The notes beneath the pieces are model-generated. The model was given only the letters and a program-made list of their open reading frames with translations, made no database searches and had not been told where the DNA came from. Made by a program: the position numbers and the translations under genes. A stretch of DNA of 64,000 bases from Octopus vulgaris (taxonomy: Eukaryota): assembly GCA_951406725.2 (NCBI GenBank), contig OX597819.1, positions 127,100,001-127,164,000 of the forward strand. Reading direction: 5' to 3'. Of this stretch, positions 1 to 64,000 are shown in pieces. Position 1 is the first letter of the stretch. The number at the start of each line of letters is the position of its first letter.

Positions 1-869
1 ATTCTGCAATCTCGCCGCCTTGAACCTGTAGAACAGAGAGGCGGAGCAAATATCACAAGGTTTTTTAATCGATGCTCTAACGAATGTGTCAATTTGCTGC
101 CTCAGTACTACATTGTGTACAGTGTTGCTCCATTTTGAAGAGAGTTTGAGTGTGATCTGAGGGAAATTTGGCTACTATTTTCATGCGTTTGAGATACAAT
201 GAAAAGAACCCCACGAGGGCATACTTATAATGGTAGTGACATAGGAAATTCTATCCAAATTACCTTCTACATGAAGAACATATGGTTAATTACAGAGTAC
301 CAAAGATATTTAATCAATTAGAATCGAATAGTAATGAGGAAATAAGTTATTAGTGTTAATGAAAATTACTCCTAAAAATGTCAAAAAAAAAAAATAAAAA
401 AAGAGGACGTTCCCGACAGTTCAATTGAATAACAATTAAACAATAATAGATGACGGATGGATGTAGAATACTGTTGGCTGCGGAAATGTTTTCTTGTATG
501 AATTCAGTAGAACGAAGAGAAAAAAAAAATTTATACAGAAAAATACAAACATTAATCCTGAAGAGGATGAGAGATGGATAACAACAAAAAGCATACAGGC
601 ACATCTACAAACACGGTAGCATGTATATGTACATAAGGCACACACACACACAAACACCCACGCACGTACACACAAATACACACACGCACGCACACACAGA
701 CACACATACACACGCGTGCACTCATATAACTATATGAATAAAATATAGATATTTCTCGGTAGTAATACAGAACATAATTTGTATAAAAGGAGTAGCGAGA
801 GCTCAACAAATATGCAAAAGATAGATTTAGTGCAATTACAAATGTGTGTATGTGTGTGTGTGTGTGTGT

Positions 870-913
<44 letters not shown>

Positions 914-924
914 TACAGCTAATA

Positions 925-1355
925 CAAATATGTATTTAAAAATCGCTTTGTACAGATCGAATGATTCTCTGTTGTCGCAACCGACATGAACTGACCTCTC
1001 CCCATCACATACGACTTGTAGCAGATGTTTTCACGCGAAACTTCTCTGATGGTGCACTCTGAAACACTGAGGTTCTTTGAAATGGCTCTTGTTGACTTTC
1101 CGGGGTTTTTATCGATTATTTCTTGAACTTTTTGCACAAAGTTCTGCTGGCATTAGGAGACAATAACTTTCAGAAGGTGAGCTATCTCTCTATCGCTCTA
1201 CTGTTATGTTAAGCCAACGATTACAGCGTGCCTTTTTTGTTTGGTGAGTTAATCTGATTGCTGACATTATTTATCTGGAAAGAAAGGCAAAAAACAAAAC
1301 GTTAGAAGAAAGAACTTTTGAAAGAGGTAACCTAAAAAAAAAACGACCCACCCTG
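925..1355 (-). mobile_element. 5' fragment of a Tc1/mariner-superfamily (maT/DD37D-like) DNA transposon
   Basis: ORF 919..1137 encodes an HTH-like segment (NPGKSTRAISKNLSVSECTIR...YKSY). A terminal CACCCTG|TA at 1349-1357 resembles the CAGGGTG TIR start plus TA TSD. Confidence 0.7.
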
Positions 1356-1465
1356 TATAGCCTTCCATCAATCCACATGAATGTATGTTTGTATACACAT
1401 ACATACATACATACATACATACATACATACATACATACATACATACATACATACATGTATGTATG

Positions 1466-1514
<49 letters not shown>

Positions 1515-1847
1515 ATATATACATGCGCACTCACATACGATCTCTCGGATATGAACGCTGAGGTCTACATCCAACTCATCAAAAGCTGTGAGTGATATAT
1601 TTTCTTATCTCCCATCCACGAAGTTTTATCGTGTTTGAATACGACCGTCTAAAGTCGTGTATTACACATTTTATATAAGAATGGGTTTGACCTATAAAGT
1701 TCAACTGCATACGAACAAATAAATGTTTGTGGGTGTTTGTGTGTGTGTGTGCGTGTGTGTTTGTATGTATGCTTGAGCGTGTACGTGTGTGCGTGATATA
1801 TAATTCATTATAGTGTGTGAATGTATATATGAATATGAAAATGCGAT

Positions 1848-1888
<41 letters not shown>

Positions 1889-1989
1889 CTGTGAGTGTGT
1901 GCATGCGTGTGTATGTCTGCCTATCTGTACACACAGACGCATACACAGACACACACATACGCATGCACACACACACATATATGTAGATA

Positions 1990-3386
1990 CAGGGTGCGTA
2001 AGGTATTTGAGGACAGTTATATACTTACACAAAAATGATTCTTAGAAATAGACAATAATGCCTTTTTTACCGAAAAAGGTTTTGAGGATAAGAATAAATA
2101 TTGTTTCGTCATTTTATTCAATAAAGTCTCTTTCAGCTTCAATAACGGTTTCTATACGAGGTCTGAATCACCTACATGCTAGGATCAGGTGGTCTGTGTT
2201 CATACTGGACATTACTTTGACTATGGAGGTTTTTAGGGATTCTTTGGTGTTATGAGGGTGCTCGTTAACCTCTTTCTCAACTACGCTCCATACAGAGTAG
2301 TCCAATGGATTGAGATCTGGGGAAATAAGAGGCCAAATGTTGGGGGTTATGTGGTCATGAAAATTTCCCGCCATCCATTCCTGCGTTGCTGTAGGCTTCT
2401 GTGATGGTGCCGAGTCTTAAGTTAAGTTAATTTTTTGGCTCAAAAAGCAAAAGCAAGGTCATGTAGGGGTCTTCCGTTGCGTACATTATCGATCCATGGC
2501 TTAACAACTGGATTCAGAACATCTATGGAGGCAGCAGAGTTTACTCGAAGACCTTGTGGAAAGAAGTGAGGCGCATCACATCTCCTTCGTTGCTAACAAA
2601 CCCCCAAACCATGACAGTTGCAGGCAATTTTGTATGCATTACTCCTTAGAACTTTCGTCATTTCTTCTGTTTACTTTCTGATCAAAGATTGTTCTCATCC
2701 GAGAAGAACCAAATGGCATCTTTCTCTGCTGGGTTTTAAAGTTTGTGCAGGGGTCTTTTAGACCTGATTAAGCGATTTTCCTTCACTGTTTCTGACATAA
2801 AATAACCTTTCCTCATCGCATAAGACTTGTATCTGATGTCTTTGTGGACAACATTTCGGATTGTTCCTTCTGACACATGGTGTTCTTTTGAAACCTCCTC
2901 ATGGATCTTCTAGGATGGCCATCAATGGTCTGCTTTACATGTTGAATAAATTCTGGCGTTCTAATAGTATCAGTGTTACAAGTATCAGTAGCAATGATAC
3001 TAGTGGCACCTTGGGCAAGTGTCTTCTGCTATAGCCTCGGGCCGAGCAAAGCCTTGTGAGCGGATTTGGTAGACGGAAACTGAAAGAAGCCCGTCGTATA
3101 TATGTATATATATGTGTGTGTATGTGTTTGTCCTCCCAACATCGTTTGTCAACCGATGCTGGTGTGTTTACGTCCCCGTAACTTAGCGGTTTGGCAAAAG
3201 AGACCGATAGAATAAGTACTAGGCTTATAAAGAATAAGCCCTGGGGTCGATTTGCTCGACTAAAGGCGGTGCTCCAGCATGGCCACAGTCAAATGACAGA
3301 AACAAGTAAAAGAGTAAAATATTAAGTTGATAAATATGCTGCTACAGTAAAATTAACATATGTCTTCAAATGCCTTACGCACCCAG
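1990..3386 (-). mobile_element. Degenerate maT/DD37D-like Tc1/mariner transposon with both TIRs, interrupted by a SINE
   Basis: TIRs CAGGGTGCGTAAGGTATTTGAGGACA (1990) and TGTCTTCAAATGCCTTACGCACCCAG (to 3386), with TA on both sides. Minus-strand motifs WFFSDE (~2700) and WPLISPDLNPLDY (ORF 2168..2374). Frameshifted. Confidence 0.9.
3003..3319 (+). mobile_element. SINE family A (tRNA-derived, CORE-like motif), 5'-truncated, nested in the mariner-like element
   Basis: GCACCTTGGGCAAGTGTCTT CORE-like box and AGTAAAAG tail. Near-identical to the copies at 4736, 7061 and 50166. Confidence 0.9.
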
Positions 3387-4406
3387 TATATGTGTATGTA
3401 TTTATATATATACACACATACATATCTATGAAGATAAAGGTCAAGGACAACATTCTAAAGATGAAAATGACTGACTGATGCCTACTAAATTCATGGTTCA
3501 CTGCTACTTGCGTGAGCTCTGGGCTTGGTTTTCGACATCAATTAGTCGGAGTGAACTTTTACTCTCAATGATGCCTGCTTGCAATGTTTTCCTAAACATA
3601 AGTCAACAAAACTTTTAGTTTCTTCTCATTAGTATATATTTAGCGCCGCTACATTTAAAGAATCTGTACAAGGTCGGACTTAATACTGTGAATTTTCTTA
3701 AATTACGCCCTTTACATATTTCGTTTACATCGCGTTTCTAATCTTTCTGGAGTCGATTAATAAGACGTAGTCAAGTTCTGCGGTCAGTTTTTTCGACGAT
3801 AGACGCTCCAAAAATGCTTAGCCTTTTTCATTTAGTGGAAGAAATTATTCGGCTTTAAGTAGTCATATCTTATTGGGTGCTTTCCCTGCACTGCAATGCA
3901 CAGCAGCTTTTAATGTCCCAGTATTAAATCTTTAAGGTTTCCTTTACATTGATGAGTTTAGCATTATTTATTTCCCCTCTTTAATTCTGAGTTCAAATCC
4001 CTTTGAGATCACAGTCAATTTTGCCTTTCATTCTCTGTGTTCAATAAACAAAGCGCCAAGCACTGAAGTCGATTTCTCTCTGTCTCTCTCTCCCCGCTCT
4101 CTCTTTCTTTCCCCCTCTCTCTTCCTTTTCCCTCTCTCACTTTCTCCCCCTCTCTCTCTCAGAAGCAGTTGTGTTAAACTGTGAGAATTGTCGTGTGAAC
4201 CATTCACAATATTAGCTTTCTCAAAAATGTCCAATAGTTGAGCAAAGGTGTAGCAATCTGGTCTAATAATGGATGATAAAAGGAAAAGAAAGAGAACTGT
4301 CTGACATACTACTCGACGTGGAACAAGTATAGTGTTATTGGACGCCCAGGAAAGGAAAGAAAGAAGGAGGATTTAACGTTTCGAGTGGAGCTAGTGAGAG
4401 AGAGGG

Positions 4407-4479
<73 letters not shown>

Positions 4480-4735
4480 ACAAAAAAACAATATTAGTTA
4501 ATGATCAGTGTTATTTTACTTGTTTTGTTAAGTAGGGGAAACAGCTCTGGATATGTTCGATATTATCATAACTTTATCGGAATACTTTACTGTATATTTC
4601 GAAGTAGAGATGGGAGAATCCGTAAGTAAATGTATAACAATGTAAGCAGGTTGTATAGTTGGGTTCCATTCCGTATTATATTAACGGCAATACCCTGCTG
4701 TATAGCGAGAATCGATTAAATAATTATAAGTTATA

Positions 4736-5138
4736 TACTCTTTTACTCTTTTACTTGTTTCAGTCATTTGACTGTGGCCATGCTGGAGCACCGCCTTTAA
4801 TCGAGCAAATCGACCCCGAGACTTATTCTTTTGTAAGCCTAGTACTTATTCTATCAGTCTCTTTTGCTGAACCGCTAAGTAACGGGGACATAAACACACC
4901 AGCATCGGTTGTCAAGCAATGCTAGGGGACAAACACAGACACACAAACACACACACGCATATATATATATATATATATACGACGGGCTTCTTTCAGTTTC
5001 CGTCTACCAAATCCACTCACAAGGCATTGGTCGGCCCGAGGCTATAGTAGAAGACACTTGCCCAAGGTGCCACGCAGTGGGACTGAACCTGGAACCATGT
5101 GGTTGGTTAGCAAGCTACTTACCACACAGCCAATCCTG
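4736..5138 (-). mobile_element. SINE family A, near full length
   Basis: The minus strand shows a tRNA-like head (TGGCTGTGTGG A box, GGTTCAGTCCC B box), a CORE-like box, an internal TA/CA tract and an (AGTAAAAG)n tail. Confidence 0.9.
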
Positions 5139-6034
5139 TTGTCTTAAACGTCATGAACCTAAATTCTTGTTTATGATGTTATTCATTTCGTAGAATGTGT
5201 AGTTTTTTGTTGTTATCGTTGTTATTGTTGTTGTTTGTTTTGTTTGTTTTTGTTGGTGTGTTTCTTAACAACGTCTTCGTTGTTGTCATTGATTCTGTAT
5301 CGTGCGTAAGGCAAAGCTAAAATGAACTTTTCTCCAAAGTTCATCACAACAGTCATTTTTCCCGCCTTGTTCATCTCCGTATCCATTTTCTTGCGATTTG
5401 TCGAGACAAAAGAAGAAAATCAAATTTAGTTATGGATATATTACATTCTAAGTACACCAAACATAAAAATTCTTTGCAATCTCATGAAGCGAAACTATAC
5501 TACCGATAATAAGGTCATTTATATACAATCGAAAGTTCCTAGTAAGTTGAAATCTGGTCACAAAAGTAATTATTTGCTTTTGTTTTGACCATTTATGTTA
5601 TCAATCCTCAAGCGGTTTGTTTTTGCCTATTGAATAATATAACAAAGTACTTGGCTCAGTTGAAAATCAGTGGGAAGGAAAGAAGACCCTTAACATTGCA
5701 CTCCCACCTTATTTTGTCGCCATTTGTTTCAGACTTGAATTTTTACTTCATCTCAGCTAAATAGAAATTTAATCAATGAAAATGATATTAAAAACCCAAC
5801 TTTTACGAGAAAAGGTCATTTTGTTTTTCAAAGAATTATTTTTTTAACATCTGAAGATCTAAGTTTTAAAGACTAGCTCCGTTGATCTCAAATAACAACG
5901 AGACCAATCTTATTGCATTTCGTACTTTTCATGAAATATTTCAAAGGTAATTAACTATAACACCTCAAGGAGCTATTATTTAATCTATTCACACAGTATT
6001 GTTTCAGTACTGCTACCTCAAAGTACGAGGATTA

Positions 6035-6075
<41 letters not shown>

Positions 6076-6151
6076 CATATATATACCTAGATAAATGCAT
6101 ACATACCCATATACATATATATATATATATATTATATTATATTATATTATA

Positions 6152-6207
<56 letters not shown>

Positions 6208-6275
6208 TCTTGGAGAGAGATGGACTAGATAGATAGATAACTGTATCTATTTTTATTATTTTTTATTATTATTAC

Positions 6276-6308
<33 letters not shown>

Positions 6309-6473
6309 CTAATAGTAATTTTTATGTGGTTTTATAGCAACTTTTTGAACTGTAACCACTTTAATTATTATTATTTTAATCTCCAAATGATGGTCTTTTC
6401 CATACCGATAAATCTACTAGGTGAAATTGATTAATTTTATTAAATTAATTATATTCCACCCTTTATTGCATAT

Positions 6474-6557
<84 letters not shown>

Positions 6558-6692
6558 TTTTGTATATTATATATAAGATATATATACTATGTATATATAT
6601 CATATAGTATATATCATGTATGTATATTATAAATATGTATGTATACATACATATACGTGCACGCGCACATAAACACACACACACACTTGCAT

Positions 6693-6985
6693 ACAGTTAC
6701 ACTGTGTAGCACGTTAGACAAGTGTCTCCTACTGTAGACTTGGGTCACTCAGTGCCTTGGGAATGAATTTACCAGACAGAAACTTGGCGGAAGCCCATCG
6801 CCCACAACTGTGTGTGTTTTTACCAAGTGGCAGAGCTTGTTAACCAGCGTTGGTTTGTTTATGTCTCCGTAACCCAGAGGTTTGGCAAAAGAACCGTTAA
6901 AATAAGTATTAAACTTTAAAATCCTGGGTCTTCTTTTCAACTAAACCCGCCATGACAGTAGTTCAATGACTGAAATAAGTACAAG
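6693..6985 (+). mobile_element. Old degenerate SINE family A copy
   Basis: Diverged matches to family A blocks (GACAAGTGTCTCCTACTGTAG; GGTTTGGCAAAAGAACCG; ATGACTGAAATAAGTA). Confidence 0.7.
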
Positions 6986-7060
6986 ATAAATTTTCCTTTT
7001 TTGTTTTTTCGAGAAGAAAATAAGACTTTAACGAAAAAAATTGGGGTCCTTTTTCTTTAT

Positions 7061-7462
7061 TACTCTTTACTCTTTTACTTGCTTCAGTCATTTGACTGCG
7101 GCCATGCTGGAGCACCGCCTTTAATCGAGCAATTCGACCCCGGGACTTATTCTTTGTAAGCCCAGTACTTATTCTATCGGTCTCTTTTGCCGAACCGCTA
7201 AGTGACGGGGACGTAAACACACCAACATTGGTTGTCAAGTGATGTTGGGAGGACAAACACAGACACAAACACATACACACACATATATATACATATATAC
7301 GACGGGCTTCTTTCAGTTTCCGTCTACCAAATCCACTCACAAGGCTTTGGTCGGCCCGAGGCTATAGTAGAAGACACTTGCCCAAGGTGCCACGCAGTGG
7401 GACTGAACCCGGAACCATGTGGTTGGTAAGCAAGCTACTTACCACACAGCCACTCCTGCGCC
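7061..7462 (-). mobile_element. SINE family A, full length
   Basis: Begins GGCGCAGGAGTGGCTGTGTGG on the minus strand, with A/B boxes and the tail repeat. Confidence 0.92.
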
Positions 7463-8048
7463 TACATTTATATATTTATTTTTTTTAAAATATTTTATGT
7501 GAGATTAATTTATATACAAATTTATCGAATTAAGAAGTATTTTAAATTTGAAACTAAAATTACAACAGTGTGCTATAAAATTAAAATTTTGTGGGTAATG
7601 TAAAGATGAGAAAACACGCGATAAAACCTGTTGTTATTTAGTTGCATCTTATCACTTATCGTTTCGTCTCCCACTTTACCTTGGGTCTCAGGCTATTCAA
7701 GTGACTTCTCTCACATGAAATATAAATAAGTTTTCATTTTTGTAATAAAATATTATTCAAGTGTGAAAATTGTAGACCACCTTTAGATGGCTACCCGTCT
7801 TTCTAGAAGACCAGTAACATTTTCCCTAAACAACTTAATACTATTTCTTAATTTTTAAGAAGTGTCACATACTAGATATGCTGTGTCTAACGGAAAAAAG
7901 AAAACGCGTTGGTTTCTGCTGGTGTTGCTTTGATCATACATCTGCACAATCACTGCTAACCCAGAACTAAACAACATTGTCATATGTATCTACAAACATC
8001 TCAGACCTACCACCAGATCAGACCCACGCCCCACCGCACTGTGGGGAT

Positions 8049-9277
8049 TGACAACTTTTGCAAAAAGCAATTTTAATTGAATTAACTCTAGTACTTTACA
8101 AGGAGTTACTAAAGTGAGCATCATCAAGAGGCAGCGAGTTGGCAGAGAAGAGCAGACGAAATTCCTAGCAAGATCTACTCCACTCCTTGCATTCTGAGTT
8201 CAAATCCTGCCGAGGATTGTCCATGTACCTAGTTAATTTCCACTCGCTATATTACCTCCACCAAATATTAAGAAACAGCTATCTGCATTGTCGAAAGACA
8301 TTACGATATTATAAATTTATAGTTTAATAAAGAATCATCCTTCATGCAATCTTTTTGTCTATAACACTTCATCCCTTTTCGAGTATATTGTATCTAAAAC
8401 TGCATTATTCTGTGAAACCGGTCTTTTAAAGAAAGTATTGTGTGTAATTTGAGAGAGATCTGGCTATTCTTTGGCCTGTTAAGCAACCACGTAGAAGCTC
8501 ACGTTTTTCATTTCATTATAAAACTTTAAGACCTTCTGGTAAAAAAATGTTGAGAAGTAGTCTTGGTCAAATATGGTCTGCTGTTTTGCAGAGCTGATGT
8601 CTAATGCGTGAGCATGTGTGCGTGTGTGTTTGTGTGTTTGTGTGTGTTTGCATGTATCAGCGAATCGATTTCACATTTCACGTTTCGTTTTTGGAATTAT
8701 TTTCGTTCTTTTATATCAATAATGCCACTTGAAATACTAAGAACATTGGAAGTTCATTTCCTTACTTTTTGAAGTGTGATATCAATATCGACAAAATCGA
8801 AAAGTAAAGTAGAAACAATTACCTTCCGATATACTGCACCAAACAAAGTTGGTCCGGCTATTGATTGACTGTTTGTTTTCTTACCGTTGCTTTGTTGTTG
8901 GTGGTTAGCTCCAGTTCATATGCATTTGAAGCAGATATATGATCAAAGGCGTTCCACCCTTGTCCATTCCACTTCTTCTATATCTATTATTGTATTATCC
9001 AATGCAACCTTGCATTTTTCTTTAAAGACATTAGGTTGTTATCTGAAAGAATTTAACTGCTATATCTAGCTTGTAGAGTGGTCGCCGACAAGTTCTCTCA
9101 TGAGAAGGTTTGACAACTTTTGCAAAAAGCAATTTTAATTGAATTAACTCTAGTAATTTACAAGGAGTTACTAGAGTGAACATCATCAAGGGACAGCGAG
9201 TTGGCAGAGAAGAGCAGACGAAAATCCTAGCAAGATCTACTCCGCTCCTTGCATTCTGAGTTCAAAACCTACCGAGG
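8049..9277. repeat. ~170-bp direct repeat pair (8049-8217 and 9110-9277) enclosing ~0.9 kb
   Basis: TTGACAACTTTTTGCAAAAAGCAATTTTAATTGAATT...CTGAGTTCAAA..CT.CCGAGGA occurs twice with few substitutions. Each copy ends in a degenerate SINE family C head. Confidence 0.9.
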
Positions 9278-10433
9278 AAAATATTGCCTGTCCTTATTCA
9301 GAGGTTCATGAATTAAATACAGTCTAGAGCAGAACAGGCGAAATTTTTAGGAGTCGGGTGGGATTCCTTGCATATCGTTGTATCCCGATTTCAAATACTG
9401 GCGGTTTTATGTCCTGAGTTTAAATACGGCTCATTCAGCTGTGACCTAGTTGAGTGTTAGTTTTATGGATCAGCACTCTGTTCAACGTCACTTCAGGTAA
9501 TTTTAGTGACATTCGCTTTATTGTAAGCATTCGAAGCAGGTTTCTGGCCTAAGGATTCCCCTATCTCTCCCCTTTTCACTAGTCTTTGAGGCCCTGAAAG
9601 GTTACTGGCAACTGCTATTTTCCCATGAATAATCGATTAAAGAAAAACAGAGGAACCAAAGGCAGAAACTGCCAATGCTCTACTTTGAACTCATAAACAT
9701 GCAAATAAGGAGCTTTCTATACCTGACAGCTTGTATTTAAGTTTCCATAACTCTGCAATATCTGGAAACAGCCAGGCCAAATGCCATGAGTGACGCCGTC
9801 GACTGTGCCTCAGTAATTTGAAAACAGTTAATAGTTAGACCACTGTATAGAAATACCATTACCATTACATAAATAAATAAACAGCATAAATAAAAAGTAT
9901 AAAAGAAATCTCAATTATCCGAGACTATTAATATTTAAATTTTTTCAACAACAAAAAAAATATTTTATTTCATTTATTTTCAAGTGTCAAAACTAAAAAA
10001 AAAATCTAAGTGTTAGATTATATTGCCATACGTAGATGATTGATCGATTCACTAATATTTGAGACTGGATTCTTGGAATTGGAGACCCACTTTGACGCAC
10101 GGGGACTTTTTTCCTGCTATAGGTCGTCTGTCCAAAGAAATTCATATTGAAGTAACATTGGAGTCAAAGTACTACTGAGACGATTGGTATGTTATATGCT
10201 TCTGTTTTTTTTTATACTTGTGTCTAGTAAAAATGCATGTATACATTCAAGCTTGAATGCGTAATAAGATTATGTGTGTAACTACTTATGTATGTGTGTA
10301 CACATGTGTAGTATTAGTTATTTCTATAGCATATTTTAAGAATTTGTTGTAAAGTTTTCATAGAGTAAAAATTCTTCAAGACATATAGTAAAACTTGGTT
10401 AAAAACTTACCTAATCGGTATTCAGTTATCATA

Positions 10434-10848
10434 GGCGGCGAGCTGGCAGAACCGTTAGCACGCCGGGCGAAATGCTTAGCGGTATTTCATCTGCCGTTAT
10501 GTTTTGAGTTCAAATTCCGCCGAGGTCGACTTTGCCATTCATACTTTCGGGGTCGATTAAATAAGCACCAGTTACGCACTGGGGCCGATATAATCGACTT
10601 AATCCGTTTATTTGTCCTTGCTTGTCCTCTCTGTGTTTAGCCCTGTGTGAGTAGTAAAGAAATAGGTATTTCGTCTGCCGCTACGTTCTGAGTTCAAATT
10701 CCGCTGAGGTCGACTTTGCCTTTCATCCTTTCGGAGTCGATTAAATAAGCCCCAGTTACGCACTGGGGTCGATATAATCGACTTAATTCGTTTGTCTGTC
10801 CTTCTTTGTCCTCTCTGATTTTAGCCCCTTGTGGGTAGTAAAGAAATA
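10434..10848 (+). mobile_element. SINE family C dimer (full monomer plus 5'-truncated second unit)
   Basis: GGCGGCGAGCTGGCAGAA head and central GGTCGACTTTGCCTTTCATCCTTTCGGGGTCGAT (resembles the MetaSINE central domain). The second unit starts at 10665 with GGTATTTCGTCTGCCG. Confidence 0.9.
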
Positions 10849-10874
10849 GGTATGTATATGTATATATGTAATAA

Positions 10875-11130
10875 ACGTGTTGTAAATGAACAAACGACAT
10901 AACGTATCCTGAGTGTACAACCGGACGGGAGACAGACACAGAAGGTCCCTAATCTTCACCACTTATCAACCAAATGGTATTACTTAGTTTCACACCATTA
11001 ATATCATTTGGTTGGTTTGAGTAATACCATTTGTTTGATAACTGATGAAGAATTAGGGACCTCCTGTGTCTGTCTCACGTCCGGTTGTACACTCAGCTTG
11101 CGTTATGTGGTTTGTTTATTTAAAATACAG
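10875..11130. repeat. Long inverted repeat (~110-bp arms, ~30-bp spacer), probably derived from a Penelope-like terminal repeat
   Basis: 10875-10986 is the reverse complement of 11019-11130 with scattered mismatches. The right arm contains CTGATGAAG. Confidence 0.8.
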
Positions 11131-11249
11131 TTTTTCATTCATTAAGTAACGGAACGCAACGCACCTTAACTTGCATTAACAGTAAGTTATATATATACAT
11201 ACATATATATTTGTGTGTGTGTGTGTGTGTGAGAGAGTGTGTGTGTGAA

Positions 11250-11504
11250 GGCGCATGGCTCAGTGGTTAGAGCGTCGAGCTTACGATTGTGAGGTTGTGA
11301 GTTCGAATCGCGGACCGGTCTGCGTGTTGTGCTCTAGAGCAAGACACTTTATTTCACGTTGCTTCAGTTCACTCAGCTGTAGAAATGAGTTGTGACATCA
11401 CAAGTGTCAAGCTGTATCTGCTGTCGCCTTTCCCTTGAATAACACTGGTGGCGTAGAGAGGAGAGGCCGATATCCATGGGCAACTGCTGGTGCTCCATAA
11501 ACAA
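11250..11504 (+). mobile_element. SINE family D (tRNA head, CORE-like box)
   Basis: GGCGCATGGCTCAGTGGTTAG A box, GTTCGAATC B box, GAGCAAGACACTTTA CORE-like segment. Confidence 0.85.
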
Positions 11505-12899
11505 CGTTTATTTGAGATCTGTGTTTGTAGATCTTTGTGCACTTTCTAAGAAATTCATGAAAATAGAAGTTGGAGTTTAAAGAGAAAATGATTTCGTTAT
11601 AGCAAAAGGTGCAAACGTTCACAATAGAGACAAATGTAGGAATAATATCAATACGATTTTATCAACTAAGATAATAACATTACTATAGCTGCTAATATGA
11701 TTTGTATTGACTTTCTCTATATTACACTAGAGTTAACTTGAAAACCCAACAAAATATTTTCGTAAATTATGTTAGGAGACTGTCATTCCCGTAGATTTCA
11801 AAGACTTCATCAACATTTGCAGAAGGTTTACTAGTATACGTTCCAATAACGAATACTTAGTTAGGGAACCTAGTCTGCTACACTTTACGAGCGAGCGGAT
11901 TAAAACGGAAAATTTCATGCTCTCCCATTAAAGCAACGTGATACGTTGTAATATCATACGCTTCACATAATACTTTTACCCGAATGTTAAGTTAAGGATT
12001 TAAAAAAAAAATACTTCGTGAAAATAATCTAACTGAAAATATGGAACTAAAATAAATGTCATATCGCATACACACATACATCCATCAACAAAACTGAAGG
12101 CATATGTTTATGCAAAAATACAAGTGTCTACTAAATCTTATATTTTGGAGATTTTGCTTCGTAATAAAAGACGAAGACCACTCAAATACATCCATTTTAT
12201 GGGTAGAGACACACAACGGAATTAGCGGGGCGAGGTTCCTGTCGCAATGTTTGAAAAGCGTCTCACATGAGGCTATTTGAAGATGAAGGAGATGACTTCT
12301 GTAAATCCCATCCTAAAGGTCGCACGTAAATGATACATATTCATGCTGGAGAGATAAATTAAGTAAATAATTTATAATCCTGCATTTTCATTAAGACATT
12401 GAATAGAAAAGTAATACAACTAACAAATTTAGTTATTTACACCTAGCAATTAAAAAAATGCGTCGGAGTACAAAATCAAACGGAAAGATCACCGAAAGAT
12501 CTACACCTTATTTTTCCCTTTTTTCTAAAAGCACAGATTGATATGAGACCTGAATGAGTGTGCTTCAGGATAAAACCATTCGTATTGGGTATTGCACCCG
12601 TGACGACTTCTGCGTACACATACATATACACGTGCACATACATGTGTATATGTTAAAGCGTTTACTACTAGTTGTGTAAAAGGTGTTTATAATTTTTCGC
12701 TTTGGTCACTCATTCCATGCTGGATCACCACTTTTAGTCGGACAAATCGACCCCAGAACTGAAGAATGTTTTATTTGTTTCAGTTCTTATAATGCATCCA
12801 TCCTGGGGCACCGCCTTGAAGAATTTTTAATCGAATGAATCGACCCTAGTACTTATTCTAGTTAAGGCCTGGAACTTATTCTGTCTCCAAAACGTACAT

Positions 12900-13345
12900 A
12901 TTTACCTACATACCACTCATATGAACAGCAGAAGAATTTGTAATGTAGGGACCTCCTATGAAGCACCGATCTTTGTATGAACTCGTTACAATGCTACCCG
13001 TATGAAAAACAGATAGTTACATTGGGTACAACAAACTCACATAGAAGACAATGAACCCATGAATTAAAAAATATTGATTGCCGTGGGAAGCTCCCTTGGA
13101 ACCCAGAAATTCATAGCAAACACAACAGGACTGAAATTCTTCCACAGAACAGGTAATATACTAATGCAGTGTTGACGATTCCACCTGCTCAAGAGATGGA
13201 ACGATTTTGCATGAAGCTGTGGAGAATTTATTGAGTGAATTAATACCGAACTTAGAGATCTTTGCTTCCTGCTACTGATTTTCATTTGCACCAATTATCA
13301 TAGGAACACTGGGCTAATTAGTAAAAGATTTACTTCAAAGTAGTC
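12900..13345 (+). pseudogene. Heavily decayed 3' fragment of an RLE-type (R4/Dong-like) non-LTR retrotransposon
   Basis: Relics KHNRTEI (~13118; cf. HNRPDI) and APIIIGTLG (~13288), typical of the R4-clade endonuclease C-terminus. Confidence 0.55.
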
Positions 13346-13659
13346 TCTTAATGTCGGTGTTATGCGAGAACAAAAAAAAAGCAAATTGAGACGTGTCCTG
13401 AAAATCCGATCGATAAGTGGTACGGTGAAGATTTGTATACCATTCTACAGGTTCGGAGCGGTTTGAAATCTGAAGACTGGAAGAAATCTCGAAGAAAACA
13501 TGCACAAACATACACATAAACACGCTCGCATTCTTTTGTAAAATTCCAACATTAAAAGACTTTCAAGTCTGTACATGAGTGCATGTGCGTGTGTATACAT
13601 ATATGCATACATACATACATACATACATACATACATACATGCATAGGTACGTACGTACA

Positions 13660-13719
<60 letters not shown>

Positions 13720-13972
13720 TCTTTAGTCGATGAATAATTATCAAAGAAGCTGAGATCCGGTGAAAGCAGACCCGAACGTTTCCACCAACCGTTAAATTAA
13801 GATATAGTTGCATAGTTAAAAAATGACGTGTTTGCCTGGAAGTCACATTTTTCTTGAGTTTTGAACTTTTAACTCTGCACCGGTGATGCTTAATTATTTC
13901 GAACTCAGTTTTGCCCGTTTATACTTTCTATTGTTATTGGCTGCTCGATCAGCTAAACACAGCAACCGAAGT

Positions 13973-14352
13973 GGAGACGCAATGGCCCAGTGGTTAGGGA
14001 AACGGACTCGCGGTCGGAGGATCGCGGTTTCGATTCCCAGACCGGGCGTTGTGTGTGTTTATTGAGCGAATACACCTAAAGCTCCACGAGGCTCCGGCAG
14101 GGGTTGGCGGCGACCCCTGTTGTACTTTTTCGCCCCAACTTTCTCTCACTCTTTCTTCCTGTTTCTTGTCCCTGACTTCCTACGCAACCGCTGAGCCTGG
14201 ATGCGCATTCACTCATCCGTCGATGCTCTCTGTGTCGAGGGTTGACCTGCTTTCTCTTCTGCGGGTCTTACGAATAGCAAAGGACCACGTTTCGGACTTC
14301 TCCCACCTTGCGAGCTCTGGGACGAAGACCGTTCGCTCAACAGCAACAACAA
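13973..14352 (+). mobile_element. SINE family B, tail type 1, with TSD
   Basis: tRNA-like head GGAGACGCAATGGCCCAGTGGTTAGG...TTCGATTCCC, (CAA)n tail, TSD CAACCGAAGT on both sides. Confidence 0.92.
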
Positions 14353-14523
14353 CAACCGAAGTTCCACCAAACTACACTTTTAATCTTATAAAAGAGAACA
14401 TTGGATAATGATTATAGGTTCGTATGTATGCGTTTGTACGTGTGTGCTTGTGCCTGTGTGGCACCTTGTGAAATTATAGGGGACATTTTTCATTTAAACA
14501 CATGTCAGTAAAAAAATAAATGG

Positions 14524-15000
14524 GTACTCCGTCGGTTTTGCCGACAAGTGTTCCAGCTGATCCGACCAACGGAACAGCCTGCTCGTGAAGTTAATATGTA
14601 AGTGGCTGCGCACTTCATAGATACGCATACCTATTTCTTTAATACCCACACGGGGCTAAACAGAGAGAGGACAAACAAGGACAGACAAACGGATTAAGTA
14701 GATTATATCGACCCCAGTGCGTAACTGGTACTTAATTTATCGACCCCGAAAGGATGAAAGGCAAAGTCGACCTCGGCGGAATTTGAATTCAGAACGTAAC
14801 GGCCGACGAAATACGGCTACGCTTTTCGCCCGGCGTGCTAACGTTTCTGCCAGCTCGCCGCCTTAATAGATATGCATACCCTTAAAATAGTTCTCAGGGA
14901 CACAGGATTTCACAAGATTGGCCTTTTGAAATGTAGGTACTACTCACGTTTGCCAGTTGAATGGACTGAAACAAAGGGAAATAAAGTGTCATGCTCAAGG
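14524..15000 (-). mobile_element. Old CORE-like SINE interrupted by a family C SINE (14632-14862) with a ~15-bp TSD
   Basis: The host tail matches that of the 42312 copy. The insert is flanked by ATAGATACGCATACC / ATAGATATGCATACC. Confidence 0.8.
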
Positions 15001-16261
15001 ATGTGATTCTTTAATTATCATTAGGTATGTTCATTACAAAAACCGTTTCAACATCAGAATCAGTTTTCATCAAATGGGACATTATTATTTCAAGGCTATA
15101 ATTAGCCTTGAGATTTCATGCTTCTATCATACTGCGAGTGTTGATTTTTCCCAAAGCGAACGAAAAATCATTCACTGCTCATTCCAACTCATTCCAAAGG
15201 CCGTTTCCTTAAATTATTTCTGGAAGATTCTAATTTGGCATGCATATTTGAGATTTTCCATGACAACATTATTAATAATAAGCAAAACATCAAATCATAT
15301 AGCCCCTGATTTTTGTTGAAAATAAATCGGTTCTCCTAGCAAAGGATGAACTGTATAAATTCTACCAAAACTATCTGAAACCCATTCACATTGTTCCACT
15401 TTTGTCTACGTTGATTAAGTCGTATTGTACCAAGAGTAATATTAAAATTATTACTATAACCAATTGCCTTCATTTTTCTTCTTCTATTAAGCTATAAGAC
15501 TTTTGAGGTGATTGCGTTCGAGTGCTTCTGTATATGCTTTGAATACAATAATTTGTTGCTTGGATAAATGTAATGGCAACCATTCAACGGCCTGAGAGTT
15601 TTGTTGAATTGGAAATTATAATATCTATGGCCATTAAATATTAATATATAACATAATAATACATGCCACATATATAATATCTATAAATAATATACACCCA
15701 CATTCGCGCATGCGTAAACACATACACATAAATATTACATACATATATTGTGTTAATAGTTGCAAAGACTTACTTCTACTAAAGATTCTCTGTTAGATAT
15801 GTCTTGTGATTGATGAGCCGACTTGATTCGGATTAAAATATAAAATATTGTACATATTTAAAATTAAAACTTTCTAGTACCCGATTTGTTAACGATTTCT
15901 AGTACCTTTCATGTTAACGAAAGGGTATCAAAAGTTTTTGAGTGATGAAGTGAGCATGTAAAAAAAGAAAATTATTGGGAACTTCAGGTCTAAATTTGAT
16001 GTTAAATCCTGCTACAAAATAAGTAATAAACAGGAAACTAATGTAAAATATTTTCTGGTGAGCATAGCACAAAAAATGTGGTAAGTTTTGTTTAACAGCT
16101 GAGCTAATCATTTCTTCACAGGGTGTGCAAGAATCCAAGGAAACTAGTAATGGTCTGATTTGGCAATAAGTATCACATAGGTTAGATTCTAGACGAGGTC
16201 AATAAACTTAATTTCCATGAAAACTGAAGACTTTAACGCTTAAGATTGTTCCCTTTATCTA

Positions 16262-17410
16262 TCAGGTCATCCCATAAGTTCTGTCCGAATTTTGAATAAA
16301 GAAAACAAGTGATCGAATGTTATATTTAATTGAAATTTAATCATCAATGTACTTTCTCTGATTATCTATGACTTCCTTCCATCTATTTACAAGCTTTTTA
16401 ATCCCATCAATGTAAAACTCTTTTGGTTTCAAAGCGAAGAACTCTGAAATGTCAGGTTCGACCTCCTCCTGGCTTGCGAAAGTTATGTCCCCCAAATGAT
16501 TCTGTAAAATACGAAACAAATGGTAGTCGGAAGGATCAAGGTCGGGAGAATAAGGTAGATAAGGAAAATTTACCCATACAAGCTCTTCGATCTTCTGTGA
16601 TGTGATCTTTGCAGTGTGGGGTTGCGCATTGTCCTGATGAAACATCACTCCTTTTCGATTCACTAAAGTGGTTCTTTTTTTCTTCAAAGCTTGGTTCAAA
16701 CGCTCTAATTGCTGACAGTAGACTTGAGCATTGATTGTTGCATTAGATGGTAACAATTCGAAGTGAATTACTCATTTGCAATCCCACCAGATAGTGAGAA
16801 GAACCTTTTTCCTATGAAGTTCCCTTCTCGGTTGTTGTTGAGCTTTTTCTCTTTTACCAAGCCACTGTTTACGACGTTTAACTTTTCGATAGAAGATCCA
16901 TTTTTCCTCACCAGTCACAAGTTAATCAAGAAATGACGAAATGAGTTCGCGAGAATGGAGAGAAGAGCAGATGTCAACTCGGGATTTGCGGTTGCTTTCA
17001 ATGCCCCAAGGAACTTATCATCAAACTCAACTGGACGTCCTGTTCGATCTTCATCTTCAAGGCTGAAATCTCCACTTGTGAATTTTGCAAACCATCTTCT
17101 GCAAGTTCTTTCATTCGAACATTCTTTGCCATAAACTGAGTGTATGTTTTGAGTCGCTTCGGATGCAAAGTTTCCTTTTTTGTACTCTTAAGGCATTATG
17201 TGCCACAAATGCTCTTTGGATACTTCCATGTTAAAAAGGGTTTTAATCAAAGAAATTTAATTATATTATTCTGTAAAATAATTAATTAGTTTAAATGTAC
17301 ACAAATGCATAAAAATAATTTTTAATTCCATTAGACATTCTAAAATACTATTAAATTTCTTTCAATTTTAAAAAAAGGTAAACTCGGACAGAACTTATGG
17401 GATGACCTGA
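16262..17410 (-). mobile_element. mariner (DD34D) element with internal deletion
   Basis: Matching TIRs TCAGGTCATCCCATAAGTTCTGTCCGA and a TA TSD on both sides. ORF 16337..16756 carries HQDNAQPH and YSPDLDPSDYHLF. Confidence 0.95.
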
Positions 17411-17448
17411 TAGGTGTAAGGAAGAGAGAAGGGGAAGGAGGTCGGGAG

Positions 17449-17518
<70 letters not shown>

Positions 17519-18986
17519 ATAAAGAGAGAGAGAACATGGTGTGTAATTTTAGGTGGAAGCTAGGGAAATTTCATTTCAGAATTGTTATCTGTATAGTCTG
17601 CATTTAACCATTCTTAAGCAAATTTAGTTTTATAACTTGTTCAAACGAATCTCTACGTTGTTTAGTGCTTACCAAGCAGGCCTATCATAGAAGAAATTCT
17701 AGCTATGATCTTTCAGACACAACTAGGGAAACTTGGTTGCTATCTTTAGCATGACGAGAGACTACACATGTGTTTCTCTCGTTGGCACGTAGAAATATAG
17801 AAATCAATATATGAATAGTAGGCACTACCAGTGTAGTGCAGTAACTTGATTTAGAATTAGTCACCGTTTGCTTCCGGTCTGAGTAGTTTCACCTACGTTG
17901 AGGTACTTGAGAAGGCAACTGCGTTACATAAAAGACGGAAAATATGTATAATTCTCATTTTATCATCACATTTCATTTGAAGAGAGAATTACTGACATCA
18001 CCTGTGATAGTTAATATAGGTAGATGAAAGAGGTTTTATTTTTGTATTTTCTTTTTTTTTTTTCTTTTTGTTTCTTTTTTCACCGAAATTCTGTCGAATG
18101 TATTGCAAGGTAAGAATAAAGGAATGCTGTTCGTCAGATATTCGCGAATTATTTGGGTTTCATTCGAAATATATGTGGACACAAAAAGTGACGAGAATTA
18201 ATGAAAGAGAAAGAGAAACTGAGAGAGACAGACTTAGGATATGAGAGGGAAAGGGAGTGAAAAGAACAGAGAGAGAGAGAGAGAGAGAGAGGGGTGGAAG
18301 AAGAGAAGAGAGAAAGGAGAGAGTGGCGAGAGAGAGACCTAAAGAGAAATAGTGAAAAATTAGGAAAGGAGAGAGTGAGTGCAAGGTTGTTAAAAAAAAT
18401 GCCAAGAATTGCGAAACGAGTTGGATGAGGAAAAAATATCTGTAAAAGCAAAACAAAAAAAAAAAAAGAAAAAAAAAAAGAGAAGAGAACTGAGAAAAAA
18501 GAATAAAAAAAATTGTTTGTTCTATTTGAGAAAAATATGCCTCAAGCTAAATAGCATTTTGAAATGAGCTTATCCTCTCGAAGACGGAAGAATGCCGGAT
18601 AAAAGGCTGAGATATATTCGAAGAATTTACGACAGAACAGAACAATGATTGTTTCAGTTTATTTTTCTGGATGTATTTCTGTTTATGGCTCATTTGTTTC
18701 TTCGTTTTGTTTTTATTGACTTCTTACAATATTATGTTGCTGCTACTGGTGATGATGTTGTTGTTGCTGTCGACGTTGTCCCTGTTGTTGTTACTGTTAT
18801 TGTCAATTCCCAGGTCAGCTCGGATCAAACAGACCCACGATCAAAAGGTATTCTGCCCTTTTTTTTGTTTTCTTGATGCGGTATAATAGCATCCCTGTTC
18901 TTGAAAAGTAAAATAAAATAAAAGGTAGTACGCTGTGTTTTGAAGAAGATTTAGCTGTTATTTCTAACAAGTCGAATTAGCAAATA

Positions 18987-19110
18987 GGGGCTCCTTTGAT
19001 TACTTGTAATTCCTTGTGACTTGCAAGATCTCGTTGGCTCATGCATGTTAGGGGCTCCTTTGATTACTTGTAAGCTGACTTGCAAGATCTCGTTGGCTCA
19101 TGCATGTTAG
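18987..19110. repeat. Tandem duplication of ~60 bp
   Basis: AGGGGCTCCTTTGATTACTTGTAA...GACTTGCAAGATCTCGTTGGCTCATGCATGTT occurs twice. Confidence 0.9.
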
Positions 19111-19242
19111 AAGGTGGTAAACACTATAAAGCGAGATCGAGTTCAGACCGTAATCTGTTTCAAGTCTTACTTTGACAACATTTTATAAAATTTCAATATA
19201 TTGTAAGAATTATAGCAAATTGGTAGATTTAGTAATGCATCG

Positions 19243-19690
19243 GAATCATTTCGCTTTGACCGGCAGATTTTTAAAATAATTTCTGGCGGTTTCATGTGAA
19301 AATGTCATCCATAATTATGACCCTAGTATCGATCTATTGCATTTCAATGGTTAGGGTTAGTTAAGGTTAGGGGTGGGGGGAAGGGTATCTTTTTTTTCAG
19401 AAATGTAAATAAACCCAATCTGTTTCTTAAACGAGGGCCATTTCCATATGACGCCGCCAGAAAAGTTTACGGCAGAGAATGTTTTCACCACAATAGACGT
19501 CATTGATTGGTTGAAATTGCCGAAATGCAAGAAATTAAAGAACAAATATGTTACAAACTACAGAATTTTTTTCAAGAAAGCCAAGAGAAAAAGATGTTTT
19601 ATAAACACATTCTACCAGTATACGAAGTTTAAAAGTGTTTAGTTACATGGAAATTATTTTTAAAATCTGCCGTTCAAACCGAAAAGATCC
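19243..19690. mobile_element. Non-autonomous TIR element (MITE) with 8-bp TSD
   Basis: Imperfect ~40-bp TIRs GAATCATTTCGCTTTGACCGGCAGATTTT / AAAATCTGCCGTTCAAACCGAAAAGATCC. TSD ATGCATCG at 19235-19242 and 19691-19698. Confidence 0.85.
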
Positions 19691-20294
19691 ATGCATCGAA
19701 CGAATCATTTCGCATTATTTAGTAACTGCCATTTGTGCCCTTAATTTCAAACACACCTTGATCAAATTTTCATTTTTCAATACAGAGTCGAAAAATAAAG
19801 CACCAGTCAAATACAAGAGAAATCATTATTATACCTTTTAATTCCTATATTAGCAATATTATGAGCAGTGAAGGTGGAGAAGGCTCCCAAATTATGTGAA
19901 GTACAGCACACACTTCAGATTGTAATTCAGATTCCCTAACATCGGCTTTAATTTTCAGGATATTCAAATTTATTGCTTAGTCTGAGGTCAGTTCTAAATG
20001 AACTGACGTTTCATTAAAACTATTCCAGTCGTAACTAGACCGTCTCATTTCTACATAGGGTGAACTGAAAATAGCATTATTTAACTTGCATCTGTATTCT
20101 AAGGTAGGGTGTCTGTTGAGGATATGCAAACTCATCCAGTACATCGTAAATTTGCGAAAACACTAGAAACTAGGGAGTTTGGTATCCCTTCATGTTAAAT
20201 TTCTCCCTTTTGCCCGATCGAAAAAACGCACTATAATAGCCTACGACATATTTGCTGTTTATAACGTTAAACGATATGGAAATATTTCCATTGA

Positions 20295-20615
20295 TGCTGT
20301 GCTGCTGTTGCTGTTGAGCTCGCAAGATGGGAGAAGTCCGAAACGTGGTCCTTTGCTATTCGTAAGACCCGCAGAAGAGAAAGCAGGTCAACCCCCGACA
20401 CCGAGAGCATCGACGGATGGATGAATGTGCATCCAGGCTCAGCGATTGCGTAGGAAGTCGGGGACAAGAAACAGGAAGAAAGAGTGAGAGAAAGTTGGGT
20501 CGAAAGAGTACAACAGGGGTCGCCACCACCCCCTGCCGGAGCCTCGTGGAGCTTTAGGTGTTTTAGCTCAATAAACACACACAACGCCCGGTCTGGGAAT
20601 CGAAACCGCGATCCT
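20295..20615 (-). mobile_element. SINE family B, tail type 1, 5'-truncated
   Basis: Reverse complement of the 13973 copy from the B box onward. Confidence 0.9.
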
Positions 20616-21100
20616 ACATCTATCTGTCTGTCTGTCTGGCTACCTGTCTCTCTTTTGCCCGTCTGCTTGCTTGCCTGCCTCTTTGCCTCTCTGTCTGTCT
20701 ATCTGTCTATTTATCATTCTGTGTGTCAGTCGATTTTTTTTTATTTGCCACCCATATCTTCTTGCTGCTATTTCGAGTCTAGATCAATCTGGTCCATGGA
20801 GACCTATGACAAATGGCATTCCAGCCGTGATCATACCATGAAAAGCTTTATGTTTTCTAATGCAGACCACAAAAAACGGTGCAGTCTGATGAGAGCGAGA
20901 AGGAAGGAGAAAAAGAGTAAAGGCGAGAGAAAAATACAGAGAAATTTGGCTGCTATTTCTAGAAAGTCGAGGGTTTGCTTAGAAGCTCTCAAGTTGCTTC
21001 GTGAAATGCGTTTGCGTGTGTATGTGTGGAAGTTTGGTATGTGTGTGTATACGAGAGAGAAAGAGAAAGAGAAGGAGAGCGAGACAGAAAGAATAAAGAC

Positions 21101-21159
<59 letters not shown>

Positions 21160-21515
21160 GTGAGCTAAATTTCGATGAAAATTTGCCATAAATGCTCAGC
21201 CAAAGCAAAAATAACAAATAAAAAAAAAACAATAATAGAGGTTTCTGATTTAAAAATATCCCGCGTTGCAATTACAATGGTTCATATTTCGTCACTAAGT
21301 AGCAAGATAGCATTTCTGTTTGGAAGCAAAAGTAATTTATTACATAATCTTATGTAGAAACGCCGGCAACGTGAGAGCTGAATTCTTTCGTTATTTGCAC
21401 TGAACACTGAATCATAATACGAAGTTGTTGACAGCAAGGAAAGCTTCTGCGTGTTCCGACGACCTACAAAACTCTCACCCCAAAACTCGCATCCCATAGT
21501 ACTGTCTTAAAAATA

Positions 21516-21710
21516 GATAGATCGTTAGCCACTACACACATTTTTCTCTCTCCTTATTTCTTCCCTTGTTTTTTCTATGTCCCTTTCTGTAGAAGAGCGT
21601 AGGCTCGAAACGTAAAAGACTTTTTCAATTCCTGAGCATAATACTAATACATCTGTTTGTTTTGTACACCACCTGTCTTCGTCTTTTGTTTTTTTTCGTA
21701 AACTCTCCCT
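21516..21710 (+). repeat. Dispersed ~190-bp repeat with a minimal hammerhead-like motif (Penelope pLTR-like)
   Basis: Near-identical to 63443-63622 and related to 53838-53995 (-). Motif CTTT-CTGTAGAA-GAGC-GTAG-GCTC-GAAAC-GTA-AAAG. Confidence 0.75.
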
Positions 21711-22126
21711 TAAAAATAGTATATTGGATAACGTATTCTAAATAAGTATAAATTGGGTTGGTTTTGACAGATCTCTTTTGATCAAAGATCTGTTTCGTCT
21801 CAGGATTGACCTGGGCCTAAACAATAAAATTTACTACAACAACAATGCTTAAAGACTAACGTAGCTGGAGTAATGGGGTACTGGCTAATGCTCATTTCAT
21901 TCAAGTGAATCTACACATCTCATCTTTAAACAAGTATATCTAAATGCTTTCTAAGCAAGAATCTTCGACGGAATCTCTTTAACTACTCAGAATAGCCGGC
22001 ACACCTTCCTCAAATCACTCCAAACTCTCCTATTTAAAACAAGAGGACGTCACTTTGGACAATATAATCTGGAGCACAGGGCTTTAAAAAGTGATATTTG
22101 TCCTTATTTCGAGCCGAATTGTAGTT

Positions 22127-22420
22127 GGTTGTTGTTGTTTATTCCTTCTCGAGCCACACCTGGCTCATAAGGGCCGGTTTCCCGGTTTCCTTGGCCTATA
22201 GGTTCCCCACCTGGACGGGACGCCGGTCCGTCGCAGGTGAGCTGCAAGATGCAGGAGGAAAGAGTGAGAGAAAGTTGTGGCGAAAGAGTCAGCAGAAGTT
22301 TCGACATTACCTTCTGTCGGAGCTTAGGTGTTTCGCTCATAAACACACACACCACCCGATCTGAGATTCGAACTCGCGATCCCTCGACCGCAAGTCCACT
22401 GCTCTAACCACTAGACCATG
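22127..22420 (-). mobile_element. SINE family B, tail type 2
   Basis: Family B head and body, then a different tail CCTGCGACGGACCGGCGTCCCGTCCAGG...(CAA)n. Confidence 0.85.
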
Positions 22421-22550
22421 GCAGTACATAACAACTAGGTTACGATTGCGCTTTTGATAATCTTATCTTACTTTTGTTATTGCTCAGTTCCAGGTGAATT
22501 GTTGATGAAGTAGACTATAGGGGAAGATACTCTAACCCAGTATTTAAGTA

Positions 22551-23615
22551 CTAGCAGAGATACCCGGCGTTGCCCGGTTACATTCAATTGAAGAATTAGA
22601 CATTTCTGTTATATTTTCTGAATGAACTGGAATATCTATGTTTCGAATTTCATCAAAATTGCAGTTGAGGGTTATTTACCTCTTTACACGCCCTAAAAAA
22701 TTGTAATCGTGCCACATGGAAACCAAAAGACGAATGATCAGAATAAGCAGTCAGTTACCCTACCCTAGTCGTTACCACTCCCGATGTAGGATTCCTCACC
22801 ATCCAGGTGACAGGTACAGTCGTAAGATGCATTACGAATCTATAGCAATTGGAAGAGCATGACTCAACTGAAATCAACATTAACAACTGCGTGACTTGAG
22901 AGCTTAGGAGAAATTAAAGTGTCACCTCTGGAGTTTGCAAATGACCACTATACTGATACGTAACTGGACAGAATGAATTTAAAATATATCAATGTCTTTG
23001 AATAACCAGTCACTCATCTGGGAAGGCCTTGAAATCAATGTTACCATCTGGGGACTATGTGTGACCGAGTGATAATAAAAAGACTGAAAGGAGGTCTGCA
23101 ATCAAATAACTTTACTCAACACTTTGCAACTGAATCAGTAGAGACAAAGATGCCTCTCATTTACTTAACAATTTATGCACCACATTGCAGAAATCACAAT
23201 GTAAGTGTATGTCAAAGCAAACTGTTACACTGTTGTACCATTGAATTAAAAATAATGCCCAACTTTTATGCTCGGTTAACCCTACAGCTTCCAAGAGCGC
23301 AACTGTATTCGTTTTTGCTTAGATAAAATGACAAAATTGTGGGTGTTACGTCCCCATGGAGGGGGTCTTTCTAACTTTGTAAGAAGATGAAATTTTATAA
23401 ATATGACTTCATTTGTATCTAATATGTATGGTTAAAATTTCATCAGCAGCGAAAATATATGAATTGTTATGGGGGTTATGGCCCTTATGCATAGAATATA
23501 ATTTCCAAATTTCATAAAGATCCATTCAGGACTTTTGACCTAGTTTTGGATCATAAAAGAAATGACTAAAATTTAGGAGTTAAGGCTCCCATTAGGCTGT
23601 TTATATATATATAGA
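22551..23615 (-). mobile_element. Non-autonomous Helitron-like (Lep1-type) element
   Basis: The minus strand starts A|TCTATATATATATAAA and ends with hairpin CCGGGCAACGCCGGG followed by CTAG|T. No TSD. Confidence 0.75.
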
Positions 23616-23921
23616 TATAGATATAGATATAGATATCGATACACACACACACACACAAATTTAAATTGATAGATACAACTGAGTGGGCAAACAAAAATAT
23701 GAGACATAGCCTAGTGCTTTTTTATGTTGATAAGCCTAGTACTTATTCTATTAGTTTGTTCTTGTGAAACCAGTAAGTTTTGTGGATGTGAATAAATGAA
23801 CAGCAGTTGTGAAGCAGTGATGAGGGCGAAACACAGACACAAAGACACACACACACTTACATATATACATATATATATACGATTGATTTGTTTCACTTCC
23901 TGTCTACGAAATCCGTATATA

Positions 23922-26617
23922 TTGTTGTTGGCATCCTTTTTGTCTAGGGAGACAATGGAGTTGCGCATAAAATAATCTAGTCCGGCTTTTACATTTCATG
24001 TCCTAATACATCTGCTGTGGCTGTGTAGTCCTATCCTGGACAAACACTCCTTCTGGCAGGTGCCGCAAATGTATCGAAGACTTTGTCTGGCTGGTTGTAA
24101 TGTCATACTTTCGTGTTGACGTCTTTTCTTGTCTTTCTATTTCTCCTCTCTATGTCACTCCTTTGTGTTCCCTCTTTTACGGTACGTTGCCAATCTCCAC
24201 AGTTGCTGGCAACTGCTTCCCAGTTGGTAATATTGATGTTGCAGGCATTCATGTCCCTTTTGCAAACATCCTTGTATCGTAAGAACGGTCTTCCCACAGA
24301 CCTAGTGCTCCTAGCAAGCTCTCCGTTGAGCATGTCCTTGAGGATTTAGCCATCTTCCATACGACTAACATGTCGAAGCTATCTCATACGTCTTTGTGTG
24401 AGGAGTGTAAACATGCTTGGTATTCCTGCTTGCTTGAGGACATCTTTGTTGTGGACATGATTCTGCCATTTGATGCGAACGATTTTCCGGAGGTAGCGCA
24501 GGTGAAAGATATTTAGGCGACGTATGGCGTCGTATGTCGTTTGTATGGCGTCCAAGTCTCACTTTCATACAGTAGAGTGCTAAGTACACATGCCCGGTAA
24601 ATCTTCATTTCTGTGGTCTTGGTCAGCTTATTGTCCCATGCCCGTTTGGAGAGTTGGGCCATCACAGCAGCTGCCTTGCCAATGCGTATATTGAACTCAG
24701 TATCAAGGGATAGGTTGTAGGTGACGGTAGAGACAAGACAGGTAAACTTTTCTACCTCCTGTAGTCTGTGGTCTGCAATATGTATGTTTGGGATGGTTGA
24801 CGTAGCCTGACCCATGATTTTGGTCTTCTTGAGGCTGATAAATAAGCCAAAGTTTCCACATGCTTGCTCAAAACAGTGGATGAGCCTTTGTAAGGCTTCT
24901 TCTGTGTGTGATACCAGAGCGGCATCATCAGCAAATAGCATCTCCTTGATCAGGACGCTTCTGATTTTGGTCTTGGCATGCAGACGCGAGAGATTGAACA
25001 GTTTCCCGTTACTTCTACTGTGCAGAAACACTCCATCATCTGATGTCACAAAGGCATGTGACAGAAGCAGCGAGAAGATGATGCCAAATAATGTAGGAGC
25101 AAGGACACAACCTTGCTTTACCCCATTTTTTATTTGGAAGGCGGCTGATGCTGAACCATTGTGCTGTATGGTACCTTGCATATCATCATGGAAAGATGTG
25201 ATGATCCTCAGCAGATTTGCTGGACATCCGATTTTTTGGAGCAGGATGAAGAGGCCTTTTCTACTTACCAAGTCAAAGGCCTTTGTCAGATCAATGGAGG
25301 CCATATATAATGGCATTTTCTGCTCTCTGAACTTTTCCTGAAGTTGGCGTATGGAGAATATCATGTTAATAGTTGATCCGCTGCTTCTAAAGCCACACTG
25401 CGATTCTGGATAAATTCGAGAAGCAAGCAGTTGCAGCTTGGACAGGATAATGCGAGCAGAGGCCTTTCCAACAGTGCTTAGAAGAGATATTCCACTGTAA
25501 TTGTTACAATCACCAAGGTCACCTTTGTTTTTGTAAAGCGTAATGGTGTTAGTATCCCGCATATCCTGAGGGATTGTACCCTCTTCCCAGCACTGACACA
25601 GAAGCTCATGAATGTGCCGAAGCAGGATGGTGTTTTTGCCGGTTTTGATGATATCTAAGGGGATGCCGTCTTTTCCCGGAGCCTTGTTACTTTCTAGGGA
25701 GTCAATAGCCTTGGTGAGCTCTGCTATAGATGGCAGACTGCCAAGTTCACACATGACTGGCAATATCTTGATACCCTCGATTGCAGCCTCAGCTGAGTAG
25801 AGATCCTGGTAGTACTCCACCCATCTATCCATTTGCTTGCTTTGGTCCTTGATGAGATCCCCAGAGGGGCTGACTAGGTTGCGGATGGACCGAGGGCCTT
25901 CTTCAAACCACCATACATCCCACGGGTGTCGCCACTGTCAGCAGCTGACTGAATACTCTGACAGATTTCCTGCCAATACCTATTTGCACAGCGTCTGGCA
26001 GTCAGTTGGGTTTTATTTCTTGCCTTTCTTAGTTCTTCGAGTGACTTTATAGAAGAATCACTCTTGTATTACATCAGAGCTGCACGCTTTGTTTCGATAG
26101 CTCTTGCCAGCTCTGAGAGCCCAGCACTGAAAAAAATCTGAGTTTTGCCATTCTCTCATGCCGAAAGTATCTATTGATGTGGTATACAAAGCTTCCCTGA
26201 TATAATTGCCCCTACTTTCAGTAGAGGTGGTTGGGCAGCTACTGAGGGCAACTGTGATAGAAACAGCAAAACATTGTCGCAGTGTAGGGTCGGAGGTTCT
26301 GGCAGTGTTAATGCGTGGTCGGCCCATTTTCTTGGAGTGATGGACTTTTTAGGCAGAATCCTCACCCTGCTTCTTATTAGTGAATGATCTGTGTCACAAT
26401 CCGCGCTGTGGTAACTACAGGTCAGTTGAACAGAATTCAGAAAGGGTTTTCGTGTAATGATGAGATCCAGCTGATGCCAGTGGTGAGATCTTGGATGTCT
26501 CCAAGATGCCTTGTGGGATGTCTTGTTGGCAAAGAATGTGTTAGTGATGCACAGGTTATGGTATGTGCAAAATTCAAGTAGTCTCTGGCCATTGTCATTC
26601 ATGTTGCCAATACCAAA
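23922..26617 (-). mobile_element. RTE-clade LINE, 5'-truncated and frameshifted, with a long TSD
   Basis: EN remnant (NDNGQRLL, HWHQLDLI, DCDTDHSL). RT ORF 24513..25832 (DLTKAFD, GVKQGCVLAPTLF, LFADD). RTE-type 3' end CTCCATTGTCTCCC...GGATGCCAACAACAA. Direct repeats at ~23852-23921 and ~26618-26680. Confidence 0.93.
24513..25832 (-). pseudogene. Reverse transcriptase domain of the RTE LINE
   Basis: 439-aa open segment with canonical non-LTR RT motifs. Flanking segments lie in other frames. Confidence 0.92.
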
Positions 26618-26673
26618 ACACATACACTTACATATATATACGATCGATTTGTTTCATTTCCTGTCTACGAAAT

Positions 26674-26718
<45 letters not shown>

Positions 26719-27460
26719 TAAATATATACATACATGCATACATACATATATGCATACACACACATACATACATACATATTTGGAATTTACAAAAGAAACG
26801 AACAAAAGACGAAAACGGGTGTCTAAACAGCAAACAGGTTTATTACTTTAACGCTCCGAACTTAGGAAAATTTATATGGAGAGTCCTACTAATTTTAAAA
26901 TTAGATATAGGGGATACAAGAATTCATTTATTCACCCCTATATAAAAAATTACAGACATTTTAGTATGTTGTAAGCATAAATATTTAGCGTCTTATAATT
27001 TTCCTAAACTTTAAAATGTAATTTTTTAGAATATAAAAGCTTTTTGAAAATACGGTCCAATTATATAAGTAGATCCAATGAACACTTATGCACAAACCTG
27101 TCATCTTAAATCACTTTTTTATAGTAGAGAGTGAAATATTCCCATTGGCTATTATTTGCATGATAATCTAAAGTTAACCTTTCAGTGAATTTCATTTCTT
27201 ATTTAAACGTTGTAATCCTCTTGAAAAAAAAATGCAGAAAATCTTCGATATTCAAAAACTGAACACTCCCATGTAGTGCCTTACTGCTTTTTGTTGGATT
27301 TTACCTCGAGAAAGGAACTCTGAGGAAGGAGGGCTGAATTTTGAATACTTCGTACAACCACATTTCTGTAACGGCAGCAGGTTAGGAAAAAATTTTAATC
27401 GCCTCTTTCAATTTAGGTTTTAATTTTTCATGTTTATATTCGTATTTTATTATGTTTATA

Positions 27461-28026
27461 TTGGGTTGTCCGGAAAGTTCGTTCCGATTTTTAAAGGAAA
27501 GTAAAGGTCACTAAATACTTGCCATTACATTTTTAATGAACCAAATCTGAACCATTTCGTTGCACAATACGTCTCCATCTTTCCTTTACCTTGAAAATAC
27601 CTTCTACCCAGAATTGGGGTGGTTTCAAGGCAAAGAATTCGTCAAGGTATCTTTTTACGTCATCTAAGGAATTGAAATTTTTACCATTAAGACTTTTCTG
27701 CAGAGACCTGAATAAGTGGAAATCCGAAGGAGCAATATCTGGGGAATAGGGAGGGTGGGGGTAACACACCCCAGCCGAGCTGCAGCAATTTTTGTCTGGT
27801 TCCCAAAGCATCAAGTGCCGAAAATGAACTTTCTCATCTTTTATTTTAAAGGGTTACAGAATTAACACAGGTTATAGGAACATAAACCTTCTTCCACGAA
27901 AAGATAGCTTAAACTATGCTCTAAATGAAGGTGCAGTCAAATCCTACTTTATGGACTCAAACATGTTCTAAAATAAGTCGAAAGATAAGCTACAATAAAT
28001 CGGCACGAACTTTCCAGACAACCTAA
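27461..28026 (-). mobile_element. Internally deleted mariner (TTGGGTTG-type TIR)
   Basis: TIRs TTGGGTTGTCCGGAAAGTTCGTTCCGATTT / AAATCGGCACGAACTTTCCAGACAACCTAA with TA TSD. HPPYSPDIAPSDFHLF motif. Confidence 0.92.
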
Positions 28027-28647
28027 TATTTCTATATTTTTATCATGAAACTCCTTAACATAAATATGTGTATATTCGTATGGAATAATACCTCATGTGC
28101 TACATCTGAATTTTCTTGTCTGAATGTTTTAAGACAAATATCCGAAATTTTTATCGTCTACTACATTTTACTAATGCTTAGCTCATGTACGGAGACAAAA
28201 ATGATATTCTATATACTGCAGGTTATCTCCATTAAAATTCTCGTATTATATACATTATATATATATAACATGCACACTGGCGAATATAAATTTGAGACCG
28301 ATGATAAAAGTTCTATTTCTTACATAATATTGTTACTAGTCCTTTGCTGATCTTTATATTGACCAGTCTCCGAGTATAACTTCCACGCTTGCACGCAAGC
28401 CGGTTTACTGCACTTTAGTTGCTTGCTGATGTTCGAAAAGGAAGCTTTTTGCTGTAATATACGATTTTTGCTCTCGTGACTGGACTAAGGCTACGTTGTT
28501 TTCCCATTATTAATAAATTGTATAATAACATTAAATTATAACTTTATATGGTGCATTTAGGCTCGTTGTGTGACCACCCATTTTGGCCCAAAAAATTGCA
28601 TACATATTACATGGTCTTAATTTTGCCGGTAATTTGAAACGTTTATA

Positions 28648-28815
28648 TTACGTTCTGAGTTCAAATTCTGCTGAGGTCGACTTTGCCTTTCATCCTTTAG
28701 GGGTCGATAAATTAAGTACCAGTTACGCACTGGGGTCGATGTAATCGACTTAATCCGTTTGTCTGTCCTTATTTGTCCCCTCTATGTTTAGCCCCTTGTG
28801 GGCGGTAAAGAAATA
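28648..28815 (+). mobile_element. SINE family C, 5'-truncated
   Basis: Matches family C from TTACGTTCTGAGTTCAAATTC to TAAAGAAATA. Confidence 0.88.
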
Positions 28816-29001
28816 TATATTAATTTAGCATTAGAATTCTTCAAGTTGTATAAAAATTGTTTGCATCATTCGAAAGAGAAATAAATTTTGCATAAGGTGT
28901 AAAAGATATAAATAATTTGTATGGTGTTAGTAACAAAATATTTTGTAAGAAATAGAACTTTCATCGTTAGTCTTAAATATATTTTCGCCGGTGTATATAT
29001 C

Positions 29002-31507
29002 TCAAGTCATCCCATAAGTTCTGTCCGAATTTTGGATAAAGAATCCAAGTGATCAAATGTTATATTTGATTGAAAGTTAATTATCAATGTACTTTCCCTG
29101 ATTATCTATGACTTGCTTCCATCTATTTACAAGCTTTTTAATCCCATCAATATAAAACTCTTTTGGTTTCAAAGCGAAGAACTCTGAAATGTCAGGTTCG
29201 ACCTCCTCCTGGCTTGCGAAAGTTGTGTCCCCCTAATAATTCCGTAAACTATGAAACAAATGGTATCCTGAAGGAGTAAGGTCGGGAGAATAAGTTGGAT
29301 GAAGAAAATTTTCCATACCGACCTCTTCGATCTTCTGTGATATGATCTTTGCAGTGTGGGGTTGCGCATTGTCCTGATGAAACATCACTCGTTTTCGATT
29401 AACTAAAGCGGCTCTTTCTTTTTTTCAAAGCTTGGTTCAAACGCTCTAATTGCTGACAGTAGACTTGAGCATTGATTGTTGCATTAGGTGGTAACAATAT
29501 AAAGTGAATTACGCCTTTGCAATCGCACCTGATAGAGTAGAACCTTTTTCCCATGAAGTTCCCTTCTCGGTTGTGGTTGAGCATTTTCCCTTTTACCAAG
29601 CCACTGTTTACGACGTTTAACATTTCGATAGAAAATCCATTTTTCGTCACAAGTCTATCGAAAAAGGGTGAAATGAGTCTGCGAGAATGGAGAGAAGAGC
29701 AGATGTCAACTCGAGATTTGCGGTTGCTTTCGGACAATACATGAGGCACCTATTTTCCAAGTTTAGGAATCTTTCCACGTTGTTGAAGATGACGATGAAC
29801 TGTTGTATGGTTTGAAGTAAGCTTTATTGCCAATTCTTCAACTGATAATGACGGATTTTCTTCAAGTAATGCCTCATGGAGCTTATCATCAAACTCAACT
29901 GGACATCCTATTCGATCTTCATCTTCAATTTTGCAAACGATCTCCTGCAAGTTCTTTCATTCAAGCACTTTCCCATAAACTGAGTGTATGTTTCGAGTCA
30001 CTTCGGCTGCAGAGTTACCTTTATTGTAATCATAAAGAATTATATGTGCCTTAAATGCTCTTTGGATACTTCCATGTTGAAAGGGTTTTAATCAAAGCAA
30101 TTTTAGGGTGTCCACGAAGTCTGGGTAAATGGAATAAAATCATAACATAAACAAATATAAGAAATAATAATTTTCCTTTTTACTTTTGTTTAAATTAAAT
30201 AAAAAAAATACTTTACTTTTCTAAATTTATTTGTTGTTTTTTCTACAGACGATCGAATGATGGCTCTGTCTAAAGAAGAAAGAATCCCAGATCGAATGAT
30301 GGCTCTGTCAAAAGAAGAAAGAATCGAGTTATTATTATTAAGTGGACGAGAGGGATGGTCTTATCACAAAATTGCGGAAGAATTTAATCTTCGACACCCT
30401 TATAGGCAACCTATTTTTTTTACTACCGTCGGGAAATTGATCAAGAAACTTAAAGAAACCGGCAGTGTTTTGGATAAACCCCGTTCCGGGCGACCAAAGA
30501 TTTCAGAAACGAGAGGCTGTCATGGCTAAAGTTTCTGCTAGCCCAAAGAAATCACTTCGTCGGACATCAACGGTGTTAGGTGTTCCAAAACCAACCATCC
30601 ACAAAATGCTGGTTGAGGAAAAGTTTCATCGACACAACCTACAGATATTGCATCACTTAAATGAAGACGACCCTGATAAACGAATGTAGACGTGCGAATG
30701 GTTTTCAGATAAATTGGATGAAAATATCAATTTTACGAAAAACATTGTTGTTCAGTGACAAAGCTACGTTTTATGTAAATGATGAGGTCAACAGACAGAA
30801 TCTTCTATACTGGTCTCGAGGTAATCCACATTGGATGGATCCATCCAAACAGCAAGGCAGCAAAAAGGTGATGGTGTGGTGTGGTTTGTGGAAAGCTCAT
30901 GTTCTAGGACCCTTCATTGAACATGAAACGGATGAGACTTATGTAAACATATTGAGCGACAAATTAATATCTCAAATTGAGCCCCTACCCATTTTGCCAC
31001 AACTGTTAGAGATTGGCTAAATAACACTTTTCCTCACTAGATTGGAAGAAGGGCTCATATGGAAAGGTCCCCTCGTTCACCAGACCTTTCTCCCCTTGAT
31101 TTCTTTTTCTGGGGTATGTTGAAAGAGAATGATTACAATAAAGATTACAGATTTAAAACACAGTGTGCTGAAATTGATAGTAATGTAGACTTATTTAATC
31201 AAGTTCACCTGAATTTTGCTAGGTACATCAAGTTATGCATTGAAAAATGATGGAAATCACTTTGAAAATATTATTTATTAACATTATAATTAAATAAAAT
31301 TGGTTTGTTTTAAAAGTATGTGTTAATCCCCATGTACGCAGACTTTGTGGACACCTCTATTATTTTGTAAAACAATATTGAATTAGCTTAAACGTACACA
31401 AATGCATAAAAATAATTTTTAATTGAATTAGACATTTGAAAGTATTATTAAATTTCATTTGAATCTAAAAAAAGGTAAAATTAGACAGAACTGATTGGAT
31501 GACTTGA
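29002..31507 (-). mobile_element. mariner of the same family as 16262, interrupted by a nested transposon
   Basis: TIRs TCAAGTCATCCCATAAGTTCTGTCCG and GACAGAACTGATTGGATGACTTGA. Transposase pieces at 29399..29950. Sequence either side of 30105-31357 is collinear with 17240-17410. Confidence 0.92.
30105..31357 (+). mobile_element. rosa/DD41D-like Tc1/mariner element nested in the mariner
   Basis: TIRs AGGGTGTCCACGAAGTCTGGG / CGCAGACTTTGTGGACACC. Motifs RSGRP, FSDKATF, VMVWCG, SPDLSPLDFFFWG. About 40 residues lie between the inferred second D and the third D. A ~40-bp tandem duplication lies at 30250-30325. Confidence 0.85.
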
Positions 31508-31528
31508 TATATATAATCTATGATATTC

Positions 31529-34500
31529 TAGTAGGTTTCAAGTTTATAACACCTTGGTATCCCATGTGATCTCATTTTATATGCCTAAGACATATGCCCA
31601 AATGCGGTCGGCCGAATTACGACCCTCCCTTGCATGGGACAAAGAGTCATCTCCGGTGCAAGTAAGACTTAGTGACTCAATGGGTTCTGACAAGACCAGT
31701 GTCGGGCGCTCAACTTTGCGTCCGACACTGACGTACTACAAAAATAAGAAAAATATTTTTAGATTAGAGTATAATAGTTATTCCCTGATGATAAAAGGCG
31801 CTCAGCTCCCACTGGACCTAGCACATGACCCGATCGATGAAGTCCGGTCTACTGAATTAGAGACGGACCGAGATAGGGTCGCTAGGGACCTCCCCCATGA
31901 TATTCGTTCTTTTAATTTAGAAATAGATCGAGAGGAGGTAGTGGGGGTATCAAGCCCCACTCCAGTTGGGAGCGAATTTTCGCTTACCATTCCTTGCGCG
32001 TCATGCTCCGTAGCCTGTCCGCTATGTCCTCTGCGCTTCTCCTCCCCCCATGATTGGGGGGAGCACTTAGTCTGTAGACATGGCATTAAGCCTGTATACA
32101 GTTGCAGTAAATGTGATAGGGAAAGCGGGCACCTCCATTCCATGAGGTGTCACGCGGGTCGGTGCGATGGTGGTGCATTTAGAGCGCCTGCCCCTAGTCC
32201 GGCTCTAGTCTCCTTCGATTGTGACCACTGCAGCCGTTCTTTTTTGACGGCTGTAGGTCGATCGCAGCACATTCGCCATAAACATCCTGCAGTGGCAAAT
32301 GCCCGCAGGATTGCTGCTCGCTTAGAGCAAATTGCGAAAAAGCGTGCCGATCGGGCAGCCGCTGCCGAGGCAATAGGCCAAAGACGCAGGAGCTGTTGGT
32401 CTGACGAGGAAGTAGCGGTCCTCGTCGAAAAGGAGTCTGAGCTGATAAAGACAGGGGTAAAGCAGATCAATGCAGCCATTGCACGGTTCCTGCCGGGCAA
32501 AACGGCCAAACAGGTAGGATCCAAAAGGGCTGCTCTGGCCAAAAGGGCTCGTACGAGTCATCAAGGGTCAGAGCAGTCCGCGACCAGTTACCAACCACAA
32601 ATCGGGGGAGGATCCCAGTCTAATTTTGACTGGAAGGATCGCTTCCTCGATGCTGCTTGTCCCGGGCATACTCGTTGGTCTGCAGTCTTCTCCGAGGCCC
32701 TTTTGAAACTCGTGGAGGACGGGACTGCGGCTGCCTGGGGCTCGTTTGAGAGAAATGTAGAGGACTGGGTGGAGCAGTATAAATCGTGTAGGGAGGTAAC
32801 CACCAGGAAGAATATAGTCAGAGATAGCAATAGAAATACTAGACTTAGGCGACGGGGTAAGCGTCATGCTTACGCCCGCCATCAAGATCTATTTAAGAAA
32901 AATAGGAAGAGGCTCCTTGCAGTTGTGTTAGGCGAGGACAAGGAGCAGGAATGCCCTATTCCACTCTATGCTATAGAGGAATTCTATAGAGGGAGGCTTT
33001 CTGCTCCAGGCTCTGAGGTTGATCTGACGAACTACCCTTCCTCCTCCCAGGTTGAGAGCGACTCCATTTTGAGTCCGTTCTCCGTGGAATAGATTAAAGT
33101 TCAATAGACGTAGGATGAAGATCTCCTCAGCGGCGGGTCCGGATGGTATCACTGTTAGTGAAATCAAATCAATGGACCCAGCTGTCCTTGCAAATATATG
33201 CAACTGCATGTTGCTGGCGGGTAAGGTACCCGATATCCTGAAGCGGGGTAGGTCTGTTCTCATATCAAAGAGATCAAACGACCCTTACGATCTTGCAAAT
33301 TGGCGACAATCACGATATGTTCTGCGGTATATCGTTTATTCTCTAAGATAGTCGCCAAACGCATGCTTCAGGTAACTTCCCCGAATCCAAGCCAAAGAGG
33401 CTTTATCCGCGCTGACGGCTGCAGTGAGAACTCGTTTCTTCTTCGACAGCTCGTCAGTCGCGCGATGGGGAGGCCAGCACGACTGAGAATACCGCGGCTG
33501 GAGGTTGCCTTGGATCTCTCCAAGGCCTTTGACACGGTCTCGCACTATCTGGTATATGCGGGACTGCGGAGGCTTGGGTTCCACGAGCACGTTATAGTGC
33601 TCGTGGAGGGGATCTACGAAGGTAGCACTACCAGATTCTCAGTTGACGGGCAACTTAGTGAACCCATAGAGATTCGTAGGGGTGTTAGGCAGGGGGACGC
33701 GCTCTCGCCGATCCTCTTCAACATTGCGACTGACCCGCTGTTAGATGTGTTATCCGGCTGTGGGGATTTGCATGTTGAGGGGATCCGGATGGATGGAATC
33801 GCGTACGCTGATGACATGGCCCTAGTTGCGAAATCGCGCGATGGTCTCCAGGCTCTTATAGACAGATGCCTGGAGTTCTATTGCGCGGTTGGACTGGGGC
33901 TTAATGTCGGTAAGTGGGCGTGGTTCTCCATCCGCGGCTGGGGCAAGTCCTACCTTGTCAATGATAGCACCCCGCCGAAGATTGATGGTATCACTATTAA
34001 AAAGGTAGAACCGGGGGATAAGGTTTTATATGTAGATGTAAGCATCCCCACGTGGACATTAATCTCAAGTCGGGAGTTTGATTTAGATTCAGTGGGGCAG
34101 GTGTCACTGGACGTTGATAAAATGTGCAGGGCTCCGCTGAAACCCCGACAAAAATTCCTCTTGCTTCAACGGTACTATCTGCCTAGACTCTTTTACGGTC
34201 TGGTGCAGGCGCTGCCGTCAAGGGGGATACTTGAGAGGCTGGACACGGCCATCCGCGTGGGGGCTAAAAGAATGCTTCATCTCCCCTACTCTACTTCCTC
34301 TTCCTTCCTTTATAGCAGCGGGCGGGACGGAGGGTTAAGTCTTCACCAAATGGTGAGACTGATACCAAAGTCCGTCATCCGTCGTAACCTTCGCCTTTTG
34401 ATGTCAGAATATGTCTCTGTTAGAAAGGTTGCTGACTCTGCAGGATTAGCCGAACAGAACCAGCAACTAATAGTTTCCTTCGACTCGCCTTTACTTCCTG

Positions 34501-35477
34501 CGGACGCGGCCAAATACGACCCTGACATCTGGCTGGTGCATTCCCATCGATGGGTGGCCCAGCCGGTGCAGGGGGTGTGTGCGGCGGCATACCGTGGGGA
34601 TGCTATAGGCAATAGTTAGATCAGTAGGCCGGGTAGGATTACGGAGGGGTGCTTCTTGAGTTTACTCAAGATGCGCTCCAACGACTACCCTACCCGTGAA
34701 ACCCTGACACGTGGACTCCGTGGGGACTCCACGTGTCCGAGGTGTAGAATAGGGACAGAGACTATCTCTCACGTCAGTGGAGTTTGTGGTTCTCTTAAAG
34801 GGCCACGGCTCGCCAGGCATAACAAAATGTGTGACCTGGTGGCGAAGGAGGCTGTTGATCATGGTTGGAGTGTTAGTGTAGAGCCGTCTTACATTATAAA
34901 CGGCTCTAGGCTGATACCAGACCGGGTCTTTAGTCGTCCGGAGAAGGTGGTTGTCGTCGATGTGACTATCAGATTGGAGCAAGGGGACGCCTTGAAAGAG
35001 GCTGCCCTCGAGAAAATGCACAAATACCGTCCGCTCGAACAATTGCCTTCGCAGGAGTTTGACTGGCCGGTGGCGGTGCATGGACTCCCAATCGGTGCCT
35101 GTGGTGCCTGGTGCCGGCCTGCGAGTCTAACACTAGACGCCTTGGGCATAAAAGATAAGTCATTTCGACGACTTCTCAGCCGGACGGCTTTAATTTGTAC
35201 ATACAATATGTTGAGGGACTAGCCCTCAAATATAAGCCAATTTCCCCACGGACCCCAACATAACACCCCCTCAGTGAAGTCCTCAAGTTTTTTTTTTTTA
35301 GACTGAGAGGCTGGTTTGTTGGTGACCCTGCAGTGTTTTTTTTTCTCATCTGCGAGGGGTAGCAAGGCTTTAGGGCCTAGCTTCGGTGGGGTGGAGACCT
35401 ATTGAGAAAAGCAACTGGTCGCCATAGCGTCGACTGTAGCCGTGTACAGTCGCCCCTATGGCACCCAGAGCGAGCTG
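31529..35477 (+). mobile_element. R2-clade-like (R2-A architecture) RLE non-LTR retrotransposon, apparently full length but mutated
   Basis: CCHH-CCHC-CCHH zinc fingers, Myb (WSDEEVAVL), RT (DLSKAFD, GVRQGDALSP, YADD), CCHC knuckle (CPRC...HVSGVC), RHN and PD..D..EK..KY endonuclease. Visibly more GC-rich than its flanks. Element ends are inferred. Confidence 0.88.
31554..35222 (+). pseudogene. R2-like single ORF (ZF-Myb-RT-RLE) broken by stops at ~33090 and ~34617 and a frameshift at ~33305
   Basis: ORFs 31554..33092, 33115..33351, 33300..34619 and 34656..35222 join into the canonical R2 domain order. Confidence 0.9.
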
Positions 35478-35602
35478 ATGACATTCCCCGGACCCTAAGT
35501 TAAGGCATGTGTAAAATTTGAATGAAATTGGTTGTGTAGTTCTCAAGTTTTTGGGAGACAGACATACAGACAGATACATTCTCAGTTTTATATATATAAA
35601 GA
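35478..35602 (-). mobile_element. 5' fragment of a Lep1-like Helitron
   Basis: Minus strand A|TCTTTATATATATAAAA...TGTCTGTATGTCTGTC...CAACCAATTTCATTCAAATTTTACAC, a typical Helitron-associated 5' end. Confidence 0.65.
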
Positions 35603-37475
35603 TAGAAGGGTATGATCAGAGAATGGGAAGCGGGGAGAGATTTGGCAGTTGTTCCTTGCAAATCAGGTGGTAATGTATGGGATTCTACATTACATGTACG
35701 GGGTTTGTTTCTGTTGAGTTTTAAGTAAGGACCTAAAACCTGGTCGAAGAATACTAAACAACAAAAGCGTTCCAACCGTGACCGTCTTGATATTGTTGTA
35801 TTTATCTAAGCTGACAGTGCGTGAATTGAGATGCCGTTGCCGTTGCCACTTTTAGCAAGACCAGCTAAAAGAAGCTGCCAAAAACTTCGTTGCTGCATAA
35901 AAGCCCCTGTCAAAATTTGTGGCACGGTAGCAAAGAATATGCTTTATGGGAAGACAGAAAGGCAGATTGCTGTTATTTCAATTTTTACAGAAGGCTCTCT
36001 ATTTTAAGCAGTAGCAAAAGCAGTCATTGCAAAAAGAACGAAAACCCTCTTATGAATTTCTGCTGTTATAATATTTATTTCGCAATTGTATGGTTCCCAG
36101 TTATATTCCGGAGCAGGCGTATTGGGCGTAATATCAGGTTATCTCGAACGTTGCGATTATAATTGGTTATCTGGAAACTATGCGGAACCCATGACATCGA
36201 CTATACGTATTCTTGGACTCAGTATATCACTCCGTTCAACATCACTTCTTGCTTTTGGATGTGCTTAGCAGAATTCACTTTGTTGCTAGTATTCGGATGA
36301 AATTTTCGCTCTAAAAAACACGATTCCCTGATACGTTGTTTCCTGCCTATTACAATAGACAACGACTCGTCATGATACCCTCCTTTCCCCACCACCAGTG
36401 TTGGAAAGACAGATATGGGTGCTGTCATTGTGCATTTGATTTCACCATAAACAAACTATACTACTAACACCTTAATACAAAAGGAAAAGAATAAGACAGT
36501 AAGATGAACAAGTCGATGGTAATAAATACAGTTTATACCAACAAACCTACTAAATACGTACATCAATATATTGAGAATAAATTTATGTATAGTAATTCAT
36601 TGAACAGAATATCTATTCATTGCTATTACTCGGAAGATCTTTCAGAGCAAGACTAAATTATTTTTCAGATTGTCTAAATATTTCCGAATTTAAATTAATT
36701 TAACAGTCGAATTGCCTACTGTGCTTTCTGTCTAGAATTAACCTCAGAATGATTCCCCACCCTAATTCCTTTTATATATATATACAGGAAGCCTTGAATC
36801 TATGGAAAAGAAATAAAAAAAAATAATCGATAATTATACTATCCACATTGTGTATTATACGCTGAACGCATTAAACCTAACATAATTTGTATTTAGTTGT
36901 GTTTTTTTATTTCTTAATTTGTAATTTATATATTCCAAAAGAAAAGCGATTAATTTGCAACAATGTAAATATTTCATTTAATGCTTAATTTTAAGTACAT
37001 TTATCGAACAACATTGCTTTAGATCTTTTTACAGACGAAGAAGTATTTATATAGAATACATACATACCATAGATATGAATTCACACTCACACACGCATAC
37101 ATATATACTTATTTATATATGTGTGTGTAAAGAAGTATATACATCTATGTATATACATATATAATTATATATATACATAAATCTATCTATCCATCTGTCT
37201 GTCTGTCTGTGTGTGTGTATAAATAGACTAGCAGCTAAACCCGGTCGGTTTGGATGATGTGGCTGTAAAACCTGTTCTGTGTATGTATTGGACTTGTTTG
37301 GGCACGCTTACGTTAAAAATTTTTTTAGAATTTTAGAATGATTCATTTTAGAATTACTTCTGTCAAAACGCTAAAAATAACTGTCCAACAAAAAAAAAAC
37401 CAAGATTCAATCAAATCAAAGAATAAACCGAAATACAAAGCGAACAAAGATGAACCATCCCACTTCCATTGTGCG

Positions 37476-37514
<39 letters not shown>

Positions 37515-37857
37515 ACAGACACATTCACATACCCTTTCTTTTACATACACACACATATACTCATACAGAGTTGAAACGCTGTTTGATATATTTTTTCAGC
37601 GTCCAATTTTCATAATCCTATTACCAAGTATGACATCACCCCTTCCTTTCTTATTCCTCTATCGCCCATTCTTTCTCATTGATAAACACAAGAGTATTAT
37701 TATAGTAGAATATCTCGATAATCATGGGAGCTATGAAAAAATATAAAGCCCAGCATCACCACCGGATCATTCTACACATCTGTGTAAATTTTTGCGCAAT
37801 TCCACCCAGCCGTTTGACCGTGAGTCCCAAGACAAGAAAGAATCGCCCATGTCCAAT

Positions 37858-37890
<33 letters not shown>

Positions 37891-38550
37891 CATACACATA
37901 GATATATCTATATACGTGTACACAAACACACACACACATATGTGTTTGTATGTGTGTATGTATGTGTGTGTGTGTAACACATATATTTATATATACATAC
38001 ACATGCATATATACATGCATGAATATACATACATAAACACACATATATATCTATATATAACTATACACACACATATATATATGCGTGTGTGTGTGTTTCC
38101 AAAAACTTATATTTAGGAATATACTCATATCAATAAATCATTATCATTTAAGACAATATATGTGTATATGTATACACATGTGTATGTATGTATGTGCGTG
38201 TTGTGTGTGTGTGTGCTACAAAAATAAATACAAAGATGTGATAAATAACAAACAAGGTATATTAGGTTTACTTTCAGAAACGAAAAGGTATTTTACATTT
38301 CGAGCATACGCTCATCCGCCGAAGGAATAGAGGAGTTTAAATATACGAAAATTGTAGAAAGAGAGAGAGAGAAAAGAAGAAACAAGGCTCAAGTAGACAC
38401 TTACCACATGCTTAATTATACATGTTTATAGATACATACACAAACACACATGCACACACAAGCACACACATACACACTCACACACACATATATATGTATA
38501 TATATACACATACATATGTATATATATAAATATATGTATGTATGTATTAT

Positions 38551-39950
38551 GCCCACCGGCTCACTGTCTTCGGCATGATGTTCCTTACTGATCTCAATGC
38601 TTGCAGCGTTCCTCTGGTGTGTTGGTGTTTATGCTTCAGCAGAGCAGCACGCTTCGCCTCCATGAGAGTATTGAGTTCTTTCACATTCGCCTGAAACCAG
38701 TCATGCTTCCTTTTCCTCCTCCTCCTCCCAAAAGCCTACAGTGCAGTGCTATGGATGTTGTCCCTGAGAGAGGCCCATCTCTGCTGAATATTGCCTTCTT
38801 GGTGCTTCTACAAGAAGGGCGTTTTCCAGTGTCTTGAGGAATATATATATGTCTTAGTTGGTTGCGGAAGTAGTGATGCGCTGCTCGCATGGGGGCTTGA
38901 CGCAGTGCATCAATTTTTGTTGGAGTTTGAGATTTGAGATTACAGCAAACCAAGGAACAACATACAGAAGATAGATGGACGGTGTGCAAATGGTTACTGC
39001 TTACAACTATGTGCAGATATCCAGCTGTCGTTTGACACAGGCAACATTCGTGGAAGGTATGAGGGTATCAAGATAGCCATCGGTTCAACCCAAAGAAAGA
39101 TAGCACCACTCAAATCCAGAACAGGAGAAGTTATTAAGGACAAAAGAGAACAGTTGGAGAAAAGGGTGGAACAGTATTCCAAATTCTATGCTAAAGAAAA
39201 ACCCCATCTCGAATAGTGCGCTAGACACTGTGGGGGATCATGGAGCAGTTGGACGCACTGCCAACTGAGCAGAGCTATTGATGACTTGTCCACTGGAAAA
39301 GCACAGGGTTTGGATGGAATCTCATCAGAGATTATCAGATGAGCAAGGAGAGTTATACTTAGCCACTTGCTGAAGCTACAGTGCTGGGAGGAGGGATCAG
39401 TATCTCAAGACATGAGAGACTGCAACATTGTCACCCTATATAAGAACAAAGGAGACAAAAGCGGCTGCAATAACTACCGAGACATCTTGCTGTTAAGCAT
39501 CGTTGGGAAATTCTTTGCCTGCGTGGCTCTAAATAGGCTACAGAAAACCGCTAAGAGTGTATACTCCGAATCTCAGTGTAGTTTCAGAGCAAAACACTCC
39601 ACCATCAACATGATATTCTCTCTCCGACAGCTACAGGAAAAGTGTCAAGAGCAAAGACAACTACTTTTTATCACCTTCATCGACCTCACAATAGTCAGTA
39701 GAGACCGCCTGTTCAAAATCCTTGCCAAGATTGGCTGTCCTCCAAGACTTCTCAGGATTGTTCAATCATTGCACACGTACATGAAAGGCACCGTTCAATT
39801 TGATGGTTCTTTTTGCAGGAATTCAACATACGCAGCGTTGTGAACAGGGTTGTGTACTTGGCACCTCCCTATTTGGCATCTTCTGTGCAGTAATGCTGAA
39901 ACATGCATTTGGTACATCAACTGACGGTTTTTACCTCCACACCAGGTCAA
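38551..39950 (+). mobile_element. Decayed RTE LINE fragment with an inverted 5' segment (38551-38975 on the minus strand)
   Basis: The plus strand gives RCANGYCLQLCADIQ...GNIRG and RT ORF 39367..39843 (IVTLYKNKGDK, QLQEKCQEQ). The minus segment gives the upstream linker (SLVCCNLK...QQRWASLRDNIH...HDWFQ...KTVSRWA). Confidence 0.85.
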
Positions 39951-40445
39951 GTTAAAATCTTGCTCACACATACGCAACGCTTAGACAAATTACGGAACCT
40001 ACACACAAAATAGAAGATAAACCTAGCCTGAATAGGAAACTAGAATGGAACACTAGCACACACCCCAACACACCACAACCTATAACAGAGTAAGATCCCA
40101 ATAAACTGATAATAATATGAATATAATACAATACACAGATAAATAAATGAAATTAAATAACTATATACATTAACAAAATAATTTAAATTAAATACCAAAA
40201 GAAGAAAAAAAGAAGTTGATATAAACAAATGAACAAAATGAATAAAAGCAAATTAAAATTAAACTAACGTATATAAACAGGGGATAGTTATAATACAGAC
40301 ACATCCCCCCATATACACACACACTTAGTAAACATACACACACACAGAGACATACGCATGCGCAAATGAAGACATATACAATAAGAATACAAAATGGCTG
40401 ATCATTAGTAAGGTAAGATATACAAAAAAGAAAGAAGAAAGAAAA

Positions 40446-40500
40446 GGACCACTGATGAGGTCACAGAAGTGTGACGAAAGAATTCTGGCCGAAATACGAT
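40446..40500 (+). ncRNA. Type I hammerhead-ribozyme-like motif
   Basis: GGACCA-CTGATGAG-GTCAC-AGAAGT-GTGAC-GAAA-GAATTC-TGGCC. Intact CUGAUGA and GAAA, 5-bp stem II, partial stem I. Confidence 0.55.
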
Positions 40501-40653
40501 TAATATAAAATAAAGCTGAAGCAAGTGAACACTAAATATATAGTGCGTGTGTTTTTATTGGCTAAACTGACACCGTGACCATCTCCAAATACAAAAATAT
40601 CTGTTTCAACACACGAATTCACATCAAGAATCTTGCAAAACGAATAATAAACC

Positions 40654-40724
<71 letters not shown>

Positions 40725-40811
40725 TACACATGAGGGTAATAAATTAAAATAATGTATTACCTGTGGTTTGCATGCGTAAATAATTCATAAGACAGCATAC
40801 TTTTTAAAATA

Positions 40812-41692
40812 GAGTATATAAAATATTTTTTACACACAAAGAGGAGACCATTGAGAGGACTCCTTGCATGCTAAAAAGACCAGTTAAAGCCCAAACTACG
40901 GAAACGAGAATTCGTGAGGCACACCGTTATAACACTAAAACGAACAAAAAATGACTTAGTTAATCCTAAGCTCGAGCTACGCCAATAATTGCCAAATAAA
41001 CTAGCTTGGAATCTGTAGCTCATTAGCGGAATTGCTAATTAATGAATAATTATGTAGTTGCAAATACGTATCGAAAACATGTGCGCAAGACAGCTACATC
41101 TTTATCCATTGAGGATTCGAACTTAGTGCACGATCGTAAATATATAGTCCAGCAGTAAATTAAAAAAAAATTTGATTGTGCCCTATATAGCCTCAGAATT
41201 ATAAATATTACTATTGTAAATATGAAAGTAATAAATTTAAATCATCTATTACCATTGGTTAGCATTCATAATAAAAATTCATAATTGTGGCTAGTGAGTT
41301 CTCTTTTTCGTTGTTTGGGTTTTAACTGGACATTTTAGCATGTAAGGAGTCCTGTCAATGGTCTTCTCTTCGTGTATAAAAATATTTTATACATCTATGT
41401 ATATATATATTATCTATGTATATGTATATATATAACACATTACTTCTAGGTGTTGTAATGGTTTAAAAAAAAAATAATATTTTTCTTAATCGCTAAATTA
41501 TTAACTTTTAACCGTGATAAACTGTATTCACATATATTCACGCATTTTTTCTCGTACTTTCTTATATGCTTGTACTGATGAATTATATTCCATCTTCCGT
41601 GATGTCTAAATGTATTTTCTATGATTAAATGTTCGAGTTAGGAAATGTTATGTGGATGACCTTGCATTTGTTTGTTCTATAACTTTAGTTTG

Positions 41693-41723
<31 letters not shown>

Positions 41724-42085
41724 TATCTTAATATTTTAATTTACTATCCTAATATTTACGATTGTAATATTTATAATTCTGAGGCTATATAGGGCACAGT
41801 TTTAGATTTCTTTATTTACTACTGGACTATATAATTACGCTCGCGCACTAAGTTCGAATCCTTAATGGATAAAGATGTAGCTGTCTTGCGCGAGTGTTTT
41901 CGGTACGTATTTACAACTACATAATTATTCATTAATTAGCGATTCTACTGATGAGCTAATGATTCCAAACTATTTATTGGCAATTAATAGCGAAACTCGA
42001 GTTGGGGATTAACTTATTCATTTTGCTGTTCGTTCTAGTGTTATATGGTCTCCTCTTAGTGTATAAAAGTATTTTATATACTCTT
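40812..42085. repeat. Interlocked inverted repeats, Penelope pLTR-like
   Basis: 40929-41223 is the reverse complement of 41752-42045. 40812-40912 is the reverse complement of 41298-41392, and its start also pairs with 42046-42085. Confidence 0.85.
41941..42010 (+). ncRNA. Hammerhead-like motif with palindromic stem III
   Basis: GATTCTA-CTGATGA-GCTA...CCAA...TTGG...TAGC-GAAAC-TCGA-GTT-GGGGATT. The AACTCGAGTT palindrome is as in minimal Penelope-type hammerheads. Confidence 0.6.
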
Positions 42086-42311
42086 ATATATAAATATATC
42101 GAGAAGGATAGTTGAGCAATAGTATCTGATGCAAATACCCGGTACCTACGACTTTATGAACTTCATAAACCATACTAATCGAAAGACGTTGTCCACCTTC
42201 ACTAATAGATGGTGGGATAAAACGTGCGAAGAGAATTGATATCCAAAACTAAATAAATCACCCGATTTAAAAATACTACACAATATTTCTACCCGGTACC
42301 CTAGAAACAAT

Positions 42312-42696
42312 TAAGAAGCACTCCGTCGGTAACGACGATGAGGGTTCCGGTTGATCCGAATCAACGGAACAACCTGCTCGTGAAATTAACGTGTAAGTGG
42401 CTGAGCACTCCACAGACACGTGCACCCTTAACGTAGTTCTCGCGGATATTCAGCATGACACAGAGAGTGACAAGGCCGGCCCCTTGAAATACAGGTACAA
42501 CAGAAACAGGAAGTAAGAGTGAGAGAAAGTTGTGGTGAAAGAGTACAGCATGGATCTCCACCATCCCCTGCTGGAGCGTCGTGGAGCTTTTAGGTGTTTT
42601 CGCTCAATAAACACTCACGACGCCCGGTCTGGGAATCGAAACCGCGATCCTATGACCGCGAGTCCGCTGCCCTAACCATTGGGCCATTGCGCCTCC
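42312..42696 (-). mobile_element. SINE family B, tail type 3, with 14-bp TSD
   Basis: Full tRNA-like head. TSD ACCCTAGAAACAAT at 42298-42311 and 42697-42710. Confidence 0.93.
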
Positions 42697-43417
42697 ACCC
42701 TAGAAACAATGTGGTATATAACGCTATTATTTAAAATTTATCTCTGTTCACTAGAGGCCCTAAGATGAATCAAATTCTACGCATCCAATTATTCATCATA
42801 AGTAAACAACAACCAAAATCGCTGCATATTGATAGGTGCGAAATGCCGCAAAAACACGAAACCAAGAGGTAAAAAATGGAAGGTTTGAAATTCCATTTGC
42901 CGTAGAGCCTGGAATTGTAAGGAGTGTTTTTTTTTTACCTATGTGTGTTTAAATCACTGTTTAGAAATTTTGGGGGACTGGCTGTCAATCACTGTTCTCT
43001 GCAACGTCACTTCTACTGGGTGGTTACCCCTCACTTATACGGTACAAGATCACTTCCATTGGGTAGTTAAGATTGTCTTTCACCTGTTTGTAGCTATAGA
43101 TCTTTCAGATCTTAAGGAACATAGGGTTAAGACGTGAGTATGGTTTCCTTTAAGTTCTCCGCAACATGTAAGTCTTGTTATATGTAGTATTATTTGGATA
43201 ATATTCTTTTAGTAGTGCACACTGTCTATATTTTGTTAAGTCTAGATGTTGATTTAAACGACAAATATTTTTATTCATTCTATAATTAAGGGTAATTTGA
43301 CTTGTTCCCAAGTAACGAGCTTGTCGGCCGTTCAATTATTACGGATTATTTATTCTCTTTGTAGTTAGCACGAACTACTATTTGTTTTTATTATAGATGC
43401 ATGTATATGTATGTATG

Positions 43418-44147
<730 letters not shown>

Positions 44148-44270
44148 CATACTTACATATATGCATATATTTGTAATAAATAGATCCGTGTAATAAGGTT
44201 GAACAAAAAAGAGTATTCCATCTGGCGAGAGTAAAACTATTGTTTTATGCGATCACCTCACATGCATAAA

Positions 44271-44635
44271 CCATTCTACTAATAGTTTCACGTACATGGA
44301 AACCGAAGAACGTTCTTCAGGCGTGGACTATTCTACCGAACTAAGCAATTTAAATAATGGAATGAAAATAAACCGGCGCGAAAATACCCGAACAACAATC
44401 AAATTTCTTCTTATAGGTTAGATTATTGTCGTTGGGGGTTTCCATAACTTCGGCCCCGTATACAATAGATTCAGTCATGCATCGTTTGTCAAGAGGACAG
44501 GATTCTGGTTCGCGTCAGTCACAACCAGATTCACTCTTCCATCGTTGGCCGTATGTGATGATACTTCTCATATTCGGGCAACAGCTTTATGGTAGTTTCA
44601 CCGAAGTCCCGTTGAACAATTTCCTGTATATATCT
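44271..44635 (-). mobile_element. Penelope-like element remnant (Naiad/Chlamys-type linker) plus a downstream hammerhead-like motif
   Basis: Minus-strand translation YRKLFNGTSVKLP*SCCPNM...GCD*REPESCPLDKRCMTESIVYGAEV matches the CNCR..CPL..C..IVY linker that precedes GIY-YIG. CTGAAGA-ACG...CGT-GAAAC-TATTA-GTA lies at 44320-44277. Confidence 0.7.
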
Positions 44636-44846
44636 TTTATCTTTTCTTCTTTTGTCCTTTACTTGTTTCGGCCATTAGACTGTGACCCTGCTGTGGCACC
44701 GCCTTCAATAATTTTTAGTTCAATCAGTCAACCCAACTACTTACGTTTTTGGTACTTGTGGTACTTGTACTATCGGGCTGGTTTGCTGAATCGCTATGCT
44801 ACGGAAATGTAAATACACCAACGCCGGTTGTCAAGCAGTGATATGA

Positions 44847-44888
<42 letters not shown>

Positions 44889-45289
44889 ACGCCACGCATC
44901 CCTTTCCAAGTAAGATTTATCTTAATAATTACGATGCGCACTCTACTATCTCTACCATCTCTTCTCTGTCTATCTCTCTCTCTCTTGTTCTTCCTCCTTT
45001 CTGGTTTTCTCTCTCACCCATCCCTATTATTCCCCTCTCCTCTTTACCGTTCCCTCTCTCTCACTCTTCCTCCTTGACTCTCTCGTCGCTGACATGTGAC
45101 GAAAGAGAATCTATCTTTCTGCCCATTTCCTTCCTAAAGACAACACGTGCTTCTACCTGTTTCCTCTCATAAGCTCGTCCTCCTAGTGTTCATAATAATT
45201 TTTCTATCGCCTTGGCTTAACAGCCCTCACCGTTTGTTTTTACTGTCTTGTTCTCACTGTCCTGTTCTTGTTACCACTTTCACCCTCCA

Positions 45290-45605
45290 CAAACAACGAG
45301 AGAAACAAATGGAAAACAGAACAAGTAACGTAAAGAACGACCCTTCATCAGTTGTCGGCTGTCCATCTACTTCTCATATCGAGCATTGAACGACAACAAG
45401 AGTCTTCGAAGACAGTTGCTCCCATCAGTACCAAAATAAAATTTAGGATTTATAGAGGGTCAAAGTTCGGAACAAAAACAGGACGGTGGAGACATACAAA
45501 GAAACCGGGTCAATGCTCCAGATGAAGAGTAGATAGCCGACAACTGATGAAGGGGCGTTCTTTATGTTACTTGTCCTGTTTTCCATTTGTTTCTCTCGTT
45601 GTTTG
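45290..45605. repeat. Inverted repeat (~95-bp arms, ~120-bp spacer)
   Basis: 45290-45389 pairs with 45510-45605. The arms contain CAACTGATGAAGGG and the spacer ends GAAACCGGGTC. Confidence 0.85.
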
Positions 45606-45667
45606 CGTATTGAACTCACTTGTTTTCGTATTGTTGGTGATGTCCTGTACCCATATATGCATGTGTA

Positions 45668-45722
<55 letters not shown>

Positions 45723-45725
45723 ATG

Positions 45726-45768
<43 letters not shown>

Positions 45769-45853
45769 CTTAGAATAACTTAGAAAGGTTTTTGGCCAGT
45801 ATTGGCCCAGGCCATGTCTAACTTAATAGCACCACCTGGCGAAGTCTTTCAGT

Positions 45854-48800
45854 TCAGGATTTGGGCACCAAGGCCCATTCGAGCAGAGAGTTATTGTTTG
45901 CGGAGACATATCCGGGTGTGGATGGTTTGTCCGGTACTGTTTGAAGGAATTTGTCCAAAGACTTCTTGAATTTTGTGTGGTCAGTTTCTTTTTTGACGTG
46001 TCCTGGTGTAATGTTGAAGAGAGCGGGTCCAATTGAGGTGAAATAGTTGTGCCGTATTGTCGTTATGTGATGCGATTTAGATTTTTGTTGTGGACGGATG
46101 GCACGTGGTCCAAGCCTTGGATGCATTTTGAAGGTGATGCCAACATCATTCGGACAGTGCTGATGGAATATTTTCCACATCATACAGATAATGTAGCGTT
46201 CACGGCGTCGTTGGAGTGAATACAATTTCAGCTTCTCTAGTCTACCCCAGTAGTCAAGGTCTGACATGCCATCTATCTTTTTTGTGATTGACCTTTGGGG
46301 AGCTTCAATTCTCATAATATTTTGTTTTGTGTAGGGAGACCACAGTGGACAGCAGTATTCAAGGTGGGGTCGGGCAAAAGTGGAGAAGAGAAGGATAATA
46401 GCGTGGGAATCTCTCGACTGGAAGGTTCTGAGAATCCAGGAACACATTCTGCGGGCCATGTCAACTTTGCTGCTTATATGTGTAGCCCAGCTTATGTTGT
46501 TGTCCACTGTTACTCCCAGGTCTCTGATGTTGTTGGATGCCATGAGAATTTCTCCAGAAGGAAGAGAGTATGGGAGTTTCAGAGCGTCCTCCCTTCCAAA
46601 GTGGATCAGTTCGAATTTGTCTTCATTTAGCAACATGTTATTCTTTTCCGCCCATTGGACAACAGCTAGTAGGTCTGACTGAAGGTTTATTCGGTCATCC
46701 ACGCCATTGATGACCTTCTGGAGCTTGGAATCATCAGCGAAGGTTCTGATGTTGCTGTGTTTGATGGTGTCAGTAATATCATTTATGTAGATGATGAAGA
46801 GAAGTGGGCCCAACACAGTGCCTTGTGGGACACCACTGCTGACTTTGGCTGGGCTGGATTTGACTCCTTCGACTACAACATGTTGGGTTCTGTTAGAGAG
46901 GAAGCACTTGATCCATTGCAGCAGCTTTCCAGTGACACCAATATTGGACAGCTTTCTCAGAAGGATCTTATGATCAACCCTGTCAAAGGCCTTGCTGAAA
47001 TCAAGGTAGATGACATCAGTGTTGGAACCCTCTCCCAAGGCTCTCAAAATGTCATCAAAATGATGCAGTAGCTGCGTCAGGCAATCTCTCCCATTACGGA
47101 ATCCATGCTGGTTGGGGTTCAGCATATTATGACTCTCAAGGAAGTGAGTCATACGCGATCTCAGCACCCTCTCAAATACCTTGATGATATGAGAGGTGAG
47201 TGAGATTGGACGGTAATTCACGGCAAGCGATTTGTTTCCTTTTTTGAAAACTGGGACAACAGACTGGGATAGAAGGTCTTCTGGTATATATCCAGCATCC
47301 AATGAGTTCCGCCACAGATTGGCTAGAGGGGGTGCAAGTTGGTTTTGACACATCTTCAAGACACAAGCAGGGAACCTATCGGGACCTACTGCTGAATTAT
47401 GCTTCATTTCCTTTATTGCTGCTAAGACATCAGGAGCGCCAAATGTTATGTCCGATAAAGTGTATTGGGGAGTAACATCACTGATACAGCCCAGATCAGT
47501 CATATCAGGATTGCTGAAAACAGAGCAATATTGTTTCTGCAATATTTCTCCCATGGTTTTGGCATTGTCTTGAAGAATACCATTTTCATCAATCAGAGGG
47601 CCAACAGTAGAACCAGTGACTCTGTGTTTTTTTGCAAATGAAAAGAACACTTTGGGATTGAGTTTGATCTTCTCAATGGCCCAGGCCTCTTCAGCTCTTC
47701 GCTGACTATTGATGATAGACATCATGTTGTTTTGGAGTTTATGTTTTTTAATCTCTAGCGACGAGATGGCAGTCAGGTTGGTGTGTTGCTGTTGACAGTA
47801 TTTCAGCATGTTGATCTTTTTGTTGATTCTTTTAATTTTCCTTATGAGAGATTTTCTATTTCTAGGGATTCGACACTTAGATTTGTTTGCAGATCTTAAT
47901 GGGGTGTGTCTTGCACATATGTTCGTGATGGTGTCTACAAGTGACTGCCAGGACTTTTTGATGTTAGTGGGTGTGTATGTGTGCGTGAAGGACCAATCGA
48001 CTTGTGCAAGATCATTATTGATCGCTTCCCAGTTTGCATTGTGGAAATCCATAGTGTCAAATGGATGAACAGGAGGGATGACATTTGTTTTGCATTTTGG
48101 CCAGTGAAATCTCAGATCACAGAGAACCATGTCATGGTCGGAGAGTAGGGTTTTCTCCACTGCAATATTGTGGATAGTATCAGTGTGATTGCTGAAAATT
48201 AAGTCTAAGACGTTTTTGTGACATCTCGTTGGTTCGAGTACCAGTTGGGACAAGAAGAAGTCATCCATGAAGTCAAGAAGCGATTCCACTGCCTCCTGTC
48301 AGGGGTTGAGAGAGAAGAACCTGGCGGCAGACTGTTTGTAGACCAGTCAACCCCGGGAAGGTTGAAATCTCCCATCATTAAAATGTTGTCAGGTTGACAC
48401 TGCTGAATGAAACACTTTATGCTGTTGAGGCATTCCTTGAAGCATGGTAGGGGCGTTTGGGGTGGTCTGTAGAGCCCAACTACTATTAAGTTGTTGGTTT
48501 GACTGAATACAGCGACTGCTTCGCAGTATCCATTCGAAAATATGTTCATGGCTTCTGTTGAGAATGAATCATGGACATAAATGGCAGTCCCACCCTTTCT
48601 TCTGCCAACACGATCAGCACGAATGGTTTTGAAATTTTTAACTTTCACCTCGGCTTCCAAGTGGAGGTCACTAAGATGGGTTTCAGTGAGGACGAAGAAA
48701 GGGATGTGGTTTGGATGGGCCTCGACCCAGTCTTCCAGGAATCTTATCTTCCATTTTTGTGTATTGGTGGAAGGGCTGATGCCTTGGGCATTAAGCAGAA

Positions 48801-48870
48801 ATGTTGAGGCGAGAGTGGATGGTTTTAATTGTTTTGGTGATTTGTTAATTTGATTGCTTTTTAATGGCAT
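45854..48870 (-). CDS. LINE ORF2 (APE endonuclease + reverse transcriptase), ~1000 aa, split by a single frameshift at ~48293
   Basis: EN motifs LTETHL, RKGGTAIYV, YRPP, GDFN, LDL, SDH. RT motifs NYRPISLT, QHGFR, LDFSKAFD, SGVPQGTVLGPLLF, FADD. C-terminal YSLQRRRERY. Confidence 0.9.
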
Positions 48871-50078
48871 GTGTAGTGGGGTAATAGTGGTGGATGGCGG
48901 TGGGTGATAGCTCGGATGTTTTTTTCCAGTTCTTTTGCTAGATTCATTATAGCTAAAAAAGTGGAAGAAGAGGTGGTTTCCTGTCTAGGGAACCGCAGGT
49001 GACTGTGGCCGCGGCTATTTTTATGTGAGTGGTTATCTTTAAATGTCCGACGAGTCCCCGGGAGATGGGTAAAGGGGCAATCCCTGTGCAAACACAATCT
49101 GTCTCGCTGGGAATAGCGGCAGATTTGGGGATTCCTTGTTTGAGATATTGGTGGTTGTGGTGATGTTGTATTATGGTGGTTGCTGTTGTAGTTTGTGGGG
49201 ATAGAGCGTTTTGTTCCAGGTAAATGGGTGAATTTGCAGTCTCTATCAGTGCACAGTCTATGGCGAAGAGAATATCGGCAAATGATGGGGTTTCGAGTGG
49301 GTGTGTAGGTGCGTGTGTGTGTGTGAGCTGTGAAAGGTGTAGATGATAGTTTGAAGTTTTGGCGACCTTTGTGACCTGTAGGAGGTAAATTCCTTGAGAT
49401 AGCATTAGTAGTAGTAGCTGTAGTAGTAGTAGTAGTAGTAGGTAGAAGAGATGTTGACGGTGGTAATGATTGAGGAGGTCGATTCCAAGACAAAGATGTT
49501 TGTCGATATATAGTGGGAGTAGTACTAGTAGTAGTAAGCAGAGGAGATGGTGTTGACAATGATGATGATTGAGCTGCTGGGGCAGTGAAAGGAAGGGGTG
49601 GTGCTTCCTGCTGTGTGACCCTGATGACTGGGGGGTCAATCGTTTCATTTAGCAAATCGGCCATTGTAGATGAATCAAGGAGTGGTTCATCCTGTTGTTG
49701 TTGTTGTTGCCTCTGAGGTTGTTGCTGCTGAAGTTGTTGTTGTTGCTGTAACTGTTGTTGTTGTTGTTGTTGCCGCTGAGTTTGTTGTTGTTGAGGTTGT
49801 TGTTGTTGTTGTTGCGCCGGTGATGCGTTCGAAGAGAAAACACATCTCAGTTTATCGAAGTGTTTATTTATTAATTTAAAAGCAACTTCGATTTGTTTTA
49901 ATTTATTTTGGATCTGCTGTTCAGATCGAGTTTGCAAATGGTGAACTGTTCGTTTAGCAATTTCGTTCAGACACGAAGCACCTATGCTCTCTGTTTCGGT
50001 AAGGCCATGCCATGTGTTGATAAGAACGTCGACTTCATTATCAGACCAGTTTTTGTTGGATTTTTGGTGGCTAGCCAT
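48861..50078 (-). CDS. LINE ORF1: N-terminal Myb/SANT-like helix bundle, polyQ and T-rich linker, two tandem CCCH-type zinc fingers
   Basis: WSDNEVDVLINTW...RSEQQIQNKLKQI. CRYSLRHRLCTDRDCKFTH and CRYSQRDRLCLHRDCPFTH (C-x8-C-x4-C-x3-H). The stop overlaps the ORF2 start (ATGCCATTAA). Confidence 0.8.
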   Translation of the reverse strand: MASHQKSNKNWSDNEVDVLINTWHGLTETESIGASCLNEIAKRTVHHLQTRSEQQIQNKLKQIEVAFKLINKHFDKLRCVFSSNASPAQQQQQQPQQQQTQRQQQQQQQLQQQQQLQQQQPQRQQQQQQDEPLLDSSTMADLLNETIDPPVIRVTQQEAPPLPFTAPAAQSSSLSTPSPLLTTTSTTPTIYRQTSLSWNRPPQSLPPSTSLLPTTTTTTTATTTNAISRNLPPTGHKGRQNFKLSSTPFTAHTHTRTYTPTRNPIICRYSLRHRLCTDRDCKFTHLPGTKRSIPTNYNSNHHNTTSPQPPISQTRNPQICRYSQRDRLCLHRDCPFTHLPGTRRTFKDNHSHKNSRGHSHLRFPRQETTSSSTFLAIMNLAKELEKNIRAITHRHPPLLPHYTCH

Positions 50079-50106
50079 TCTGGTTGATATGTTTTATTAA
50101 ATGTTT

Positions 50107-50160
<54 letters not shown>

Positions 50161-50165
50161 GCATA

Positions 50166-50582
50166 TACTCTTTTACTCTTTTACTTGTTTCAGTCATTTG
50201 ACTGCGGCCATGCTGGAGCACCGCCTTTAATCGAGCAACTCGACCCCGGCACTTATTCTTTGTAAGCCCAGTACTTATTCTATCGGCCTCTTTTGCCGAA
50301 CCGCTAAGTAACGGAGACATAAACACACCAGCATCGGTTGTCAAGCAATTCTAGGGGGACAAGCACAGACACACAAACACACATATATATACATATATAC
50401 GACGATATATACATATATACGACGGGCTTCTTTCAGTTTCCGTCTACCAAATCCACTCACAAGGCTTTGGTCGGCCCGAGGCTATAGTAGAAGACACTTG
50501 CCCAAGGTGCCACGCAGTGGAACTGAACCCGGAACCATGTGGTTGGTAAACAAGCTACTTACCACACAGCCACTCCTGCGCC
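50166..50582 (-). mobile_element. SINE family A, full length
   Basis: Near-identical to the 7061 copy, with a small internal duplication at ~50385-50423. Confidence 0.92.
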
Positions 50583-50811
50583 TGATATATGTATTATTTA
50601 TATTAATATTTGATTGAAGGCCACGCATCCATGTCCTCATACACACACGCACACACATGCACATGCACACACAATATACTACCCCAAAAAATTAAGAATT
50701 GCTTCCACATAATGTAATCTCAGTACTCGGTTAACCTACAACTGATCTCTCTCTCTCTTTTTCTTTCTTTCTTTCTTTCTTTCTTTCTCTGTGTGTGTGT
50801 GTGTGTGTATG

Positions 50812-50857
<46 letters not shown>

Positions 50858-51234
50858 CACACACACACACACACATAGACACCTTTTTTTTACATAAACA
50901 CACACGTACAAATTCATATTTGTATGTCTATATACATACATAACTATATATACGTGTAGAAATCTATGTTCGTGCGCGTTTTCTCACATGTGTGTTTTTG
51001 TGTATGTGTGTGTGTGCCTTTCTGTCTGTCTGTCTGTCTGAGTACCTACATGCACATATAGAGAGAGAACTGGCACTCGAGAATAAACGGCAATAACTTT
51101 ACACGGATGTAACTTTAGAGGTACACGTGACAGCTTCATTCAACATTCAAAAGTAGCATCGACAGAGAGACAACAATAACCGCCATTCTCATCATCAGCA
51201 TCGTTACCACAACATCAACACCATAACCATCCGT

Positions 51235-51365
51235 GGCAACAACAACAACAACAACAGCAACAACAACAACAACGCCGTTACTAACTCTAGTGCCTCCAAC
51301 ACTACGCCACTACCAACATCATCCGTATCGTCGTCGTCATCAACATTGTCGTCATCATCATCATC

Positions 51366-51396
<31 letters not shown>

Positions 51397-51455
51397 CCAT
51401 CATCACCACCATCATCACCATCATCATCATCATCATCATCACCATCATCACCATC

Positions 51456-51487
<32 letters not shown>

Positions 51488-51692
51488 CACCATCATCACC
51501 ATCATCATCATCATCATCACCATCATCAACATCATCATCACCATCACCACCATCATCACCATCATCATCATCACCATCATCATCATCACCATCATCATCA
51601 CCATCATCATCATCATCATCATCACCATCATCGCCATCAGCATCACCATCATAGCCATCATCACCATCATCGCCATCATCATCACCATCATC

Positions 51693-51735
<43 letters not shown>
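51235..51735. repeat. Compound (CAA)n/(CAT/CAC)n trinucleotide repeat
   Basis: Read directly; it produces the polyH/polyD/polyS/polyM ORFs. Confidence 0.95.
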
Positions 51736-51736
<1 letters not shown>

Positions 51737-52974
51737 ATTTTACTTCGTCTTTCTCCTCCGCTTTCGTTGCTGCTTCTTTGATTCTCACATCCCCCATCAG
51801 CAACAAGAACACGAACAAAACCATAGCAACAGCGACGATGACGACAACAAAAACAACAAGGGGATTATGAAATAAAGCAAGAAAAGAAAAAAAGATGTAT
51901 TATCCAGATTTCCATTCTGTCGATCATTATCTCACAGTGCTGACAGGCGCTAAGACAAATGGGTATATATACTGTTCATGTATGTACACATGTGTGTATG
52001 TACTTTGAATGAATATATTTGTATGTATGGCTATATGCATATATATTATTATACATACACCCAACCACAAACATACGCATTTATACATATATACACATGT
52101 ATACATGTGTGTATGTACTTCGAGTGAATATGCTTGTTTTTGTGGGTATGTGCATATATATTATTATACATACACCCACACACAAAAATACGTATTTATA
52201 CATATATACACATGTATACATGTATGTATGTATATCCATACATAAAATAGAAACTGATGTATGAATATGTATGAATGTATCTACCTATTTATGTATATGT
52301 GTGTGTGCGTGTATGTGTGCGTGTGTGTATGTGTGTATTTTATAATAGGTCTTACAAGAAGAAGAACTGAAAACATAATAAAAGTTTAGAATGAAGTTTA
52401 ACTTGTAAGTTAAATTCCATTAAAGACAAAAATAGTTGCAGTAAAATTGACATCCAGTTAAAAACTACGGATTTCTCAGATGAAAGATGAAATCGTTTCC
52501 AAAAGGGAAATGTAGCAGTTCGCTTAAAATGATATTATTGGCATAACCATTACGAAAAGCAAAATTTCGGTATTCGGTCCATAGTAAATTATGTAATGTA
52601 AGTTAGTTAAATTAGAAATATATATGCCCCAAATTAAAGAATATGTATAAATATATACATATATATATAAATTTTATTTGTTAGGGAATAAAAATTTCTT
52701 TTTTATTTGGTGAGAGGTAGGAGTCTACTATCTCTAAATTAATATATATATATATATATATCAAAATAAGCAACAAGGATATCCAAGAAAGAGTAGTACA
52801 ATTCTTTCGTGCTACTTCATTTTATTAAACACTATAAGTATTACATCAGTTTTAAAATGTCGAGCAATCTTCAGCCATTTATAGAATTTTCCAATTAAAC
52901 GGACAATGCACATTCTTATCCCTATTCCATTTACCAACATTACAAAGAGGGTAGATATATAGACAGAGAGGTTA

Positions 52975-53028
<54 letters not shown>

Positions 53029-53687
53029 CTAGTTTGGGAGTATGTTGGGAATATGAAGGAAAGAATATGTACATAAAATATAAAGTATTTTAAACGGTAT
53101 AGCTGACTGAGAGAAGTTAATTAATGACGAGATAATCATCTGTACTTTCCCGCAGAAATAACTCCGAGTCAGTCGTTTTCGTGACAGTGTTGTCACTGTT
53201 GACGTTTCACCGCTGTCACAACTACCAATGTTATTTCTAGATATAAGTTTGAAACCAGAGGCAAAGGGGAGGATTTTATCAATAAAATCTCCATACGGTT
53301 TCAATGCACAAACTCTCCGATATGCAAGTGGATGAAAACTGTCAGCAGAAGTGCACCCAAGAATCATGATCTGGCTCCAGCCCGGCACCCTTGGCATGTA
53401 AGAAGTTAAGGACGGTTACACTTGTTTCAAGGAAAGCTTCCTCTTCGAAGTCCTTCTGCTGTTCAGCTCCCACGAGAGTTTCTTTTCACTGAAGTCCGAC
53501 CATTAACATCAGTAGTATGACCATTCAAATTCCAGACGTAATCAGATGCCGTTTTTTCTCTTTCTATAGTCTTCTGCTAATCTTAACGCCCTAAATTTCC
53601 AAGATGTTACCGTAAACTTAACCACAGACGTATCAAAACGTAAAGCACTGACATATATATGTGTGTATGTATGTATGCGTTTGTTTA

Positions 53688-53995
<308 letters not shown>

Positions 53996-54104
53996 ATATA
54001 TATATATGTGTATGTATGTATGTATGTATGTATGTATGTATGTATGTATGTATGTATGTATGTATGTATGCATGTATATATATGCATATATTTATGTATG
54101 TATT

Positions 54105-54610
54105 TATGTCATTATTCAGCTTTATTCCAAGATTTCTTGCCAATATAGAAAGAGCCGGTTTCTAACCTAGATCAAGGCTCCTTCATTGGAATTTCAACAT
54201 CAACAGGGGGTTTTTGTATGTATGTATACGTGCAGATTCCCATGTTTCGTTTTATGTATGTATTCTGATGGATATAGTTGCATAACTATACATACTCATA
54301 TATACTTAGTTGACAAACGTCTGGAAAATTTTACGTATTTTTACAGTTCCAGTAATGGATTGGATCTGTAGTCTTTGAATCAGCATTCTCCTTTCTGGTT
54401 TTGAGAAGCCTAATTTCTCAAGATTGGTATTTAGGCCGTGCGTTACATATCCCAGTGCCCCAATAATTACAGTTATTAAAACCTGAACTTGTAATCTGGA
54501 TAGAATAACTACAGATTTCTCAAGAGTTCAGCGTGGGTGTTCTCTTTTTCACTGATCTTCAGCTTTATGTTAATATCCGTTGGGAAGCTAATTTCAAAAA
54601 TTCTACACAG
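54105..54610 (-). pseudogene. 3' end of an R4/Dong-like RLE retrotransposon (endonuclease C-terminus + 3' UTR)
   Basis: Translation CRIFEISFPTDINIKLKISEKENTHAELLRNL...FYPDYKF..VIIGALGYV...LEKLGF...LQIQSITGTVKI. Confidence 0.75.
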
Positions 54611-54660
54611 TATGTACGTACGTCTGTATGTATACATGTATGTATAAATGAATTCATACA

Positions 54661-54744
<84 letters not shown>

Positions 54745-54746
<2 letters not shown>

Positions 54747-55037
54747 TGACCGACCAAGCTATCAGATGCTGCAACACATCGCTGGACACAATGCGCTTCG
54801 CATTGTTTTAGCCTTCAAATGATGCCACCCTGCTGGCTAAGCAAGCAGACCAACAGAAGAACGAGTGAGAGAAAGTTGTAGCGAAAGAGTACAGCAGGGG
54901 TCGCCACCATCCCCTGCCGGAGCCTCGTGGAGCTTTAGGTGTTTTCGCCCAATAAACACTCACAACGCCCGGTCTGGGAATCGAAACCACGATCCTACGA
55001 CCGCGAGTCCGCTGCCCTAACCACTGGGCCATTGCGC
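54745..55037 (-). mobile_element. SINE family B, tail type 4
   Basis: Family B head and body, then GTTGGTCTGCTTGCTTAGCCAGCAGGG...GCGAAGCGCATTGTG. Confidence 0.88.
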
Positions 55038-56238
55038 ATTCCCCCCCTCTCTCTATATATATGCATGCATTGGATACTCGTTACTAATGAAGCTGATGAA
55101 GCTATAATCCGGATTCAGCAGAGCACCGTAGCTGCTGGAGGACTTGGTTTTACATTCCTGCCTTCCTAAGCATGTGACCGTTTGTGTCTGGCACGTGTAC
55201 ACCAGTTTAGGTGACACATTCGGGTGTCAGAATGTCGTAGATTCTGCACAAACGTACACCACTGAAAATAAATTCTTTGCGTACTTTGTTCATTAGTGAA
55301 GATTTAAAAAAATATATTTCACCAATGTCCTGTGGTTATGAATTCATAATGTGTATGACAGGCAAAGAATGTTACTGTAGACATCTAGTCTAGACTTACC
55401 ACCCACTTGACGTTGGTGACGGTTCTTTGGTGAATGAATGTGGACAAATGCGTTAGAAGTAGTCTCTGGCTTCACAAGACCGTCGTCAGCTACCATACAC
55501 GTTGTTACTCATCCGATGGCATAGTTAGTAATATATGCGCGCTCGCATTTGAATTTGTATGTGTGTCTGTGCGCGCGTACAGACACACACATATTCCACA
55601 GGATCTCCCCAAACTAGATACCAATATCTAAGCATTATCTAAGCCTAAGTAGATTACCAATGAAAAGAAACAAACAATAACAATGCAAGCGATCCCCTGA
55701 AATTATGAACCCCCAAATGCTTTCCATTTTTACGAGAATGAACGACAAAACAGAATAAGGAGATTTAGATATAAGACATTCATAATTAAGTTTAACATAT
55801 GTGTATTCCTATCATCAGCTGCCAAACGGTTGTCATTAGGTTTTCGACAGCCCTGGGCAGTACCATTTAATCTGGCGGTATCGACAGCGTTAAAATATAA
55901 GCGTTGTCTAGGAATCCACTAGCTTATTACGAGTAGCCACATAAAAAGAAACGAATAGTTTTAACTTAGAGTTACAAAATAGTACTTATAAAATAAAGAA
56001 CTTATTCCAAAACGAACATTCAGAAAATACATACACTATTAGATCCTTTGTTTCTCATTCAGAGCATTTTACTATATTTATCTGACGAAATGATATTCAT
56101 CAACACAGTATAATATTTATAATATATGCTACACAGCTATAAGCAGCTGATAGGGGTGTGTTGAAACAATTGCAGTGATATGTCATAAAACATATTCATT
56201 CAATCAATCTTCTCTTATTATTAATAATAACACACACA

Positions 56239-56305
<67 letters not shown>

Positions 56306-56376
56306 CACACAAACAAGCAAACAAACACACATAAACACACTCGTGTACACACTCACACACACATATTTTGTAAATA

Positions 56377-57320
56377 TTATGTTGTTCCGAAAATAATGGC
56401 CAATTTCAGAAACATAATTTTATCTTGGAAAAAGGTAACAATAGAAATGTTTTGACTAATCAAAGTATGAACCCTGAACAATTATGCATCTCTGCCATCG
56501 ATCAACGAAATTGTTTATGCCTCGTTGATAAATACGTATTGGCTTTTGATGCTAAGAAAGCTGATTCCACCTCTGGTTTGGACCTGGAAGTTTTATCACT
56601 TAAAAACGTGTTTAAATGTTTAAAAAATGGGAGTCAATGGGTGAAAGATCAAGAGAATATGGAGGATGTGGTAAAGTCTCGTATCCCAGTCTGTGAGTTT
56701 CTGCAGTGTCATTCTTGCAACATCTGGTTTTGTATTATCGTGGAGCAGAATTGGGCCACGCTGATTCACTAATGCAGGTCCCATGTTTTGCAAGTGAGCA
56801 TGCATTTTCATGAGTTAATTGCAGTAAACCTCTGCTCTAATTCTCTGATTGGTTTTCAGAAAGCTGTAATGCACATCACCAATTGCAGACCACCAGACAG
56901 TCACTATAATCTTTTGTGATGCAACTTTGGCTTTGGGAAATGTTTGGGGGACTTATCATGTTCAAGCCATTGACCTGGTCGTTTACGGTTATCATAAAGG
57001 ATCCACTTTTCGTCACATGTGACTATTCGGTCAAGAAAAGGATCATTGCTGTTTCGCAGTACACTTCAAAGCGCCGAACTTTTTGATTTTCGTTGAGCTC
57101 ATGCGGTACCCATTTATCAAGCTTTTTCATCTTACCAATCTTCTGCAGATTGCGTGAGACAGTTGCAATACCGACACTAAACGCCTGAGACATTTCTCTG
57201 ACACTTTGACATGGGGTTTGTTCAACAATTGCTTTTAATTGTTCATTGTTAAGACTGTATGACCGTCCTCTACCTTCTTCATCTTCAAGGCTCTCATCAC
57301 CACTACGGAGTTGTAACGCT
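56377..57320 (-). mobile_element. mariner fragment with one TIR
   Basis: TA|TTATGTTGTTCCGAAAATAATGGCC end. Motifs WVPHEL and LLHDNTKP. Frameshifted. Confidence 0.85.
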
Positions 57321-58263
57321 TTTCTTCTAGGATGAACTGGGAATAAACTACAACATATCATTTAGCCTATTTGTTTCCAATGCTGTTTTGTCCTCTGATA
57401 TATACATACATACATACATATATACGTACGTACTACATACATACATGCATACATACATATTAATGTTTCTTTTCATTTCAAGTTATATATAAAATCAGTA
57501 AAAGTGAAGGAATGCTCAATATATTTTGGTAGAGTCGACATTTATTTACTTTAACAGGGAACATTTATTAACTTTTATTAACTTTTATTAACTTTTACAA
57601 GGGAATATATTGAGAGGAATTTAAATGACACAAAAGTTGTGATTTTAGCTGAAATCGTCTCTGAATGTTGACAATCTCAGGAAGCCGCTTTTCAATTATC
57701 ATTGCTCAAGAAATATTTTATAAAGATAGATAAAGACTCCTTTAGTGTCTCACCAATTCTCCATTCTAAGATAACTGGTATCAAGTTACACAAGGATTCA
57801 GTTATTGGAGGGACACACTTTTTAACCTCACCCATTTTCGTTCGTCGCCTTTATCTGTTCTTTAGTTGCATTATGCATCTGTAAGTGGAACAAACGTTTG
57901 TGTTTGACAGACAAATTACATATACGCATAGAATCCTACATATTGAGGTTAGCACTATGCTACAGTCATTGCGAGCATTATTGGGCTTGTGGACAAATTT
58001 GAGAATCTAAATAAACGGTACCGTATGAAACTAGTTTAGTTGGGAACATATGACTCTTAAATCATAATTTATTGACCTAAAGTAATTTCATACATAAGGA
58101 AATAAACTATAACGGTGAAGATAAATTTAAAAATATAAACTTGATACTATAGATTAAATCATCTCTTAGTATTACTTTTCAGTATTTATGTTCACAAACC
58201 AGGCAAAAACTGTATAACACGCTTATATGTACAGACAAGTTGGTTAACAGAAATTCACACTCA

Positions 58264-58673
58264 GGCGACGAGCTGGCAGAAACGTTAGCGCGCCGGGCGA
58301 AATGCTTAGCGGTATTTCGTCCGTCGTTACGTTCTGAGTTCAAATTCCGCCGAGGTCGACTTTGCCTGTCATCCTTTCGGGGTCGATTAATTTAGTACCA
58401 GTTACGCACTGGGGTCGATGTAATCGACTTAATCCGTTTGTCTGTCATTGTTTGTCCCCTCTGTGTTTAGCCCCTTGTGGGTAATAAAGAAATAGGTATT
58501 TCGTCTGCCGTTACGTTCTGAGTTCAAATTCCGCCAGGTCGACTTTACCTTTCATCCTTTCGGGGTCCATAAATTAAGTAGCAGTTACGCACTGGCGTCG
58601 ATGTAATCGACTTAATCCCTTTGTCCTTGTTTGTCCCCTCTATGTTTAGCCCCTTGTGGGCAATAAAGAAATA
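58264..58673 (+). mobile_element. SINE family C dimer with a single TSD
   Basis: Same dimer junction as 10434. TSD AGAAATTCACAC(T/A)CA at 58249-58263 and 58674-58688. Confidence 0.92.
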
Positions 58674-59200
58674 AGAAATTCACACACACACACAATCATA
58701 CACACATACACACACGTGTGTGTGTGTGTACGAATGTGTGTATGTATATGCACATATATAACATATATACATTCATATGTGTGATTGTTTATTTGGTTCA
58801 GTCTTCGTCTTCTTTACGCTTCAGTTCTTTCGTATATGTGAGACAAAAGCTGTCCCAGGCTCTTGAGTATCGGCCCATTTATTGCTTCTTTTGTTAAATA
58901 CTATCGTTGCGAGAGCAGCCGTAAGTGAAGAATAAACTCAACAGAGAAGCCCTTTTCACTTCTGTGACGACTTGAAGGAAGGAATTGTGTATAGCTGACC
59001 ATTAGTATGGGGAATCTCATGGATATCTGAGTTGGTACAGTCGAAAGCATTGGAAGCACTATTGAAAATATGATGTCAAAGAGTAAGAAATCTAGGATGC
59101 AGCTTTGTCTGACTCAATTTGCTATACCAAATAATTCTACGGGGCTAGATCAATGGATTTGCATTTCCGGCGCAATCAAGTTTATACACATCAAGTACAA

Positions 59201-59337
59201 ATAATATAACACATTCACCGGTAAAATTTCCATTTTTTAAATTTTCATTTTCCTAAAATTTTCGTTGCATCTTGCAACCTTCTCCTCAAGATAAGAAAAA
59301 AAAGTGGAAATTTTACCAGTGAGTGTGTTATATTATA
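59201..59337. repeat. Inverted repeat (~37-bp arms) around a GTTGCA/TGCAAC hairpin
   Basis: ATAATATAACACATTCACCGGTAAAATTTCCATTTTT pairs with AAAAAGTGGAAATTTTACCAGTGAGTGTGTTATATTAT. The adjacent 59384-59425 matches 40604-40645. Confidence 0.8.
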
Positions 59338-59849
59338 AGGCACAAAAAGAAAATGACTCTCCCCAGACACAATAGAATATGCTTCAACACACGAACTCAC
59401 ATAAAGAATCTTGCAAACCAAATCCAAAAACGAAATCAAGTACAAAGCTATCTGTAAGTTCATAAATTATATTTAGTGAAGATTTGAAATCGTCCATATC
59501 TAAATTCCCACTGAAGTTTCGGGCTTCGGGATCCAGTTGTTACAATCAGTAAGCTAGGTATCAGCATAGCAATGGACGCTAGGGGGTCATGATTATAGGA
59601 TAACAATTCCTATCAGAGCAAAATGTGAAAGACTCACTGTCGATACCTTTGTGAGATGCTATGTCTGGGTGGAGATGGCCGACCGAGGAAGTCTGATTAT
59701 TCTTGAATCTCTCCCTACATCTTAGAGATGATGATCTAGTTGTCTCACATGTAATGAGAAGCTACATTACCAATGATTCAGAAAGGATCTGACGGGAATA
59801 TTCAAGGGGTTTGATTCAAATATTATTAAATTACAAATATTACTATTAG

Positions 59850-60115
59850 TAAATGCTCCAAAACCGATTGTCAAACGGTGGGGAGAACATTACAGAAAAA
59901 CAAAAATAAATACACACACAGACACACACACGCAGACACACACACAAACACACAAACACACACATAAAAACATACACGCAACACACACACATACAACGGG
60001 TTTCTTTCAGTTTCTGCCTACCAAATCCATTCACACGGCTTTAATCGGCCCGAGGCTACAGCAGAAGGCATTTACCCAAGATGCCATGTAGTGGGACTGA
60101 GCCTGGAACCATGTG
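59850..60115 (-). mobile_element. Degenerate SINE family A copy
   Basis: Diverged family A body (TTCTTTCAGTTTCTGCCTACCAAATCC...GTGGGACTGAGCCTGGAACCATGT). Confidence 0.8.
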
Positions 60116-60275
60116 ACTTGCTCCTATTATGTTCAGATTAACTATTTTTACCGAGACATTGTTTACAGCATAACATGCTACAACCGAATACATCCATCAG
60201 TTCTGTCCACATACAACCGTTGAGTATCGAAATAGAGCAATTGTCCTTCTGAGGAGAGTTCTCTTTCTCAAACTC

Positions 60276-60338
<63 letters not shown>

Positions 60339-61416
60339 ACGCTCATTCTACCACGCAAGTACCGGACTGAAATCAAATAAAACCGCTAAGTGGTGTCCCA
60401 CTATAGCCACATCTCAACTGTAGCAACCAGTGAGAAAATGTCTTGAATTTGTATATATTCAATATAATTACAAATTTGATACATATTTGACATGATATCG
60501 TTAGTACATATATTTATCGTCGCTTTGAAAATAGATCATGTGATTAAACTAGGGGAGATTCAATGGCCAGGGAGAAAGATCTACGGATTAGTTTTGAATT
60601 ACGTTAAAACCTTCGTCAGTATTCACTTATTTTCGTCTGATTGCTGAGTGAACGAACTTGTTTTAAAGAAAAGCGATTAAAGAAATCCGAGAAGATATTC
60701 TCCTCAAAATGAACGATTGTTTAATACTTTGTGAAGGAGAGGCAAAATATGACACTATTATAGTGAAAGAAGCAGAAATCCTTCACTCATTTCACTCTAG
60801 TCAGCCTGATATTACGTAAAAGTATTCTCCGGTGGTACAGCCGTATATGTTATTTGATCTCACCTCTTATACATCTTAAGTATTATATTATGTCACGAAT
60901 GTAGTTTGGTGGAATGATAACACTGAGATTGCTATACTTATGAACAGAGACATGGGCTTAAGAGACAGACGATAGTGAAGAAATCATGGTAGCAATATAA
61001 TTTCACTCTTATGTCTTGCTTTAAGATACTTAAAATATTTTAATTTAAATTGGAAACGATATCAGGAGATATTGTCATATCAGAGAAGACCTTAAAAAAT
61101 CACTAATATGAATACAGAGAACCCAGTATGAGATCAAAGGCCTCGATTACTGACCAGTATTTCCTCGGCTTTCCTGGTTAGAATATGCGGAAGTCCACCA
61201 GGAATATATCAGTGAAAGATATCGACAGTGGTAAGAAAACTGACAAAACGGTGGCTGTTGATGAAAACACTTGCAATATTCGTTTCACCCGAGTTACACA
61301 GGATGTCTATTGTCACTTTTGCCGCCGTTAATGTATTGAATCAGTTGTGATTGACCCGTTGGAAATCTGCAGACGACGTCATTGTTCACAAACTGCGATA
61401 TAACTCAAAATAAACG

Positions 61417-61448
61417 CTACACTTTGATCTTAACCAAAAGGCCGAGAA
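61417..61448 (-). pseudogene. U2: Truncated U2 snRNA 5' fragment (retropseudogene)
   Basis: Minus strand TTCTCGGCCTTTTGGTTAAGATCAAAGTGTAG closely matches the conserved metazoan U2 5' end. Flanked by AAAATAAA direct repeats. Confidence 0.8.
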
Positions 61449-61919
61449 AATAAATACGAAATAAGCAGCTAAAATACCCATTAGGTTTCACTGTCCGATC
61501 TCTCTTTTATGTCGTGTTCAAATCAAATTTCGTGTCACTAGAGACGCACTTTTATCGCTGACATAAATACTGATGCACTTTGTTGCTTTTGACCAGTTGT
61601 GTAGTAAAATGTCGATTCACATCGAAGTCTGTCGCAGATTTGATATCAAGAGTTTTGTATCACAAGATTTTAATCAACTACATTCCATTCCTGTCGAAAT
61701 ATTCTTCCTTTTCATTTGGTATATATCTTTTTATCATTTATTTATTGCTTCTGCCATATAAATAAGGTAAACCCGTGAATGGACAGAGTCGTCAGAACGC
61801 CGTACACAACGTCATGCGATATTTATCCTCGCTCTGAGTTCAAGTGCCGCTCAGAGCAAATTTTCTATACTCATTTTCGAGGCCTATGATTAAAGTAAAA
61901 GTTCAAGACTATGATCTTT

Positions 61920-62003
61920 CATTTTTTCTTTCTTTCTTTCTTTCCTTCTTTCTTTATTTTTTTTATTTCTGTTTTTCTTTTTTTCTGTCATTCTTTCTTT
62001 CAT

Positions 62004-62075
<72 letters not shown>

Positions 62076-62348
62076 TATTTATTTCTGTCTTTCTTTTTTT
62101 CTGTCATTCTTTCTTTCATTCTTTCTTTCTTTCTTTTTTTCTTTTTTTCTTCCTTTCTTTCTTTATTTCTTTCTTTCTGTTTGTCTGTCTTTCTTTCTTT
62201 CTTTCTTTTTTCTTTCTTTCTTTCTTTCTTTTTTTCTTTCTTTCATTCATTCTTTCTTTCTTTATTTATTTATTTGTCTTTCTTTTTTTCTGTCATTCTT
62301 TCTTTCATTCTTTCTTTCTTTCTTTTTCCTTTCTTTCTTCCTTTCTTC

Positions 62349-62387
<39 letters not shown>

Positions 62388-62388
62388 T
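61920..62388. repeat. (CTTT)n-rich polypyrimidine tract with higher-order repeats
   Basis: Read directly; TTTTCTGTCATTCTTTCTTTCATTC recurs three times. Confidence 0.95.
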
Positions 62389-62678
62389 CGATAGCTGTAA
62401 CTGTAATTAAAAGATCCGACCTCATAACATCATGTCATGTTAGTTCGTCGAGAGAAGTACGTTAACAGTTTAAATGTCTTTGGAATACTCGGTCACTTAT
62501 CAATTTCACGAATAAGAATATTTGGTCGAACAATTGAACACCCATTGCGGACACCGGCGGATAATCCACCCGTAATGAAATATAATTCGTAGTATAGCAA
62601 GCATTTATATTCCCTATCGGGTACCTAGAGGGTACCTTGTCTCTGTCTTTCTCTCACTTATTCATGCATGTGTATGTG

Positions 62679-62962
<284 letters not shown>

Positions 62963-63084
62963 GCCTATCTACCTATATATATGTATGTGTATACATACAT
63001 ACATACACACATACATACATATAGTCAATAGTTGTTTCTATGTGAAGTCATACCTAAAATAATTCGACTTTACACGAAACAATC

Positions 63085-63400
63085 CAGTTTCAATTTCTGG
63101 CCTCTTAATTCCCGAGATTGTAATCTCACAGATTACAATATCTCAGCAGCATTTAATTCAAGATGTTGGCCAACATCGAAGGAGTATTCGAAGATTTTAC
63201 TGCGAGGAATGCATGCGTCAGGTTCCAGAGCTGTCTTCAGTCTGTGGCGAAATCTGAGGGTGGTTCCTTTGAGTAAAGCATTATCCTGCAGCCACAATGT
63301 ATTTCATATTTGATTGTTTTTAAAATTATATTTATTTTTGGATGAGATATTGTGTTTTCTTTCTCTTTTATGCCAGCTATCAAATTTTCCCGATCACTGT
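63085..63400 (+). mobile_element. 3' fragment of a maT/DD37D-like transposon
   Basis: FWPLNSRDCNLTDY (cf. WPPNSPDCNPLDY) and ACVRFQSCLQSV (cf. ACGRFRSRLEAV). Confidence 0.65.
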
Positions 63401-63442
63401 GTGTGTACTACGTACATACATACATACATATTCATTCGCCAT

Positions 63443-63622
63443 GATAGATCGTTAGCCGCTACACACATTTTTTCTCTCCTTCTTTTTTCTGTGTCACTTT
63501 CTGTAGAAGAGCGTAGGCTCGAAACGTAAAAGACTTTTTCTATTCCTGAGCGTTATACTAATACATCTGTTTGTTTTGTACACCACCTGCCTTCGTCTTT
63601 TGTTTTTTTTAGTAAACTCTCC
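63443..63622 (+). repeat. Copy of the hammerhead-like dispersed repeat
   Basis: Near-identical to 21516-21710. Confidence 0.8.
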
Positions 63623-63637
63623 CTATATATATATATA

Positions 63638-63669
<32 letters not shown>

Positions 63670-64000
63670 CATATATATATACATGCACGTCGCATACGTA
63701 TATATACACATACGTATATATACATACATACACACACACATACATACACAAATGCACACACACACAAACACACGCATATGTATATATCTTCCCACAAACA
63801 GATAAATTGTGTAATCACATACAAATAGTAATGTATTAATCTAAGATCGAATATTTTCAGTGTTTGGCAGAACCTGTTGTAAATCATCACACTGGATGGT
63901 CATGAATAGGAGAAAGATACACTTGCCTAACGACCAAAGACTAGTGAGGCCATTGGGAAATAGAGAGAGAGAGAGAAGCGAGAGAGAAAGACAGGGTGAA

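Follow-up and report, generated by a model that had tools for sequence, protein, structure and literature searches.

A dead R2 lineage-A-derived retrotransposon outside ribosomal DNA in an octopod, from a family that may have relaxed its target choice

Introduction

R2 retrotransposons as a rule insert into ribosomal RNA genes only. When a retrotransposon with the architecture of a lineage-A R2 element lies away from ribosomal DNA (rDNA), is it a stray from a family that inserts into the 28S gene, or does it belong to a family that has changed its target choice? This question is raised by a copy in the 64-kb stretch of DNA that we analysed (the window). The RNA-only gene insertion methods of today rest on lineage-A R2 proteins. 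Loss of 28S specificity has been described for few R2 families; in the literature that we consulted, the clear cases belong either to clades C and D or to groups other than lineages A and D. If the element has indeed left 28S, it and its 28S-specific sisters would make a natural close pair for finding the determinants of specificity in lineage A. A dispersed family would let the fingers, the Myb domain, the loop 6a of the reverse transcriptase (RT), the endonuclease and the 5' ribozyme be compared directly. Should the family turn out to be 28S-specific, the copy is an ordinary stray and adds a new member to octopod R2.

Results

The GC content is about 52% across the R2 element and 30-45% over the bulk of the window. 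The sequence-only reading of this DNA had claimed an element with three N-terminal fingers plus Myb, RT, a CCHC knuckle and a restriction-like endonuclease, and every one of these domains could be located (Table 1). The 12 zinc ligands were the same in all 27 sequences aligned, and no loss was obvious in the DNA-binding region. When the C-terminal part was searched against PDB with phmmer, it matched turtle R2 (9nl2) with 312 bits, finch R2 with 299 bits, the 8gh6 and 8ibw chains, which we take to be R2Bm, with 203 and 195 bits, and LINE-1 with 36 bits. For the N-terminal part, R2 entries were the sole PDB matches below E 0.001, and finch R2 aligned with it across all fingers and Myb (E 1e-24). 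An AlphaFold model of the N-terminal part, where lineage A has a co-folded ZnF3:2, had a pLDDT of 89.8 and a pTM of 0.47. A fold search with this model gave only three matches at E<=0.001, all of them to R2Tg or R2Pm, and their TM scores were low (about 0.3) because the domain positions in the model are uncertain. R2Pm (9nl2) and R2Tg (9nl3, 9dou) are the best matches in both sequence and fold among solved structures, but they are only about 32-35% identical to the element, and they are strictly 28S-specific and intact.

Table 1. Features of the element and of its junctions (positions in the window).
Feature	Position	Strand	Basis or remark
R2 lineage-A-derived non-LTR retrotransposon, ~3.88 kb	31597..35477	+	contigs, domain matches
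ORF pieces (n=4)	31524-33092; 33073-33351; 33252-34619; 34620-35222		ORF list
Candidate HDV-like ribozyme core	31621..31686	+	descriptor search
Parts of the candidate ribozyme core	P2 31621-25/31682-86; P3 31627-29/31636-38; P4 ~31645-77; J4/2 31678-81
Weak likeness to 28S just downstream of the R2 site	31598..31619	+
ZF3 (CCHH)	32016-32081	+
ZF2 (CCHC)	32103-32165	+
ZF1 (CCHH)	32220-32285	+
Myb	~32394-32552	+	N-terminal ZF3-ZF2-ZF1-Myb block spans 31983..32552
RT and thumb	33109..34450	+	RVT_1 E 3.6e-22
YADD of RT	33804	+
CCHC knuckle	34734-34787	+
RHN motif	34815	+
PD..D..K restriction-like endonuclease	34917-35027	+
CCHC knuckle-RHN-endonuclease block	34734..35222	+	terminal stop codon 35220-35222
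3' UTR, structured	35223..35477	+	long hairpin 35415-35468
Repeat of very high copy number, at the 3' junction	35478..35602	-	bin depth 51,000-324,000
Repeat piece at the 5' junction	31528..31591	-	ends in CTAG
Decayed Tc1/mariner-type element	30105..31356 (about)	+	terminal inverted repeats

The element thus carries RT, CCHC and restriction-like endonuclease homologous to those of R2, three N-terminal fingers in the CCHH/CCHC/CCHH order of lineage A, and a Myb domain, which is the published criterion for separating R2 from Utopia (PMC13188248). With Myb present, the element does not fit Utopia/NeSL, Hero or R4, in which an R2-type Myb is lacking. Upstream of ZF3, at 31806-31838, we noticed a motif, LP..LA.DP.D, that by eye is also present in octopod and bivalve lineage-A R2 elements of the published Table S2; it is possibly an unnamed N-terminal module of mollusc R2 proteins.

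Phylogenetic analysis bore out the proposed descent from R2 lineage A, in agreement with the three fingers. In a FastTree phylogeny of 170 RT rows (rows were dropped if they exceeded 2000 residues, started to match late or covered a short segment), the element fell within a mainly three-finger clade with a support of 0.92. A quick tree of the region from RT through the endonuclease (40 rows, 704 columns, quick search, no bootstrap) placed it in a 22-row clade with an SH-aLRT of 97, apart from the one-finger clade and together with R2Pm and a bird protein. The RT-only quick tree made with IQ-TREE (50 rows) did not resolve the placement inside R2. Sponge proteins sat apart from the element in both quick trees. 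A LINE fragment of the window (24516-26653) served as outgroup. The earlier reading had asked for an RT phylogeny; the FastTree phylogeny and the tree from RT through the endonuclease set the element with lineage A, among rows that include no named NeSL, Utopia, Hero or R4 protein.

The copy is dead and near full-length. Premature stops are at 33090, just upstream of the RT block, and at 34617, upstream of the CCHC knuckle, and frameshifts are at about 33105 and 33309. The claim that the copy has only a few lesions stood as far as these two stops and two frameshifts go, but the loss of a codon ahead of the first aspartate of RT must be added, as must missense changes within conserved motifs. 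In the sequencing runs described below, all or nearly all of the listed contig depth had a sense codon at both stop positions, and both stops are therefore private to this copy.

The 5' limit of the element was set from contig ends. Contigs of two runs, X1 and X7, both start matching at 31597, and three contigs of run X6 and two of X7 have a loose end behind 31591. The 5' junction therefore lies at about 31592-31597, and not at 31529 as first proposed. At the 3' limit, the sequence from 35478 onward matches an uninterrupted repeat consensus, which continues otherwise upstream. The element has no poly(A) tail, and a search for a target-site duplication at both junctions returned only chance words of 5-6 nt, none of them convincing. 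On the minus strand, at about 35602, the far end of the 3' repeat lies between A and TC; by its end motifs the repeat presumably resembles the 5' end of a non-autonomous Helitron. There is about an even chance that the repeat piece at the 5' junction (31528-31591) is the other half of this same Helitron-like repeat. The mariner taken at first for a direct neighbour of the element is in fact nested in a MITE, the right part of which ends at about 31510, and a repeat piece of about 80 nt lies in between. An uninterrupted copy of the same MITE is found at 17157-17412.

The copy lies outside rDNA. The target words AAGGTAGCCAAATG and TAGCCAAATG have zero occurrences on both strands of the 64-kb window, Rfam gave no match in the window at gathering score, and no rRNA match was found at the 5' or the 3' junction at E<=10. 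These empty searches confirm that neither a 28S site nor rDNA flanks the element. Because the copy is not inserted at the 28S AAGG/TAGC site, we file the element as R2-derived and not as canonical R2. This copy is also not at another site in 18S or 28S rDNA, where R8 and R9 are found; like the element, these two are R2-related and off the canonical site, but they remain in rDNA.

Both ends of the element were examined for structure. The descriptor that detected the candidate HDV-like ribozyme core was built with this sequence, and the 5' ends of published mollusc R2 elements, already in view; it had a single match over both strands of the window, and of 2000 shuffles 1 also gave a match. Loss of the ribozyme core by 5' truncation had been considered, and was dropped once the descriptor matched 31621-31686. 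Rfam gave no match for an HDV-like ribozyme at the 5' end, and no 7/7 upstream partner for P1 was found in 30900-31614. By eye, the 5' ends of published mollusc R2 elements, as far as Table S2 displays them, have an HDV-like pattern in which the 28S strand immediately upstream is the complement of the P1' arm (PMC13188248); the P1' arm of the element has 2 mismatches in 7 to the 28S strand, also by eye. The sequence at 31597-31620 is non-28S and common to the X1 and X7 contigs; in published octopod R2, this is the place at which the ribozyme borders on 28S. The X1 contig has zero differences from 31597 on and may be this very locus.

The weak 28S likeness at 31598-31619, which was chosen post hoc, has a score reached by 0.2% of 12,792 windows of 40 nt. 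It may stem from an old target duplication that the 5' end absorbed. R2-1_SLy begins with a target duplication of this kind (PMC13188248), and a model for such absorption has been drawn (Fig. 8 of PMC3774820). At the other end, the folding of the 3' UTR had a z of -3.15, and 2 of 200 shuffles were equally stable.

We then compared the element with published octopod R2 elements. Table S2 of PMC13188248 holds four lineage-A elements flanked by 28S, R2-1_OVu, R2-1_OSi, R2-1_ORu and R2-1_ECi, from Octopus vulgaris, O. sinensis, O. rubescens and Eledone cirrhosa, so that the element cannot be said to stand for an undescribed lineage. Identities were counted by eye over the first 400 characters of each cell. 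R2-1_OVu was identical to the element at 33 of 50 positions over ZF3-ZF2 and at 58 of 103 over ZF1-Myb; over ZF3-ZF2, R2-1_ORu and R2-1_ECi had 30/50 and 29/50, and R2-1_OVu and R2-1_ORu had 31/50 with each other. The DNA-binding region is thus about 60% identical to octopod lineage-A R2 (by eye), as against 22-39% to 26 aligned database relatives. The octopod elements also have the motif upstream of ZF3, the spacer region and a similar 5' P2/P3/L3 pattern in common with the element, and R2-1_ECi, at 3818 nt, is near to it in length. On these sequence likenesses, the element is a close relative of the published octopod R2-A lineage, whose known members use 28S.

There are also differences. The published elements are 28S-flanked, whereas this copy is not. 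The element has a short 5' UTR and P4, a changed P1' arm and, ahead of P2, an extension of 24 nt or more that is not 28S, and neither its 5' nor its 3' UTR has an evident match in the 400 visible characters. Because its UTRs have no evident match to the four octopod R2 elements in this part of the table, we regard the element as a distinct family. Protein searches returned no octopod R2, and the best RT match among the 150 listed was 41% identical. Among the metagenomes scanned, a protein pattern gave 112 matches, of which 0 were confirmed, and a 5' DNA pattern gave no match. The match of about 60% to octopod R2-A makes the suggested mollusc host an octopod, with which an Argonauta match of a LINE in the window weakly agrees. 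If the host is O. vulgaris or O. sinensis, the element would make a second lineage in addition to the canonical R2; otherwise it is possibly the host's own R2.

The stretch was partly present in 16 of 24 listed sequencing runs, from 8 studies and with 5 organism labels, and four of them (X1, X2, X6 and X7) were used for the analysis of the family. No RNA run was listed with the stretch, which does not bear on expression. In all four runs the element was covered far more deeply than the unique flank. The median depth on the element was 918 in X1, 464 in X2, 136 in X6 and 1207 in X7, and the depth of the unique right-flank contig was 12 in X2 and 8 in X6. The ratio of element to flank, from the lowest bin to the median, was 10-39 in X2 and 6-17 in X6; these ratios are rough, and the summed depth is not a copy number, since overlapping contigs inflate the sum. 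Divergence among the 25 contig pieces listed on the element ranged from 0 to 14%: 15 differed by 8-14%, nine by 5% or less and one by an amount in between. The longest of the 25 was 328 nt, and the longest pieces listed in the four runs included no long, deep and uniform contig within 85% identity. For comparison, many R2 relatives in other organisms (a selected set) lie on single contigs of 4-5 kb, and rDNA-resident R2 copies of Drosophila differ by less than 0.2% (PMC2718515). These results show that the family is multi-copy and heterogeneous, with at least two subfamilies.

Loose ends and joints of the contigs were also inspected. None of 24 listed loose ends, out of 1146, was 28S-like, a weak null because the abundant repeats of the flanks make up the bulk of the list. 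Fifteen of 70 joints were listed. Joints that skip a short stretch and are marked 'between: not known' (for example 34683-34760, in 4/4 runs) may be stretches that have diverged, and for this reason they were left out of the shared deletions. One joint, from 31705 to 35197, connects the 5' UTR to the 3' end in X1 (depth 101) and X6 (depth 4.7), and is likely an internally deleted, non-autonomous derivative of the R2 family; internally deleted R2 derivatives are known (PMC3414825).

Discussion

On balance, we lean to the view that an octopus lineage-A R2 has left 28S, either as a generalist or by retargeting to a Helitron-like repeat, while sisters about 60% identical to it stayed 28S-specific. 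The element is a new family of the known octopod R2-A lineage, and the family is probably dispersed outside rDNA. As for how the family came to be where it is, we are about half persuaded that this dead octopod lineage-A R2-derived copy outside rDNA comes from a family that spread with relaxed target choice. Diverged and heterogeneous copies are found, and a dispersed, ageing family therefore fits better than a uniform rDNA family. For the same reason, a lone ectopic insertion from a uniform rDNA family, which the sequence-only reading had named as the outcome that would count against it, is less likely.

Such a family would descend from a 28S-targeting octopod R2-A ancestor. From what is known of R2 biology, one protein would bind the structured 3' UTR, and its endonuclease would nick the target DNA. 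The RNA would be copied from the nick by target-primed reverse transcription, in this case into a high-copy Helitron-like repeat. Relaxed targeting would have led to tens of dispersed copies or fewer, of which this one then decayed. The compact HDV-like 5' fold would have been kept, and its P1' arm may have drifted from the 28S complement when the family left rDNA.

Several findings stand against relaxed targeting, among them the DNA-binding region without obvious loss. The closest published relatives, as given in Table S2, are all at the 28S site, and over ZF3-ZF2 the octopod R2-A elements are as close to the element (29-33/50) as to each other (31/50). The element could therefore simply be the usual R2 in an octopod not yet sampled. 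As the main rival reading, it is quite possible, if short of probable, that the family is or was 28S-specific, that the copy is an off-target fossil, and that its sisters are strays or degenerate copies in old rDNA. The well conserved fingers and Myb, the 28S insertion of the nearest published relatives (PMC13188248) and the weak 28S-like remnant at the 5' end all agree with a 28S-specific family. Strays of 28S-specific R2 were found in 5 of 8 Drosophila species examined (PMC2718515), degenerate copies persist within the rDNA of Bacillus, a stick insect (PMC4370867), and a review warns that extant locations mislead, since rDNA copies are purged (PMC13580325). However, a 28S-specific family sits poorly with the contigs, in which neither a long, deep and uniform piece nor a 28S-like loose end appeared among those listed, with the two P1' mismatches to the 28S strand, and with the 3' end of this copy, to which no 28S remnant is attached.

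We judge a switch of the family to another specific target, within the high-copy Helitron-like repeat, to be unlikely. The 3' junction does lie inside a very abundant repeat, which would be a safe target, and by eye 5-6 of 8 letters ahead of the 5' junction agree with those of the repeat ahead of the break. Yet this is a single site, such repeats are abundant enough for random insertions to land in them, and the X1 and X7 contigs diverge from the window sequence at 31597. The insertion site is also without likeness to 28S, and the DNA-binding domains are still close to those of 28S-specific relatives. With one junction pair known, the new target that had been suggested for this element gains no direct support. 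That the copies multiplied as DNA after one stray insertion, as Helitron cargo or by segmental duplication, is very improbable: the element does have, on the minus strand, a TC end to one side and a CTAG end to the other, and the depth (which cannot rank parts) has no 3' bias, but both stop codons are private to this copy, other contigs do not have its 5' junction in common, and the CTAG end is without the usual following T.

If target choice was relaxed, as we favour, the element has few counterparts. Clades C and D are known to include R2 families that are generalists (PMC5035012). Among these, R2NS-1_SMed and R2NS-1_CSi are likewise R2-derived families outside rDNA, but they belong to clades D and C and to flatworms, whereas the element is of lineage A; their non-specificity was read from the flanks of young copies, and that of the element can only be inferred (PMC5035012). 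R2-1_CGi of the oyster (formerly R2NS-1_CGi) and R2NS-1_PMi of the bat star also have copies off 28S, and with their few copies they are cautionary cases; one of the two oyster copies of R2-1_CGi proved to be at 28S (PMC5035012). The non-site-specific R2 homologues of sponges and the cockroach BLAG are off the canonical site, but outside lineage A (PMC13188248, PMC7650587). In the open literature, the scope of our search, we came across no account of an octopod R2 family outside rDNA.

Other features of the window

No host exon was evident in the window. Mariner-type MITE and transposase fragments with a common end sequence are at 16256-17412, 28994-29749 and 29990-31510, and one of the mariner-type MITE copies is split by a second mariner. 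A near-intact LINE with two ORFs is on the minus strand at 45857-50093, its endonuclease-RT ORF being open for 814 codons. This LINE has 1603 relatives at E<=1e-100, and the top identity among 120 listed matches was to an Argonauta protein (56%), the only row with a species name. Fragments of other RT-encoding LINEs, which we take from their appearance to be RTE-like, are at 24516-26653 (minus strand) and 39343-39840 (plus strand). A 300-nt repeat occurs at 14018-14317 and 20316-20615 in opposite orientations, 95% complementary and with 6 kb between, and the pair is probably two copies of a SINE-like repeat. Long arrays of TA-rich and 9-nt-unit simple repeats occupy 43260-44180 and 51235-51950.
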